Positions 1-64,000 are shown, counted from the first letter of the stretch. The stretch is DNA of 64,000 bases from Promethearchaeota archaeon (GCA_048940645.1 JBHLOI010000004.1:54688-118687), one strand, 5' to 3'. The notes: generated by a model not told the origin, from the sequence alone. Numbers and translations: made by a program.

Positions 1-72
1 TCTAATAACCATTCAATTGGATCTGATTTCAAATATGATTTCCAATTTCTCATTCTCTCAAACTCCTATAAA

Positions 73-1209
73 TTAAATTTTAATTTTGGATAATTTCTTA
101 AAGAGCTGTTCCTCTTCTGACAATATTTCTAAAGTAAGATTATGTAGTTCATTTAGATTTACGTGCTTTAAACATTCATTTTTATATTCATCAGCAGCAT
201 TTTTTAAAGTCTCTGCTAAAAGCGTCCATTTTTGAGCAGATGCAGTCAAGTGTGGAAGAGAAGCCTTTAAAATTTCCAATTCATCAATTTTCCATGCTCT
301 TTGACCCTCTTTTAACTCCGGGTGATCTACAAGCTCTTCGATGAAGGATTTATACAAATTTCGAAAACTTGCTCCACCAGTCCCCCAAGTTTCAATATAC
401 CCATGTATTAATTCAAAGGTTAATCTAGCAGATGATTCTTCTTTTCCATTATAGGGATTAATAATTTGACCCTTTAATGTCTCATTCCAGTTTAATATTG
501 CATTTGCGAAGCGTTTGAATCCTTGAATTCCAACATTATTCATTGATGGCCTTAACATATGATTTACAACTTTCTGGATTGCTAGCTTTACCCCTGCAGC
601 GAATGGAGGATGTTTTCCGTCCACACGTCGTTGCATTGAATATTGGGTATTGTTAGGGTGTAAGAATTTTGGACCATGTCTAGAATTTCGTGCTTTTTTC
701 AAATCTTCAATAAAAATTTCTTGAAAACCTTCAAATTCGGTATCTCCCACATACGCAAATCCTTTATCTTCATTGTATCCAGCAAGAGTTATTGCATGCC
801 CCCCAAAATGGATCTCTTCCTCTTCTTCAAAATAAGGCAAGAAACCTAAATCAACTTGAATTAATAATGGAACATCTTGCATGAGAAGCTTTTTAGATTC
901 CTCCCATGCTTTATCTGCACTTGTAAATGATTGCTTTCTTAAAGTAATACCTAAAAGCCGACAGGCTAAGGAATTTGGTGTGATTGTATCTTGTTTTCCA
1001 CCAACAAAAATAGCCATATCTGAGGGTTCTGATCCAGCTGTTCTAGTGGAGCTATCAAAATATGCAAATCCCATTGTTCCATCAAGTCCAAATGCCATTG
1101 GTTCCGACATGGGAAATCCATAAAATTCAAACATATCTCTCATTGCAGAAGATTCACAATGGGAGCCAATTTTGTGAATAAAGTTATTTACCAAATGATT
1201 CTGAGTCAA
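73..1209 (-). CDS. BtrH N-terminal domain / DUF4872-like protein with a papain-like Cys-His-Asp triad
   Basis: HCESS, GLDG, FGGHAITLAGY and VGDT motifs, plus a C-terminal GTGGASFRNLY motif typical of BtrH-like proteins. TTG start after GGAGG. Confidence 0.75.
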   Translation of the reverse strand: MTQNHLVNNFIHKIGSHCESSAMRDMFEFYGFPMSEPMAFGLDGTMGFAYFDSSTRTAGSEPSDMAIFVGGKQDTITPNSLACRLLGITLRKQSFTSADKAWEESKKLLMQDVPLLIQVDLGFLPYFEEEEEIHFGGHAITLAGYNEDKGFAYVGDTEFEGFQEIFIEDLKKARNSRHGPKFLHPNNTQYSMQRRVDGKHPPFAAGVKLAIQKVVNHMLRPSMNNVGIQGFKRFANAILNWNETLKGQIINPYNGKEESSARLTFELIHGYIETWGTGGASFRNLYKSFIEELVDHPELKEGQRAWKIDELEILKASLPHLTASAQKWTLLAETLKNAADEYKNECLKHVNLNELHNLTLEILSEEEQLFKKLSKIKI

Positions 1210-1765
1210 TTTGGCCTCCTCCTTTCTTAATTTCTTCTAAAACCCATTTCAAAAATTCAATATCAGTTCCTAATATCCTAATAGGATGTTCAAAAAGACC
1301 TCTAACATTCAATGGCATATGAGAATTCTGCTTTAACATCCACTCTAATCCCTTTTTATGTTTTTTTATTTTGGCTAATGAATGATTAATTGCCTTAATT
1401 TGTTCTTCTCTTGATAATAAAGGAAGCATTGAAAAGGCAACATAGAAATCCTCATCTTTCTTCCCCATAAATTCAGATAATACATTAATCATCTTTTTCT
1501 TTAACGCTTTAAATCCAAGATCAGTTATAGTGTAAACCTTTCGAACTCTATTATCTACTTCTTCTTCATAAAACTCTACAAATTCGGCGTCTTCCAATTC
1601 ACCTATAACCCGGTAAATTGAAGACTTCCCAATTGCAGTCCAAGCTCTCATACCTCTCTCTTCTATTCTCTGATTTATATTATAAGCATGGCTAGGAAAT
1701 TCTGCGACTAAACCTAGTAAAACAAATTGCTTATGAGTTAATCCATTTTCTGAGTTTTCAGACAT
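1184..1765 (-). CDS. PadR family transcriptional regulator
   Basis: LLGLVAE..HAYNI, SSIYRVI..LE and RKVYTITDLG winged-helix signature. Overlaps the downstream gene. Confidence 0.9.
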   Translation of the reverse strand: MSENSENGLTHKQFVLLGLVAEFPSHAYNINQRIEERGMRAWTAIGKSSIYRVIGELEDAEFVEFYEEEVDNRVRKVYTITDLGFKALKKKMINVLSEFMGKKDEDFYVAFSMLPLLSREEQIKAINHSLAKIKKHKKGLEWMLKQNSHMPLNVRGLFEHPIRILGTDIEFLKWVLEEIKKGGGQIDSESFGK

Positions 1766-1790
1766 CCTAATCTTAATTTTTTAAAAAATC

Positions 1791-1826
1791 GAATATTCTC
1801 ATTTGAGAATATTCTCATATGAGAGT
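1791..1826. promoter_or_regulatory. Tandem palindromic operator upstream of padR
   Basis: GAATATTCTCA-TT-TGAGAATATTC inverted repeat at 1791-1814, built from a 16-bp unit repeated twice. It lies between a minus-strand TTTAAATA box (~1841-1848) and the padR start. Confidence 0.7.
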
Positions 1827-1925
1827 ATATGTTAATTTTATATTTAAATCTTTTCATCAAGTTAGAGTAGATAAAATTGAAGACTACAAAAATCTATTAT
1901 TAAAAATAAAAAAAAGTTTTATGTA

Positions 1926-2732
1926 TTAACCTTGAAATCTTTTTTCCAGTGTTTTTTGATGTATTGCAAAGGCTAAAAATAGAAAACCAAATCCAAATCC
2001 TAATAAAACTAAAATGTCAATTATTAATCCAAAAGGTCCGAATGCACTAACTTCTCCTAACCCTACATTTATTATATCAAGAGAATATGTAAGTGGAGAT
2101 ATTATCGCAGTTGGCAGTGAAGTAATAGGCATAAAAAGCGGGCTAATAAATAGCAATGGAAATTTAATGAAGATTTGTAAAATCATTGTATTTCCAGGAT
2201 TTTTTGTTGGTGGAGCAGAGATAATCAAACTAAAACTAGAAAAGACTAGTGCCGAAATAATCATACCAGCAATAATTAGAAAATAATTAATAAGCAATCC
2301 ACTTGAGAGAAATATTACTCCTAAGACTAAAGGAATTGATGAGAATAACAAGCCATATATAAATGAACCCCAAATACTACCAATTAATATAGTTTTAATT
2401 GAAACTGGACAAGTAGTTAAACGCTCAAAAGTACCACGCATAGTCTCCCATGGAAAGATGATTGGGCCCAGAGAAGTTGAAGTCAAGAAAAGAACCATTG
2501 CTATTATTCCAGAAATAAGATAAACGGGTGATATAGTTCTTCCTATTGTAAAAGCAAGAAATAAAATTATCGGAAAAAATATTCCTTGAATTAATACAGG
2601 GGGTTTATTATAATAAATTTTCAAATCTTTTTTAGTTATTGTAAAAGATCTTTTTAATTGTGTTTTAAAATTTCTAAACTTGGATTTTTTAGTAATTAAG
2701 TACTCCTTATTAATTTTTACCACCCCTTTCAA
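1926..2732 (-). CDS. ABC-2 type exporter permease
   Basis: About six hydrophobic segments, with ETMRGTFERL..CP and SPLTY motifs. The start codon is uncertain. Confidence 0.9.
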   Translation of the reverse strand: MKGVVKINKEYLITKKSKFRNFKTQLKRSFTITKKDLKIYYNKPPVLIQGIFFPIILFLAFTIGRTISPVYLISGIIAMVLFLTSTSLGPIIFPWETMRGTFERLTTCPVSIKTILIGSIWGSFIYGLLFSSIPLVLGVIFLSSGLLINYFLIIAGMIISALVFSSFSLIISAPPTKNPGNTMILQIFIKFPLLFISPLFMPITSLPTAIISPLTYSLDIINVGLGEVSAFGPFGLIIDILVLLGFGFGFLFLAFAIHQKTLEKRFQG

Positions 2733-3699
2733 TGATTTTTAAAAATGCATCCTCTAATTTTGGTTGATGTGTATTTAATTGTTTTATAATTAGATGATTC
2801 TGCTTTATGAAATCTATTATTTCGCATATACTTTCATGAACGTCTTCTACAATTATGTGAAAACCTTCTCTTACCTCTTGAACTTCTCTCACTGTGCTTA
2901 ATTCTTCAATTTGGTTTTTATTTACTCCATTGGCAAAATAAAAATCGATTGCTTTATATTCCTGAGTTAAATTTTTCAAGTTTTTAGGAGTATCCAAACT
3001 TATGATTTTACCATGATGAATAATTGCAATCCTATGGCATAATTCGTTTGCTACCTCCATATCATGAGTCGTAAGGAAGATTGTCACACCTTTTTCATTA
3101 TATTCTCTAATCAATTGCTTAATAATGCGAGCAGATTGTACATCCAATCCACTTGTCGGTTCATCCAGAAATAAAATTTCTGGATCACTCATTAATGCCA
3201 TACATAGCAATAATCTTTGTTTCATTCCCTTCGAATATTTCATTGATTTCATATTACGCTTTTCATATAATTCGAATTTCTTAAGTAGAGCCTCTGCTCG
3301 TTTTAAGCGGACTTTTTTAGAAACACCATATATTTCTCCAATAAACATTAAATTTTGTAAACCTGACATTTCAAAATATACGTTTGCCTCCTCAGGAACA
3401 TTTCCAGTAATCTGTTTGACGAGAATTTGATTCTTCCATACATCCAGTCCAAATATAGATACATTTCCTTTAGTAGGGTTTAATACTCCTGTCATCATAC
3501 GAATCGTGGTTGTTTTTCCAGCACCATTAGGACCTAGAAATCCAAAGATTTCCCCCTTTTTCACCTCAAAGTTAATATTATCAACTGCTCGAATTATACC
3601 CTGCGTTCTTTGCGGACTATTTGGTCCCCTTTTCCCATTTTTCCCTTTTTTTGGGGATTTAAAATGTTTGGTTAGATTATTTACAATTATTGCGCTCAT
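2710..3699 (-). CDS. ABC exporter ATP-binding subunit (DrrA/CcmA-like)
   Basis: Walker A GPNGAGKTT, signature YSKGMKQ, Walker B LFLDEP and H-loop TTH. ATG at 3699 follows GAGGT. Confidence 0.95.
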   Translation of the reverse strand: MSAIIVNNLTKHFKSPKKGKNGKRGPNSPQRTQGIIRAVDNINFEVKKGEIFGFLGPNGAGKTTTIRMMTGVLNPTKGNVSIFGLDVWKNQILVKQITGNVPEEANVYFEMSGLQNLMFIGEIYGVSKKVRLKRAEALLKKFELYEKRNMKSMKYSKGMKQRLLLCMALMSDPEILFLDEPTSGLDVQSARIIKQLIREYNEKGVTIFLTTHDMEVANELCHRIAIIHHGKIISLDTPKNLKNLTQEYKAIDFYFANGVNKNQIEELSTVREVQEVREGFHIIVEDVHESICEIIDFIKQNHLIIKQLNTHQPKLEDAFLKIIERGGKN

Positions 3700-3709
3700 T
3701 TTAATACCT

Positions 3710-3868
3710 CTACTTCTCTTCTTCATCTAATTGAATGTGCTTTAAAAGCTCATTGATAGGTTGATCACCATGACATTTGATAATTTGATTTAGAGAACAC
3801 CCGTGTGGATGCTTATCTTTTATTTCAGGCTTATCGCAAGCACATTCTTCTGTTTCCTTTATTTTCAT
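3710..3868 (-). CDS. 52-aa Cys/His-rich micropeptide (not in ORF track)
   Basis: MKIKETEECACDKPEIKDKHPHGCSLNQIIKCHGDQPINELLKHIQLDEEEK*. GAAGGT lies upstream of the ATG, and the stop overlaps the SD of the ABC ATPase. Confidence 0.75.
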   Translation of the reverse strand: MKIKETEECACDKPEIKDKHPHGCSLNQIIKCHGDQPINELLKHIQLDEEEK

Positions 3869-3959
3869 TTTGTAATTACCTTCAATTCTTTATTTTTGGT
3901 TTTTCTTAATACTTGGAACAAGTACAACTATCACAATAGAGTTTTATAAAAATTTTTTA

Positions 3960-3986
3960 ATTAGTTAAATGATAGATTGAACTAAT
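3960..3986. promoter_or_regulatory. Imperfect inverted repeat, candidate ArsR operator between divergent promoters
   Basis: ATTAGTTAAAT-GATAG-ATTGAACTAAT with 10/11 arm match, between TATA-like boxes at ~3943-3952 and ~3998-4005. Confidence 0.5.
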
Positions 3987-4048
3987 CAAACCATATATTT
4001 AAATATTCCTAAAATTTCTATATTATAGGATTTTGAAGGTTTAAGGAT

Positions 4049-4396
4049 ATGACAAAAGAAATAGATCTTGAAAATATGGGTGATTATATAAAAGCACTGC
4101 ATTGTGAAATTCGTTGGGTTTTAATAGACATTTTACGAGATGGTCCAAAATCTTCTGATGAGATTTTTAACCATCTTAAAAGTGTTAGTGGAAAAATTAA
4201 CGATAATATAAAATGCCATGGTATGTGTGGTAAAGGAGATTTTAAGGATTTAAAGAAACCATCTTTATATTATCATCTTAGGGAATTAGAAAACGTAGGT
4301 ATTATTAAAGCAGATTACAAGCCAAGCGAAAGTAAAAGAGCCCCTGAAAAAGTATGGAAATTGAATTTGGAAAAACTAACAATAAATTTAAAATAA
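4049..4396 (+). CDS. ArsR/SmtB-like winged-helix regulator with a Cys/His insertion
   Basis: KALHCEIRWVLIDIL..GPKS and LYYHLRELENVGII motifs. An extra KCHGMCGK insert sits within the HTH region. Confidence 0.85.
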   Translation: MTKEIDLENMGDYIKALHCEIRWVLIDILRDGPKSSDEIFNHLKSVSGKINDNIKCHGMCGKGDFKDLKKPSLYYHLRELENVGIIKADYKPSESKRAPEKVWKLNLEKLTINLK

Positions 4397-4482
4397 ATTT
4401 AATCATATCCTTTCTCAACTCTAAATATAACATTAACCTTTCGAGCAACATTAACAAACTGGATTAAAAAAAAAAAGAATTT

Positions 4483-5286
4483 TTAAGTGTATTTTTCATG
4501 TAAGCTTTTTATAAAATCATCAAGTTCCTTCATAGACTTTTTTTCTGTATCATATGCAACTATCCCGCACTCATCTTCTAAATCAAAAAATGATTTAATA
4601 TATCTTTTATTCATGATGGCTAACATTGATTTTATAAAGAATAAAAATTCTGTCTGGTATTTTGTTAATTGCTTCACAAAAGTAAGAGTTTCTTCTTCAA
4701 GTTTATCCGGTGGAAACACCCGTGTTGGAAAATTAATATTTTGCAATTCTTGTATCCCTACTTTATCAGTAGTAAAAAGAAGATTTTTTGCGTAAGTTAA
4801 TCCAAATGCTATTAAAGGCAGGAATGTAGCTCCAGTCTGCGGAAAAGCGGATATAGCTATTTCCGGAAGCCTTAAATACAACTCATCCTTAGGTCTATTC
4901 GCAAACACTCGTAAGTCTGACGCCAAGGTTATTAATACTCCAAAACCAACGGCAATACCTTGGACTTGGACTATCACAGGCTTCTTTAGTAGAACAATAC
5001 TCTCATTAACGTTTCTTCCCCATTCTTGGATCATTTTTGCCTTTTCAGGAGATCCTTGAATCTCTTTTAGGTCATATCCCGCAGAAAAGAACCTATCCCC
5101 TGTACTCTTAATTAAGATACATTTAACTTTCTCATTTTTATCAGCGTCAATTAAACTCTCGTGAATCTTTTTCAACATTGCAACATTACAAGAGTTAGCC
5201 TTATCGGGTCTATTAATTGTAATAATAGCAATTCGTCCTTTTATTTCGTATAAAATCAAATCTTGGCTACTCATAAGAATTGACAC
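4483..5286 (-). CDS. Enoyl-CoA hydratase/isomerase (crotonase) family protein
   Basis: ITINRPDKAN, FSAGYDL, KPVIVQVQGIAVGFG and LPE motifs. Confidence 0.9.
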   Translation of the reverse strand: MSILMSSQDLILYEIKGRIAIITINRPDKANSCNVAMLKKIHESLIDADKNEKVKCILIKSTGDRFFSAGYDLKEIQGSPEKAKMIQEWGRNVNESIVLLKKPVIVQVQGIAVGFGVLITLASDLRVFANRPKDELYLRLPEIAISAFPQTGATFLPLIAFGLTYAKNLLFTTDKVGIQELQNINFPTRVFPPDKLEEETLTFVKQLTKYQTEFLFFIKSMLAIMNKRYIKSFFDLEDECGIVAYDTEKKSMKELDDFIKSLHEKYT

Positions 5287-5427
5287 TTAAAATTTAATTA
5301 AAGATGTAAATGGAATGATTTTTAGATTACTAATGAACTATCAATCTATTATATAATAAATATTTTAACTATTAAGGTTTATATAGACTATTATCTGAGA
5401 TAAAAACATTCAAACAATAATCGATAG

Positions 5428-5904
5428 GTGATAAATATAGAAAATATAATTATGATTAAAGAAGAATTTAATTGTGACGTACCTACAGCTTTTAAAATGT
5501 TTACAGAAAATAATTTAATCGAATCTTGGTTAACCGAGAAGGCTGATGTAGAAGCAAAAATTAGAGGTAAGTATGAGCTTTTCTGGGACCCTAACAATCC
5601 CAAAGATAATAGTACTATTGGGTGTAAAGTTACTGGAGTTGAGCCTAACAAATTTATTTCATTTGATTGGAAGGGACCTGTACAATTTAAATCCTTTATG
5701 AATTCTGCTGATCCGTTAACTCACATTATTGTATTTTTTTCTGTTAATGATCATCTGAACCAGAATAACACTAATATTTACCTTTTCCATACTGGGTGGA
5801 GAAAAACCCAAGAATGGCAAGATGCTCGTAATTTCTTTGAAAAAGCCTGGAAAAAAGCTTTCAAGGAATTAAAAGAAAGAATTAGTGAAGGAATAAATAT
5901 TTGA
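5428..5904 (+). CDS. SRPBCC/AHSA1 (START-like) domain protein
   Basis: FKMFTE..LIESW, GKYELFW, ISFDWKGP, HTGW and FEKAW motifs. The start is uncertain. Confidence 0.85.
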   Translation: MINIENIIMIKEEFNCDVPTAFKMFTENNLIESWLTEKADVEAKIRGKYELFWDPNNPKDNSTIGCKVTGVEPNKFISFDWKGPVQFKSFMNSADPLTHIIVFFSVNDHLNQNNTNIYLFHTGWRKTQEWQDARNFFEKAWKKAFKELKERISEGINI

Positions 5905-5920
5905 TGAGATTAACCCTTTT

Positions 5921-6916
5921 TCACTTATTCGTAGTAAGTACACTTTTAGGGATATGGATTGCGAATTTACATTCCAGGGCACCATTTAAAGCAGTCTGCA
6001 CAGGTTCAACTTTAATGGATTGCTCGAAAAGTTGATCCCAATAAAGCTTATACCAACCCGCACTACAATGACAGAAATCTTCTGTAATTTCTTTTTCAGT
6101 ACCATTTTTTATTGCTCCTCTAATCCAAGGACAATAACAAATAAAAAATTTCTTCATTCGATCATCTTTAGCATCTAAAAACTTCCTCATTTGGTAAGGA
6201 AGTTTTGATACATATATGATATTTTTATCTCTAATCCCTTCAGCAATCATCTGATTATTTTTTACATATTGTATTATCTCATCATCTATTTTCTGTGCAA
6301 ATTCTAAAGTACCTTCATCTCTATGTTTCTCAAGTCTTGCTATTAGATCTTGATGTTTCTTCACTAAAAAACGATCTATCCCTACTTCCTTTAGGAGTTT
6401 TTTATCACCCTCAATATCATCTGGAGGTCGTCCATGAAGGCATGGTGAAAGTAGATCAACAACTTTTTCCTTCCCAATTTTTTTTTCCAGTCTTTTTAAA
6501 ATAACCTTTGTAAATTCGGGTTTCTTTTCAGGATGAATACCAAGCGGGGGAATAATTAAATCTTGGAAGATTTCATCCCTTAAAGGTTCGCTATAAAATT
6601 CTGCTACTCTCGAGTACAAGTTATCCATTGCGTTATAAGATTCACTAATATCTATTACTTTAGTAATAAATTCATATCTCTTAGTAAAATTAGCATAGTA
6701 CATTATTGCTCTTAGGAAATCTAAAACAAATTCTCCATCCAGCGAGACGAGATATTCAGAATATTCCATAATCTTTTCAGGTAAACTTATTTCAAGGGTT
6801 AGGTTATCGTTAGAGAGAAATTTTTCATAATTCTTAATTTGTTCAATTAATTTTGTAATGATTTGACTCTCAACTTTTCTTTCTTTCAAATACTTTTTAA
6901 ATTTAGCTTCATTCAT
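5921..6916 (-). CDS. DUF6144-like Cys-rich protein with a V4R-like C-terminus
   Basis: CYCPW, FCHCSAGW..YW..LF and G..ECKFAI motifs. Confidence 0.6.
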   Translation of the reverse strand: MNEAKFKKYLKERKVESQIITKLIEQIKNYEKFLSNDNLTLEISLPEKIMEYSEYLVSLDGEFVLDFLRAIMYYANFTKRYEFITKVIDISESYNAMDNLYSRVAEFYSEPLRDEIFQDLIIPPLGIHPEKKPEFTKVILKRLEKKIGKEKVVDLLSPCLHGRPPDDIEGDKKLLKEVGIDRFLVKKHQDLIARLEKHRDEGTLEFAQKIDDEIIQYVKNNQMIAEGIRDKNIIYVSKLPYQMRKFLDAKDDRMKKFFICYCPWIRGAIKNGTEKEITEDFCHCSAGWYKLYWDQLFEQSIKVEPVQTALNGALECKFAIHIPKSVLTTNK

Positions 6917-7176
6917 GACTATTCTATTAATGAGTTATTTTGGGAAAAATATATATATTTTCAATTTCAACCTAAAAACCCTTAAATGTTATTTATATTG
7001 AAAGTGACCCACATGAGATATTTTAGGATAATCTATTCATAAATAAAAAAAAATAGGAATTACTCCAAGTAGATTTTTCAGATTCATTTGTCGAATACTT
7101 TTTCGGAAAAATTTAGATACCAATGACAATAATTTAGCATTAATAGAATAGACAGCAAAATCAGAATGTAAAAAAA

Positions 7177-8670
7177 ATGAAGGAATATAGTATTACTGAA
7201 ATTCAAGCCTTAATGAAAAAAGGTGAACTTTCTGCTAGAAAACTAACTGAAATGTATCTAACTCGCATTCATGAAATCGATAAATTGGGTCCCAAAATAA
7301 ATGCTGTAATTGAAATTAATCCAGAAGCATTAAAAGTTGCAGAAAATTTAGATGAGGAATGGAAAAACAACAAAGTTCGTGGACCTTTACATGGTATTCC
7401 GGTTATTATTAAAGATAACATTAACACTGCGGATAAGATGCAAACAACTGCGGGATCTTTAGCCCTTGAAGGGAACATTGCTTCGGAAGATGCCTTTATT
7501 GTTAAAAAGTTACGAGATGCAGGAGCAATAATTCTCGGAAAAGCAAATTTAAGTGAATGGGCAAATTTTCGTTCAACTCGTTCTACTAGTGGTTGGAGCA
7601 GTCGAGGAGGACAAACTCTTAACCCATATTCATTAGATAGAAGTCCATGTGGCTCTAGCTCTGGATCCGCTGTTGCTGTAGCAGCTAATTTATGTTCAGT
7701 TGTCATAGGAACTGAAACCGATGGTTCGATAATATGTCCTTCACATGTTAGTTCAATTGTAGGAATTAAACCAACAATTGGATTAGTTAGCCGAACTGGA
7801 ATTATACCAATTTCACATAATCAAGATACTGCTGGACCTATGGCAAGAACCGTTCGAGATGCAACGATTCTACTGGGTATAATAGCAGGGGTTGATCCTG
7901 ATGATACAAGCACTATAAAGCATAACAATGAAATTCCTTCAGATTATACGAAATTGTTAGATTCTAATGGTTTGAATGGAGCAAGAATTGGTGTTGCTCG
8001 AAACTATTTTGGTAAAAATGATCATATAGATAAAATTATAGAGGGAGCCATTAAAAAAATGAAAGCACTAGGAGCAGAAATAATAGATCCTGTTGAAATT
8101 AAAGCTATTGATGATTTAGAGGACCCTGAATTTGAAGTCCTTTTATTTGATTTTAAACATGATTTGAATGAGTATTTAGCCAAATATGGACCTGTTAATT
8201 CTATGAAGAATATAGATGATATTATCCAGTTTAACAAAGAACATCAAGAGAAAGTTATGCCTTATTTTGGACAAGAAATATTCATTATGGCAAGTGAAAA
8301 AGGCCCCCTAACGAGTGATGAGTATGAAGAAGCGTTAAAAAAATGTCATCGCTTAGCTCGAGATGAAGGAATTGATGCAGTTTTGGAAGAGCATCAATTA
8401 GATGCTATTATAGCTCCAAGTGGAGGAGCTGCTTGGCCAATAGATTATGTCAATGGAGATCATTTCACTGGGGGAAGTTCTTCTGCTGCAGCAATTGCAG
8501 GATATCCCAATATAACAGTTCCAGTAGGTTATGTGTTTGGTTTACCAGTTGGTATTTCATTTTTTGGTGGTGCTTTTCAGGAGCCAAAATTACTAAAAAT
8601 TGCGTATTCTTTTGAGCAATCAACCCAAATACGCAAATCACCTAAATTTTTACCAAAATTAGATTTATAG
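7177..8670 (+). CDS. Amidase signature family amidase
   Basis: IIKDN (Lys), GSSSGS and GTETDGSI give the Ser-cisSer-Lys triad. GIKPTIG is also present. Confidence 0.95.
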   Translation: MKEYSITEIQALMKKGELSARKLTEMYLTRIHEIDKLGPKINAVIEINPEALKVAENLDEEWKNNKVRGPLHGIPVIIKDNINTADKMQTTAGSLALEGNIASEDAFIVKKLRDAGAIILGKANLSEWANFRSTRSTSGWSSRGGQTLNPYSLDRSPCGSSSGSAVAVAANLCSVVIGTETDGSIICPSHVSSIVGIKPTIGLVSRTGIIPISHNQDTAGPMARTVRDATILLGIIAGVDPDDTSTIKHNNEIPSDYTKLLDSNGLNGARIGVARNYFGKNDHIDKIIEGAIKKMKALGAEIIDPVEIKAIDDLEDPEFEVLLFDFKHDLNEYLAKYGPVNSMKNIDDIIQFNKEHQEKVMPYFGQEIFIMASEKGPLTSDEYEEALKKCHRLARDEGIDAVLEEHQLDAIIAPSGGAAWPIDYVNGDHFTGGSSSAAAIAGYPNITVPVGYVFGLPVGISFFGGAFQEPKLLKIAYSFEQSTQIRKSPKFLPKLDL

Positions 8671-8811
8671 TAAAGAAAGATAGAGATAAAAAATTTAGTT
8701 CATAGAAATTTGTTTGAAAGTTAATATACCAATTGAATCTATATAGATTAACTTTTTTTAAAATAGAGATAATAATTACTATATTACTAATTATATTAAA
8801 ATGAAAAAATT

Positions 8812-9588
8812 ATGATAACTTGGATTTTAGGTGTAATACTAATTATTTGGATAATAATAATGCGTTTTAGTAAAGAGGGAAAAATTGAGGGAGAACCGTT
8901 ATCTTTACCACGTGGTACAATAAGAGCATTAATTACTTTATTAATTGTATCTTTTCCATTGAATAATTTAATTCAAGGTAAAGAAATTCCACCTATAATT
9001 ATTAATGCTGTTTTTATATTAGTTGCTTTTTACTTTGAAGCCAGAAAAGGTATTAAAGAAGAATTAAAAAAGATTATCAAGCATATCAAAAGTCCTGAAA
9101 AATTGGAATTAGAAACAAAAACACAAAAATATCCTTTATATTTACCAAAATACTCAGTGAGAATTACATTAATAATTATTTTAGCATTCACATTAGTTTA
9201 TAATCTACTAGGACCTATGGTCCCTTTTGTAACAACGAACACTCTTCAAGATATTTTGATTATTATTGTATTATTCATAATTGGAGCTATATTTAGAGCA
9301 ATTGGAATTGCACTTAAAAAGGGAAAGCTAAAAGAAGAAATTGAAAATATTAATGGTTATAAATCCTTATCAACTGAAGATATTATTGAGAAATTATCTC
9401 AAAAAGAAGCAAGAAAGTGGAAAACAATAGGAAAGAGCTTGATATCAATCATTTTGTTAGTTGCGATATTGATTGCATTAATGTTATATACTCTAGATAT
9501 TATTATCTTAGTTATTCCTTTCATTAATATCTCTCTAAGAGACTCATTATTACTTTTAATTAATGTCTATTATGGATTTAGAGATTAA
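8812..9588 (+). CDS. Multi-pass membrane protein with an internal duplication
   Basis: About seven hydrophobic segments. Repeated motif PLSLPRGTIR / PLYLPKYSVR. Confidence 0.7.
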   Translation: MITWILGVILIIWIIIMRFSKEGKIEGEPLSLPRGTIRALITLLIVSFPLNNLIQGKEIPPIIINAVFILVAFYFEARKGIKEELKKIIKHIKSPEKLELETKTQKYPLYLPKYSVRITLIIILAFTLVYNLLGPMVPFVTTNTLQDILIIIVLFIIGAIFRAIGIALKKGKLKEEIENINGYKSLSTEDIIEKLSQKEARKWKTIGKSLISIILLVAILIALMLYTLDIIILVIPFINISLRDSLLLLINVYYGFRD

Positions 9589-9727
9589 TATTTCTCTTCA
9601 TCTTCAAAATCTACCTATTTTTTTATTTCATTAATTCTATGTATCTACAAAACCATTGGAAAGTAAATTATATATTATTAAATATGCCAATATTAAGAAA
9701 GAATTAAATATTTCAGGAAAAAATTAA

Positions 9728-9856
9728 GAAATTTTGCAGCAATATGGTCTTTCTCGAAGAATTTATGTGAATGGTAAAATAATGGAAATAGGTCCAGAAA
9801 TAGAAAAAAATATACTAAGAAAGGCGATTGAAGCTGCCTTGTTAAAATTAAATTAG
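9728..9856 (+). pseudogene. Probable gene remnant (thioredoxin-like C-terminal fragment)
   Basis: Open frame EILQQYGLSRRIYVNGKIMEIGPEIEKNILRKAIEAALLKLN*, preceded by an in-frame TAA with no good start. Confidence 0.35.
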
Positions 9857-9870
9857 ATTTTTTTTAAATC

Positions 9871-10470
9871 TTATAGTTTTTTAGCAAATATCCAATATTG
9901 AAATTCGCTACCTCTAACAAGAACACCTTCAAATAATATTGAAAATCCAACTGATTTAACTATTTCCAATGTCTTTTTAGGATCATAATTGCTCCAAAAC
10001 ATAGGTTCCCCAAAAAATTGGCTTACTCCTTCAGATTCAGAAGTTCCTGTATTAATTAGCAAAATTCCATTAGGTTTTAGGATTTTAAAAAATTCTTTGA
10101 AAATATTTGGATGATTATTTTTTGGAACATGAAATAAGGCATAAACAGAAATAATTCCATCGAATGAATTTTTATGAAAATCAAGCTTGTTCATATCTTT
10201 ATTAATAAAATCGGCTTCTGGTACATTTTTCTTAGCCATCTCAAGCATTGTGTCTGAAATATCTATACCAGTCACTTTTAAGCCTCTACCTACTAAATAT
10301 TTTGCTGTGGGAATTCCAGCGCCGCATCCAACATCTAAAACATGCCCATTCTTAGGTAAAAGATCAATAAATTTATCTAATTCACCATTAAACTTTTCTA
10401 AGTCTCTATGTGAATAATAAGAAGCAGCAATTTTATTATAGCTCCTTTTTACCATTTCTGATTCAAACAT
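9871..10470 (-). CDS. Class I SAM-dependent methyltransferase
   Basis: VLDVGCGAG, GIDIS, FDGI and LKPNG motifs. Confidence 0.93.
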   Translation of the reverse strand: MFESEMVKRSYNKIAASYYSHRDLEKFNGELDKFIDLLPKNGHVLDVGCGAGIPTAKYLVGRGLKVTGIDISDTMLEMAKKNVPEADFINKDMNKLDFHKNSFDGIISVYALFHVPKNNHPNIFKEFFKILKPNGILLINTGTSESEGVSQFFGEPMFWSNYDPKKTLEIVKSVGFSILFEGVLVRGSEFQYWIFAKKL

Positions 10471-10638
10471 AACTTATCACTCTAAAAAATAAATTAAATA
10501 ATTAAAATAAGATCGTTTAATTACACCTACAAAATAGCAATAATAAAAGTGAGTTTAATAACTCATAACAATCAAATGTATTTCAGTAGTTTTTTAAAAG
10601 CTGATTAGATATTTCTTTGATAAATAAAAAGTATGTAA

Positions 10639-11226
10639 TTAATCATCCTGTGTGTCTAATTCTCTTTTGGATTCGAATTCTTCTAAAGAGGAATACCCCA
10701 ATTTTTTAATAAGATGATCAAATCTTACTTTAGCTAAATTTATCCCACTGTTTTTTGCTAATTCAATATCATTTACATATAATTCAATTGATCTATCAGA
10801 ATAAGTTTCTAACTCACACGAGAGATATCTACTAAAGTATTCTGGTTTATGATTAATACTTAATGGATATCGATTGAATAACTCATTCATCCAATTTAAT
10901 TCTATAGAAACAATTTTTTGGATTAGTGGATTAACTTTAAGTGGGGGTATAATATTATTCATACGGGCATATTTTTCAGTCATTAAGTTCCTCCCCTTTG
11001 ACTTTGCAGCTTTTAAATCTTCAAGATATGATTTAAGTACATTATAAGATAATGCACTATGATTCATTTCCCTCATTAACTTAAATGTCACAGAATTTTC
11101 TTGACATAATGAGGGTTGACTAGTTCTTACATTTTCAAACATCTCAAGCTCGATTTTTAGTATCTTTTTTAAAATATTTTTCTTATTTTTAGGCATGAAG
11201 ACCAATTTATTTAAATTTTTAGTCAA
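10639..11226 (-). CDS. DUF4125 family protein
   Basis: E.EMF..V, CQE, SYL.DL..A...GRNL.TEKYARM and YL.CELETYS motifs. Confidence 0.85.
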   Translation of the reverse strand: MTKNLNKLVFMPKNKKNILKKILKIELEMFENVRTSQPSLCQENSVTFKLMREMNHSALSYNVLKSYLEDLKAAKSKGRNLMTEKYARMNNIIPPLKVNPLIQKIVSIELNWMNELFNRYPLSINHKPEYFSRYLSCELETYSDRSIELYVNDIELAKNSGINLAKVRFDHLIKKLGYSSLEEFESKRELDTQDD

Positions 11227-11233
11227 AATCGGT

Positions 11234-12046
11234 TTAATGAACGGAAATAAGCTCTCGTTTAATAAAAGGTTTCAGATCTTTTCCCTTCTTCCAGTACCAT
11301 TCAAATAATTCTATTGTCCAATTTATGAAAGAATCGTTAGAATCGATTAAACATTGGCTATAATCAATTTGACCATCTTTATTCAAAAAAAGTATGGCTC
11401 CTTTATCAGATACTATTAAAGAGAAATTAATTTGATCTAATAAACGAATATTTTGGTAAATATTTAATTTCTTGAAAAATTCCTGAGCATTTTTAAATAA
11501 TCTTAACCATTCATTAGGAATTTTATAAGATTTAGCAAGAGCAGGATTTATTAAAGCTCTTACATCTATAGACTGATCTTTAATTTTTTTTTCAACAATA
11601 GGTAAAAGAGAATTTTGTAGTTGGTCTGAAATTGCAAAAATGAATCTTTGGGAATCAGTTACTAAGTTAGACCAAAGCTCAATGTTTTGTAATGTTTTTT
11701 TATTAATTTCTATTGTTTTTAGTTTACCTAATTGAAGTATAAGGTGAACTGGAATTGAAGTTAAATGATGTGTATTGAAAAACTCTTTCAAACTGATAGA
11801 AACCTCAAAAATATCCATTATCCTATAAAAAATTCTCCCAATATTAGAAATAGTATATTTGTTATCAATTGTCTTTATTATTAAATCCTTTTCTAACAAT
11901 CTTTTTAGGTGTCGAGAAATTTCCGATCCTGGGATATTTAACTCTTTTTCTAATTCACTATGTCTTTTTTCTTTATCATATAAGTTTTTAAAGACAATTA
12001 ACCTCTTATCATTCGAGAACTCGATAAAAATCTCATTCAAATTCAA
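11234..12046 (-). CDS. Archaeal wHTH regulator with a C-terminal FilR1-middle/DUF1724-like domain
   Basis: N-terminal ArsR-like HTH (EISRHLKRL) and C-terminal FINWTIELFEWYW. Confidence 0.75.
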   Translation of the reverse strand: MNLNEIFIEFSNDKRLIVFKNLYDKEKRHSELEKELNIPGSEISRHLKRLLEKDLIIKTIDNKYTISNIGRIFYRIMDIFEVSISLKEFFNTHHLTSIPVHLILQLGKLKTIEINKKTLQNIELWSNLVTDSQRFIFAISDQLQNSLLPIVEKKIKDQSIDVRALINPALAKSYKIPNEWLRLFKNAQEFFKKLNIYQNIRLLDQINFSLIVSDKGAILFLNKDGQIDYSQCLIDSNDSFINWTIELFEWYWKKGKDLKPFIKRELISVH

Positions 12047-12265
12047 GAAATGCTCACTTTGAAATTATTAAAATCCAACTAAAATTATTAGTATTCTTCT
12101 AAATATTTTAATTTTATTCAAAATATTTTTATCATCTTAATTTTAGATTAAAAGAATTAAGACTCCATTTAGGATTTTCTTAAATGGATTCAAGCAATTA
12201 TATAGTGCAATCTAAAATATTTAAGAATTTTGAATTTAAAATAAACTGTTAAAAAGGTGTGAGAT

Positions 12266-12565
12266 TTGTACGAAGAATTAGAATTAAGAGCGCTTAGATT
12301 ATTAGCTAAGCAATTTGAATATAATCAAGCGCTTCATATGGAAGCAGTTGATATGGCAAAATTATTAGACGTGAAAAGAAAAGATATACAGGCTGTTTTG
12401 AAAACACTAGCTGACTCTAAACTAATCAATATTTATGAAGAGCGGGATAAAATTAAGTTAGCGAAGATTTCCTGGCAAGGCTTAAATGAGATTGGTGATG
12501 TTAATTTAAAATTTGGGATGGGAAGAGAAGCATATGAGAATTATAAAAAAGAGGGATTAGAATAA
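12266..12565 (+). CDS. Small winged-helix-like protein leading the acyl-CoA cluster
   Basis: MAKLLDVKRKDIQAVLKTLADSKLI ... KISWQG pattern. TTG start after AGGTG; the stop is 1 nt before the next ATG. Confidence 0.55.
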   Translation: MYEELELRALRLLAKQFEYNQALHMEAVDMAKLLDVKRKDIQAVLKTLADSKLINIYEERDKIKLAKISWQGLNEIGDVNLKFGMGREAYENYKKEGLE

Positions 12566-12566
12566 A

Positions 12567-13814
12567 ATGACATTTGATTATATGCCATGGTGGAGTGATA
12601 GAACAAAAAAATTCGCAGATGAAGTTGAGAATTTTATGGATACGGAACTCCAACCCCGAGCAATTAAACTTCTTGAGCAGAATAAAGATCCAATGGCAAT
12701 TCAATGGGAAGCTTCAAAACTTTGTATTGATAAAGGATTCCATCCTTTAATGGTTTTAGCTGAAGAAGAATATGGTGGAGTTGATCAAGGATATGCTGGT
12801 TATACAATCTTAAATGAAGAAGTAGGAAGGGCAATGATAAATATAAACCCATTATTAACAAGTGTATTTGGAGCTGGCCCGATACATTTGTTCGGGACTG
12901 AACAACAAAAACAAAAATTTATGGTTCCATTAGTAAAAGGTGAGAAATGGGCTTCTATTACTGTCACTGAGCCAGATGTGGGTAATGATGCTGCTGGAAT
13001 TCAATTAAATGCTGAAAAAGATGGAGATGAGTGGATTCTGAACGGTTGGAAGCGTTATATTACTTTAGGAGCAATAAGTGATTATCATATGCTTTATGCT
13101 AACTCAGATCCAGACATGAGGAGAGTTTATAGACATTTAACAGCATTTTTTGTTCCTACTGATCTTCCCGGAATCTCAATTGAAAAAATTAATTCATTAA
13201 TAGGGGATGTTGAAATGGCTAATTCAGTAATTAGATATAATGATGTTCGAGTACCAGAAGAAAATATGATACTGGATCCTGGAGATGGTTGGACTGTTAT
13301 GACTAGCGCTTTAAATATTGAGCGCTTAGGAATAGCTGGAGTTGTAGGCTCATCCAGAAATCTATTAGAAACAGCAAGAGCTTATGGAAGGAGAAGAGTT
13401 CAATTTGGAATGCCTATTTCGAGATATAATGGTGTTCAATTAAGAATGGCAAATATTTCAATGAAAATGAATCTAACTAGAGTCTTCTTGTACTATTTAG
13501 CTGATCTATTGGATAAAGGTGAAGCTGATATGTTCAGCTTTGGAGTGAAATCTTCAATTTCTAAAGTATTCGGAACGCAATCATTAACTGAGATGGCTTT
13601 GGATGCTCTTTTCATCTGTGGGGGAGATGGCTATCTTCAAGAAATAGGTGTAGGAGGAATTCTCAAAAATGCTGCGTTAATGCAAATAGCAGGAGGTTCT
13701 AATGACATTTTAAAATTATTCATTGGCAGAAATGAATTTATGCAAGATGTTGATACTCGCATGTTAACTCCATCTGTGAGAGGTCCAACTGAAGAAGATG
13801 TTAAAGATTTATAA
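12567..13814 (+). CDS. Acyl-CoA dehydrogenase (IVD/LCAD-type catalytic Glu position)
   Basis: TEPDVGND, WILNGWKRYIT, RVQFG.PI, GGDGY and IAGGSNDI motifs. LNIERL carries the helix-G Glu. Confidence 0.95.
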   Translation: MTFDYMPWWSDRTKKFADEVENFMDTELQPRAIKLLEQNKDPMAIQWEASKLCIDKGFHPLMVLAEEEYGGVDQGYAGYTILNEEVGRAMININPLLTSVFGAGPIHLFGTEQQKQKFMVPLVKGEKWASITVTEPDVGNDAAGIQLNAEKDGDEWILNGWKRYITLGAISDYHMLYANSDPDMRRVYRHLTAFFVPTDLPGISIEKINSLIGDVEMANSVIRYNDVRVPEENMILDPGDGWTVMTSALNIERLGIAGVVGSSRNLLETARAYGRRRVQFGMPISRYNGVQLRMANISMKMNLTRVFLYYLADLLDKGEADMFSFGVKSSISKVFGTQSLTEMALDALFICGGDGYLQEIGVGGILKNAALMQIAGGSNDILKLFIGRNEFMQDVDTRMLTPSVRGPTEEDVKDL

Positions 13815-13832
13815 GAAAGGAGGTTAGAAAAG

Positions 13833-14633
13833 ATGACAAAATATGAAGAAATTAAGTTTGAAGTGGAAGATGGTATTGGGTGGATTACTATTGATCGTCC
13901 TGAAAGAAGAAATGCACTATCTAGAGATGTATGGGCAAGTATTGGCCAAGTTTTATCGGATAGTTGGGATGATATTAATGTAAGAGTAATTGTATTAACG
14001 GGAAATGATGAGGAATATAAAGGTGGTCGGGCTTTTTCAGCAGGACTTGACATAAAGGAAATGTCAACAACAGGGTTTAAGAATCTTGGTGATTTTCTAG
14101 GAATCCTGCTTGATCCATGTGAATTAATGGCACGTTATCCCAAACCCTTGATCGCAATGATTAATGGTTATGCATACGCCGGAGGTTTAGAGCTTACTTT
14201 ATGGTGTGACTGTGCTCTTGCTGCGGATGATGCTCTAATGGGCTTTTGGGAAAATCGAAGAGGGTTAGCAAGTGGTGTTGCATTTCTATTGCTTCCTGAA
14301 CTAATAGGAATGCGCCATACAAAAGAGCTTTTACTAACTGGGAAAATTATTTCTGCAGATGAAGCTTATAGAATGGGTTTGGTTAACAAAGTAGTAGCCC
14401 ATGATCAATTAAGGGAAGCTACCAAGGAAATGGCTGAAGAAATGAAAAAAGTAGCTCCTATAAGCCATAAGTGGACTAAAAAGTGGTTTCAACAAGGATA
14501 TCATTATACTAGAACTAGAGCAATTGGTAGTCTTTGGGAGCCATTCCAGGAGCTCTTCCACTCTGAGGATGTTATTGAGGGTTTTACTGCTTTTATGGAA
14601 GATAATCGAGAACCAAAATGGAAAGGAAAATAA
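13833..14633 (+). CDS. Enoyl-CoA hydratase
   Basis: FSAGLDI, GGLEL and WENRRG, so both catalytic Glu residues are present. Confidence 0.92.
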   Translation: MTKYEEIKFEVEDGIGWITIDRPERRNALSRDVWASIGQVLSDSWDDINVRVIVLTGNDEEYKGGRAFSAGLDIKEMSTTGFKNLGDFLGILLDPCELMARYPKPLIAMINGYAYAGGLELTLWCDCALAADDALMGFWENRRGLASGVAFLLLPELIGMRHTKELLLTGKIISADEAYRMGLVNKVVAHDQLREATKEMAEEMKKVAPISHKWTKKWFQQGYHYTRTRAIGSLWEPFQELFHSEDVIEGFTAFMEDNREPKWKGK

Positions 14634-14679
14634 ATTTTTTTTAAATTATATTAAAATTAAAATTATAGGAGGAAAAATT

Positions 14680-15009
14680 ATGTCAGATGAAGAATTAATC
14701 GAAGGAATTAAGAAAATGGTTAGTAAACTGGATGATCCTGCTTACCAAGAACGATTTAAGGGATTTGATAGGATATTACAATTTAATTTTAAAGATACTA
14801 ATAATTACTATTTAGTTTTTAAAGATGCTAAATGTGAAATAAAAGATGGTGATGTTGACGATCCAAATATCACTATTACGACAACTAGTGATGTAATCAT
14901 TGATATAATGGATGGCGAATTAAGTCCTACTAAAGCATTCATGGGAGGAAAGTTAAAGGCAAAGGGTCCTATGAAAGATATGCTTAAAATGCAAATGCTT
15001 ATGAAATAA
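14680..15009 (+). CDS. SCP2 sterol/lipid carrier domain protein
   Basis: GELSPTKAFMGGKLKAKG motif. The true start is ATG 14680 after GGAGG; the ORF-track start at 14524 is too long. Confidence 0.9.
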   Translation: MSDEELIEGIKKMVSKLDDPAYQERFKGFDRILQFNFKDTNNYYLVFKDAKCEIKDGDVDDPNITITTTSDVIIDIMDGELSPTKAFMGGKLKAKGPMKDMLKMQMLMK

Positions 15010-15026
15010 GCAAATGCTTATGAAAT
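14991..15026 (+). repeat. 17-bp direct repeat duplicating the 3' end of the SCP2 gene
   Basis: GCAAATGCTTATGAAAT at 14991-15007 and 15010-15026. Confidence 0.9.
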
Positions 15027-15084
15027 TTTTTATAGATTAATTTTTTTTATTTTATATTTAATGATGATAAAGAGGGTTAAAAGA

Positions 15085-15903
15085 ATGGATTTCAAATATC
15101 TATTATTTGAAGTAAAAGATAATGTGGCTGTTATAACACTTAACCGAGAGAATAAATTGAATGCTATAAATGGTAAAATGTTTGATGAGATTTATGAAGC
15201 TTTAGATGAGATAGCAAATAACAAGGAAATTAGAGCTGCAATTATCACAGGTAAAGGTCGTGCTTTTTCCACTGGTGGAGATTTTAATCAAGCTAGCCAA
15301 GGAATGGCAGGAGATATAGATAGTGTAGAAGATGGAGGAAAAATGCAATCTGGAGAAATAGAAATAGATGTTTCTCAAAAAAGATTAGTGCTAAAATTGC
15401 AGAGGACTCCTAAACCCATTATAGCTGCGATTAATGGGCTTGCTCTAGGAGGAGGGTTAAATATTGCTTTAAATTGCGACTTGATTTATGCTGCTCAAAA
15501 TGCTGAGCTCGGTACTTTTTTCATGAAAAGGGCCATTATCCCAGAAATGTCTTCGACATATATATTGCCAAGAATAGTTGGTATACATAAGGCAAAAGAA
15601 CTCATCTTTTTTGGCGATAGATTTAGTGCTCAAGAAGCTTTAAAAATGGGATTAATTAATGGTGTCTTTCCTGTCGAGGAATTCATGAATAAGGTCATGG
15701 AAGTCGCTGAAAAATTAGCAAAAGGACCTACATTTTCAATTGGATTGGTGAAATTAATCATAAATAAAGTATTAGAGGAAAAAACAATTCAAGCACTTGA
15801 AAATGAAGCGGAAGCTTTATTTAAAGCATTTGATTCAGAGGATTTTACTGAGGGCTTGTTGGCATTTTTCGAAAAAAGAGATCCTGAATTTTTAGGAAGA
15901 TGA
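15085..15903 (+). CDS. Crotonase family protein (PaaG-like isomerase type)
   Basis: FSTGGDF, GGGLNIAL and IIPEMS motifs; both canonical hydratase Glu residues are missing. Confidence 0.88.
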   Translation: MDFKYLLFEVKDNVAVITLNRENKLNAINGKMFDEIYEALDEIANNKEIRAAIITGKGRAFSTGGDFNQASQGMAGDIDSVEDGGKMQSGEIEIDVSQKRLVLKLQRTPKPIIAAINGLALGGGLNIALNCDLIYAAQNAELGTFFMKRAIIPEMSSTYILPRIVGIHKAKELIFFGDRFSAQEALKMGLINGVFPVEEFMNKVMEVAEKLAKGPTFSIGLVKLIINKVLEEKTIQALENEAEALFKAFDSEDFTEGLLAFFEKRDPEFLGR

Positions 15904-15925
15904 AAAAAGTGAAAGCGAGAAAAAA

Positions 15926-16360
15926 ATGAAAGAAGAGAAAGCAAATAAGATATTGAAAATTTTATCAATGATTGGAGGTATTTATGAAATAATATTTGGA
16001 ATTTTGATGATATTTTTCATAGTACCTTTATTAAATTTAATGGGTCTAAATATTTTGCAAATAGAATATCCTATATTTACTCATACTGCTGGATTATTGG
16101 CTGTAATCCTAGGTTTAATATTACTTTTCTCAGCATTTAATATAAAAAAATTCTTAAACAATATAATTTTCATAATACTTCTACGTTTTATTATTCAAAT
16201 TGTTATCATTGTAAATATTTTTATAATTCCGACGATTTGTATCGGTTTGGTTTTATTCGGCTTAATTGATTTAATTTTTGCCATCCTTACTATACATTTC
16301 ATCAAAATCTCAGGGTTATCATTTAACATTATTAAAAATATAAAAGATGGGGGGAGTTAA
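15926..16360 (+). CDS. Four-TM membrane protein
   Basis: Four hydrophobic segments, inside the acyl-CoA cluster. Confidence 0.7.
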   Translation: MKEEKANKILKILSMIGGIYEIIFGILMIFFIVPLLNLMGLNILQIEYPIFTHTAGLLAVILGLILLFSAFNIKKFLNNIIFIILLRFIIQIVIIVNIFIIPTICIGLVLFGLIDLIFAILTIHFIKISGLSFNIIKNIKDGGS

Positions 16361-17075
16361 GATCACTAAACAAGATACAATAATTAAAGATGTCCTTAAT
16401 CAAAATAGAACATTCCTAATGGAACATGAAAGTAAGGATTTAATTGCTAAATATGACATTCCGGTAGGAGAATATAAAGTTGTTAAAAATGAGTATGAAG
16501 CAGTAAAATTTGCTAATAAAATAGGCTATCCTGTGGTTGCAAAATTAATGAGCCCAGACATAATCCATAAAACTGAAGCCAGAGTGATTAAGTTAAATTT
16601 GAATTCTGATGAAGAGGTTAGAAAAGCTTATAAAGAAGTTATTCATAATGGCAAAAACTATAATTCTGAGGCTCAAATAGAAGGGGTAAATATACAGAAA
16701 ATGATGGAAGAAGGTCTCGTTGAAATCATAATAGGAAGCATCAGAGATATTAATTTTGGGCCAGTTCTTATGTTTGGATTAGGTGGTATTTTTGTTGAAA
16801 TATTTAAAGACGTGTCATATCGAGTATGTCCAATTTCTCAAGGTGAAGCTAGTAAGATGATTAGAAACATCAAAGCTTTTCCATTGTTGGATGGATATCG
16901 AGGACAACCGAAAGCGGATAATGAAAAAATAATAGAAGTTTTATTAAAATGTTGTCACCTTTTAATTGAAAATCCGGAAATTGAAGAATTAGATTTAAAT
17001 CCCGTAATTGTGTTTGAAAAAGGTAAAGGGTTAATGGTTCTGGATGCGAGAATTATTTTAAGGGAGGATTTATAA
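16347..17075 (+). CDS. acdB: ADP-forming acetate/acyl-CoA ligase beta subunit (ATP-grasp)
   Basis: GYPVVAK..SPDIIHKTE, FGPVLMFGLGGIFVEIFKD, ELDLNP and LDARI motifs. Confidence 0.92.
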   Translation: MGGVKITKQDTIIKDVLNQNRTFLMEHESKDLIAKYDIPVGEYKVVKNEYEAVKFANKIGYPVVAKLMSPDIIHKTEARVIKLNLNSDEEVRKAYKEVIHNGKNYNSEAQIEGVNIQKMMEEGLVEIIIGSIRDINFGPVLMFGLGGIFVEIFKDVSYRVCPISQGEASKMIRNIKAFPLLDGYRGQPKADNEKIIEVLLKCCHLLIENPEIEELDLNPVIVFEKGKGLMVLDARIILREDL

Positions 17076-18538
17076 TGGCTAAACTTGAAGAATTTAATGG
17101 ATTTTTTAATCCTAAAACTGTTGCTTTCTATGGTGCTTCTAATGTAATGCAAAAGTTTGGAAGTTTACATCTTACAAACTTATTAGCTGCAGGGTTTCAA
17201 GGAAAAGTAATACCAATTCATCCAAAAGGAGAGAAAATCTTAGGCTTTAAAGCATATAAAAATATAAAGGATGTGCCTGAAGATATTGATCTAGTTGTAA
17301 TAGCTACTCGTCCTGATATAATTAATAATATTTTAGAAGATTGCGGTCAAAAAGGGGTAAAACATGCTATTATTGTATCAGGAGGTTTTTCAGAAATCGG
17401 AAATGAAGAAGAACAAAAACGAATGAAGGAGATAGCTAAGAGATATGGAATTAAAATTATGGGTCCTAATTGTTCAGGAGAAGTAGTAGCTCCAAATATT
17501 AACATTACTCATGTTCCTTGGCCACCAAGAAAAGGGGGGGTTTCAATTATTTCACAATCGGGAACTTATGCGGTCCAACCTTTAATTGCGATAAGTACAA
17601 AGATAGGCGTAGGAATTTCTAAAATAATTTCAGTTGGAAATGAAGTTAATACAGACTTAGTTGATTATCTAGAAGTGCTAGAAGAAGATCAAGATACTAC
17701 TTGTATTGGTTTATATTTTGAAGCAGTTAGGCGAGGGAAAGAATTTATAGAATTAATTGAAAGAATAAATAATAAAAAACCAATTGTAATAATTCCAATA
17801 GGGCAAACTGAGGCAGGCACAAGATCCGCCAAATCTCATACTGCTGCTATTACATCTCCAGGCTATATTATTGATTCAATTTGCGAGCAAACAGGAGCAG
17901 TTAAGGTAAAAAATAGTATAGAGATGCTAAACTTGTTAAATGCGTTTGATTCACTTCCTCTTCTAAAAGGAAATCGTGTAGCGATACTTACTATGGGGGG
18001 AGGACCTGGTACATTAATGTCTGATTTATTTGAAAGTCATGGAATGAAAGTGCCTGTTTTAAGTGACGCATTACAAGAAAAAATTAAACCATGGCTCCCA
18101 CCAACTGCGTCAACAGTGAATCCTATTGACCTTACCTACAGTGATGATATGCAAAATTACCTGAATGTTGTACCAGAAATTCTTTTAAAAAGTGATGAGA
18201 TCGATTCTTTAATATTTTATGGGCTGATGGGAAATCAATATTTTACTAATATACTTAAAGTTCCAGATTATATGAAGGATCTGGAAAGTGTAATTGCTTT
18301 GGAAAACTTTGGAGATATGATGGATGATTTTTTTATGGCTCTTTTCGATGAGCTTGTAGAATTTAAAGAAAAATATAATAAACCCATAATATTAACATGT
18401 TATAATACAAGAGAGGAAAAATTTGTAGCTTATTTACAAGATAATGGAATTCCAGTATATTATCCAGAAGAAGGAGTATGGGTTTTAATACTTATGTGGC
18501 AGTATTCAAATTTTATGCTTACTAAAATCAATACATAA
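17075..18538 (+). CDS. acdA: ADP-forming acetate/acyl-CoA ligase alpha subunit
   Basis: FNPKTVAFYGAS, GPNC, SQSG, phospho-His SHTA and NPIDL motifs. Confidence 0.92.
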   Translation: MAKLEEFNGFFNPKTVAFYGASNVMQKFGSLHLTNLLAAGFQGKVIPIHPKGEKILGFKAYKNIKDVPEDIDLVVIATRPDIINNILEDCGQKGVKHAIIVSGGFSEIGNEEEQKRMKEIAKRYGIKIMGPNCSGEVVAPNINITHVPWPPRKGGVSIISQSGTYAVQPLIAISTKIGVGISKIISVGNEVNTDLVDYLEVLEEDQDTTCIGLYFEAVRRGKEFIELIERINNKKPIVIIPIGQTEAGTRSAKSHTAAITSPGYIIDSICEQTGAVKVKNSIEMLNLLNAFDSLPLLKGNRVAILTMGGGPGTLMSDLFESHGMKVPVLSDALQEKIKPWLPPTASTVNPIDLTYSDDMQNYLNVVPEILLKSDEIDSLIFYGLMGNQYFTNILKVPDYMKDLESVIALENFGDMMDDFFMALFDELVEFKEKYNKPIILTCYNTREEKFVAYLQDNGIPVYYPEEGVWVLILMWQYSNFMLTKINT

Positions 18539-18545
18539 TTTCTTT

Positions 18546-18764
18546 TTATGAGAAAAAATCCTTTAATAAACTAGATATTATATTATAGCTCTCATTTATT
18601 TTGCCATTTTTATTATTTTCTAATTTTAATAAGAGAGTTTGATTTCCAGAACTTAATTTAATTGTTAATTTTTTTGTTTCATTAGATCTATTACCCCACA
18701 TTTCTTCTAGTCTATCGCAAAATTGGTCTTTTTTCTTTTCTTTTATTAAAGCTTCTTCTTTCAT
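18546..18764 (-). CDS. Hypothetical small protein
   Basis: 72-aa ORF with AAGG upstream; no recognisable motif. Confidence 0.4.
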   Translation of the reverse strand: MKEEALIKEKKKDQFCDRLEEMWGNRSNETKKLTIKLSSGNQTLLLKLENNKNGKINESYNIISSLLKDFFS

Positions 18765-18814
18765 AGTTTTCCTTTTGTCTATAGTATCTTTAATTCTAAT
18801 ACAAACTTTTTAAA

Positions 18815-19948
18815 GTGAACAAAAAATTACAATTAAAATATACAATATATTACTTGCCTATTGCAATTCAAATGCTATCTAATCTACCTACTAGTAATAA
18901 AAAAATATATACAAAAATTAATGAGAATATTATTTTAATTCATCAGGATTCAATGGCAACTATGAATTTTAATTCATGTAATTGTTATTTAATTCATATT
19001 AATGATAAAGAATATGCTATAATAGATCCTGGGTGTTCGAAAAGAAAATTAAATACAACTTTGAAACAAAATGAAATAAATTTCTCAGAAATTAAATATT
19101 TTTATATCACTCATGGACATAGTGATCACATTGGATTAATTGATTATCTTCAAAAAAAGAATAGAAAAATTCAAGGATATATTCATAAGTTAGATAAACG
19201 ATCCATTGAAAGTTCAATAGAATACTATAATATGCTCTTTGATATTTCTCTATTAAAAAAAAATAAAAGATACAAAGATTTCATTGATGCAATAAAATAT
19301 TATACTACTCCTAATTCTACGATTCCAATTAAACAGAGTTTTAAAATGATTTTTGATATTTGGAATGTTAAAAGTAGGAAAATTATCAATACATTTAGAG
19401 ATGGTGAAATTTTACCCGGAAATTTGAAAGTGATTCATGCTCCAGGGCATACTCCTGGAATGTGTATGCTATATAAAGAAGAAGATTATTTGCTTTTTTC
19501 TTCTGATATCCATTTGAGTAGTATTGGACCAAGTTTCTCAGGTAATTATAGTAATATATCTGATTTTAAATTATCTATTAATAAGATTATAAACTTAGTA
19601 GAAACTGGATTAGTAAAAGTGATATTATCTGGACATGGTAAAAATCCCATAACTGAGAAATTAACGGAACGATTATTAAAATTCTATGAAGACATCACAG
19701 CTAAAGAAAATCAATTATTGTTGATATTACAAGAAAAAGGAAACTTGACACTTGAACAAATTACAAAGAAAACATTTAAAGAATATATAAAAAGATTTGA
19801 AAAGTTTCTTCATAGACCTGAATTACTCGAAACAATAGTTATTGCTGAAGCATCAGAAATGATGTCAAACTTAAATATATTAAAAGAGTTAGAAAGACTA
19901 GGAAAAGTATCAAAACTGATAAAACAAAATGAAGTCTATTGGAGTTAA
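18815..19948 (+). CDS. Metallo-beta-lactamase fold hydrolase with a C-terminal wHTH-like region
   Basis: THGHSDH, PGHTPG, SSD and SGHG motifs. The start may be downstream, at the MLSNL Met. Confidence 0.9.
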   Translation: MNKKLQLKYTIYYLPIAIQMLSNLPTSNKKIYTKINENIILIHQDSMATMNFNSCNCYLIHINDKEYAIIDPGCSKRKLNTTLKQNEINFSEIKYFYITHGHSDHIGLIDYLQKKNRKIQGYIHKLDKRSIESSIEYYNMLFDISLLKKNKRYKDFIDAIKYYTTPNSTIPIKQSFKMIFDIWNVKSRKIINTFRDGEILPGNLKVIHAPGHTPGMCMLYKEEDYLLFSSDIHLSSIGPSFSGNYSNISDFKLSINKIINLVETGLVKVILSGHGKNPITEKLTERLLKFYEDITAKENQLLLILQEKGNLTLEQITKKTFKEYIKRFEKFLHRPELLETIVIAEASEMMSNLNILKELERLGKVSKLIKQNEVYWS

Positions 19949-20283
19949 ATTAACACTCTTTTGAGATTTTTGTCGCTCAGAACTCATATTCCGTTCTATC
20001 ATCACGAAAAACATTCTTTTAAATAAACTTTAACAATATACAATCAGAGATCTTATTAAGAAACGGAAGGATTCCATTAACTCGAGCTAAACATTGGATT
20101 TCGCCCTCTATTAAGCAGAAATGCTTAATTATTTCTAAACCTTATAATTTTTGCTCGAACTATGGATCCTTACGCTTTTTTTTATAAAATTTAAGATTTA
20201 TACAAATATAATTCCAAAAAAATTAAAAAATGCTAGATATTAGATATCCTAGAGTTAATTTAAAAATAAGATTCATTTTATTT

Positions 20284-20412
20284 ATGAAAAAGAAATGCAA
20301 TAAGTGCGGAATGATTAGATCTACTAAAGATTTAGTTAAATTTGAGGGCGGAGATTATATCTGCTTTTCATGTTGGAATAAATATCTTAGAGAGAAAAAA
20401 CTAATTAACTGA
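20284..20412 (+). CDS. 42-aa zinc-finger micro-protein
   Basis: MKKKCNKCG...YICFSCW with two CxxC pairs. Confidence 0.65.
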   Translation: MKKKCNKCGMIRSTKDLVKFEGGDYICFSCWNKYLREKKLIN

Positions 20413-20458
20413 TTTAACTCAAAATTTCTTGTTAATAAGGTTGGGTTCTAAATGCATA

Positions 20459-20674
20459 TTAATCATAAGAAACTAGGTAAGTGTATTTAGTTAAATCAAA
20501 TTTCTTAATTTTTATATCTTTTTTAGAATTTTTTCTTGGAATTAAAGGCATTTTAACTACAATCTTATAATCATCTAAATAGATATTATTGTAAAAGCAA
20601 TTTTCAAACTTGTCCCAATCAATAAATTTACTTAGCATTAACTCATCCTTTTTTGTAGTTGGAAATAAAGACAT
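20459..20674 (-). CDS. Hypothetical small protein
   Basis: 71-aa ORF with a strong GGAGGT SD upstream of the ATG. Confidence 0.6.
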   Translation of the reverse strand: MSLFPTTKKDELMLSKFIDWDKFENCFYNNIYLDDYKIVVKMPLIPRKNSKKDIKIKKFDLTKYTYLVSYD

Positions 20675-20957
20675 TTCATACCTCCAAAATATTTTTGAAA
20701 ATATGATTTAGTTTTATCAATTTTTTGCCTTTGATCGATTTCTCCGAAAATTACCCTTAAACCATTAAATCCTAATAAACTAATGGTATTAACTAAAAAT
20801 CTCTGATAAATCTCTAAACGATTATAATATAAAAAACGACATATTTATAAGTTTCGACCGTTTGATTAAAAGAGTTGTTGAACAAAAGCTTTACTTTTAA
20901 TTTAAGATAATAGAAAAGGAATTATAAAAAGAAGTTTTTAAAACAAGTATGTAAAAG

Positions 20958-22055
20958 TTAGAAATCTTGGTAAAATTCCCTAAAATCTTCGATTTCTTTT
21001 TTTATTTCCTCAATATTTTTAATATCTTCTACTTCAGGATAAGGTATCTCTTTAAATAGATCGACTACAGGAAGATTAAGCCTCCTTCGTGCTTTTTTTT
21101 CTAATTTAGCAAATGGAATTTTAGTTTTGAAGAATTTATATAACTTAAATTTAATTTTACTCAATTTGCCCTCCCATTCTTTAGCAAACTCACCACTTTC
21201 AATGTTTTCAAGTACTTCTTTTTGAAGCTCTTTTATATTTTTAGATACTTTTCGAAATTTAATCGCACGACTTATTGATCCATATTGGGATGTTTGAGAA
21301 TGGTAATTCATTTGATTAATCAAACCAACTTCTGTCATTTTCTCATAGGTGTAACTCATTTCTCCAGAGTAAACTAACTCTACAAATACTGCTTCTGGGG
21401 GATATCCTTTTCCTACTAGCGTATTAATAGAATTCATTAAAATTTGACCAAAACCAGGACCATATGCTTGTTCTGTAAAAAGATCGAGAACCGCTTCTTG
21501 TTTGAAACTAGTTTCAATTCCTGCTTTACTAAGAGCACCAACTCCCTTTGCTAAAGCTAATAAAATTTCTTTAGCCATACCCGAAGCATCTTGATGCACT
21601 CCTATAAAGCTAAAATATCCTTTTTTATTTAAAAATCGTTCTCTAACCCCGATCCCTATCATTCTTGGAGCAATTAATAAAATATCTATGTTTTTTGGAG
21701 GCTTTATCAAGTCAAAAGCAATATTATAACCACTTGCAAAGATTATTGCTTGCTTTTCTTTAAGGTTTGGCAGAATTTCATTTTTATAGACATCTTTCAT
21801 AATTTCATCAGGAATTAGAAAAAATAAGTAATCTGCAAGTTTTACAGTTTCTGCGATTGAATAAGCATCAAATCGATCATTTTCTGCTCTTTTCTTATAA
21901 TCGTCATCTATGTTACCAACAATTACTTTCAATCCAGCATCTCTCATGTTCAATGCTTGTGATCTTCCTTGATTTCCATATCCAATCATTCCTATAACTT
22001 TTCCGTCTAAGAATGATAAATTTCCATCATTTTCATAATAGATTTCTTGTGACAT
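20958..22055 (-). CDS. ilvC: Ketol-acid reductoisomerase-like protein (divergent, possibly NADH-type)
   Basis: GYGNQG..QALNMRD, IPDE, APRM.G..VR, DLFTEQ and SQTSQYG motifs. Confidence 0.85.
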   Translation of the reverse strand: MSQEIYYENDGNLSFLDGKVIGMIGYGNQGRSQALNMRDAGLKVIVGNIDDDYKKRAENDRFDAYSIAETVKLADYLFFLIPDEIMKDVYKNEILPNLKEKQAIIFASGYNIAFDLIKPPKNIDILLIAPRMIGIGVRERFLNKKGYFSFIGVHQDASGMAKEILLALAKGVGALSKAGIETSFKQEAVLDLFTEQAYGPGFGQILMNSINTLVGKGYPPEAVFVELVYSGEMSYTYEKMTEVGLINQMNYHSQTSQYGSISRAIKFRKVSKNIKELQKEVLENIESGEFAKEWEGKLSKIKFKLYKFFKTKIPFAKLEKKARRRLNLPVVDLFKEIPYPEVEDIKNIEEIKKEIEDFREFYQDF

Positions 22056-22379
22056 AAAAATTACATCATATAATATTTAATTCATTTAATATTAATTCAA
22101 TCTTAAAATGTAAGATTTTTAAGAACAAATAAAAATCTCTAATTTTATCTAAAATTAAGTTTTGGACAATTAAATAAAAATAAAGCTTTATATAAATTAA
22201 AATCTAAATTTAAATCAAGAAAAGTCAAATTTGGTAAGTGAGTTTCAAAATTAAGCGTCAATTTCATAAAAATTTTTAATTATATAATCATTTAAAATTT
22301 TGAAATATTTAAAACAATATTTTTTAATTTTAAATTATAAATCTAAATAAAATTCAAAAATAAAAGATATACGTTATTT

Positions 22380-24344
22380 ATGTCTTACGGATTTTTTGGT
22401 AAAATATTATGGATAAATTTATCTAATGGTAAATTTGAAGAAGAAAGTTTACCAGATAAATTGTATCATCAGTATTTGGGAGGCTATGGTTTAGGTTGTA
22501 AAATATTATATGATAATATAGAACCTCGAATTGATCCTCTAAGCTCTGAATCAATTCTTGGATTTTTCCCAGGAATACTTACAAGTACAGCCGCTCCTTT
22601 ATCTGGAAGATATATGATTGTAGGTAAATCCCCTTTAACCGGAACCTGGGGTGATGCTAATAGTGGTGGAATATTCGGACCTGAGATAAAGAAGTGTGGC
22701 TATGATGCGATCTTGGTAAAGGGAATTGCTCAAAATCCAGTATATATATCAATTTTTAATGGCAGTAAAGAAATTTTAGATGCTTCGGATTTGTGGGGAT
22801 TAGATTTTGTCAAGACGGAACAATTTCTAAAAGAAAGATATGGTAAATTTGCTAAAGTAGCAGGAATAGGACAAGCAGGTGAAAAATTATCTAAAATATC
22901 TGGAATTGCAAATGATAAGGGCCGAATTGCAGCTAGATCAGGTTTAGGGGCGATAATGGGATCGAAAAATCTCAAAGCACTTGTTTTAAAAGGAAATCAT
23001 AGCTTGAATATCTATGATAAAGAGCAGTTCATGAATTTAATTAAAAATTATAATAGAATGGGAGTCAAAAAGGAACCAGGAAAGCTGATTAAAGCTATTT
23101 TAAATAAAGTTCCTAATTTCGCTAAATTAATACGGAGATTTAGAATAAAATTTTCAGGTCCAGCAGGAATGATTAGACATATCTATCGAAAATTTGGAAC
23201 TAGTATTGGAAATACTCTTGCTGCAGAAACAGGTGATTCTCCTGTTAAAAATTGGTCTGGAATTGGCATGTATGATTTCCCATTCTCAAAATCAAAAAAC
23301 ATTTCTACGCTTATTATCCATGATTATAAAATTGGAGATTATGGGTGTTTTAGTTGTCCCATTCAGTGTGGAGCAATTTTAAAAGTCCCAGAACTAAATT
23401 TAGAAGAAACACTTCTACCCGAGTATGAGACTTGCTGCTCATTTGGAACGCTTCTGGTAAATGATGATTTAATGTCAATATTGGAGATTAATGATTTGTG
23501 CAACCGTGCAGCAATTGACACTATTTCAACAGGGGCCACTATTGCTTTTGCTATTGAATGCTTTGAAAATGGAATTTTAAGTTTAGAAGATACTAATGGT
23601 TTAGAATTAAAATGGGGAAATTCAAAAGCTATAGTTGAGTTAGTAAAAAAAATTATTAATCGGGAAGGAATAGGAGATCTTTTAGCTGATGGTTGTAATA
23701 TTGCAGCAAAAAAAATAGGGAAAGAGAGCCAAAAATATGCTATGACTTCCCTTGGTTCTGAAGTTGCTATGCATAATCCGAGAACATTTCGTTCCTTAGC
23801 TTTTACATACAATTTTGACCCAACTCCTGGTAGGCATACAGCAGCAAGTGTAGATTTTATTGATATTGGCCCGATTGATAAATTCCAAAAGGGATTTAAA
23901 TTACCAAGAGGTTGGAGCAAAAGTGATAAGATTAAGCAAAAGGCTCAGAGATTAACAACGTGTTTTCATCAAACTTTATGTAGTGCAGGTCTATGTATAT
24001 TTTCAACTCTATTTGGATCATATCCCTTCATGGATCTTATCAATTCCTTAACAGGTTGGAATCTAAATATAGATAATATTATTGAAATTGGACAGAGAAT
24101 TCAAACTTTAAGGCAGACTTTTACATTACGAGAGGGTATAGAAATCAGTAGAAATGAATTGCCCGGTAGAATTACTGGACATCCCCCTGATCAAAAAGGG
24201 CCTGCTAAAGGTCTATCTGTTGAGTATAAAGAGTTCTATAAAGGATATTGTACTGAAATGGGATGGAATCCAGAAAATGGGTATCCATTGGAAAAAACTC
24301 TAAAAGATCTTGATTTGAATTTTGTTATCAAGGATTTATATTAA
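22380..24344 (+). CDS. aor: Tungsten-containing aldehyde:ferredoxin oxidoreductase family
   Basis: KSPLTG.WGDANSGG, AARSGLGAIMGSKNLKA, CFSCPIQC, PEYET, DTIS.G and GLCIF motifs. Confidence 0.93.
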   Translation: MSYGFFGKILWINLSNGKFEEESLPDKLYHQYLGGYGLGCKILYDNIEPRIDPLSSESILGFFPGILTSTAAPLSGRYMIVGKSPLTGTWGDANSGGIFGPEIKKCGYDAILVKGIAQNPVYISIFNGSKEILDASDLWGLDFVKTEQFLKERYGKFAKVAGIGQAGEKLSKISGIANDKGRIAARSGLGAIMGSKNLKALVLKGNHSLNIYDKEQFMNLIKNYNRMGVKKEPGKLIKAILNKVPNFAKLIRRFRIKFSGPAGMIRHIYRKFGTSIGNTLAAETGDSPVKNWSGIGMYDFPFSKSKNISTLIIHDYKIGDYGCFSCPIQCGAILKVPELNLEETLLPEYETCCSFGTLLVNDDLMSILEINDLCNRAAIDTISTGATIAFAIECFENGILSLEDTNGLELKWGNSKAIVELVKKIINREGIGDLLADGCNIAAKKIGKESQKYAMTSLGSEVAMHNPRTFRSLAFTYNFDPTPGRHTAASVDFIDIGPIDKFQKGFKLPRGWSKSDKIKQKAQRLTTCFHQTLCSAGLCIFSTLFGSYPFMDLINSLTGWNLNIDNIIEIGQRIQTLRQTFTLREGIEISRNELPGRITGHPPDQKGPAKGLSVEYKEFYKGYCTEMGWNPENGYPLEKTLKDLDLNFVIKDLY

Positions 24345-24402
24345 ATCTTAATTTTTCTATTATTAATCTTCATTAAAAAAATACCTATAGAGTTAGATTA
24401 AT

Positions 24403-24885
24403 TTGAAAGATGAATCATCATCTAATATTGAATTTTTAGAATCATTTCTTAAAACTGAAATAATTAAAAAAGCTAAAGAATTAAAAGCTAGATATCCTTC
24501 TATTTCGGAAATAGCAGATGGAAAGCCAAAAATTCTAAAAATTAAAAATTTTTATGAAATGAAAGATGAATTTAAAAACTATTATCTTATTAAAGTCAAG
24601 AATTATAACAGCGATCCAAAATTTAGACATTTTTTAGCAATAATTTTAGCGTCTCAAAGCTCTGACTTCTTAGCGTCAATAGCAAAAGAGGCTATAAAAG
24701 AGATTGGTAATATAAAATTAATTCAATTCTCAATTTACCCAAAAAACTTTAGAATAAGTTTATTATCATTAAAAGAAATTCGAAACAAAGATGATTTTTT
24801 GAAATCAGTTAAACTCTTGAAAGATTTAAGAATAAATTTTAAAAAAAAATTAGATAAGATAAAAAATCTAATAGAAAATAAATAA
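24403..24885 (+). CDS. Hypothetical protein
   Basis: 160-aa ORF co-oriented between aor and pyk. Confidence 0.65.
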   Translation: MKDESSSNIEFLESFLKTEIIKKAKELKARYPSISEIADGKPKILKIKNFYEMKDEFKNYYLIKVKNYNSDPKFRHFLAIILASQSSDFLASIAKEAIKEIGNIKLIQFSIYPKNFRISLLSLKEIRNKDDFLKSVKLLKDLRINFKKKLDKIKNLIENK

Positions 24886-24923
24886 TTTTTAAAGAGAAAA
24901 GAAATAATATTAAATTGATTTAG

Positions 24924-26390
24924 ATGTCTTTTCGTGAAAATACTATTAAGATAATAGCTACTCTAGGTCCAGCTTCAAATTCCAAGAATATGATTAAGAG
25001 TTTAATAGATGCCGGGGTAGATATCTTCAGATTAAATTTTTCTCATGGAACGCATGATGAGAAAAGAGAAATAGTTGAAAAAATTAGGGGAATTGATAAT
25101 TATGTAGGAATTTTAGCGGATATTCAAGGACCAAAAATAAGGGTTGGCAAATTCAAAAATGATGAGGCATATAATTTAAATGTAGGTCAAGAGGTAAAAA
25201 TTTACGAGACCGAAATAGATGGTGGAGGAGACCAAACTAGATTTTCCGTGCCCTTAGTTGGATTTCTAAAATCTATGAAGAAAGGAGACTTTTTTTACGT
25301 TAATGATGGGATTATTAAGATCAAAGTAAAAAGTAAAGAAAAGGATCATTTCGTAGGTGAAATAATTGCAGGTGGCTTAATAAGCAACAATAAAGGAGTA
25401 AATATACCCCGTGGTGAATTAGAAACGAGAGTTCCCACCGAAAAGGATATAAAGGATCTTGAATTTATCTCTCAACTAAATCCAGAATTTGTGGCAATTT
25501 CTTTTGTTTCTGGAGGAGATGATGTACTAACTGTAAAGAAACTTCTTGAAAATTATGGTAATAATGAAATAAAATTAATTTCAAAAATAGAACGACCAGT
25601 TGCATTAGATAATTTTGATCAAATATTAGAAGTTTCTGATGGAATAATGGTAGCTAGAGGAGATCTAGGCGTAGAAATATCTCCAGATCAAGTTCCTATT
25701 AAACAAAAAGAGCTTATTTATAAATGTAATAAAGAGGGAAAGCCTGTTATTGTAGCTACCCAAATGTTAGAATCAATGATAAACACTCCTGTTCCAACTC
25801 GTGCTGAGGCTAATGACATTTATAATGCTGTAATAGATGGAACTGATGCGGTAATGCTCTCTGCTGAAACTGCTGTTGGTAAGTTTCCTATAAACTCTGT
25901 TGAATATATGAATAAAATCGCTACTACAGCTAGCCAACACACTCCTTTAAGATCACCCGATGATTATGACTCTGATCGATTGACACATACTCAAACTCTT
26001 GGCCATGCAATCCATGCATTAGCTAAAGAAATGGAAGAATTAAATTTTCGAGGAAAAATCTTAGTAATAACTCGACGAGGTTATGGTGCACGAATGATTT
26101 CAAAATTCCGTCCACCATTACCGATAATTGCGATGACACCATTTAAAAAAACTGCGAGAGAATTACGCTTAGTTTGGGGTGTCCAACCAATCCATATTGA
26201 AAACATAGATTTTTTCAATTTAGATGTAGAAAGCTTAATAGAACAATCTGTTAAGTATGGAGTTGAAATTGGAAACTTAGATGAAAATGAACATGTAATT
26301 ATCTTATTAGTTTCAAGAAAATTTCAAAATAGAGGAAATTTAGTAGGTCTTTATTATATAGGAGAAATTCTCGAACCTAACTCAGATTAA
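24924..26390 (+). CDS. pyk: Pyruvate kinase
   Basis: KIIATLGPAS, RLNFSHG, DIQGPKIR, MVARGDLG, ATQMLESM and MLSAETA motifs. Confidence 0.98.
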   Translation: MSFRENTIKIIATLGPASNSKNMIKSLIDAGVDIFRLNFSHGTHDEKREIVEKIRGIDNYVGILADIQGPKIRVGKFKNDEAYNLNVGQEVKIYETEIDGGGDQTRFSVPLVGFLKSMKKGDFFYVNDGIIKIKVKSKEKDHFVGEIIAGGLISNNKGVNIPRGELETRVPTEKDIKDLEFISQLNPEFVAISFVSGGDDVLTVKKLLENYGNNEIKLISKIERPVALDNFDQILEVSDGIMVARGDLGVEISPDQVPIKQKELIYKCNKEGKPVIVATQMLESMINTPVPTRAEANDIYNAVIDGTDAVMLSAETAVGKFPINSVEYMNKIATTASQHTPLRSPDDYDSDRLTHTQTLGHAIHALAKEMEELNFRGKILVITRRGYGARMISKFRPPLPIIAMTPFKKTARELRLVWGVQPIHIENIDFFNLDVESLIEQSVKYGVEIGNLDENEHVIILLVSRKFQNRGNLVGLYYIGEILEPNSD

Positions 26391-26545
26391 AGATATTAAT
26401 AAATTTTTTTTATTTGGCTTCATAAAAATATTATATTTTTTCTCATTAACAAATTAAGACTTTAAGTATAAGTGAAAACTTAAAATATAAAAAACCTAAA
26501 TATTATTTAAAATCAATTTAAAATAGAAAATGAAGGATTGAGGTA

Positions 26546-27001
26546 ATGAATGATATGGGAGAATCAACTGGTTGGAAACATGAATCACTTGCCTCTGGTA
26601 TGGGTAAATGGGCTTGGATTGTTGTACTTATAAACGGAATATTAGAAATTATCTGGTGGCTATGGAGTTTAATTCCTATTATACAGTGGAACATCGCATT
26701 TCCAAGTTATCGTATATCAATGTTTAGGCAAGTTTGGTGGATAATCTGGGGAGTATTATTAATTATTTTGGCAGTAGCAATTATTAAACCAAAGTTTTCA
26801 GATAAATGTGCTGCAAAGGATTGGGATGCTTTATATGAATGGATACTACCTCTTGGGAAACTTAGAGTGCCGTGGATGCTAATATGGGGAATCATCGTTG
26901 AGATCTTTGGTTTTTGGGGATGGGCAGGTATACTAATTATTGTTCCAGCATGTTTGCTATTATTTGCTGGTCCAAAGAAGTTTAATTGGAAAACAGAATA
27001 G
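26546..27001 (+). CDS. Trp-rich small membrane protein
   Basis: Three to four hydrophobic segments with many Trp residues; GAGGT SD. Confidence 0.75.
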   Translation: MNDMGESTGWKHESLASGMGKWAWIVVLINGILEIIWWLWSLIPIIQWNIAFPSYRISMFRQVWWIIWGVLLIILAVAIIKPKFSDKCAAKDWDALYEWILPLGKLRVPWMLIWGIIVEIFGFWGWAGILIIVPACLLLFAGPKKFNWKTE

Positions 27002-27093
27002 TAAATTTTTTTAAACCTTTTTTTTTATTTCTAATCACTATAATTGTTCTGAATAAAGAAAGGCTTATATTTATGTGAATTTAATTTTATTTC

Positions 27094-27927
27094 ATGAATT
27101 TTGAACATTTAATTTATGAAGAAAAAGAACAAGTAGCATATATAACTCTAAATCGACCTAAAGTTTTGAATGCCTTAAGTATCAAACTTTCTGACGAAAT
27201 TGTAAATATAATTGAACTAGTGCGTCAATCTACCAAAATAAAATTTTTAGTAATTAAAGGAGCTGGAAACAATTTTTGTGTAGGTGATGACATTACTGAA
27301 ATGATGAAATGGGGTGATGCAAATGATATTACTAGAAGAGCTAGGTATTATCAAAATATGGCGAATCAACTTGAGGAATTAGATAAAATTACAATTTGCG
27401 CTGTAGATGGATATGCTGTTGGTGGTGGTTTAGAAATAACTATGGCTTGTGATTTTGTTATTGCCACAGAGCGAGCTAAATGGGGAATGCCTGAGGTAGA
27501 TGTAGGAATCACTCCAGGTTGGGGTGGAACTACTAGACTTGCACGTTTAATCGGAAGACGTAGGGCAAAAGAAATAAACCTTATTGGAGCTTTACATACT
27601 GCAAAACGTGCTGTCGAGTGGAATCTCTGGAATCGAGTAGTTCCAAATGATAAACTTGATGCTGAAGTAGATAAATTACTAGATGTGCTTAAATCTAAAA
27701 ATCAACAGGGATTAAGGCAATTAAAGTTTATAATAAACCGAGGAGTTGAGTGTGACCTTTATACTGCTCAAGGATTTGAAGCTTTATCAGCCGCCCTTAC
27801 TGGTGCTGTAAGCGGTATGTGGAAAATAAAAGATGCAGACCAAGGTTTGGGGATTTTGGCTTTCTCTAAAAAAAATGAATTATGGGAAAAAAGAAGAAGT
27901 TTAGCGAGACATTTTTGGGTTGACTAA
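27094..27927 (+). CDS. Enoyl-CoA hydratase
   Basis: NRPKVLNAL, GGGLEI and MPEVDVGITPGWGGT motifs. Confidence 0.93.
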   Translation: MNFEHLIYEEKEQVAYITLNRPKVLNALSIKLSDEIVNIIELVRQSTKIKFLVIKGAGNNFCVGDDITEMMKWGDANDITRRARYYQNMANQLEELDKITICAVDGYAVGGGLEITMACDFVIATERAKWGMPEVDVGITPGWGGTTRLARLIGRRRAKEINLIGALHTAKRAVEWNLWNRVVPNDKLDAEVDKLLDVLKSKNQQGLRQLKFIINRGVECDLYTAQGFEALSAALTGAVSGMWKIKDADQGLGILAFSKKNELWEKRRSLARHFWVD

Positions 27928-28153
27928 ACAAAAAGATTATAATTTCACCAATTATTAATAATAATTTTTATTTTCTATAGAAGTGATTGTTATACATTAG
28001 GATAACTTCTATCCACCAATTAGTAAAAATTAAGAAATAAGTGTTTTTTTAAAATTTGCAGGAAAAAAAAACAATGACCCGAAATTGACAAAAAAAATTC
28101 TATAAAAATATAAATTAGAAGTAAATTATCATCATATTCATAATTTTATTGAT

Positions 28154-28324
28154 TTACTCTTTAATTACCCCTTGATGCTTCTCATAATCTTCTTTAGTGA
28201 TATCCCTAAGACTATCTTTTTTACCGCAGTTTTCACAATATACTCTTTCCATATTAGAAAACTCTCCGCAATTAGTACAAATATATGGATATGATTTCTT
28301 AAATGTTTTCCATTTAACCTTCAT
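28154..28324 (-). CDS. 56-aa zinc-ribbon micro-protein (not in ORF track)
   Basis: MKVKWKTFKKSYPYICTNCGEFSNMERVYCENCGKKDSLRDITKEDYEKHQGVIKE*, with two CxxCG knuckles. Transcribed divergently from grpE. Confidence 0.75.
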   Translation of the reverse strand: MKVKWKTFKKSYPYICTNCGEFSNMERVYCENCGKKDSLRDITKEDYEKHQGVIKE

Positions 28325-28647
28325 TTTTCTTCTCTTCTTTCCTAATCATTATCTTATATTATTTAACTATATTATTAAATCTATAAAAATTGTAAAAACT
28401 TAAAAGTTCTATTATATTTCTATAATATTTTAATTATAGAACCATAATTCCAAAATAATAATCAAAAAGAGGAATCAAACTAATTCTGTTTTGTTACTGT
28501 TTAATTGAAAACACTAATCGATTAAAAGTTTATTAATTTTAAATTAAAAAATATATTTTAAAATTCTAAATACAATTTTTTAAGATATATCTATATAAGT
28601 ATTAATTTTAATCAAAAAGTAACTTTATGCGCATTATTATTTAAAAT

Positions 28648-28734
28648 CGAAACCTTTAAATACTTATTTCAACATATAGTAATTGACAATCATTAGTTGA
28701 CAATAAAAATTAATTGACAAAAATAAATTGAAAA
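28648..28734 (+). promoter_or_regulatory. BRE/TATA promoter of the chaperone cluster followed by TTGACAA direct repeats
   Basis: CGAAACC-TTTAAATA at 28648-28662. TTGACAA at 28683, 28697 and 28714, plus TTGAAAA at 28728. Confidence 0.65.
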
Positions 28735-29411
28735 AAATGGTATTTGAAGATTTTTATGATGGATTTTTCAATGCTCGGAGGTCATTAGAGGACCCTTATA
28801 GCAAGATTACAATATCTAAAGCCGAATATAGGCAATTGAGAGAAATTGCTGAAAAATATGAGACTTTAGTTGAGAAATTTAAAGATATCGAAGCTAAAAA
28901 ATCAGAATTACACAAACAACTTGAGGAAATGAGAGATGATGGTAGAAAGCTTAAAGATTTAGAGGAGAAGACAGAAAAATATTTAAATTCACTCGTAAGA
29001 GTGCAAGCTGATTTCGAAAATTATAAGAAATCAAATCATCGTGAAAATGAAAGGTACAAGATGAGAATAAAGGAAGAAATACTAAAAAAATTGATTATAC
29101 ATTATGAAGATTTACAACGGGCATTAAAAATCTTAGAGACTTTAGAAAACATTGAGCATGTAAAAAAAGGGTTTAAGATGATTATAAAGAACTTTGAAAA
29201 ATTTCTCGAAGAAGAGGGAGTAAGAGAGATGAAATGTGAAGGCCAGAAATTTGATCCTTATAAACATGAAGCTCTTATGGTTGAAGAGAACGATAATCTC
29301 CCTGAAAATACTATTATTGAAGAATTAGATAAAGGTTATTATTTTAATAACACTATATTGAAACCCGCAGGGGTTAAAGTATCAAAATTAAAATTTAATA
29401 CAAAAAATTAA
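28728..29411 (+). CDS. grpE: Nucleotide exchange factor GrpE with an extended N-terminal coiled coil
   Basis: RVQADFENYKK, GQKFDPYKHEA and KGY...ILKPAGVKVS motifs. Confidence 0.95.
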   Translation: MKKMVFEDFYDGFFNARRSLEDPYSKITISKAEYRQLREIAEKYETLVEKFKDIEAKKSELHKQLEEMRDDGRKLKDLEEKTEKYLNSLVRVQADFENYKKSNHRENERYKMRIKEEILKKLIIHYEDLQRALKILETLENIEHVKKGFKMIIKNFEKFLEEEGVREMKCEGQKFDPYKHEALMVEENDNLPENTIIEELDKGYYFNNTILKPAGVKVSKLKFNTKN

Positions 29412-29438
29412 AAAAAAAAAAGAAAAAAGTGAAGAAAT

Positions 29439-31325
29439 ATGGGAAAAATAATTGGTATCGATTTAGGAACTTCAAATTCTGCTGCTGCCGTATTGATTGG
29501 TGGTAAACCAACCATTATTCCTAGTGCAGAAGGTAATACATTAGGGGGTAAAGCATTCCCCTCAGTCGTAGCATTTACGAAAGATGGACAGAGATTAGTC
29601 GGTGAGCCAGCACGAAGACAAGCTATTTCAAATCCAGATCGAACTATAACAGCTATTAAACGTAAAATGGGCACTTCTTACAAGGTGACAATTGATAAAA
29701 AGGATTATACCCCACAGGAAATTTCAGCAATGATTTTAAGAAAGATCAAAGAAGATGCTAGCGCTTATTTAGGTGAAGAAGTGACTGAGGCAATAATTAC
29801 TGTTCCAGCTTACTTTAATGATAATCAAAGACAAGCTACGAAAGATGCGGGAAGGATCGCGGGATTGAACGTTAAGCGTTTAATCAACGAACCCACTGCC
29901 GCTGCCGTCGCTTATGGATTAGATAAGAAAGACGCTAGATTAAAAATTGCTGTTTTAGATCTTGGTGGAGGTACTTTTGATGTCACTATAATGGAAATGG
30001 ATAATCATGTATTCGAAGTTATTTCCACAGCTGGAGATACTCAACTTGGTGGTACAGATATGGATAGAATTCTTGTTGATTACATAATTGATGAGTTTAA
30101 AGCCAAAGAAGGTGTTGAATTGAGAAAAGATTCAATGGCAATGCAAAGAATAAGAGAAGCTGCAGAACAAGCTAAAATTGAGTTATCAACCTCAATTACA
30201 ACTGATATAAATCTACCGTACATTACAGCTACAGATTCAGGCCCTAAACATCTTAATTTGTCAATTACAAGAGCAAAGTTAGAACAATTGATAGAACCTG
30301 TTTTGAAAAGATTAGAAGCTCCAATTATCAAAGCTCTGAACGATGCAAATCTCAAGAAAGGTGAAGTTGATAAAGTAATATTAGTAGGTGGACCCACAAG
30401 AATGCCAAGTATTCAAGAGAAGTTTGAGAAATTCTTAGGTAGAACACCAGAAAGAAGTATTGATCCTATGGAATGTGTTGCTATTGGTGCTTCAATTCAA
30501 GGTGGAGTTTTAACTGGTGAAGTCAAAGATTTGCTACTTTTAGATGTGACTCCATTATCTTTAGGAGTTGAAACATTAGGTGGTGTTTTTACCAAATTAA
30601 TTGAAAGAAATACTACGATTCCAACTAAAAAAACTGAAATTTTTAGTACAGCTGCTGATAATCAACCTGCAGTGGAAATTCATGTTTTACAAGGAGAGAG
30701 ACCTAGAGCTGCAGATAACATAACATTAGGTAAGTTTCATTTGACCGGAATTCCTCCAGCACCAAGGGGTATGCCTCAAATCGAAGTTACTTTTGATATA
30801 GATCAAAATGGTATCTTAAATGTATCTGCAAAAGATAAAGGAACGGGAAAAAGTCAAAGTATAACTATTACTGCTTCAACAAAAATGTCTGAAGATGATA
30901 TCGAACAAAAAATAAGAGAAGCGGAGCGAAATGCTGAAGAGGATAGGAAGTTCAAAGAACTAACTGAAGCTAAAAATCAAGCAGAAGCTCTGATATATCA
31001 AACAGAGAAACTTATTAAAGAAAACGAGGCTGGAATCGGAGATTTGAAATCAATGATTCTCGAAAAAATTTCAGATTTACGAAGTGCTATGGAATCAGAT
31101 GATCTCCCCAGAATTAAAAGCGCAACAGAAGCTTTGCAAAGTTCATTACATGAGGTTTCAGCTCGTATTTATGGGCAACAACAAGCTGCATATCAAGGAG
31201 CCCCACCTGGAGGTATGGGTGGAGCAAATCCAGGATCTCAGGGAAAAACTCAAGACGAAATCGAAGAAGAGCAATTTAGACGTGCTACTGGGCAAGATAA
31301 TGTTGTAGATGCAGAATATGAATAA
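29439..31325 (+). CDS. dnaK: Hsp70 chaperone DnaK (archaeal/Gram-positive type, no subdomain IB insert)
   Basis: [26 protein letters not shown] and DVTPLSLG motifs; ends VVDAEYE. Confidence 0.99.
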
Positions 31326-31404
31326 TTCCATTTTTTTTAATTTTATTTTTTATTTTATATTAATTCACGATTATTATGATAATTATTAAATAAAGGGGTT
31401 AAAA

Positions 31405-32418
31405 ATGGCTAAAGATTATTATAAAATTTTAGGTATCCCAAAAAAGGCTACAAAAGAAGAAATAAAAAGAGCATTTCGAAAAATGGCTCGGAAGTATCAC
31501 CCAGATGTAAATCCAGATGAGCCAAAATCAGGTGAAACTTTCAAAGAAATAAACGAGGCTTATAGTATTTTAAGTGATGACAAAAAGAGGGAAATGTATG
31601 ATAAGTTTGGTGTAGTAGATGGAGATCCTTCAACATTCCAACAATGGGGACAGGGATTTCCTGGAGGAGGAAGAACATATAGAAGTCCAGATGGAAGCAC
31701 AACTTATTACTATTCAAACTCGGGTAACCCTGGAGGATTTGATTTTAGTGAAATCTTTGGAAATAATAAATCTTCAAATGGGAGATTTGGAGGATTTGAT
31801 TTTTTCAATGATTTAGGAGATATTTTTGATGTATTTACGAAAAGAGGTACTGGTAGTACGAGAGCTCGTGCCCCATCATATAATTATCCAAGAGAAGGAG
31901 ATGATCTACGATATGATATGGAGATTGAGTTTATGGATGCTTTTTATGGAGGGAAAAAGAAGATTCAATATAAAGATCCAAAAGCTGGCCAAATGAAGAC
32001 CTTAACAGTCAATATACCTAAAGGTATTAGGGATGACCAAAAATTAAGATTAAAGGGAAAAGGAATGCCTGGAGAAAATGGAGGTTCTCCTGGAGATTTG
32101 TATATTGCAGTTCACATAAAGGAACATCCTCTTTTTGAAAGAAAAGGTGATGATCTTTATATAGAACGTGAGATCCCTTTCTCAGTTGCAAGTTTGGGAG
32201 GAAAAACTCAAGTTCCTGGTATTGAAAAAACATTAAATGTAACAATACCTCCTGGAACAAGCGATTCATCTACACTAAGATTGAAAAATCAAGGATTTTT
32301 CAAAATTAATTCAAATGAAAGAGGAAATTTATTAATTAGAATAAAAATTAAGATTCCTGAAAAATTGAGTAAAACCCAAAAACAATTAATTGAACAATTA
32401 AGAGCAGCCGGATTATAA
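31405..32418 (+). CDS. dnaJ: Class B J-domain protein (CbpA/DnaJ2-like, no zinc finger)
   Basis: J domain with HPD, a G/F-rich region and a C-terminal domain (GDLY). No CxxCxGxG repeats. Confidence 0.9.
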
Positions 32419-32437
32419 AGAGGTGGGAAAAAAAGTG

Positions 32438-35053
32438 ATGAAATTCGATAAATTTACGATAAAAGTTCAAGAGGCTCTTATGGCTGCAAGATCATTAGCT
32501 CAAACTAATGATAATCAGCAAATTGAACCAATTCATTTACTAATCTCTTTAATAGAGCAACAAGATGGTGTTACTACTCCATTACTACAGAAATTAGGGA
32601 TAAATATCTCAAATTTATTACACAATTTGAATGAAGATTTAGAAAAATTACCGAAGGTGACTGGATCAGGAGCAACTGATGTAGTTTTATCGCGAAATTC
32701 TGGAAAATTATTTGATAATGCGTGGAAAGAAGCTGAATCTATGAAAGATCAATTCCTAAGTACAGAACATTTAATTTTAGCTATGTCTAAAGACCAAGCT
32801 TTACCTATTTATTCTATTTTAAAAAAATTTGGAATAACTAGCGATAGAATTTTACAAGCATTAACTTCCATACGAGGAAGCCAAACTATTACGGATCAAG
32901 ATCCAGAGGGGAAATATCAAGCAATTGAAAAATACAGTCGCAATCTTACGGATTTAGCGAGAAGGGGGAAAATTGATCCCGTTATTGGAAGAGATGATGA
33001 AATAAGAAGAGTAATGCATATCCTCTCAAGAAGAACCAAAAACAATCCCGTTTTAATAGGAGAAGCTGGTGTCGGAAAAACTGCAATTGTTGAAGGATTA
33101 GCGCAACGTATTGCTAATGATGATGTTCCAGAATCTTTAAAGAATAAAGATATAATTGCAATGGATTTAGCTGCAATGGTTGCGGGTGCTAAGTATCGCG
33201 GGGAATTTGAAGATCGTTTAAAAGCATTTCTTAAAGAAGTAGAAAAGGGAGCAGGAAAATATGTATTATTTATTGATGAATTACATACTTTAGTCGGGGC
33301 AGGTGCGGCTCAAGGGGCTATTGATGCGTCAAATATGTTAAAGCCCGCATTAGCAAGAGGAGAATTACGGGCGATTGGAGCAACTACCATAGATGAATAT
33401 AGGAAGTATATAGAAAAAGATGCTGCATTAACACGAAGATTTCAGACTGTATTTGTAGAAGAACCTAATGTAGAAGATTCAATAGCCATTTTGAGGGGAT
33501 TAAAAGAGAAGTATGAAATCCATCATGGAGTAAGAATAACTGATTCAGCAATTATAGCAGCTGTTATGTTATCACATAGGTATATTGCTGATCGTTTTTT
33601 ACCAGATAAGGCTATTGACCTAATGGATGAGGCTGCATCAAGATTGCGAATTGAGATAGATAGTATGCCAACGGAAATAGATGAAATAGAACGAAAGATT
33701 ATTCAATTAGAAATTCAAAAAGAGGCTTTAAAAAAAGAGAATGCTAAATCGATAAAAGAAAAAATGGAGAAATTGGATGAGGAACTGCATAATCTTCGAG
33801 AAGAAAGCGATAAGTTAAAAATTCAATGGAATAACGAAAAAAATTTCATATCAAAAATCAATGAAATTAAAAAGAAAATGGAAGAAACTAAAATTGAAGC
33901 TGAAAGAGCTGAAAAACGAGGAGATCTTGAAAAAGCTGCGGAATTAACTTATGGAGTTTTAAACCAACTAAAAAAAGATTTAGTACAATATAATTCTGAG
34001 TTAAATGAGATTCAAGAAAATAAAACAATGTTAAAGCAAGAGGTTGATGAAGAAGATATCGCAAAAATTGTTTCACAATGGACAGGAATTCCTGTTTCAA
34101 GAATGTTAGAAGGTGAGCGTGATAAATTATTAAAAATGGAGGATCGTTTGGGGAAGAGAGTAATTGGTCAAGATGAAGCATTGAATATAATTTCAAATGC
34201 TATTAGAAGGGCTAGAGCTGGAATTCAAGACCCAAATAGACCAATTGGGACATTTATTTTTATGGGGCCTACTGGAGTAGGGAAAACCGAGACTGCAAAA
34301 GCATTAGCCGAATTTCTATTTGATGATGAAAATGCCATGGTAAGAATTGATATGTCAGAATTTATGGAAAAACATAGTGTAGCTAGATTAATAGGAGCTC
34401 CTCCTGGTTATGTGGGATTTGAAGAAGGAGGATATTTAACAGAAGCAGTAAGAAGGAGACCTTACTCAGTAATTTTATTTGATGAAATTGAAAAAGCACA
34501 TCTAGAAGTTTTTAACATTCTTCTACAAATTATGGATGATGGAAGATTGACAGATGGTCATGGAAGGACTGTTGATTTTAAGAATACTATAATTATTATG
34601 ACTAGTAATATCGGTAGTCAATACATCCTCGAATCAAGAAAGGAAGATAAAGAAAAGAATAGAGAATTAATATTGAATACTCTAAAAAATTACTTCAGAC
34701 CAGAATTCTTAAATAGAGTTGATGAAATAGTCATGTTTAACTTTTTAGAAGAAGAACAAATTAAGTTAATTGTAGATATACAAATCAGGAATCTAAATAA
34801 AGTTCTCTCGGAGCATAAGATTCAAATAGAATTATCAGATGCAGCAAAAGGAGTGCTCGCTAAAAAGGGATTTGATCCTGATTATGGAGCAAGACCTCTA
34901 AAAAGAGCAATTCAAAATTTAATTCAGAATCCATTATCACTCAAGATTTTAGAAGGAGACATAATTGATGAAGATCTTATTAAAGTTGATTTAAATAAAA
35001 ATGAAAATTTTGTTTTTAAAAAAGTAGGTAAAATTTCGAGGGATTTATCATAA
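32438..35053 (+). CDS. clpB: Disaggregase ClpB
   Basis: Clp N-domain, two AAA+ modules ([16 protein letters not shown]), a long coiled-coil M domain and the GYVG pore loop. Confidence 0.97.
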
Positions 35054-35117
35054 TAAATGTAATTTTTTTTGTTATTTTTTATAATTTTTTTTATAAAATA
35101 ATTAAGGTGATGTTTTA

Positions 35118-36005
35118 ATGAATGTTGTTTATAATTTGAATAAAACTATCAATTTATGCCCTGAATGTGGGGGTAATATTATTTCACTCCAGGAAACTGG
35201 AGATGTTGTTTGTAATCAATGTGGATTAGTTATGCAAGAAAAAAATGTTGATTTTTCTCATAGTGGAAGAAGAGCTTATAGTAATGAAGAAAAATCTAAA
35301 AGGGAAAGAACTGGTTCGCCAATCTCAAGCCTTGTCCCAGATATTGGATTAACCACTACTATAGATAAAAAAAAAATAGAAAATCCTGATTTAAAAAGAG
35401 CAGCGAAATGGGATACAAGAATACCTTGGAAAAAGCGGAATATACTAATTGCCACCACAGAACTTAAAAGAATTAGTACGAATTTGAATTTACCAAATCA
35501 TGTAAAGGAAGAAGCAATGCGCCTTTATAGGGAGGTATTCAAGCAAAATTTACTTCGGGGTAGATCAATAAACTCAATGATTGCTGCTTGTTTATATTAT
35601 GCAATTAGAAAATATAGATTATCTAGAACCCTGCATGAAATCTTAGAGGAAACTGCTGAAAAAGATAAAGATGTTAGACGATGTTATAGAGTGTTAATTA
35701 GAGAATTAAATTTGAAAGCGCCAAATACTAAACCAAGTGCTCTTATTCCAAGATATATTGCTGAATTAGGGTTATCTTCAGAAATTGAAAATTTAGCCAC
35801 AAAAATAGTAAAAACTTTTATTTCCAATTTTTCTAGCAGTGGAAAAGATCCGAAGGGGATAGTTGGTGGAGCTATTTATCTAGCATGTAAAATAAAGAAT
35901 AAGGGTTATACCCAGAAACAAATCGCTGATTCAATTGGGGTGACTGAGGTAACCCTTCGTTCAAGATATAAAGAATTAAGGCAAAAACTTAAAATTTCTA
36001 TATAA
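35118..36005 (+). CDS. tfb: Transcription initiation factor IIB paralogue
   Basis: CPECG...CNQCG zinc ribbon, cyclin repeats (LLRGRS, GKDP.G) and the GVTEVTLRSRYKEL HTH. Confidence 0.95.
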   Translation: MNVVYNLNKTINLCPECGGNIISLQETGDVVCNQCGLVMQEKNVDFSHSGRRAYSNEEKSKRERTGSPISSLVPDIGLTTTIDKKKIENPDLKRAAKWDTRIPWKKRNILIATTELKRISTNLNLPNHVKEEAMRLYREVFKQNLLRGRSINSMIAACLYYAIRKYRLSRTLHEILEETAEKDKDVRRCYRVLIRELNLKAPNTKPSALIPRYIAELGLSSEIENLATKIVKTFISNFSSSGKDPKGIVGGAIYLACKIKNKGYTQKQIADSIGVTEVTLRSRYKELRQKLKISI

Positions 36006-36065
36006 AAATATCAATTTTCTTTTTTTAATTATTATATTGTTTCAATATCATTTTTAAAATATATT

Positions 36066-36995
36066 CTATAGATAAGATTTAAACCTAGGGAAAAGTAATA
36101 AGGCATTTTCTTGTTCAATAGCTAAACGTGTCTCTTCGTTAAATTCTTTATAGTTTTTAATTCCTTGAATCATTTCTTTTATCTTTATTTCATGCACAAA
36201 AGGAAAATCACTCCCAAAAAGAATATGTGAAGGATTCACCAATTCAATGATGGATCGAAAAACATTCCTTGTTGCTGTTAATGCTGTACCATAATAGAGT
36301 TCCTTGAATTGTTTCATTAATCTTTTATTTCCAAAAGTGATTCGCCATGCGATATAGGGCGCTGTTCCTCCTGCATGGGCAAAAACAAATTTAATGTTAG
36401 GATACTTTTTGAAAATGCCTTGATGCATAAGATTTGAAATTGCTCGTGTTGTATCAAAAACAAATTCTAAAACAGATGATGGTAATTTAAGATTAGGTAA
36501 TTTTTCTTCAGGAGGAATATCTGGATGAATGAACACTACTGTATTTCGCCGATTCAGCTCTAAAAAGAGATCATCAAATTCAGGATCCCCAATATATTTA
36601 CCATTGAAATTTGTGAGCATTACAACCCCATCCAATTTTAATGTATCTAAAGCATACTTCAACTCTCGTAGCGAAGCCTGAAAATCAGGAATAGGTAAGG
36701 TGGCAAAACCTCCAAAACGCTCAGGATACTTTTTTATTAAGCTGGCTGAATATTCATTACAAAGGCGCGCAAGATTTCTTGTAAATTCGAGATCTCCAAA
36801 ATATATTCCTGGAGAAGATATGGAGGTTATTGCAATTGCAATACCTTGACGATCCATTAACTCAAGGCTATGCTTTGGATCCCATTTAGGGAAAGGTAAA
36901 TTAGTGACAGTAGAAATCCCAATATTAGCTAAGGATTTTAAATATTCCGGAGGGAGAATATGATGATGAATATCAATTCGATGTGATTTTATCAT
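36066..36995 (-). CDS. Amidohydrolase_2 family (ACMSD / aromatic acid decarboxylase-like)
   Basis: IDIHHH, FIHP, FDTTRA, AHAGG and FGSDFP motifs. Confidence 0.88.
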   Translation of the reverse strand: MIKSHRIDIHHHILPPEYLKSLANIGISTVTNLPFPKWDPKHSLELMDRQGIAIAITSISSPGIYFGDLEFTRNLARLCNEYSASLIKKYPERFGGFATLPIPDFQASLRELKYALDTLKLDGVVMLTNFNGKYIGDPEFDDLFLELNRRNTVVFIHPDIPPEEKLPNLKLPSSVLEFVFDTTRAISNLMHQGIFKKYPNIKFVFAHAGGTAPYIAWRITFGNKRLMKQFKELYYGTALTATRNVFRSIIELVNPSHILFGSDFPFVHEIKIKEMIQGIKNYKEFNEETRLAIEQENALLLFPRFKSYL

Positions 36996-37087
36996 AATTA
37001 CAAAATTATTTTTAATCTAAACTTAACTCTTCAATTTTTAAGTTTTTTTATACTGATATTATATAATTAGTTTTAACAATTTAAAAA

Positions 37088-38080
37088 GTGATAATCATGC
37101 TTTCGTTTGAAGAATTAGGGCTTTCAAATACAAATAAAATGTTTAAAGTAGCCTTGGAAAGGAAATTCGCTATACCTGGATATAATGCAAGCAATCTTGA
37201 GCAATTACAAGGAATTATTATTGGTTGTGGAGATTCAAATTCACCGGTCATCATTCAGATTACCCAAACTTCTTTAAAGTATGCAAATAAATCAATGATT
37301 CGATATATGGGAGAGGGTTGTGTTGAAATGTCAAAGAATTTAGGGTATGAGATTCCTATTGCTTTACATTTAGATCATGGGAGTTCCTTTGAATCGTGTA
37401 AAGCATGTATAGATATCGGTTTTTCTAGTGTGATGTTTGATGGAAGTCATTTAGAATATGAGAAGAATATTATGATAACAAAAAAGGTGGTAGATTATGC
37501 TCATCAAAGAGATGTTAGCGTAGAAGCAGAATTAGGGATTGTAGGTAGAGAAGATAAAGGAAAAGAAGTAGAAATTCAACAATACACCGATCCCAAACAA
37601 GTGGAAGATTTTGTAAATAGAACAGGATGCGATTCCTTAGCAATTGCCATAGGAACATCTCACGGAGCTTATAAATTTAAGGTAGAAAGAGCAGAAGATA
37701 TACCAGAACTAAGATTTGATATTCTCCAAGAAATAAGAAATAGATTAGGAAAATTTCCAATAGTACTTCATGGAGCATCCTCAGTCCCAAAAAAATATGT
37801 TGACATAGTTAATAATTATGGAGGGTCCTTAAAAAAGAGTTTTGGAGTGCCAGAAGTACAATTAAGAAAAGCGACTCGATATGGTGTATGTAAAATTAAT
37901 GTAGCTACAGATAGCCGTATACTATTTACAGCTATGATCAGAAAATATTTTCAAGAACACGTAGATCATTTTGATCCAAGACAATATCTTGGAGCTGCGC
38001 GTCAAGAATTAATTGAAATGATAAAAAGAAAGAATAATGAAGTGTTAGGCTCTTCAGGGCAAGCAAAATATATAAACTGA
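37088..38080 (+). CDS. fba: Class II fructose-bisphosphate aldolase
   Basis: HLDHG, SSVMFDGS, VEAELG, GTSHGAYK, LHGAS and KINV motifs. Confidence 0.95.
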   Translation: MIIMLSFEELGLSNTNKMFKVALERKFAIPGYNASNLEQLQGIIIGCGDSNSPVIIQITQTSLKYANKSMIRYMGEGCVEMSKNLGYEIPIALHLDHGSSFESCKACIDIGFSSVMFDGSHLEYEKNIMITKKVVDYAHQRDVSVEAELGIVGREDKGKEVEIQQYTDPKQVEDFVNRTGCDSLAIAIGTSHGAYKFKVERAEDIPELRFDILQEIRNRLGKFPIVLHGASSVPKKYVDIVNNYGGSLKKSFGVPEVQLRKATRYGVCKINVATDSRILFTAMIRKYFQEHVDHFDPRQYLGAARQELIEMIKRKNNEVLGSSGQAKYIN

Positions 38081-38184
38081 TTAACTTATATAAAAAAATT
38101 AATTTAAATTAATTATAATCTTATTTATTTGTTTATATTGAGATAGCTTTTTACAAAAATAAAAAATAGAGTTAAAAAAGTAAA

Positions 38185-38454
38185 TTAACCTTTCTCATAA
38201 ATCACTCCTGTCCCACCAGCCGGATACTGGAAGCTTATAGCACTAGCATCGCAGACTTGATAACACGCAGCACATTCTAAACATTTCTCTTTATAATCCT
38301 CAGAAATATATACCTTGTTATCTTTTCTACGCCATAGATTTACTAAACAAACAAGAATACATTTGCCACAATTATTACATTTATTAATATCGATTGAAAT
38401 GAACTCACCAGTTCCCTGGATATGTTTCGTTAATCTATTAATTTCAATCTTCAT
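38185..38454 (-). CDS. fixX: FixX-like ferredoxin
   Basis: CNNCGKC...C, CLECAAC...C and C-terminal YPAGGTGVIYEKG. Confidence 0.8.
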   Translation of the reverse strand: MKIEINRLTKHIQGTGEFISIDINKCNNCGKCILVCLVNLWRRKDNKVYISEDYKEKCLECAACYQVCDASAISFQYPAGGTGVIYEKG

Positions 38455-39857
38455 TTCTTTTCACTCCTCTGCTTTATCTTTTTAGGGATTAAATCCATAA
38501 TTTTTGGAATCGCAGACATTAACTTCTGAGGGTCCATTATTCTATCAAGATCATTCTCAAATATTTTTGCTACTAGAGGAAATACATACTTCATAATGAA
38601 TGGTAAAGCTTTTGGCATGTATGACTTTATATGAGCAGCAATTTGGCGTACTCGCTTCGCATGTGGCTGTGACCAATCAAAAATCCCTCCTATAACTTCC
38701 ATGAACATTGGTACAAACCAACTCATTGTCTCTTTAGGACTAAAGGGTAATGCTCTCCAGATATTATATAATTCTTCTCCTGCTTCAAATTCTTCCCCAA
38801 CACTTGTTTTTTTCCACAGTTCATCAAATTTGGAAAGTCTGCTTTTTGAAATATCTTCAGATGTAATTGCTTCAACAGCAACTTCTGCTGCAATTTTTCC
38901 TGTCACCATTGCAGGATAAATTCCTTCAGCTTCAAGAGGGCAAGGGAACCCGCCAGCATCTCCAATTAAAATTACTCCATCGGTGTGTGTATTGTATGGA
39001 TATTTTAACCAAGGAAGAAGATGTGATTGGAGTTCTCTTGGTTTAGCATCTAGAATTTTTAATAATCTTTGATAATATTTCAGACTAATAACACGATTTA
39101 GATAAAATAACGGATTTTTATCCCATTTATTTAACCAATTTCCTAAACCTTGATGAAAACCATCATGAAAGAAAACTTGATACGATGAGGGGAATGTTGC
39201 AGACCACCAAATTCCTAGTGCTTCATCTCCCATAACATCATCAATTTTATTAGAGGGTGCAAAAAAGTCATATTGAGGAACAATTGTAATTTGATCCTGA
39301 GCCCATTTTGTCCGTAAACCACTTTGTTTCGCAACCATAGAAACTGCACCATCAGCTCCAATTACAATAGGTGCTTTATATTTTTCTCCGTGTTCATCAA
39401 CTACTCCACAAATTTTTCCATCTTCTTTTAAGAGATCCACAATAAGAGTTGAGTTTTTTAACTCAGCACCTGCATCAGTAGCAAATTCAGCAATCCAAGG
39501 GTCAAATTCGCTTCTATAACAATTCATTGTAATCCAACTTTTAGCAGGTTCATAAGATACCGATTCAGTTGGACGCGCCATAATATAACCAGCTACTATT
39601 CCTTCTTTGTTAATAAAATAATTTCTGGACGCTCTCCCTGCTCTTAAAGAAGGACATTTTTCTGGAGTTAAATTTTTCATCATTGATGGGAAATCTTTCC
39701 ACATACGTGGTCCTAATCCACAACCAGAAGAATTTTTTTCACCAGGTTTTCGACCTCTTTCAAAAAATATTGTTTTAAGCCCATTTTCAGCAGCAGTTTT
39801 AGCTGCCATAGAGCCACCAGGCCCAGCACCAACAATAATTATCTCATAAGTTTTCAA
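38451..39857 (-). CDS. FixC/geranylgeranyl-reductase family flavoprotein
   Basis: GAGPGG, ERG..PGEKN (FixC-like), GADG and IGDAGG..CPLEAEGI motifs. ATGA overlap with fixX. Confidence 0.85.
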   Translation of the reverse strand: MKTYEIIIVGAGPGGSMAAKTAAENGLKTIFFERGRKPGEKNSSGCGLGPRMWKDFPSMMKNLTPEKCPSLRAGRASRNYFINKEGIVAGYIMARPTESVSYEPAKSWITMNCYRSEFDPWIAEFATDAGAELKNSTLIVDLLKEDGKICGVVDEHGEKYKAPIVIGADGAVSMVAKQSGLRTKWAQDQITIVPQYDFFAPSNKIDDVMGDEALGIWWSATFPSSYQVFFHDGFHQGLGNWLNKWDKNPLFYLNRVISLKYYQRLLKILDAKPRELQSHLLPWLKYPYNTHTDGVILIGDAGGFPCPLEAEGIYPAMVTGKIAAEVAVEAITSEDISKSRLSKFDELWKKTSVGEEFEAGEELYNIWRALPFSPKETMSWFVPMFMEVIGGIFDWSQPHAKRVRQIAAHIKSYMPKALPFIMKYVFPLVAKIFENDLDRIMDPQKLMSAIPKIMDLIPKKIKQRSEKK

Positions 39858-39994
39858 TTATTTTCCACCCAAATTTTTTAAGTATAAAAAAAATTAGATT
39901 TAATCTGTATATAAAATTCACTTAATTATAGTAATCAAAACATCTTTATTAATTAAAAAATTGTTGTTAGTTATTGCATTTTAAAGAGGATATT

Positions 39995-41470
39995 ATGAAG
40001 ATCAGCGAGAATATTTTATCTCAACAATTAGTGAAAATTTGTGGTTCTAAAAATATCACAAATAATCCAGAAATTTTAAAGGAATATTCTACAGACATGA
40101 GTTTTTTTGATGGAATAATGCCAAAATATGTTGTTTGGCCATCTAAAACGCAAGAAGTATTAAAAATTTTAAAATTAGCGAATCAAATGAATTTTTATAT
40201 TATTCCTGTAAGCTCAAGCTCTAAACTTAGACGCCATGGAGATACAATACCTAGAAAAGATAATTGTGTTATTATCGATTTATCTAAGATGAAAAAAATA
40301 ATCTCTATTGATAAGAAAAATCGTGTTGTTATGGTTGAACCAGGTGTTACTTTTAAAGATTTAATCCCTAAGCTTAAGCAAAAAGGTTTAAGATTATTAT
40401 TACCGCTCCATCCTACTGGGACAAAGTCAGTACTTACCAGTGCACTTGAAAGAGAGCCTATTATTATCCCTCGTTATCATTGGGATAGCTCAGATCCATT
40501 GTTGTGTACAGAAGTCGTTTTTGGTACAGCAGATTTATTTAGAACTGGAACAGCTGCAGGACCAGGAACAATCTCTCAGCAGCAAAAAATTGGTCAAGCT
40601 CAATTGAATCCAATGGGACCCACACAATTTAGCCCTTTTAGAGTGATACAAGGAGCACAAGGTAGTTTAGGGGTTGTTACATGGGCTACTTTGAAATTAG
40701 AATTAATTCCTACAATCCAAAAAGTATTCCATTTTCATTCGAATAAGATTGAAGAATTATTAAACTTTCAACAACAACTTGTAAAGTATAGATTATGTGA
40801 TGAAACTTTTATTTTAAATAATTTAAATTTGGCTAGTTTAATTAGAAAAGGAGGTATAGAAATAGGAAAATTAACCAAATCTCTCTTAAAATGGAATTTG
40901 ATTTTTATAATATCTGGGAGAGGAGATTTAGCCATAGATAAATTGGATTATCTTGAAGGAGATATTAATGATCTTGTAAGAGATTCTAATTTTGTACATT
41001 TAGAGAAATCTGATCTAATTAATTCTGAAACAATTTTAAAGTGTGTAAATGAATCTACTTCAGAACCATGGAGAATGAGATACAAAGGCTATTATCAAGA
41101 TATTTTCTTTCTTAGTAATTTTGAGAATATCTCTAATTATATTTTGATGGTAGAATCTAAATATTCCGAAAATTTGGGTATTTATATTCAACCTATTAAT
41201 CAAGGGACTTCATACCACTGTGAATTCGATTTTTTTTACGATCCAAATGATGAGGTTAAAATAAATGAAATAAAAAAGAAATCCGCAGAATTAAATATTG
41301 ATTTAATGGATTCTGGAGCATTTTTTAATCGTCCATATGGTTATTGGGCAAAAGAAATTTATACAAGACATATCGAACAAACTTCTATAGCTTTAAGAAA
41401 AGTCAAACAAATATTTGACCCAAATAATGTTTTGAATCCTGGGGTTCTCTGTTTTGATGATGAGTTATAG
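39995..41470 (+). CDS. FAD-binding oxidoreductase (VAO/PCMH/GlcD superfamily)
   Basis: VVWP...EV, IDLSKM, VEPGVT, QGSLGVVT and FDPNNVLNPG motifs. ATG 39995 follows GAGGA. Confidence 0.88.
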   Translation: MKISENILSQQLVKICGSKNITNNPEILKEYSTDMSFFDGIMPKYVVWPSKTQEVLKILKLANQMNFYIIPVSSSSKLRRHGDTIPRKDNCVIIDLSKMKKIISIDKKNRVVMVEPGVTFKDLIPKLKQKGLRLLLPLHPTGTKSVLTSALEREPIIIPRYHWDSSDPLLCTEVVFGTADLFRTGTAAGPGTISQQQKIGQAQLNPMGPTQFSPFRVIQGAQGSLGVVTWATLKLELIPTIQKVFHFHSNKIEELLNFQQQLVKYRLCDETFILNNLNLASLIRKGGIEIGKLTKSLLKWNLIFIISGRGDLAIDKLDYLEGDINDLVRDSNFVHLEKSDLINSETILKCVNESTSEPWRMRYKGYYQDIFFLSNFENISNYILMVESKYSENLGIYIQPINQGTSYHCEFDFFYDPNDEVKINEIKKKSAELNIDLMDSGAFFNRPYGYWAKEIYTRHIEQTSIALRKVKQIFDPNNVLNPGVLCFDDEL

Positions 41471-41510
41471 ATTTTATTTAAAAAAGAAAAAAATAAAGAA
41501 AAGAATAAAG

Positions 41511-42815
41511 ATGGATGAAAAAGAATATCAAAAAATGATAAAACGTTGTTTGCGCTGTTCTATTTGTAAATGGATTCCTCAAGTCCAAATCAAAAGTCAA
41601 AAGTATGCAACAGCTTGCCCTGCTATTGATCTTTATAATTTCCATCCTTATAGTGGAGGTGGAAAGATTATTTTAGCTTTAGCATTAGAAATGGGTAGAA
41701 TTAAACCCTCTGAGGATCTACGTAATATAGTTTATAAATGCACTGAATGTGGTAATTGTGCTATTGCATGTAAATTTCTCAATACATTAGAACCTCTTGA
41801 AATAATAATGAGACTAAGGGAGAAATTAGTTGAAGTAGGTTATGGTCCAATGCCAAAACAGAAAGCATATACCAAGGCAGTTAAAAATGTTAACAATCCA
41901 TATAACGAACCTCATGAAAATAGAAATAATTGGCTCCCTAATGATATTAAAATTAATCCTAATGCCAAAGTACTCTATTACATCGGATGTACATCATCAT
42001 ATAGGAGAAAAGAAATGGCAATAGCTGCAGCTAGAGTAATGAACGCTGCAGGAGTAGAATTTAGTATTTTACAAGATGATGAATATTGCTGCGGTAGTCC
42101 AATATTAAGAACCGGTGAAATTCATACTTTTCAAGAGTTTCTAAATAAGAATATCGATATCATTGAATTAAAAGGAATAGAAACAGTCGTATTCAGCTGT
42201 GCTGGATGCTATGATACTTTTAAAGTTGATTATCCTTTATATCGAGATTATAATTTTAAAGTGATTCATACCGTAGAACTTTTTGATGAGCTACTTGAAG
42301 CTGGTAAATTAAAGTTAACTAAAGAAATACCATTGACTGCAACTTATCATGATCCCTGCCATTTAGGAAGGAATGCAGAGAGATATGAAAAATGGGATGG
42401 AGATAAGGTCCAATTAATACCATTAGTATCTATAAACATTCCTCCTAAACCCAAACGTACTGGTAAAGGTGGTATTTATGATCCTCCTAGAAACATTCTA
42501 AAGAAGATACCTGGGTTAAAACTTGTAGAAATGGAAAGAATTAGAGAATATGCTTATTGTTGTGGTGCTGGAGCGGGTGTTAAATCCGCATTTCCTGAGA
42601 TGGCACTTAATACCGCAAAAATAAGAATAGAAGAAGCGGAGGATACTGGATCAGATGTCTTAATATCAGCTTGTCCATTTTGTTCTACGAATTTACAAGA
42701 TGGAATACTTGAGAGCGGCTCAAAATTAAAATATTATGATATTAGTGAATTATTATTAATGGCTTTGGGTTTAGAACCTGAAAAATTGAAACAAGCATTA
42801 GCTGAGGTAGCATAA
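41511..42815 (+). CDS. Fe-S oxidoreductase with CCG domains (GlcF/HdrD-like)
   Basis: CLRCSIC, CTECGNC, CCG twice, YHDPCHLGR and SACPFC motifs. Confidence 0.9.
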   Translation: MDEKEYQKMIKRCLRCSICKWIPQVQIKSQKYATACPAIDLYNFHPYSGGGKIILALALEMGRIKPSEDLRNIVYKCTECGNCAIACKFLNTLEPLEIIMRLREKLVEVGYGPMPKQKAYTKAVKNVNNPYNEPHENRNNWLPNDIKINPNAKVLYYIGCTSSYRRKEMAIAAARVMNAAGVEFSILQDDEYCCGSPILRTGEIHTFQEFLNKNIDIIELKGIETVVFSCAGCYDTFKVDYPLYRDYNFKVIHTVELFDELLEAGKLKLTKEIPLTATYHDPCHLGRNAERYEKWDGDKVQLIPLVSINIPPKPKRTGKGGIYDPPRNILKKIPGLKLVEMERIREYAYCCGAGAGVKSAFPEMALNTAKIRIEEAEDTGSDVLISACPFCSTNLQDGILESGSKLKYYDISELLLMALGLEPEKLKQALAEVA

Positions 42816-42817
42816 TC

Positions 42818-44377
42818 ATGTTAAAACAACAGATATTAAAAGAATTTCAAAATGTAGTTGGTCCAGAAAATATTGATGATGGGGAAGTAATGACAAATGC
42901 ATATGCATATAATTGGTGCATGGAATTAGTAAATAGCATGGAAGATAAAGAACCTATTCCTTTTTCTTCCATTCCAAAAGCGATAATATTACCTTCGAGT
43001 GTAGAAGAAGTTCAACAAATTGTTAAACTCTGTAATAAACATCATATTCAATTTAAAGCTCAATCTACTGGGCTCGGCCCATGGAATCAACCATCATCAG
43101 AAAATTGCATTATTCTTGATTTACGAAGAATGAATAAGATTGTAAAAATTGATGATAAAAATCTTTATGCTGTTGTGGAGCCATATGTAAGTGGCGCACA
43201 ACTACAAGCAGAGACCATGAAATATGATTTAACTGTTCATATGCCGGGAGCAGGACCTCAAGTTTCGCCCTTAGCTAGTGCTACTAGCATGAATGGGCCA
43301 GGATTTACCTCTCCTCATACAGGTCATAGTGCTCGAAATGTTTTAGGTGTTGAATGGGTATTACCTGATGGAGAAATCTTAAGGTTAGGTTCTGCTGGCT
43401 TAAATAACAACCCCGATTGGTTTAGTGGAGACGGCCCGGGACCAAGTTTGCGGGGAATTATGCGTGGTTGGGCGGGTGCAAAATCAGGTATAGGTGTGTT
43501 TACAAAGGTTGCTTTCAAATTATTTCCATATCCTTGTAGTACTAAATTTAAATTAAAAGGAGTTTCTCCTAATTATGAATTTGAAATTCCTGATTTTATG
43601 AAATTGTATGTTATTGATTGTAAAAACTATAAATATCTCGAGAAAGTCTTTTTAACAGTTGAAAAGGAGGAAATTTCATTCATATGTAGCCACTTATCTG
43701 GCTATGGTTTAGGAGCAATATTTTCTAATAGTATTGAATCATTAATGGATAAAATACCAATTGCTAGTACCCATGCACCCTTGGTAATTGTTATAGCAGC
43801 AAGAACTAGACGTGAATTTGAATATAAGAAAAAAGTAATGGATAAGATAATGAAAGAATTCAAATTAAAAAATATAATTGGAACAAAATATACGCCTAAT
43901 TCCTTATTTTTTGCTGAAGTATTACGTTCAAATTTAGGTCTTCACGGATTTATCGCAACAGGAGGCTTTCAATCCTCGAAAGGCCAATGCGACACAGCAA
44001 CAGTGTGTTTAAATACTACTAAAATGAGTATCCCTTTAAAGAAGAAATATATAAAGAAAGGAGTAATTGCTAATGACTTTGGAGAGGGTGTATGGATGAC
44101 TTCCTACGAATCAGGACATTATTTCCATGTTGAATCTCCTACATTGTTTGATCAAACCAATGAAAAAAGTGTTAAGGGAATGGCTGAAAACATGGAAGCT
44201 AATTATGACTTTGATTTAATTAAACATCTTGGAGCTCCTTTTTTCGTAGAAGGTGATAGGATGCATGATAAATTTGGTCCACACATGATGGATTATCATA
44301 AATGGTTAAGAAAAATAAAGAAAGCTTTTGATCCAAATGGAATTGCCGACTCAGGATTTTATATTTCTGCAAAATAA
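42818..44377 (+). CDS. FAD-binding oxidoreductase (VAO/PCMH/GlcD superfamily)
   Basis: ILP..VEEVQ, LDLRRMN, VEPYV, RNVLGVEWVLPDG and FDPNG motifs. Confidence 0.88.
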   Translation: MLKQQILKEFQNVVGPENIDDGEVMTNAYAYNWCMELVNSMEDKEPIPFSSIPKAIILPSSVEEVQQIVKLCNKHHIQFKAQSTGLGPWNQPSSENCIILDLRRMNKIVKIDDKNLYAVVEPYVSGAQLQAETMKYDLTVHMPGAGPQVSPLASATSMNGPGFTSPHTGHSARNVLGVEWVLPDGEILRLGSAGLNNNPDWFSGDGPGPSLRGIMRGWAGAKSGIGVFTKVAFKLFPYPCSTKFKLKGVSPNYEFEIPDFMKLYVIDCKNYKYLEKVFLTVEKEEISFICSHLSGYGLGAIFSNSIESLMDKIPIASTHAPLVIVIAARTRREFEYKKKVMDKIMKEFKLKNIIGTKYTPNSLFFAEVLRSNLGLHGFIATGGFQSSKGQCDTATVCLNTTKMSIPLKKKYIKKGVIANDFGEGVWMTSYESGHYFHVESPTLFDQTNEKSVKGMAENMEANYDFDLIKHLGAPFFVEGDRMHDKFGPHMMDYHKWLRKIKKAFDPNGIADSGFYISAK

Positions 44378-44392
44378 AAAGTAAAAAAGTAA

Positions 44393-44809
44393 GTGAAACA
44401 AATGAATAAAAATGAATTAATTAATCCAAAAGCAAGAGGATTTGCAGGACTTATAAAGAATATAATGGAAGCTCTAAATAAGAATCAAGAATTCCAAACA
44501 AAGTTCAAAAATTTTAAGAAAAAATATCTAATTAATGCTTCTAATTTAAATCATGCTGCGCTAATTACTATTAAGGAAGGGCATCTAAAGGTTGAAAGTA
44601 TTCCTAATAAACCCAATTCTAATTTGAAGAAAAAATTTATTGGATGGGATGGTTTTATCTCTATGGACTCACAAATATTTCTCGCACTGGCGATGGATAG
44701 AATTTCTTTATTTAAGATAGTAGTTAAATGGTTATTAGGAAAAGTAAAAATGAAGGGGATTTTGAACTTACTCTATTTATTAAAAATTTTTGAAATTATA
44801 AAAAGGTAA
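44393..44809 (+). CDS. SCP2-like lipid-binding domain protein
   Basis: ITIKEG.LKV, D..ISMDSQIFL and WLLGKVKMKG match the SCP2 pattern. Confidence 0.65.
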   Translation: MKQMNKNELINPKARGFAGLIKNIMEALNKNQEFQTKFKNFKKKYLINASNLNHAALITIKEGHLKVESIPNKPNSNLKKKFIGWDGFISMDSQIFLALAMDRISLFKIVVKWLLGKVKMKGILNLLYLLKIFEIIKR

Positions 44810-44847
44810 GATTTTTTTAACTAAATAATAAAAAGTGAAAAAAAAAA

Positions 44848-45912
44848 TTGGGAAAAAAGAAAAGCAATAAGCCTAAAATACTTGAAGCATGGTCTGGACC
44901 GGGAAGTAAAGATGAAAATATAACTATTTTTAAACCCGAATTTGATGCTCTTCATATTGATATGAAAAAAAGAGGAAATACTGAATGGTGGTATTTTGAT
45001 GCTCGACTTGAAGGAGGTTATACTGTGGTTGCATTTTTTCGAGCAAAGCATGAACGTACAGGGAAAACCGGGGTAGAAATCACAATCTATAAACCTAATG
45101 GGGAAAAAATACAAAATGTATATGATTATAATCGTTCAGATCTAAAAGTGTCTCGTGAGATTGCAGATGTGCAAATTGGAAATAATTATATAAAAGTTGA
45201 TTATGCAAATGAGAAATTCCCTACTTATGAAGTATTTCTAGAAGAAGGCGAATTTGGTTTACATTTGAACTATACTGCTCAAGTTCCTGGATGGATGCCT
45301 GGTAAAGGATATACTCGATTTGGTAATTTAGGTGAATTTGGCTGGGTTGTACCTTTACCAAGAGCGAAAGTAGAGGGATCAATTAAAATACATAATAAGA
45401 CTTTATCAGTGAAAGGGATTGGATATCATGACCACAACTGGATTAATTTTAACTTGATTAGAGTTGTTGATTATTGGCATTGGGGTCGAATTTATTCAGA
45501 AAATTTTACTATCGTATATGCCCATATTAAATGTAATAAGAAAATGGATGATTATAATATCAAAGTTTTTATGCTTGCAAAAAATGAGGATATCCTTCTC
45601 AGCACAGGTGAATATAAATTGATTGAAGAAAGTTTTCAATATAATGAAAAAGCAAGAAATAGTTATCCTAAAAGTTTAAAGTTCAAACTTTCTGAACAAA
45701 ATGAAATTAATCTCAATGTTAATGAAATAATTGATGCGGATCATTTACTTTCTGAATTTAACCCTATATTACGGTTTTTAGCAAAAAATGTTTTAAAACT
45801 TAACCCAGGTTATTTCAGATTCAATTCAAAATTTGAAATTAAAATGACTCATAACGGTACTCAATACAAAGAACTGGGAAATACGTTACACGAGATGGTA
45901 ATAATAAAGTAA
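44848..45912 (+). CDS. CrtC/AttH-like (lipocalin-like) hydratase/cyclase family protein
   Basis: EWWYFDA, W.VPLP.A.V.G, G.GYHDHNW and WHWGR motifs. Confidence 0.75.
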   Translation: MGKKKSNKPKILEAWSGPGSKDENITIFKPEFDALHIDMKKRGNTEWWYFDARLEGGYTVVAFFRAKHERTGKTGVEITIYKPNGEKIQNVYDYNRSDLKVSREIADVQIGNNYIKVDYANEKFPTYEVFLEEGEFGLHLNYTAQVPGWMPGKGYTRFGNLGEFGWVVPLPRAKVEGSIKIHNKTLSVKGIGYHDHNWINFNLIRVVDYWHWGRIYSENFTIVYAHIKCNKKMDDYNIKVFMLAKNEDILLSTGEYKLIEESFQYNEKARNSYPKSLKFKLSEQNEINLNVNEIIDADHLLSEFNPILRFLAKNVLKLNPGYFRFNSKFEIKMTHNGTQYKELGNTLHEMVIIK

Positions 45913-45940
45913 TAAATCCTTAAATAAAAGAAATAAATTT

Positions 45941-46576
45941 TTATTGTTCTGATTTTTTTTCTAAAGCTTTTTTTGCAAATAGTCTTCTTTTCAATTTAAC
46001 TAGAGATTTTTCTTCATTATATTGCAAAACATCAATATTCGCTAATTCATGAACAGCCCTTAGAACCATTGCACCAGAAATTCCAGTGGTATTCTTTATT
46101 TCCTCACGAGTCATTTCCTCCTTATCGCCATGAAGTGTTAATAAAATTCTATAGTGCGGTTGACCCTGCCAAATCTCTTGTATTAATAGCATAGTGATAG
46201 ATAATAAGGCTTTAATTCTTTCAAAATTATATTCAGATTCTTCTTGATCCTGAGCAATTTTCATGAATTTTTTTAATTCGATTTTTAAATTCTTATATTC
46301 ATCTAATAATCGTAACTGTTCACCGGTTAATTCCCCTATTTTTTGTTCTTTTTCTGCCTTTTCAGCTTCTAGCTTTTGCTTTTCTAGTTCTAATTCTGTC
46401 TTTTCTCGCTCAAGTGCTATCTTTTCAGTTTCTAAAAGTTTAGTAGCTTCTTCAAAATTGATTAACTCATTCTTCGCGGTTTCCAAAACATCAATAAATT
46501 GTTTAAAATTGTTTTCTACACTTTTTAGTGTTCCATCAATTATCTTTAAAGTATTTTTTTCAGACATTGGAATCAT
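45941..46576 (-). CDS. Coiled-coil protein with a C-terminal winged helix
   Basis: Heptads LETEKIA-LEREKTE-LELEKQK-LEAEKAE, then MTREEIKNTTGISGAMVLRAVHEL (HTH) and a beta wing. Confidence 0.7.
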   Translation of the reverse strand: MIPMSEKNTLKIIDGTLKSVENNFKQFIDVLETAKNELINFEEATKLLETEKIALEREKTELELEKQKLEAEKAEKEQKIGELTGEQLRLLDEYKNLKIELKKFMKIAQDQEESEYNFERIKALLSITMLLIQEIWQGQPHYRILLTLHGDKEEMTREEIKNTTGISGAMVLRAVHELANIDVLQYNEEKSLVKLKRRLFAKKALEKKSEQ

Positions 46577-46634
46577 AATTTTTTTTTGTCAATTATTTTT
46601 AATATATTCATTCTAATAAAAAAAGTTTCTAAAA

Positions 46635-47858
46635 ATGGTACAAGGAAATAATTCTCATCGTTCACAAAAGCTAATATTAGGAGTTTCAATCCAAGTTTTT
46701 ATAATGGGATTGGTTTCTTTTTTCACAGATGTTTCAAGTGAAATGATCCAAAGTATTCTACCACAATTTATATTATCTATTGGCGGAACTGCTTTGATAA
46801 TTGGTTTAATTTCCGGTATAACTACTGCTATTTCGAACATTTTGAAGGGGATCACAGGCTGGTTGAGTGATAAGATAAATAAAAGGAAACCATTTGTTGT
46901 TGCAGGTTATACCTTATCAAATTTATCTAAACCGTTTATAGGTCTGAGTTCATCGTGGGAATTAGTTTTGGGCTTAAAAGCAGCAGATCGTTTTGGAAAA
47001 GGTTTTAGAACTTCTTCAAGAGACACACTTATATCTTATTATGCTGTTGATAAAGGTAAAACCTTTGGTTTACATAGAGCAATGGATACATTAGGTGCAG
47101 TAATAGGTTCACTTTTAGCATTCATTTTCTTATATTTAACATGGTCGCTTTCGAATATTATATTTTTTTCAATTGTACCAGGTATTCTAGCAATTATTTT
47201 GATATTATCAGTGAAAGATGTTGATCCTAATGAAATTGATAAAACTTTAGGGTTTAAAGAAGAAAAACCTAAAGATGAAAAAATTGATAGAAATTTTATT
47301 AAATTAATTATTGTTTTAGGAGTTATTGAATTTGCTAGCTTAGATATCGCATTCCTCCAAATCAGAGCTTTAAATTACATCCCAGGAGTTTTTTTTATAC
47401 CTATCTTATATTTAATTAGCAATGTTGTTTATGCATTCTTTTCCCCTATAACAGGAACTTTTTCTGATAAAATTGGTCGTAAACCAATTATTATAATTGG
47501 CTTGTCGGTATTATTAATCTCTTGTATTCTTTTGGCTTTTCCTATTGATATTTCTTTACTTTCAATAATTTTGATATTCATCATTTTCATTGGATATGGA
47601 TATTATTTAGCATCTGTAGATCCTATTTCAAGAGCTTATATTGCAGATTTAACAGGTAAGAAAAAAAGGGGACGTGCTTATGGATATTATTATCTCTCAG
47701 TAGGTCTTATATCTTTGGCAGAATCTTTAATCTTTGGTTTAATATATGACATTTTTTCTTTTACATGGGCATTTATATATATCTCATTTCTATTATTTAT
47801 CTGTATTATGATATTTGCCCTAACAGATTTCTCTAAAATTATTAAGAAAGAAAAATAA
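46635..47858 (+). CDS. MFS transporter
   Basis: About 12 TM segments; GWLSDKINKRK and FSDKIGRK motif A; DRFGKG.R and HRAMDT.GA. Confidence 0.93.
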   Translation: MVQGNNSHRSQKLILGVSIQVFIMGLVSFFTDVSSEMIQSILPQFILSIGGTALIIGLISGITTAISNILKGITGWLSDKINKRKPFVVAGYTLSNLSKPFIGLSSSWELVLGLKAADRFGKGFRTSSRDTLISYYAVDKGKTFGLHRAMDTLGAVIGSLLAFIFLYLTWSLSNIIFFSIVPGILAIILILSVKDVDPNEIDKTLGFKEEKPKDEKIDRNFIKLIIVLGVIEFASLDIAFLQIRALNYIPGVFFIPILYLISNVVYAFFSPITGTFSDKIGRKPIIIIGLSVLLISCILLAFPIDISLLSIILIFIIFIGYGYYLASVDPISRAYIADLTGKKKRGRAYGYYYLSVGLISLAESLIFGLIYDIFSFTWAFIYISFLLFICIMIFALTDFSKIIKKEK

Positions 47859-47878
47859 TGAAATTCTCTTTTTTATTT

Positions 47879-49141
47879 TCATTGAACTTCAGTCCATAAT
47901 TCAGCTAAATATAGTATAACCTCAGCTGCTTTTTGTAAAGCTAAAGTTGGTATATATTCTTTTCTAGAGTGAGCTAATAATCCTCCTGTAAAAATATTTG
48001 GTGTAAGAATTCCTTTTGCACTCAATCGAGCCCCATCTGTTCCTCCTCTTATTGGTTGAAGTTTTACTTTTAGCCCTGTTTTTTCGATTGCTTTTTTAGC
48101 TAAATTAACAATAATTGGTTTCTTTTCTATAAATTTTAACATATTTTCATATTGATGAAGAAAATCTAATTCGATGACTAAACCAGGATAGCGTATTTCA
48201 TAAGTCTGTTTTAAATTTTTTAGATAATCAACTCGTCTTTGGTTATTTTTTGGTTCAAAATCTCTAATTAATATCCATGCATTTGATTCCTCGGTTGTTC
48301 CTTGCAGTTTTGTTAAATAAAAATAACCTTCTCTATTTTCTGTATGCTCAGGTGATTCAGATTCTGGAAGCTCACTAAAAAATCTACTAGCAATTTGGAT
48401 TGTATTAATCATCAAATTTTTAGCATCTCCCGGATGAACACTTAAACCTTTAAACTTAATAGTAGCAAGCCATGCATCAAAACATTCAAATAGCAATTCT
48501 CCCATTTCTCCTCCGTCTATTGTATAACAAATTTTAGGTAATTTTTTCTCATCGATATTATCAATACCTATACCAATTTCTTCATCAGGAGTAAAACATA
48601 TTATTATTGGACCATGCTTTAATTCTGGAAATTTTTTCCAAGCGGAACAAGCGGCTATAATTTCAGCAATTCCAGCTTTATCATCAGCTCCTAACAGAGT
48701 ATCTCCTTGAGTGGTAATTATATCTAGACCAATATATTCCTTTAATTGAGGTGAATCATTAGCAGTTAAGATTAACTCCTTATAAGCAGCAAATTTAATT
48801 TCATTACCATTATAATTTCTATGTATAACAGGTTTTACGTCTTTACCACTTACGGTAGAGGCAGTATCTAAGTGTGCTAATAAACCTATAGGGTTAACGT
48901 GTTCAAAACCTTGATTTGGGGGAAGATAAGCATAAAGGAATCCTAAATCATCTTGAATAACATTCTCTAACCCAAGTTGGTTTAATTCTTCTACTAATAT
49001 CTTTCCTAACTCAAATTGATTATCAGTTGATGGCAAAGAAGTAGAATCCACATCTGAGGTTGTCCAAACCTTTACATATCTTAAAAACCTTTCTAATGCA
49101 TCATTTAATAAAAAATCTTGAATTTCTTTTGATACAACCAT
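47879..49141 (-). CDS. pepT: Peptidase T (M20B tripeptidase)
   Basis: AHLDT, LGADDKAG, TPDEE, TIDGG, IRGGTDG and H motifs. Confidence 0.95.
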   Translation of the reverse strand: MVVSKEIQDFLLNDALERFLRYVKVWTTSDVDSTSLPSTDNQFELGKILVEELNQLGLENVIQDDLGFLYAYLPPNQGFEHVNPIGLLAHLDTASTVSGKDVKPVIHRNYNGNEIKFAAYKELILTANDSPQLKEYIGLDIITTQGDTLLGADDKAGIAEIIAACSAWKKFPELKHGPIIICFTPDEEIGIGIDNIDEKKLPKICYTIDGGEMGELLFECFDAWLATIKFKGLSVHPGDAKNLMINTIQIASRFFSELPESESPEHTENREGYFYLTKLQGTTEESNAWILIRDFEPKNNQRRVDYLKNLKQTYEIRYPGLVIELDFLHQYENMLKFIEKKPIIVNLAKKAIEKTGLKVKLQPIRGGTDGARLSAKGILTPNIFTGGLLAHSRKEYIPTLALQKAAEVILYLAELWTEVQ

Positions 49142-49256
49142 TATAAATCATTCTTAGGTTTATAGATATTATTAATAAATTTTCTATCTTCCTTTAAATT
49201 TGGGGTTATGAATTCTAAAAGTCAAAATTCGAAAAAAGAAAAAAAAAAGAATTAGA

Positions 49257-49943
49257 TTACCAAATCTCAAATTTTTCATCTAATTTTAATCCAAATACCG
49301 TTAAATAGGGGATTATTAAATCCCATAAACTAGTTTCAGCATTTATAAAAATGACCATAATGATAATAGCTAACCAACCAGTCACATTTGGAAGACCTAA
49401 AACCTCTAAATTAACATAAGCAAAACTATCTGCGAATAGAGTTAGAAAGAGTAGGGCATTAAACCACAACATAACTACAATTCTTAATAGAACTCCTAAA
49501 AAACTGGTTATCAAAAAATTAGAGATTTTCATAATTTTTTGACTATTTTTAATTCCTTCTTCAGTCTTATATAGTCTTAATAAAAGTATTGGGATAATTA
49601 TTAAAGCAAATGTTGCAGAAAACTTCATTAGAGGTCCTATAGGGGCAAAGGGATCAAAAGGCATCAAACCTAAAGTTCCAATTACACAGCACAACAATCC
49701 TGCTTTTGTACCAAATATAAAGAAGCACATTACCCATACGATTGATACAGGATCTAAATATGCAATACCCCATCCAGGAACCCTCGGAATGATTGGTGCT
49801 AATATCGCCGATAAGACTATAGAGAGCGCTCCAAATGAGGCAGCTCCAGATATAGTGAGAGTTCTTTGGGAAGATTTAGATCTTTTGAAACTTTTTTCTT
49901 CCGAAGTTTTTTCTTCTTCGGTTTCTTTCATTTTAACTTGCAT
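49257..49943 (-). CDS. ECF transporter S component-like membrane protein
   Basis: Five to six TM segments; YLDPVSI, GTKAG and GPLMKF motifs. Substrate unknown. Confidence 0.7.
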   Translation of the reverse strand: MQVKMKETEEEKTSEEKSFKRSKSSQRTLTISGAASFGALSIVLSAILAPIIPRVPGWGIAYLDPVSIVWVMCFFIFGTKAGLLCCVIGTLGLMPFDPFAPIGPLMKFSATFALIIIPILLLRLYKTEEGIKNSQKIMKISNFLITSFLGVLLRIVVMLWFNALLFLTLFADSFAYVNLEVLGLPNVTGWLAIIIMVIFINAETSLWDLIIPYLTVFGLKLDEKFEIW

Positions 49944-50209
49944 TTTAAGCTTGAGAAAATTGATTTGTATTAATTGAAGTTACAAATACAATATTTAAAA
50001 GAATTTGGGTAGTAATAAATTTTTAAATAAAACCTCATAAAGGTCTTAAATTAAAAAATTATTGAATAATTTTATTATATCTATAATAAGAGCAAATATT
50101 TAGCTGAAAACCTTGAAAAAATTGTTCTATATAATTATTTCAGCAACTAAATGTAAATTTGCATCTACTCAAAAATGGAGAGCCTATTACAATCAAAAAT
50201 TACTCTTCT

Positions 50210-51571
50210 TTATTTTAATAATTTTTTTTCTTTTGCATCCAATTCTAACCATTCTGCTATCTCTTTTAATTGTCTTCTTGAACTTCTACAGAGATTTCTT
50301 AAAAATGGGAGAAAATCTTGAATTATTTCCTTCTCAGAAATATTATATTTTTCTTGTATTTTTTCAGTAACTAATTTTTCAGTAGCTGTTATTGTGAAAA
50401 AACCAGAGGTTGTGTATCGAGGAAAAGAGACTCTTCGGAATCCAGGTTTGGAAGTTTTATCAGACTTGGATAAAGCAACACCTCCAGCAAAAAGATCATA
50501 GAAATAAGGTAAAAGCGACCAATATTGATTTCTCCTTATTCTGCCAAAAATTTCATCTGCAATTGATAGATTATCATATGCATTGGAAATATCATTCTTA
50601 AGATTAAAAAAATTTGGTAGATTTTCATTCACCCATTTATAAAGAAAGTTATAATCAACATCAGACTTATCAGTTAAACCGCGAGCTTCCTTAAGGGTTT
50701 TTACTTTTTGAAATAAATCTCTTATTAATATAAAAATTTCTTCATAACTATCTCTATGTAATTTCAATATCAAATCTTTATATTCTTTATCCATAACCCC
50801 CTGACTTAATGCTTGTAAATCATTAATGATTCCTCTAAGATCTCCATTGTTTTTTTCAATAATTAAATTTAAATCGTCTTCACTTAAATCAGAAATCTTT
50901 TCTTCTTTAAGTATTCTTCTCACAACTCTTAATATTTCTTGATCTGGAAGAGGATTGATCTCATACTTTTTAATTTTATTATATATTGGTTGTAAATTCT
51001 GTTTATATTCATTTGAACATAAAATTATTGGAAATTGAGTGCTTTCAATTAAATCTAAAATAGTAGGTAATGCTCCTCGATCAGAAACACCATAAATACC
51101 ATCAACTTCATCAATAAGTATTAATTTAAGTTTGCTTTCCATAATATAATCCATTATTCCTCTAGTTTTTACAGTTTCTTTTAGCTTCGCTTCTAATTTG
51201 GCTTTTGTCCTAGTATCAGAGGCATTAGTTTCGATGACCTGCATATTTAAATCATTGGCCAATGCATACACTATAGAAGTTTTACCAACTCCTGGAGGTC
51301 CCTCAAGAAGAATTGCTGCTTTTTCTGGGGCAATTTTTATTTCCTCTTTTTGTTCTTTTTCCAGATGAGTTCGATTAAATTGTCTAATTTTCCTATTTTC
51401 AATATTAATTTGCTCTATTTCTTTGAAGAAATCATGGATAAAATTTTTTAAATCTTCATTTAGTTTTACTTTATGGCCTTTAACTTTAGCTGTCGGTAAA
51501 GCCATATCATTAATAGACTGAGGTCGATATTTTTCTACCCAAGGAATATTTTTTTTAAGCTTACTTGCCAC
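50210..51571 (-). CDS. rfcL: Replication factor C large subunit
   Basis: WVEKYRP, GPPGVGKT, ETNASD, LIDEVDG, GDLR, WVNEN and QYWSL motifs. GTG start at 51571 after GGTGG. Confidence 0.92.
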   Translation of the reverse strand: MASKLKKNIPWVEKYRPQSINDMALPTAKVKGHKVKLNEDLKNFIHDFFKEIEQINIENRKIRQFNRTHLEKEQKEEIKIAPEKAAILLEGPPGVGKTSIVYALANDLNMQVIETNASDTRTKAKLEAKLKETVKTRGIMDYIMESKLKLILIDEVDGIYGVSDRGALPTILDLIESTQFPIILCSNEYKQNLQPIYNKIKKYEINPLPDQEILRVVRRILKEEKISDLSEDDLNLIIEKNNGDLRGIINDLQALSQGVMDKEYKDLILKLHRDSYEEIFILIRDLFQKVKTLKEARGLTDKSDVDYNFLYKWVNENLPNFFNLKNDISNAYDNLSIADEIFGRIRRNQYWSLLPYFYDLFAGGVALSKSDKTSKPGFRRVSFPRYTTSGFFTITATEKLVTEKIQEKYNISEKEIIQDFLPFLRNLCRSSRRQLKEIAEWLELDAKEKKLLK

Positions 51572-51579
51572 GAAACCAC

Positions 51580-52626
51580 CTATATAAATTCTGAAAAATA
51601 ACAAATTTTAGCTATTAGATTGGAGACTTGAATATCTGAGTCTAAACCATCAATTGCTCTAAAATCTGCGTTTGAAATTAAATCAATTAATTTGCACTTG
51701 CTAAACGTGCTAAGTGGTAACTTTAATAACTCACTGAGTAATAATTTAAAAATTTCATGAGGTGAATATTTGTAACTAGCTTGAATATTACGAGATAATT
51801 CTCTTGCTTTTGAAAAATCTCCTTTAAAGGATAATAATAATAAACTTCTAATTAATTCGCTTTGTGAGCTAATTAAATTATCATATAGTTTATTTGGATC
51901 AATATTTTTACTATTTATACTACTTAGTTGCAATAAATCAATGGCATTAGATATTTTACCCTCGGTTATTTTATAAAGCAGTTCAATCGTTTCATTTTTA
52001 ATGATTAATGATTCCTTATTAGCAATATCAAGAATTAGATTTTTAAACGATGTATAATCGGCTGCAGAAATTATTAAAAGTTGGCAACGACTGATAATAG
52101 GGTCTATAATACTTGAAACGTTAGTTGTGATTAAAATCATACGACAATTAGTACCATAACTCTCCATTAAACGTCGAAATCCTTGCTGATTTGACCCCAA
52201 CGCTTCAAAATTTTTTATAATTAAGATTTTAAACGAAGCTCCTCCAAATACTTTTAATTGGATAAATGGCTTAACTTTCAATTGTAAAAATGCGGGACTG
52301 GTAATTGTCCTTCCTGCTAAGCTCCCAATTTTGCTTTTTGAAACATATGCTTCAGTCCGAGCTTGTTTTCTTTCTTCGCTTGTCAGAGGTACATCTGCAT
52401 ATACTATCTTGAAATTTGGATTAAATAAATCACCTAAAAATGCTTTTGAAAATAATCTAGCTATAGTGGTTTTTCCAATGCCTTCTGGACCAACAAATAA
52501 TAGGTGAGGAAAATTGTTTGATTTAATAAAACTGTTTAACCTTCCTTTTAATTTATCTCTTCCACATATTTGTTCTAATGTGTTTGGTAAATATTTAACT
52601 CGCCAAATTGGAATTTCTTTACTCAA
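51580..52626 (-). CDS. Divergent RFC small subunit (degenerate Walker B and sensor 2, SRC finger intact)
   Basis: PHLLFVGPEGIGKTT; LIIKNFE replaces DEAD; RRLMESY..NCRMIL; IIDPIISRC; collar domain (DFRAIDG.DSDIQ). Confidence 0.88.
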   Translation of the reverse strand: MSKEIPIWRVKYLPNTLEQICGRDKLKGRLNSFIKSNNFPHLLFVGPEGIGKTTIARLFSKAFLGDLFNPNFKIVYADVPLTSEERKQARTEAYVSKSKIGSLAGRTITSPAFLQLKVKPFIQLKVFGGASFKILIIKNFEALGSNQQGFRRLMESYGTNCRMILITTNVSSIIDPIISRCQLLIISAADYTSFKNLILDIANKESLIIKNETIELLYKITEGKISNAIDLLQLSSINSKNIDPNKLYDNLISSQSELIRSLLLLSFKGDFSKARELSRNIQASYKYSPHEIFKLLLSELLKLPLSTFSKCKLIDLISNADFRAIDGLDSDIQVSNLIAKICYFSEFI

Positions 52627-52644
52627 TTATACCACTATAAGAGG

Positions 52645-53622
52645 CTAATTATTAATATTTTTAATTATTTCAGCAATAAGAGAGGTTAATTGAATATTTT
52701 TATCTCCCCCTTGACTTACTCGATAATCAATAGTACCAATATACGATAATATCGAATTCAACTTTTGATGATTAATGTTAAGTTTGGGAAGGATGTTTAT
52801 TAGCTGTTTTATAAAATTGCGACTATCAAAATTACTTACATCCTCCATAAGTTGTTTAGAAGCTTTAAAATCTTTAGTTTTAATTGTGTTAAATAATTTA
52901 TCTAAAGTTATATTGTCCAAGAAACCTGAAATTCTTAAAATTTCATTCAGATCTAAATTCTCTATTAATTCAAGTGCTACAGACATTTGTAGAGTATTAA
53001 TTGCTCTCCTTAGATCGCCACCAGATATAAAGAAAAGCGTTTTATAGAAGATTTCCTGTTTATCCTGAGGAAATTTTATTTTCTCTTGTTTAGTAATATA
53101 TTTCAATCTTTCAGTTATTTTACTTTCAGGCAGATTAACAAATCTAAATACAGCACATCTAGAAACAATCGGATCAATAATTCGATTAATATAATTACAT
53201 AATAATATAAATTTAACGTTGCTAGGCGCTTGTTCTATTATCCTCCTAAGAGCCTGCTGAACTTGACCTGGGATATTGTCTGCCTCATCTAGGATTATAA
53301 ATTTTAAAGAATTTTCGTCAATTATCATTTTTTGACTTACAAAATCTTTAATTACGCTTCTAACATAGTCCATTCTAACTGTATCTGAAGCGTTTAACTC
53401 GAGCACATTTCTAATATATTCTTCCCCTTTAATCATCTCCCTTGCAATAATTAATGCGGTACTTGTTTTTCCAGTGCCGGCTGGTCCAGAAAAAATCAAG
53501 TGAGGCATATTTCCAGAATTAGTAAACTTACGTAAATTATTTATTGCTACACTTTGACTAACTATTTCATCAAATTTCCTTGGTCTGTACTTTTCTACCC
53601 AGGGTTTTTCTAATTTATTCAA
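52645..53622 (-). CDS. rfcS: Replication factor C small subunit
   Basis: PWVEKYRP, GPAGTGKT, LELNASD, ILDEAD, SRC and GDLRRAIN motifs. Confidence 0.96.
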   Translation of the reverse strand: MNKLEKPWVEKYRPRKFDEIVSQSVAINNLRKFTNSGNMPHLIFSGPAGTGKTSTALIIAREMIKGEEYIRNVLELNASDTVRMDYVRSVIKDFVSQKMIIDENSLKFIILDEADNIPGQVQQALRRIIEQAPSNVKFILLCNYINRIIDPIVSRCAVFRFVNLPESKITERLKYITKQEKIKFPQDKQEIFYKTLFFISGGDLRRAINTLQMSVALELIENLDLNEILRISGFLDNITLDKLFNTIKTKDFKASKQLMEDVSNFDSRNFIKQLINILPKLNINHQKLNSILSYIGTIDYRVSQGGDKNIQLTSLIAEIIKNINN

Positions 53623-53648
53623 ATTTATAACTTTTTAATATTATTTAT

Positions 53649-54122
53649 TCAATCGTCAAATTTTTCTTTTGATAAATCCAATTCTAAAACTTCATAAACC
53701 TTCTTGAAATGCATTTTAGAATAGAGGTTGGCTGCTACTTTTGCTTTTTCTTTAATATTCACCTTTACTTTCTCAACTTTGATTTTTTGTAGATGTTCAA
53801 TAGCTTTTTTTATAAGCAATTCTCCTATACCTTTTCCCCGATAATCCTCTTTAAGAAATACTTGTTTAATATATCCTTCAGATGTCCCAAAAGGATCAAT
53901 TCGCAATTCAGCAACAATCATACCTATTACATCATCGTCCTTGTCCTCATCAATAGCAATTAATATTCCATGCCTTTGCAATTTATCATAAATTCTCCTA
54001 GAGATGCCCCAATCAAATCTTTTATGATCAAATTCTTGGCCCAACCCTTCCACAAGTTGCCTAGTAAGTTTTCTCAATGCATCAATTTGTTCAGGGCTGG
54101 CAAGATCTATTTTTATTGACAT
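53649..54122 (-). CDS. GNAT family N-acetyltransferase
   Basis: Motif A YRGKGIG and motif B A.NLYSKMHF. Confidence 0.9.
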   Translation of the reverse strand: MSIKIDLASPEQIDALRKLTRQLVEGLGQEFDHKRFDWGISRRIYDKLQRHGILIAIDEDKDDDVIGMIVAELRIDPFGTSEGYIKQVFLKEDYRGKGIGELLIKKAIEHLQKIKVEKVKVNIKEKAKVAANLYSKMHFKKVYEVLELDLSKEKFDD

Positions 54123-54348
54123 TTTTTTTTTCTTTTCTTTTATGAATAATAAAATATTATATACTCCTTCAAAATTTAAATTTACTTGACCTTCAATTAA
54201 TAAATTTGTTAATCCTATTTCCTAATCTTTTATAAATTTTAATTTTTTCAGATAATTAATCATATCAAAATTGATAACTCATTCAAAAAGTTAATAGAAA
54301 ATAAGAAAAAGAAAATAACTAGTAATGCAATAATTTTGGATTAACCAT

Positions 54349-54630
54349 TCAGCGAGCAGATACGCCATCCCAAGCTTTTACTTCAGGATCCACATAACCA
54401 CATACTGCACACTTTTGGTTGACCTCCCATGCTTCTAAGGCTGGATGTACCCGTGTAAATAATGATCCACATTGTTGGCAAATCAAATATTTTGCACCAC
54501 AGCTATCACACATTTTTAATTGTCCTTTTTCAACAAATCGAAATGCTCTGGCCATCCACTCGTCATGTACGAGCCGAAATGATTCACTACCGCACTGCTG
54601 GCAGTGTTTTCCATCAAAATCCTCGGTCAT
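54349..54630 (-). CDS. Small protein with four CxxCG knuckles (double zinc ribbon)
   Basis: CQQCG, CDSCG, CQQCG and CAVCG; GAGGAG SD. Confidence 0.85.
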   Translation of the reverse strand: MTEDFDGKHCQQCGSESFRLVHDEWMARAFRFVEKGQLKMCDSCGAKYLICQQCGSLFTRVHPALEAWEVNQKCAVCGYVDPEVKAWDGVSAR

Positions 54631-54763
54631 TTTTTCTCCTCGCTTTTAAAAAATACCTATTAATAATAACTGTCTTTTAAATTATTAATAGAACATATCT
54701 TTTAAAATTAAATGATTTACATAATTAATCTGAAATAAAATAGAAAATAATTTACAATTGAAA

Positions 54764-55087
54764 TTACATTTCAAGCTTCTTAGTAGAATTAACTTTTGTT
54801 CCTTTAGGATTAACTTTTTCAACTTCTCCAATTAATTGAAAAACCTTATCATCATTTAGAGCTTCACCGAATTTAATTAACATTTCTTTAGATCCTACAA
54901 ATAATCCTTTACGTTTCATGGGTGATCCATCATCTTTTAATGGATTAACCTCTAAAAATAATAGTGCTGGCCTTGTTTTGGTTGCAGGGACTTTAACTAC
55001 ATATACTCCTGGAACTGGGGTTTCCATCTTTTCCCAATCGGCACCTTTAGCTAAATGGTCTTTTAATTGATTTTGAATACTTGACAT
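54764..55087 (-). CDS. Conserved-looking archaeal hypothetical protein, possible PC4-like nucleic-acid binder
   Basis: Beta-rich LEVNP...G.P.KRKGL followed by a helix, resembling the PC4 P.KKGISL element. Confidence 0.6.
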   Translation of the reverse strand: MSSIQNQLKDHLAKGADWEKMETPVPGVYVVKVPATKTRPALLFLEVNPLKDDGSPMKRKGLFVGSKEMLIKFGEALNDDKVFQLIGEVEKVNPKGTKVNSTKKLEM

Positions 55088-55106
55088 TTTTATCTTTTCC
55101 TTATAA

Positions 55107-55140
55107 TTTACATTATGTTACATGTTACATATAATGTTAT
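55107..55140. repeat. ATGTTAC heptamer repeats in the divergent promoter region
   Basis: ATGTTAC at 55115 and 55122, ATGTTAT at 55134, and a partial TTTACAT at 55107. Confidence 0.7.
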
Positions 55141-55373
55141 ATATTTATATTTTTCTAATTTTATAAAAAAATATTTAAATATTTCAGTTTCACGGTTTAA
55201 AATTAGAAATATATAAACCAAATTTAAGTAATCTTCATTTTAAATAGTGAGGTTTTTTTTGTCGGATTTCTGGGGGTCGCTTTCCATTGAAAACTTTATA
55301 TATGAGCGTGATAATAATATAATACGTCAGTAATATCGAATATAAATAAACAGATATACTAGTGTGAAAGTAC

Positions 55374-55589
55374 ATGAGGTTAATCTCAGTTAACTTGCCA
55401 GAATCATATTTAAAAGTTTTAGAGATACTTGTTGCCGAAGGAAAGTTCCCAAATCGCTCAGAAGCCATAAGAGTGGGGATTAGAGATTTAATAAAAACAG
55501 AATATCTAATAGAAGAATCTGTAAAAAGGAATCTCAATCCTAGTATTATCCAAACAGATATAGAAAACCACATTCAAGAATTAATATAA
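55374..55589 (+). CDS. Ribbon-helix-helix regulator, CdrS/aCcr1-like
   Basis: MRLISVNLPE..L..LE.LV..GKFPNRSEAIR..IRDLI. BRE/TATA GAAAAC-TTTATATA at 55289-55302. Confidence 0.85.
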   Translation: MRLISVNLPESYLKVLEILVAEGKFPNRSEAIRVGIRDLIKTEYLIEESVKRNLNPSIIQTDIENHIQELI

Positions 55590-55632
55590 TTTTTTTCTTT
55601 TTTTTTTCTTATAATTCATAAATGTAGAACTA

Positions 55633-58600
55633 CTATTCCTTTTTTTCTAATAAATCTTTTACTCTTTTTCTACGTTCGGCTCTTCGAGCAGCAATCTTTA
55701 TTCTTAGAGAATCTTCTTCATCCTCAGCTTTTTCAATTTTTACCTTCTCTTCTACTTCTACTTTAATACCTAATTCTTTCTTAAAGGCATTAACTTTCTC
55801 TTTAATTATCGGAATATATTTTGTTCCTATGATCGTCTCTTTTAAATTGAATTTAGCCTCATTTAGTTCTGAGATGGCTTTCATAAATTGATTTCCTGAT
55901 AAAGATATCTGTGCTCTATCTAAAGCCTCATAAGCAATTTTAAATTTATCTACATTTTCATTACTCTCAACATCATCTCTAGTAATTAAAGGGACTTGGC
56001 TAGCATTCACTAATACATCAATTTGTTTATTTATTTGTTTTATTTGTTTTTTTTGACCGAATTTTTCCAATTTTCTAATAATCTTTTTGAATTTTAAGAT
56101 TGCTTCGTTATATTTCAAATCTTTTATAATATTATTTGCCTCATCTAGTTTTTCTTGTATAATTAATTCTCTCTGCTTTCTTTTTTCTTCTTTTTTAACT
56201 TTTTCAAGTTCTTTACGTTTTTCTTCAGCCTCCTTTAATAGAACTTCAAGCTCTTTTTCTTCTTCCAGTTTCCGTTTTTGCATAGCCCGAATTTTTTCTG
56301 TTTGTTTCATCTCCTTTTTAAGAATAAATAAAAGATCATTGTTAATGCGACTTACCTCATGGACCCAACCAATTTTTTCAAAGAGGTTTCTTCCCATAAT
56401 ATATTTTTCATAAGCTTCCTCAAATTTCTTTATGTTTTTTAATGCAGTTCCATCTTCTAATAACCTATATGCTTGTTCTGATACTCCTTTTTCATATTCT
56501 TGCTGCTTTTGTATTGCTAATATCTCTTTTTTTCGTTTTTGTTCTTGTAGATCTTTGAGATCTTGAGCTTTGGTAATCTGTTCCTCCAATTGGGCTTCCA
56601 TCTTCAACTTCTCCTCCTCTTTTTGTCTTAAAATCTTCTTCTCTCTTTCAATAGCTTCCTCTTTCTTTTTAATTACTTTGATAGACTCATTTACCATCCG
56701 TATTCCTTCTTGCCAATTGATTTCATCAAAAATTTTTTCACTATCTTTATAAAATCTTATAGCTTTCTCAAAGTTATTATGTTTCATTTCTTTTTTTGCT
56801 AGGTCCATGAAATTGAATGCTTGCTCTTTTTTTGCTTCATATTCTAAAGCTTGCTTTCTTTTTAACTCAAGTGCTTGCGTTTTTTGCTCCAATAACTTAG
56901 CTTCAGCTTCTCGTGCTAACTGCGCATCTAACTTTCTTTTTGTTTCTTTTTTCTTTTCTTCCTCTAATTTTTGAGTTTCTAAAGCTCTTAATCTGTTATC
57001 TGCTCCCAATTTTTCTTTATAATAATTAATTGAATCAGCTAGCTGCCCCGCTTGTTCATTCCATCCTATTGCTACAAACCGTTCTTTCGCATCTTTATAA
57101 ATGTTAATTATTTCCTGAAATGGAGAATCAATATTTAAAATTCCATCCTTCTTTTTAACTTCATATTCTTGAGCCAATCTCTCAGCTATATTGATTAAAT
57201 TAAATATAGCTTCTGTATCTTTAGTCTTCTCTTTCTTAAACTTTTCAAGATCCATAATTTTTTGCTCTCTAGCAAATGGTACTTGTTCAGGTATATATTT
57301 AGCTCTCGCTTTCTCTAATTTTACTTTTTCTAATTTTTGTTTTTCAATATCTCTTAAATTATCATCTCTTGCTTTCTTCCCTTTGTAAAAGTTGATGGTA
57401 TTAAGTAGTCTATGTGCTTCTTCTGTCCATCCTACTTGATTAAATAGATTTCTTGCTTTTTCATAATTAGAAATAGCTTTATCATATGGACTTTGGTAAA
57501 TAAGAATGTCTTTTTTCAAGCTTAATTCATAACTTTTTACCTCATTCTCAGCCTCATTTATAAGAATCATAGCTTCATCTAGCAACTTTTCATCCTCTGT
57601 ATCTCTCTTTTCAATTTCTTCTAATTTAGCCCTTATTGGTAGTTTAACCCCTTTAGGTTTCTTAAATGATTCTTTAAACTCCTGCTCTTTTCTTACTTTT
57701 TCTGCTTCTAATTCACGCAAATTCTTATCTTTTTTTAATTTTTCTTGGTAAAGTATAATTTGATTAGTATAGAGTTTTGCTTCCTCAGTCCAACCTTTTG
57801 CATAGACTTTTTCTCTAATATCTTTATAAATTTCAATGATTTTAGGAAAAGGGCAATCCTTTTCAAATTTTCCACGTTTAATAGCAAGTTCATATTCTCG
57901 TGCTTCTTTTTCTGCAACATCTATCATTTGATCAATTTCAGTTTCAAGGATTCCTTCAGCTTGTTCTAATTTCTTTTTTGCTTCAATATATTTAATTTTT
58001 TGAATATCTGTTCCAAGAATCTCACCCTCTTTTTTTATTCTTTTCATTTCTTCAAATTCTAATTGCTTTTTAGCTTTTTGGACTTCTAATTCTCGTACCT
58101 TCTTCTCTTTTTCAAATAAATCTGAATATTTACGGATTTGGTTCGAATAGATAGCTCCTTCTCTATCTAATCCTTTCTCTAAGACTAAATTTCTAGCTTG
58201 GGTATAGTTTTCTATAATTTCGGGATATTTTGACTCAAAATTTAAATTCCCTTTCTTGATACCTTTTTTAAACCTAATATCATATTCTCGGGCTAACTTT
58301 TCCGTATTATTGACTATTTTATCAACCACTCTTCTAAATTCTTCTTCTTCGCCTTCCAATCTTCGTTGTTCTTCTAAAATTTTTAAGCGCTCTAACTCTG
58401 AATCTGCAATTCTTTCTCCTTTTTTCATCTTTTGTAAATCTTCATATTGCCTTTGTTTTTCAAGTTTCTGAGCCTCAATTTGGCGCAATTTTTCATCCTT
58501 TTCTAATAAGTCGTAGTAGTGTCTTATTTGTTTGTTATAAATTTCTACCTGATCTGTCCAGCCCTTCTCAGCTACCTTTTCCTTTACTTCTTCATAAATA

Positions 58601-60156
58601 GCTATAACTTCTGGATAAATGCAATTTTCTAATAGATAGCCTCTTTTAATTGCTTTCTTCATTTCTAATTCATATTCTCTTGCTATTCTTTCAGCATTAC
58701 TTATCATTTTATCAACTACTCTTCTAAAATCTTCTTCTTCACCTTCCAATCGTCGTTGTTCTTCTATTAGTTTTAATCTATCGATATCTAACCCTGAAAT
58801 TTTTTCTTCTTTTTGTAATTTGTGTAATTCTTCATATTGCTTTTGTTTTTCAAGTTTCTGAGCCTCAACTTGACGTAATTTTCTATCTTTTACTAATAAA
58901 TCTTCGTAATGTTTTATTTGATTGGTATAAATTTTTGCTTGATCTATCCAACCTTTCTCTTCTATTTTTTTCTTTACTCCTTCATAGATGGCTATAACTT
59001 CTGGATATACGCAATTTTCTAATAGATAGCCTTTTTTAATTGCTTTTTTCATTGCTAAATCATATTCCCTAGCTAATTTCTCCGCATTATCAATCATTTC
59101 TGTAATTTGAGTTTTAAATAGTTCCTCTTCTATTTTCCTTTTTTCTATATCTGCTATTTTTTCTGCTTGAGCTTGCAATCTTATTTGTTCTTCAATTTGA
59201 GCTTTTTCAATCATTTCTGCCGCTTTTTGGTCTTCAAGCATTTTCTCTTCTTGGCCTCTTCTTATTTCCATATCTGCATTAAATTTAGCTTTTTGTTTTT
59301 CTAATTGTTCAATTGTATTTCTTACCTTTTTAGATTCATTTGACCAGCTGATATCTTCAAATAATGTCGCTCCTCGTAAATATAAATTAATTGCTTGATC
59401 ATATTGATGGATTTCAGCAAGTTCAGAAGCTTTACCTAATATTTCGAAAGCTTTACTCGATATTTCTTCTTCTCGTTTTTTAGCTTCTTCAAATGCGATA
59501 ATTCTTTGTTGTTTTAATTGTTCTTCACTCAATTCAGTTTGAGCTTTGGTTTTTATAGATTCTTGTATAGAGACGGATTCTTTTTTAGACCTTCTAAGAT
59601 ATTCAGCTTTTTTATTGTAGCATTTCTCAATTAATATATTTACCCTCTCAATTTCATCGTTATTATTTATTTTTTGAAATACTTCAATTGCTTCATCATA
59701 TTTGTCAAGGGCTTCCTCAAATTTTTCCATATTCATAAACTCTTTACCCTTTTCTATTATCTCATAAGCTTTATTAAAGATTTCTTTCTTATCCTCCTCT
59801 TTTTCAATCACATCAATGATTGTTTCCGTCTCAGCTTCCCGAAAATATTCCTCTTTTAATACATATATATCAGAAATTTTTTTATTGAGGGCTTCTATTT
59901 CAGCATTTTTATTAATCTGACTGTATAAACCAATTGCTTGACGTAAAACTTCTACTGCATCGTCATAATAATGCCCCTCAATTAAAGATAATGCGTGTAC
60001 TACTAATTCATATGCTTCAGATGATATTTCCTCTTCTATATTATCTAAATCAGCAAAAAATGTATCAAAATCACTTTCCCGAATTTCATCATCATTTCCA
60101 TCAAACTTTTCTTTTGAATTTTTATCATTATTATGATCATTCATGTTAACCATCAA
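55633..60156 (-). CDS. 1507-aa all-helical repeat protein (about 13 TPR/MIT-like modules joined by E/K-rich helices)
   Basis: Recurrent A...Y..A...F...GW motif separated by highly charged segments; no enzyme motifs. Confidence 0.85.
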   Translation of the reverse strand: MMVNMNDHNNDKNSKEKFDGNDDEIRESDFDTFFADLDNIEEEISSEAYELVVHALSLIEGHYYDDAVEVLRQAIGLYSQINKNAEIEALNKKISDIYVLKEEYFREAETETIIDVIEKEEDKKEIFNKAYEIIEKGKEFMNMEKFEEALDKYDEAIEVFQKINNNDEIERVNILIEKCYNKKAEYLRRSKKESVSIQESIKTKAQTELSEEQLKQQRIIAFEEAKKREEEISSKAFEILGKASELAEIHQYDQAINLYLRGATLFEDISWSNESKKVRNTIEQLEKQKAKFNADMEIRRGQEEKMLEDQKAAEMIEKAQIEEQIRLQAQAEKIADIEKRKIEEELFKTQITEMIDNAEKLAREYDLAMKKAIKKGYLLENCVYPEVIAIYEGVKKKIEEKGWIDQAKIYTNQIKHYEDLLVKDRKLRQVEAQKLEKQKQYEELHKLQKEEKISGLDIDRLKLIEEQRRLEGEEEDFRRVVDKMISNAERIAREYELEMKKAIKRGYLLENCIYPEVIAIYEEVKEKVAEKGWTDQVEIYNKQIRHYYDLLEKDEKLRQIEAQKLEKQRQYEDLQKMKKGERIADSELERLKILEEQRRLEGEEEEFRRVVDKIVNNTEKLAREYDIRFKKGIKKGNLNFESKYPEIIENYTQARNLVLEKGLDREGAIYSNQIRKYSDLFEKEKKVRELEVQKAKKQLEFEEMKRIKKEGEILGTDIQKIKYIEAKKKLEQAEGILETEIDQMIDVAEKEAREYELAIKRGKFEKDCPFPKIIEIYKDIREKVYAKGWTEEAKLYTNQIILYQEKLKKDKNLRELEAEKVRKEQEFKESFKKPKGVKLPIRAKLEEIEKRDTEDEKLLDEAMILINEAENEVKSYELSLKKDILIYQSPYDKAISNYEKARNLFNQVGWTEEAHRLLNTINFYKGKKARDDNLRDIEKQKLEKVKLEKARAKYIPEQVPFAREQKIMDLEKFKKEKTKDTEAIFNLINIAERLAQEYEVKKKDGILNIDSPFQEIINIYKDAKERFVAIGWNEQAGQLADSINYYKEKLGADNRLRALETQKLEEEKKKETKRKLDAQLAREAEAKLLEQKTQALELKRKQALEYEAKKEQAFNFMDLAKKEMKHNNFEKAIRFYKDSEKIFDEINWQEGIRMVNESIKVIKKKEEAIEREKKILRQKEEEKLKMEAQLEEQITKAQDLKDLQEQKRKKEILAIQKQQEYEKGVSEQAYRLLEDGTALKNIKKFEEAYEKYIMGRNLFEKIGWVHEVSRINNDLLFILKKEMKQTEKIRAMQKRKLEEEKELEVLLKEAEEKRKELEKVKKEEKRKQRELIIQEKLDEANNIIKDLKYNEAILKFKKIIRKLEKFGQKKQIKQINKQIDVLVNASQVPLITRDDVESNENVDKFKIAYEALDRAQISLSGNQFMKAISELNEAKFNLKETIIGTKYIPIIKEKVNAFKKELGIKVEVEEKVKIEKAEDEEDSLRIKIAARRAERRKRVKDLLEKKE
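58300..59100 (-). repeat. 390-bp (130-aa) intragenic tandem repeats
   Basis: GCAATTTTCTAATAGATAGCC at 58621 and 59011. The CTTCTTCTTC.CCTTCCAATC block occurs at 58341 and 58731. Confidence 0.9.
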
Positions 60157-60250
60157 ATTTGAAAATCTGTTTGAAAAGAATCTTATAAAATTCTCATAAA
60201 ATAATTAATATATCCAAACTAAATAATATAATTCAATAACCATTTAAAAA

Positions 60251-60266
60251 CTCATTTTAAAATGAG
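60251..60266. promoter_or_regulatory. Perfect 16-bp palindrome upstream of the giant repeat gene
   Basis: CTCATTTTAAAATGAG. Confidence 0.35.
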
Positions 60267-60305
60267 ATTCATATTTACTCTTCTTAATGAAAATATCAAA
60301 TTTCA

Positions 60306-60701
60306 TTATAGCTCTAATTTATGAATATTTTTATTAAGATAATCATCACAAATTTTTCCCCCTTCATTTGTTAATAACCAACCATTTACATCCTTTTTTA
60401 CTAATCCAAGCTCTTCAACTTCAGTTAAAATTTTCAATACATTTTCTTCAGACATACGAATATCAAAATCTACTCTTAAAGAAAACGCGATTTCATCGAT
60501 AGGGACCGAACCACCGAGCTCATCTTCCATTACACCCAAAGCAGCAATGACTTGGTGCTGATCTTCCATTAGTTTATTCATTTCAGTAGATACTTCATCA
60601 AGTAACCATGGATATTTCTCTAACATCTTTTTAATAGCTTTTTCGCTTCCACTCTTAAAGATTTCGTCAAATTCCTCGCGAATTTTCTTTTTTTTTCCCA
60701 T
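60306..60701 (-). CDS. Small protein with a C-terminal winged helix
   Basis: VPIDEIAFSL...VLKILTEVEELGLV...GWLLTNEG pattern. Confidence 0.7.
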   Translation of the reverse strand: MGKKKKIREEFDEIFKSGSEKAIKKMLEKYPWLLDEVSTEMNKLMEDQHQVIAALGVMEDELGGSVPIDEIAFSLRVDFDIRMSEENVLKILTEVEELGLVKKDVNGWLLTNEGGKICDDYLNKNIHKLEL

Positions 60702-60834
60702 TTAATTCACTTTATTTCTTCTAACAAAAATCCTTAATAATGGTAATTATCTTAATTATTAAAGCATTTTATAATCTAAAATAAATTTATATTTTTAATT
60801 TTAAGTAATAAAGTAATAACTATTTGGTGATCTC

Positions 60835-63798
60835 ATGGGATTTTTTCCCTCACGTATAGAAGATAATATTGATGATAATCATATTAGGTTTAAATATCGC
60901 CCATTCAAAAAAAAACCAAAATTAAAAAAAATATTAATAACCTCTCTCTTAATTGTAGGAATTTTAATAGCTTTAACTATTTTCTGGTTTTGGCCAGCTT
61001 GGATCGGCCCAATAAATCTTCAAATTCAATTATATGGAAATAAAGCCAACGCAAATTTCGTTGATATACATTTTCTAAATTTTTGGTCAACAAATTTCTT
61101 TTTCAATAAAACAGCTTTGATTGGAGCTTTAACTGGTTGTGTTATAATGAGTTTGCCTCCAGATAGAATTTTGCTTACTGTAATTGGTACGCGCTTACGA
61201 TTTGGAAAACCTTCTTATATCAAATCAATTGCTTTTTGGTGGACTATTGGATTTGTAATTTTCTACTTATTGGGTTTTACTCTTAATATTGGCGATCAGT
61301 CTTTTGCATGGACAGCATATTTAATTGAAAATGGAGAAATACAATTATCTCCCACAATTATAATTGATGCTTTCAATGTAATTTTCAATGAAACCAATCA
61401 AGATTTTTTAACCATATTTACCTACGGGAAACTACTCCTTCCAATCATTATTTTTATATTCTGCGTTCTAATTTTTCGAATAAGTCTTAATATTGTTAAA
61501 AATTTTTATCTTCGCAGAAATGACTTCTACATTTTAGCAAATGCGTTAATAATTATCGGTTTGCTTTTTGGAATTTGGTTTTTCATTTTGCCAACACAAG
61601 CATTAGATGGAATAAATCTTATTCAAGCTTGGTCTGTTTTATTTGCGTTTATAATTCTAAATATTTTGGGTATCCTTTTTTATATATATGGAAAAAGAAT
61701 ATATTCCAAAGATACCAAAAATTATATTCTTTCAAGGCAAAAAAGGAAAAAAATTATGGTCGTTGGTGCTGTAATTGTAATTTTTATTATTGTTCCTTTA
61801 CTAATAAGTGTTGGACCAGCATTAACTTTAAATAACACTGATGTTTGGATTGAACAACAGTGGAATAAAAAAATTAGTAGAGAAATAGATTGGACGAGAC
61901 ATTGTGCGGGATTGAGTATTTTTGAAGAGCGTCCAATTGAAAATTTCACAGATTCTCCAATTTCGGATGATGTAACGATTAGAACAAATATCAGGCAATT
62001 TGATCAAGATTTTGCTGTAGATTATTTAGCAGCTTCAATAGGGTCTACTTTTGAGGGTTTAGCTGATTCTGATATTGTATATATTAATGGTACTGAATAT
62101 TGGGTATCTCCTAAAACTGTCAGATTTTCTCAAATAACAGGAGATCCAGTACAAACAAATACAGAATTATATGATCATGTTGAAGGTTTTTTAGCAATGG
62201 ATACCTTTTCGGGTGATTTAGTGAACGTCTATATCACTTTCAATATAACAGAGAACTATCCAATATTTTTTGGCGAGAGTGAGAGTAGAATATTTTTAGA
62301 AAAAACTCAGGGTTATTATGAAGAGGGTGCCTTAGGAGCTTATGACTCTGATATTTTATTAGGAACTGAATGGTCCAAAGGAATAGAAAATAATGATTTT
62401 GTTTATACAGGAGAACCTGATGGAATTCTTACCGGGTTAGAGGGTTTTTGGACAACAATAAATTTGGGTCTATTGGCCTATTCAACCCAAGAATTACATG
62501 AATATTTAATTAATAGGAATGTTAAAACACGAGTACAAAATATCCTATTTCCAAATCTTAAAATAGATAATGATCCTTATTTAGTTTTTAATATGGACGC
62601 GGGAGAGATGTATTATGCAGTTTCTATTTATACACATATCAATATAGGTTCTTATGCAAAATACCCTATCTTAAGATTTCTAGGAATATGTTTAATAGAT
62701 GTGAAAACTGGAGAATTAGAATTCTATAAAAATCCTGTTTTGAATGCTGATAATGATCCTACATATCCGCTTTGGAGGATTTATACCTCTATAGGTAAAT
62801 ATGAATGGAAAGACACCCCTAACTGGTTAAAGAAGCAATTAAGATATCCTGAAGACTTATTTGAACTACAATTAGCAGCTAATTATGTTTATCATGTTGA
62901 AAATCCAACAACATGGAGAAGAGAGGATGATTTCCATGAAAGACCTAAAAATGGGGATTTATTTTATATTGAAACTGATTTAGGCGAGGGTATTGAGTAT
63001 GTTGGATTGGATTTAGTAGAGTATAAGGGACGTTCAGCAATTGTACTTGCTGGTATGTATGTTATTAGGCATGGAGCTCATTTTGGTGAAGCAATATTTT
63101 ATGATGCAAGTGTTAAAACTCTTATTGGCCCAAAAACTGCAAATGAGACATATCTTTCTGAAGCAACGCAAGATATAACTTTAATATCAGGTGCCAGAAA
63201 CGGGAATATCCTTTTATATCCACTCGGAGGTTCCCTATATTATTATATACCCACTTATAGTACAGCAGGAGACCTGCAACAATTAAAACTAGTAGGTTTT
63301 GTAGAAGCGTTTATTAGAAATGTCGGTTATGGTAGTAATGTTGAGATTGCTTATAATAATCTGAATATTTCAGGCGTAGTTCCACCTTCAAATATGTCAA
63401 TTTCATATGAATTCGATATGGAATCAGAAATGATATACCCAACAGATCCAGCGAAATTTACCATAATATTACAAAATTTAAATACTAACTTTTCAGCTCC
63501 AGGATTAAATGTCACAGTGAACCTATTAGTTTACACCTTAACAAGTCATAATGCTAATTTCAGTTTAATATTACCTCCAACTTATTCAGTTACAAACTCT
63601 TCCTTTACATTGGGGGCTTATAGCGGAATTAATTTTACTATTATTGATACAACTCTCTACTTTGGACAAGGTCTTACTCTTACTGGATTCTTAAATTCTT
63701 CAAAGGAACTAATAGTTATCATTTATAAGTGGACTTTAAAAGTTAATGGAGATCTCTTTTTTGAATCTCCGGTTGGAACAATTGATGTACACGTATAA
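60835..63798 (+). CDS. UPF0182 family membrane protein with a C-terminal beta-rich extension
   Basis: About nine N-terminal TM segments, then NIRQFD, PIFFGE, DPYLV, QLRYPEDLF..Q and GNILLYPLGGSLYY motifs. Confidence 0.8.
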   Translation: MGFFPSRIEDNIDDNHIRFKYRPFKKKPKLKKILITSLLIVGILIALTIFWFWPAWIGPINLQIQLYGNKANANFVDIHFLNFWSTNFFFNKTALIGALTGCVIMSLPPDRILLTVIGTRLRFGKPSYIKSIAFWWTIGFVIFYLLGFTLNIGDQSFAWTAYLIENGEIQLSPTIIIDAFNVIFNETNQDFLTIFTYGKLLLPIIIFIFCVLIFRISLNIVKNFYLRRNDFYILANALIIIGLLFGIWFFILPTQALDGINLIQAWSVLFAFIILNILGILFYIYGKRIYSKDTKNYILSRQKRKKIMVVGAVIVIFIIVPLLISVGPALTLNNTDVWIEQQWNKKISREIDWTRHCAGLSIFEERPIENFTDSPISDDVTIRTNIRQFDQDFAVDYLAASIGSTFEGLADSDIVYINGTEYWVSPKTVRFSQITGDPVQTNTELYDHVEGFLAMDTFSGDLVNVYITFNITENYPIFFGESESRIFLEKTQGYYEEGALGAYDSDILLGTEWSKGIENNDFVYTGEPDGILTGLEGFWTTINLGLLAYSTQELHEYLINRNVKTRVQNILFPNLKIDNDPYLVFNMDAGEMYYAVSIYTHINIGSYAKYPILRFLGICLIDVKTGELEFYKNPVLNADNDPTYPLWRIYTSIGKYEWKDTPNWLKKQLRYPEDLFELQLAANYVYHVENPTTWRREDDFHERPKNGDLFYIETDLGEGIEYVGLDLVEYKGRSAIVLAGMYVIRHGAHFGEAIFYDASVKTLIGPKTANETYLSEATQDITLISGARNGNILLYPLGGSLYYYIPTYSTAGDLQQLKLVGFVEAFIRNVGYGSNVEIAYNNLNISGVVPPSNMSISYEFDMESEMIYPTDPAKFTIILQNLNTNFSAPGLNVTVNLLVYTLTSHNANFSLILPPTYSVTNSSFTLGAYSGINFTIIDTTLYFGQGLTLTGFLNSSKELIVIIYKWTLKVNGDLFFESPVGTIDVHV

Positions 63799-63837
63799 AG
63801 TCTTAGGGTATAGATAAAAAAATACTTTAATTAAAAT

Positions 63838-64000
63838 CTAGACTTTTTTTTCTAATTCGGTTAAGAATTGCTCAACCTCTTCTTTAGAGCACATGTGAAA
63901 TTTCTTATCATCTGATTTAATGAATGCTACTCGAATAATTTCTTTTGTAGCTTCTTCATCGATAGATTCCTTTAAAGCATTAAGCGTCAATTTTACTACC
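63838..64000 (-). CDS. psmA: Proteasome alpha subunit, C-terminal fragment (runs off the window)
   Basis: ..VVKLTLNALKESIDEEATKEIIRVAFIKSDDKKFHMCSKEEVEQFLTELEKKV* matches the 20S alpha C-terminus pattern. Only 53 aa are visible. Confidence 0.65.
   Translation of the reverse strand, partial: VVKLTLNALKESIDEEATKEIIRVAFIKSDDKKFHMCSKEEVEQFLTELEKKV

Follow-up and report, generated by a model that had tools for sequence, protein, structure and literature searches.

The window, a stretch of 64,000 nucleotides from a Promethearchaeota archaeon (GCA_048940645.1 JBHLOI010000004.1:54688-118687), carries five intact genes on one strand in the order grpE-dnaK-dnaJ (class B)-clpB-tfb (Table 1). Profile matches confirmed this arrangement, including the 64-nt gap before tfb, as it had first been described from the sequence. 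GrpE scored above its Pfam cut-off and both DnaK and ClpB scored above equivalog cut-offs, while the J-protein was placed in class B because its zinc-finger domain had no match and its DnaJ_bact match, in two stretches, fell under the cut-off. The bacterial-type KJE and ClpB bi-chaperone set is complete (GrpE, DnaK, a J-protein, and ClpB rather than ClpA or ClpC). The clpB gene is single copy in the genome, and a second KJE locus (contig C74) lacks the operator described below. An ORF finder placed the grpE start at a TTG (28728) that falls within the final operator unit, upstream of the ATG at 28737; alignments with grpE relatives begin at residues 1 to 4.

Table 1. Features of the chaperone-tfb cluster, in window coordinates
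Feature	Position	Strand	Description
BRE and TATA box, operon promoter	28643-28662 (TATA 28655-28662)	+	AAAATCGAAACCTTTAAATA
Operator array	28682-28734	+	Three exact TTGACAA heptamers and a near copy
grpE	28737-29411	+	Pfam GrpE, 129 bits; ATG at 28737
dnaK (Hsp70)	29439-31325	+	Pfam HSP70, 744 bits; NCBIfam DnaK equivalog, 892 bits (cut-off 648)
dnaJ, class B	31405-32418	+	Pfam DnaJ (J domain) and DnaJ_C; zinc-finger domain without a match
clpB disaggregase	32423-35053	+	TIGR03346 ClpB equivalog, 1343 bits (cut-off 1232)
clpB-tfb spacer	35054-35117	+	64 nt; T tracts, TATA-like box, Shine-Dalgarno-like site
tfb, operon-linked "SH-type" TFB paralogue	35118-36005	+	295 aa; Zn ribbon PF08271; two cyclin repeats PF00382, 130 bits

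Upstream of grpE, the element AAAATCGAWACMTTTAAATA was kept in all orthologous loci examined, whether tfb was present or not. The array of TTGACAA heptamers (exact at 28683-28689, 28697-28703, and 28714-28720, with the near copy at 28728-28734) lies about 20 to 70 nt downstream of the TATA box and covers the expected transcription start and leader, a placement that points to control by a repressor. Family-wide, this position holds either two or three ATTGNCAA units or an inverted repeat, TTGTCAA-N5-9-TTGACAA, which by sequence is neither CIRCE nor HAIR. The same operator layout is found upstream of hsp20 (G000:C90:25719-25777) and of hsp20 orthologues in other genera, and a TATA box followed after about 20 nt by an operator is common to grpE and hsp20 both in this genome and across genera. 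The BRE of these heat-shock promoters looks canonical (cgAAA plus TTTAAATA). The operon's gene content and the operator in common with hsp20 lead us to infer that it is heat induced. No regulator gene was found conserved beside the grpE promoter among the loci compared.

Genome-wide, paired operator sites numbered only 6, compared to 1 to 4 in shuffled sequences, and a relaxed pattern (TTTAAATA-N14-32-TTGNCAA) was not enriched, with 14 matches compared to 8 to 15 in shuffles. A third intergenic match to the relaxed pattern, before an ORF resembling a secreted solute-binding protein, was considered as a sign of a wider regulon and set aside as probably a chance match. The regulon defined is a small one, consisting of the KJE(-clpB)-tfb operon and hsp20.

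Conservation of the tfb linkage

A same-strand TFB gene lies downstream in at least 88 of the 111 family genomes that contain this DnaJ, spread over 9 genera; these counts are lower bounds, and the genomes are related species representatives rather than independent samples. The distance from dnaJ is 250 nt or less in at least 53 of the 111, corresponds to a clpB-sized gap in at least 28, and takes other values in at least 4, and three further linked cases (G033, G005, and G071) were recovered via tblastn. Recurrence at this level places the linkage beyond chance. The synteny of tfb with clpB and dnaK, which had originally been named as a check, held across the 9 genera with respect to the KJE operon, but clpB, which was lost, gained, or relocated, is not needed for it. 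The clpB gene separates dnaJ and tfb in the at least 28 genomes with the larger gap, and was rejected as the conserved partner because in at least 53 genomes tfb directly follows dnaJ, with clpB elsewhere or not found. The conserved partner of tfb is the KJE operon, and clpB is optional.

The regions around the operon are less stable. At least 7 different immediate neighbors were found downstream among 23 loci, and no conserved upstream neighbor was found among the loci compared. The tfb linkage persists past the point where synonymous divergence is saturated (dS above 2). The linked TFB is absent from seven genus-mates and from genera g18 and g21, and because these lineages have the operon, the TFB is dispensable for it. 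In genomes lacking tfb, a tblastn search of the 0.7-kb stretches that follow clpB or dnaJ detected no TFB sequence at an E value of 1e-8. In genus g22 and genome G091, where tfb is displaced, the gene has its own TATA box and an operator similar to the one before hsp20 in the genome concerned.

Spacers between tfb and the preceding gene differ among clades. In the window, T-rich tracts follow both dnaK (T8 and T6) and clpB (T8, T6, and T8), as originally noted, and the clpB-tfb spacer also contains a TATA-like TTTATAAAA (35090-35098, about 24 nt before the tfb ATG) and a Shine-Dalgarno-like AAGGTGAT (35104-35111, 7 nt before the ATG), with no TTGNCAA operator within its 64 nt. A homologous spacer of 58 to 71 nt is kept throughout this subclade (L043, L044, L046, L052, L015, and L128). 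In other clades, the spacers before tfb are 1 to 35 nt long, for example TAAAAAGGTGATTAAATG (12 nt) and TAGAATG (1 nt), with others of 4, 16, 19, 21, 33, and 35 nt, and carry a Shine-Dalgarno site. Spacers this short imply co-transcription in many relatives, and across the family the chaperones and the linked TFB are almost certainly produced together. The caution that co-transcription was unproven is thereby answered for the lineage, but it stands for the 64-nt T-rich spacer of this genome, where we infer co-transcription. The one metatranscriptome found (X1, 6% of words) yielded only short contigs from dnaK and dnaJ of relatives and a single contig of 151 nt within tfb; none spans the clpB-tfb junction, and we weigh it neither for nor against co-transcription.

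With three terminator-like oligo-T tracts, a TATA-like box, and no operator in the spacer, tfb expression in this genome could be to some extent independent of the operon. In its strongest form, this local explanation holds that the operon transcript ends at the T8/T6/T8 tracts throughout the window's subclade and that TTTATAAAA serves as a separate, heat-independent tfb promoter. Oligo-T is an archaeal transcription termination signal, and the T-rich spacer with its TATA-like box was kept in the subclade even where clpB had been deleted (L128). However, a conserved AAGGTGATG Shine-Dalgarno sequence lies downstream of the TATA-like box and ahead of the ATG, where a leaderless transcript would omit it, similar T8 and T6 tracts occur in the dnaK-dnaJ spacer inside the universal operon, and AT-rich spacers at 30% GC yield TATA-like words by chance. 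We consider a heat-independent tfb in this subclade the less likely reading, though more probable than the other alternatives.

The linked TFB and its subfamily

The tfb product retains the domains of a full-length factor. A zinc ribbon with four cysteines (CPEC...CNQC; PF08271 at 30.6 bits, compared to a cut-off of 29) is kept in 26 of 26 linked orthologues. The cyclin fold was matched by PF00382 in two stretches, and residues 106 to 294 align with Pyrococcus woesei TFBc (1AIS/1D3U) with an E value of 5e-43, 1AIS being a solved TFBc-TBP-DNA structure. The C-terminal helix-turn-helix that reads the BRE is also kept (VTEVTLRSRYKEL in the linked TFB, compared to VTEVTVRNRYKEL in 1AIS). The unlinked sister paralogue (C117-type) has the same BRE-reading helix, GVTEVTLRSRYKEL, and the helix-turn-helix is identical in the C86-type paralogue as well. 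A search for fixed differences that could confer new specificity on the linked TFB relative to its sister returned only 6 positions, all conservative.

As originally reported, the canonical B-reader (D-x-GPEWRAF in this genome's canonical TFBs) is absent; the linked TFB has DFSHSGRRAYS, in which Gly-Arg replaces the Glu-Trp pair. The B-linker is shorter than that of the same genomes' canonical TFBs by 10 + 3 residues (about 13), which in alignment brings it close to the length of human TFIIB. Both elements adopt an ordered conformation only on RNA polymerase. Scoring 275.8 bits against the NCBIfam TFIIB model (NF001658), under the cut-off of 384, the protein is a divergent family member.

The B-reader change had been put forward as a distinguishing mark of the linked gene, and was rejected as such because it is common to a whole TFB subfamily. 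The variant B-reader and short B-linker occur together in 4 of the 9 TFBs of this genome, and the variant B-reader extends to a second family within the order (G044). This sharing counts in part against the original proposal, which was to fail if all TFBs of the lineage had the variant. It is not universal in the lineage, however, as canonical GPEWRAF-type TFBs also exist, two of them among the 9 paralogues of this genome (contigs C43 and C116). The lineage encodes 7 to 11 TFBs in three sequence classes, and this genome has a single canonical TBP; no description of such a combination was found in the literature searched.

Phylogenetic placement and substitution rates are consistent with a single orthologue group of functional genes. 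All 13 within-genus linked copies form a clade (SH-aLRT 95), and all 26 linked copies placed, from 8 genera, fall in one clade with moderate support in a quick search (SH-aLRT 80). Among unsaturated pairs, dN/dS of the linked tfb is about 0.06 to 0.09, indicating purifying selection, while its dN is 2 to 2.7 times that of the sister paralogue. The C117-type paralogue evolves very slowly and is present in every genome examined.

Roles considered for the linked TFB

The reading we favor, with a probability of about 0.7, is that tfb stands last in a heat-shock operon kept across the family, and that it encodes an alternative TFB co-expressed under stress as a second-tier output of the regulon. 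The operon would be driven from its canonical BRE/TATA promoter and gated by the inverted-repeat or tandem operator over the transcription start, a position used by archaeal repressors, with hsp20 under the same operator. The factor binding this operator would be something other than the linked TFB. Proteotoxic stress would derepress the promoter and yield chaperones together with an extra, divergent TFB. With the genome's single TBP, this TFB could assemble pre-initiation complexes and either shift initiation or keep it going while stress lasts. An initiation role in stress is proposed because the full zinc ribbon, cyclin core, and BRE helix are combined with an altered B-reader and a shorter linker. 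In the subclade of the window, the T-rich spacer probably weakens read-through and would thereby keep TFB output below that of the chaperones, and it may contribute a weak internal start.

A more elaborate version of this output model adds a second tier of control. A repressor-gated promoter would yield chaperones and a dedicated TFB, the TFB would reprogram or protect RNA polymerase initiation, and DnaK/DnaJ might titrate the TFB in turn. This is a speculative extension, to which we give rather little weight; if true, it would amount to a sigma32-like homeostat built of eukaryote-type parts on a horizontally acquired bacterial chaperone operon.

The original prediction was of a heat-shock module carrying its own initiation factor, analogous to sigma32. 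The family-wide linkage agrees with the first half of this proposal, but no new promoter-specificity determinant was found in the factor. As a master regulator, the TFB would recognize heat-shock promoters and switch on the operon and its regulon with positive autoregulation. Like many alternative sigma factors, it is encoded inside the regulon it would control, its B-reader and B-linker are unlike those of canonical TFBs, and binding of a heat-shock core promoter by a heat-induced TFB is documented in haloarchaea (PMC2396416). However, lineages without a linked TFB, among them same-genus genomes (G003, G024, G011, G023, and G006) and the genera g18 and g21, still have grpE and hsp20 promoters complete with BRE, TATA box, and operator. 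On this comparative evidence, the operon is switched on by something other than the TFB, and the analogy fails at this point. The sister-identical BRE helix with its 6 conservative differences, the canonical-looking heat-shock BRE, and an operator placed for a repressor also count against the model. A master role for the linked TFB is improbable, and the protein seems to be a product of the stress response rather than its switch.

A slightly less probable alternative is that the protein acts as a decoy or brake, binding TBP-DNA and RNA polymerase while opening promoters poorly, and thereby damping global initiation under proteotoxic stress or providing negative feedback. The replaced Glu-Trp pair, the missing linker residues, the low TFIIB score (276 bits against 384), and a 3'-terminal position like that of operon-encoded repressors all fit such a role. 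The slowly evolving, ubiquitous C117-type paralogue has the same B-reader and B-linker, however, which suggests an active factor, and the linker is near human TFIIB length. Repression through the operator itself is excluded: since the operator is retained where the linked TFB is absent, the TFB cannot be its ligand.

Least probable is that tfb sits beside the operon by descent, with no regulatory or functional tie; all genomes compared are kin, gene order can last passively, and the spacer here could end one transcript and begin another, but the linkage outlasts dS above 2, repeated insertion, deletion, and relocation of clpB, and turnover on both flanks, the 1- to 35-nt spacers with Shine-Dalgarno sites imply translational or transcriptional coupling, and displaced tfb copies regain or keep the regulon operator.

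Relation to known stress regulators

Among archaea, the closest counterpart to alternative sigma factors is found in heat-inducible TFB paralogues. Pyrococcus furiosus TFB2 has a noncanonical B-reader (B-finger), as does the linked TFB. In haloarchaea, the heat-induced Haloferax volcanii TFB2 and Halobacterium TFBb bind a heat-shock promoter (PMC2396416), and P. furiosus tfb2 is heat induced according to Shockley et al. (2003), as described in PMC6101591. Like these factors, the linked paralogue coexists with housekeeping TFBs, although it is not orthologous to them and belongs to a Lokiarchaeia-specific subfamily. The tie to heat shock also differs in kind, being structural and family-wide (the last cistron of grpE-dnaK-dnaJ(-clpB), or a regulon operator), and heat induction of tfb is predicted from its place in the operon, the tight spacers, and the operator shared with hsp20. 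The best reading is that the linked TFB belongs to the same functional class in a new, operon-embedded form.

Bacterial systems offer partial parallels. As with sigma32 (RpoH), an initiation factor is tied to the expression of DnaK, DnaJ, GrpE, and ClpB, and feedback via DnaK is conceivable. In contrast, rpoH lies outside the dnaK operon and is needed for use of heat-shock promoters, while the promoters described here are unchanged without the TFB, which reads DNA with the same surface as its sister paralogue. Sigma32 and the TFB are also unrelated proteins. In Streptomyces, hspR is the last gene of the operon dnaK-grpE-dnaJ-hspR, and HrcA is encoded in hrcA-grpE-dnaK-dnaJ. As with these and with archaeal repressors of the Phr/HSR1 type, a transcription protein is encoded within an Hsp70 operon, and an inverted-repeat operator is shared with another heat-shock gene. 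Unlike those of HspR and HrcA, the operon described here encodes a basal factor rather than a winged-helix or MerR-type repressor, and the operator is of neither the CIRCE nor the HAIR type.

Sulfolobus TFB2 and TFB3 serve cell cycle and UV response programs beside the housekeeping TFB1 (10.64898/2026.09.06.749720; PMC6101591), and the linked paralogue is likewise proposed for a condition-specific program. It differs in lineage and condition, TFB3 is truncated while the linked TFB is full length, and neither Sulfolobus gene is in an operon with its target pathway.

The connection between TFBs and stress has so far come from expression data in a few model species, and here it appears in genome architecture. 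It is kept over at least 88 species of Lokiarchaeia-type Asgard archaea. The Asgard archaea are the archaeal group nearest the eukaryotes and use a TFIIB-type factor. The locus offers a candidate stress-specific pre-initiation complex in Asgard archaea and a candidate heat-shock cis-element (a TATA box plus a TTGNCAA-type operator), and is an example of a transferred bacterial operon fitted into archaeal transcription control. A convergent arrangement in another family, in which a canonical-type TFB lies about 400 nt after KJE-clpB (G060), was set aside as a singleton, since the family comprises just two genomes and the second does not share it.

Conservation of the tfb linkage

The window lies at C57:54688-118687 of a 3.83-Mb metagenome-assembled genome (126 contigs, about 30% GC), and several closed genomes exist in the same order. 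ORF listing and Pfam/NCBIfam scans, together with the sequence itself, bore out the original prediction in its gene cluster of one orientation (grpE, dnaK, dnaJ, clpB, and tfb), its 64-nt spacer between clpB and tfb, and its variant B-reader.

Coordinates of the features discussed (window positions unless a contig is named; G-numbers are genomes, G000 being the window's)
Feature	Location	Strand	Remarks
56-aa ORF	28150-28325	−	between enoyl-CoA hydratase gene and grpE promoter
AAAATCGAWACMTTTAAATA	28643-28662		upstream of grpE
grpE operator (putative)	28682-28734		
grpE	28737-29411	+	ORF finder start is the upstream TTG at 28728
dnaK	29439-31325	+	ORF listing, Pfam/NCBIfam
dnaK-dnaJ spacer	31326-31404		79 nt
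dnaJ	31405-32418	+	class B, because the zinc finger is absent and J and C-terminal domains are present
clpB	32423-35053	+	score exceeds ClpB equivalog cutoff, therefore not ClpA or ClpC
tfb	35118-36005	+	two TFIIB cyclin repeats, preceded by a Zn ribbon
Metatranscriptome match	35830-35980		inside tfb
hsp20 operator region	G000:C90:25719-25777		outside window
Hsp20 gene	G000:C90:25808-26395		
Second DnaK system	G000:C74:23757-30438		outside window
L133 locus	G060:C3:479000-494000		other family of the class

With single-copy ClpB as the anchor, the order dnaK-dnaJ-clpB-tfb was found in nine other genomes of the genus, and other genomes had clpB without tfb. In a tree of 83 TFBs, every linked copy fell into one orthologue clade (SH-aLRT 95) along with three seemingly unlinked copies; these three and further loci proved to be grpE-dnaK-dnaJ-tfb, with clpB absent or at another site. 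The conserved partner of tfb is the grpE-dnaK-dnaJ (KJE) operon, not clpB. The predicted linkage of tfb to the whole cluster therefore holds across genera for the KJE operon and fails for clpB as a fixed partner, which is often missing or elsewhere.

A family-wide search covered 135 species genomes from 13 genera, 111 of which encoded this class-B DnaJ. A same-strand TFB followed DnaJ in at least 88 of these 111 genomes (genera g1, g19, g22, g23, g26, g27, g28, and g29), counted among genomes that are kin and in some cases incomplete. The DnaJ-TFB gap was under 250 nt in at least 53 genomes, a clpB-sized 2.6 to 2.95 kb in at least 28, and of other lengths in at least 4, with linkage in 3 genomes settled by tblastn or from loci that run over contig breaks. 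All 26 sampled linked TFBs, from 8 genera, formed one clade (SH-aLRT 80; this and the other trees are quick searches) apart from the slow-evolving C117-type, the unlinked sister paralogue of the linked TFB. Genera g18 and g21 had C117- and C86-type copies only. Within the window's genus, the operon had no tfb after it in seven genomes; in G016 and G024, whose tfb-less loci have annotated downstream ORFs, the next gene was the class II FBP aldolase that the window, too, has close to tfb.

The placement of clpB with respect to the operon shifts, as seen at loci L045 (G019), L128 (G020), L023 and L024 (G035 and G012), and L121 (G024). It is cleanly absent between dnaJ and tfb where the TFB is 78 to 96% identical to that of the window, and in G012 and G035 it sits elsewhere, at its own locus. 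The tblastn match in G024 came in two pieces, and the dnaJ match in G032 came in two adjoining pieces.

Promoters, operator, and spacers

At all loci, AAAATCGAWACMTTTAAATA, which contains the TATA box, stands upstream of grpE and is followed about 20 nt later by two or three ATTGNCAA units or by a TTGTCAA-N5-9-TTGACAA inverted repeat. This putative operator lies over the expected transcription start, a position typical of archaeal repressors. Paired operator sites numbered six genome-wide, versus 1 to 4 in shuffled sequence, and the sole well-placed site besides grpE was 31 nt before an Hsp20 gene, with a like TATA box ahead of it. The hsp20 promoters of other genera had the same TATA-operator layout. 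Because the element is kept in genomes and genera lacking the operon TFB, its binding factor is not that TFB, and regulation of the operon does not require it.

Where tfb is displaced from the operon (by 271 and 671 nt in genus g22, and by 2.8 kb with genes inserted in G091), it is preceded by a TATA box of its own, and behind that box comes an operator-like repeat similar to the sites at hsp20 and grpE in the respective genome. For example, G091 has GGGTTGACAAAGATAGATTTACAGAT upstream of tfb and TGGTTGACAGTCAAGAAGAGGTTTACAGAT upstream of hsp20. Half-sites changed among genera in step at the grpE, hsp20, and displaced tfb promoters, reading TTGACAA in g1, TTGAC(G/A) in g28 and g21, and TGTAAAC in g22 and g27. 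As tfb is either an operon cistron or equipped with its own operator, selection holds it within the heat-shock regulon.

Only 1 to 35 nt precede tfb in many relatives, and a Shine-Dalgarno site is all that this stretch contains; the spacer is TAAAAAGGTGATTAAATG at four loci and TAGAATG at one, and others measure 16, 19, 21, 33, and 35 nt. Such gaps are too small to fit both a terminator and a promoter, which makes tfb an operon cistron in those genomes. The window's subclade has a homologous T-rich spacer of 58 to 71 nt, in which a TATA-like box and AAGGTGATG, itself conserved, are found; this spacer may weaken readthrough or add a weak internal start. It is what would speak for tfb having become uncoupled from the operon locally, in the window's subclade, a possibility that we rate as rather unlikely.

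The dnaK-dnaJ spacer has T8 and T6 tracts as well, and oligo-T tracts within the operon may be attenuators that set the product ratio. The zinc-ribbon-like 56-aa ORF (two CxxC pairs) has homologues 0.4 to 1.8 kb upstream of grpE at three other loci, so its linkage is loose. A divergently oriented grpE and dnaK-dnaJ pair makes up the second DnaK system, whose DnaK is 62% identical to that of the window and whose intergenic region lacks the TTGNCAA operator; this system may be the constitutive counterpart of the window's stress-type operon. A wetland metatranscriptome contained a 151-nt contig matching tfb with one mismatch at a depth of 3, along with dnaK and dnaJ pieces 90 to 99% identical, a hint, on too little material to use, of transcriptional activity by relatives in wetlands.

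TFB classes and the role of the linked TFB

The window's genome encodes nine TFBs in three sequence classes: canonical GPEWRAF (on contigs C43 and C116), ERRAY/PRRAF (C87, C88, and C42), and SH-type (the window's tfb on C57, C117, C86, and a degenerate copy on C36). It has one canonical two-repeat TBP, on C22, and a single TBP-like repeat within a 420-aa ORF on C83. Relatives have 7 to 11 TFBs per genome, and no description of such a large TFB expansion in Lokiarchaeia turned up in the literature searched. SH-type proteins share the motif D-x-[SN]-H-[ST]-[GD]-x-R-A-[YF] and a B-linker shorter by 10 + 3 residues than that of the canonical type, and they also occur in G044, from a different family of the order. 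The variant B-reader noted originally is therefore a subfamily trait and not a mark of the clpB-linked copy.

The core of the linked TFB aligns with P. woesei TFBc of the TBP-DNA complex 1AIS (E 5e-43) with a nearly unaltered BRE-reading helix, and its score of 276 bits is below the NCBIfam TFIIB cutoff of 384. Compared to human TFIIB, its B-reader retains the Arg and aromatic residue and substitutes the Glu-Trp pair. Only six fixed differences, all conservative, separate it from the C117-type sister, and the BRE-reading helices of the two are identical, so no basis was seen for a private promoter specificity. Linked tfb is under purifying selection (dN/dS of 0.06 to 0.09 for pairs with unsaturated dS), and its dN is 2 to 2.7 times the C117-type value when identical genome pairs are compared. 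Judged from these sequences, what distinguishes the linked TFB would be the timing of its production.

The most economical model is that the linked TFB is probably a stress-co-expressed alternative TFB. A repressor-gated heat-shock regulon would have it among its outputs, and it would then alter or sustain initiation under proteotoxic stress. It would share its functional class with Haloferax volcanii TFB2, Halobacterium TFBb (both PMC2396416), and P. furiosus TFB2 (as cited in PMC6101591). Heat-shock TFB paralogues as such are known; what appears to be undescribed is a family-wide form embedded in an operon, together with its operator. A 2026 survey of KJE in archaea, including Asgard (PMC12874294), makes no mention of a transcription factor within the operon, and searches for Lokiarchaea or Asgard TFB together with dnaK found nothing relevant.

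TFB paralogues are also reported to run dedicated programmes in Sulfolobus (preprint 10.64898/2026.09.06.749720). The original prediction cast the linked TFB as an initiation factor analogous to sigma32; with its promoter-reading helix shared and the operator kept where it is missing, the role of a sigma32-like master switch is improbable. A dominant-negative brake, to which the substituted Glu-Trp pair might lend itself, is a little less probable again. Neutral synteny is the least credible account of the neighborhood: the flanks, taken as a control, had at least 7 different immediate downstream neighbors in 23 loci, and a conserved upstream gene was not found.

A similar arrangement occurs in another family of the class, at L133, where a same-strand TFB lies some 400 nt downstream of grpE-dnaK-(123-aa ORF)-dnaJ-clpB. 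This TFB is an unrelated canonical-type paralogue (QGPEWRAF), and the one other genome of that family is without the KJE-clpB-TFB arrangement, so L133 may represent chance or a second, independent recruitment.
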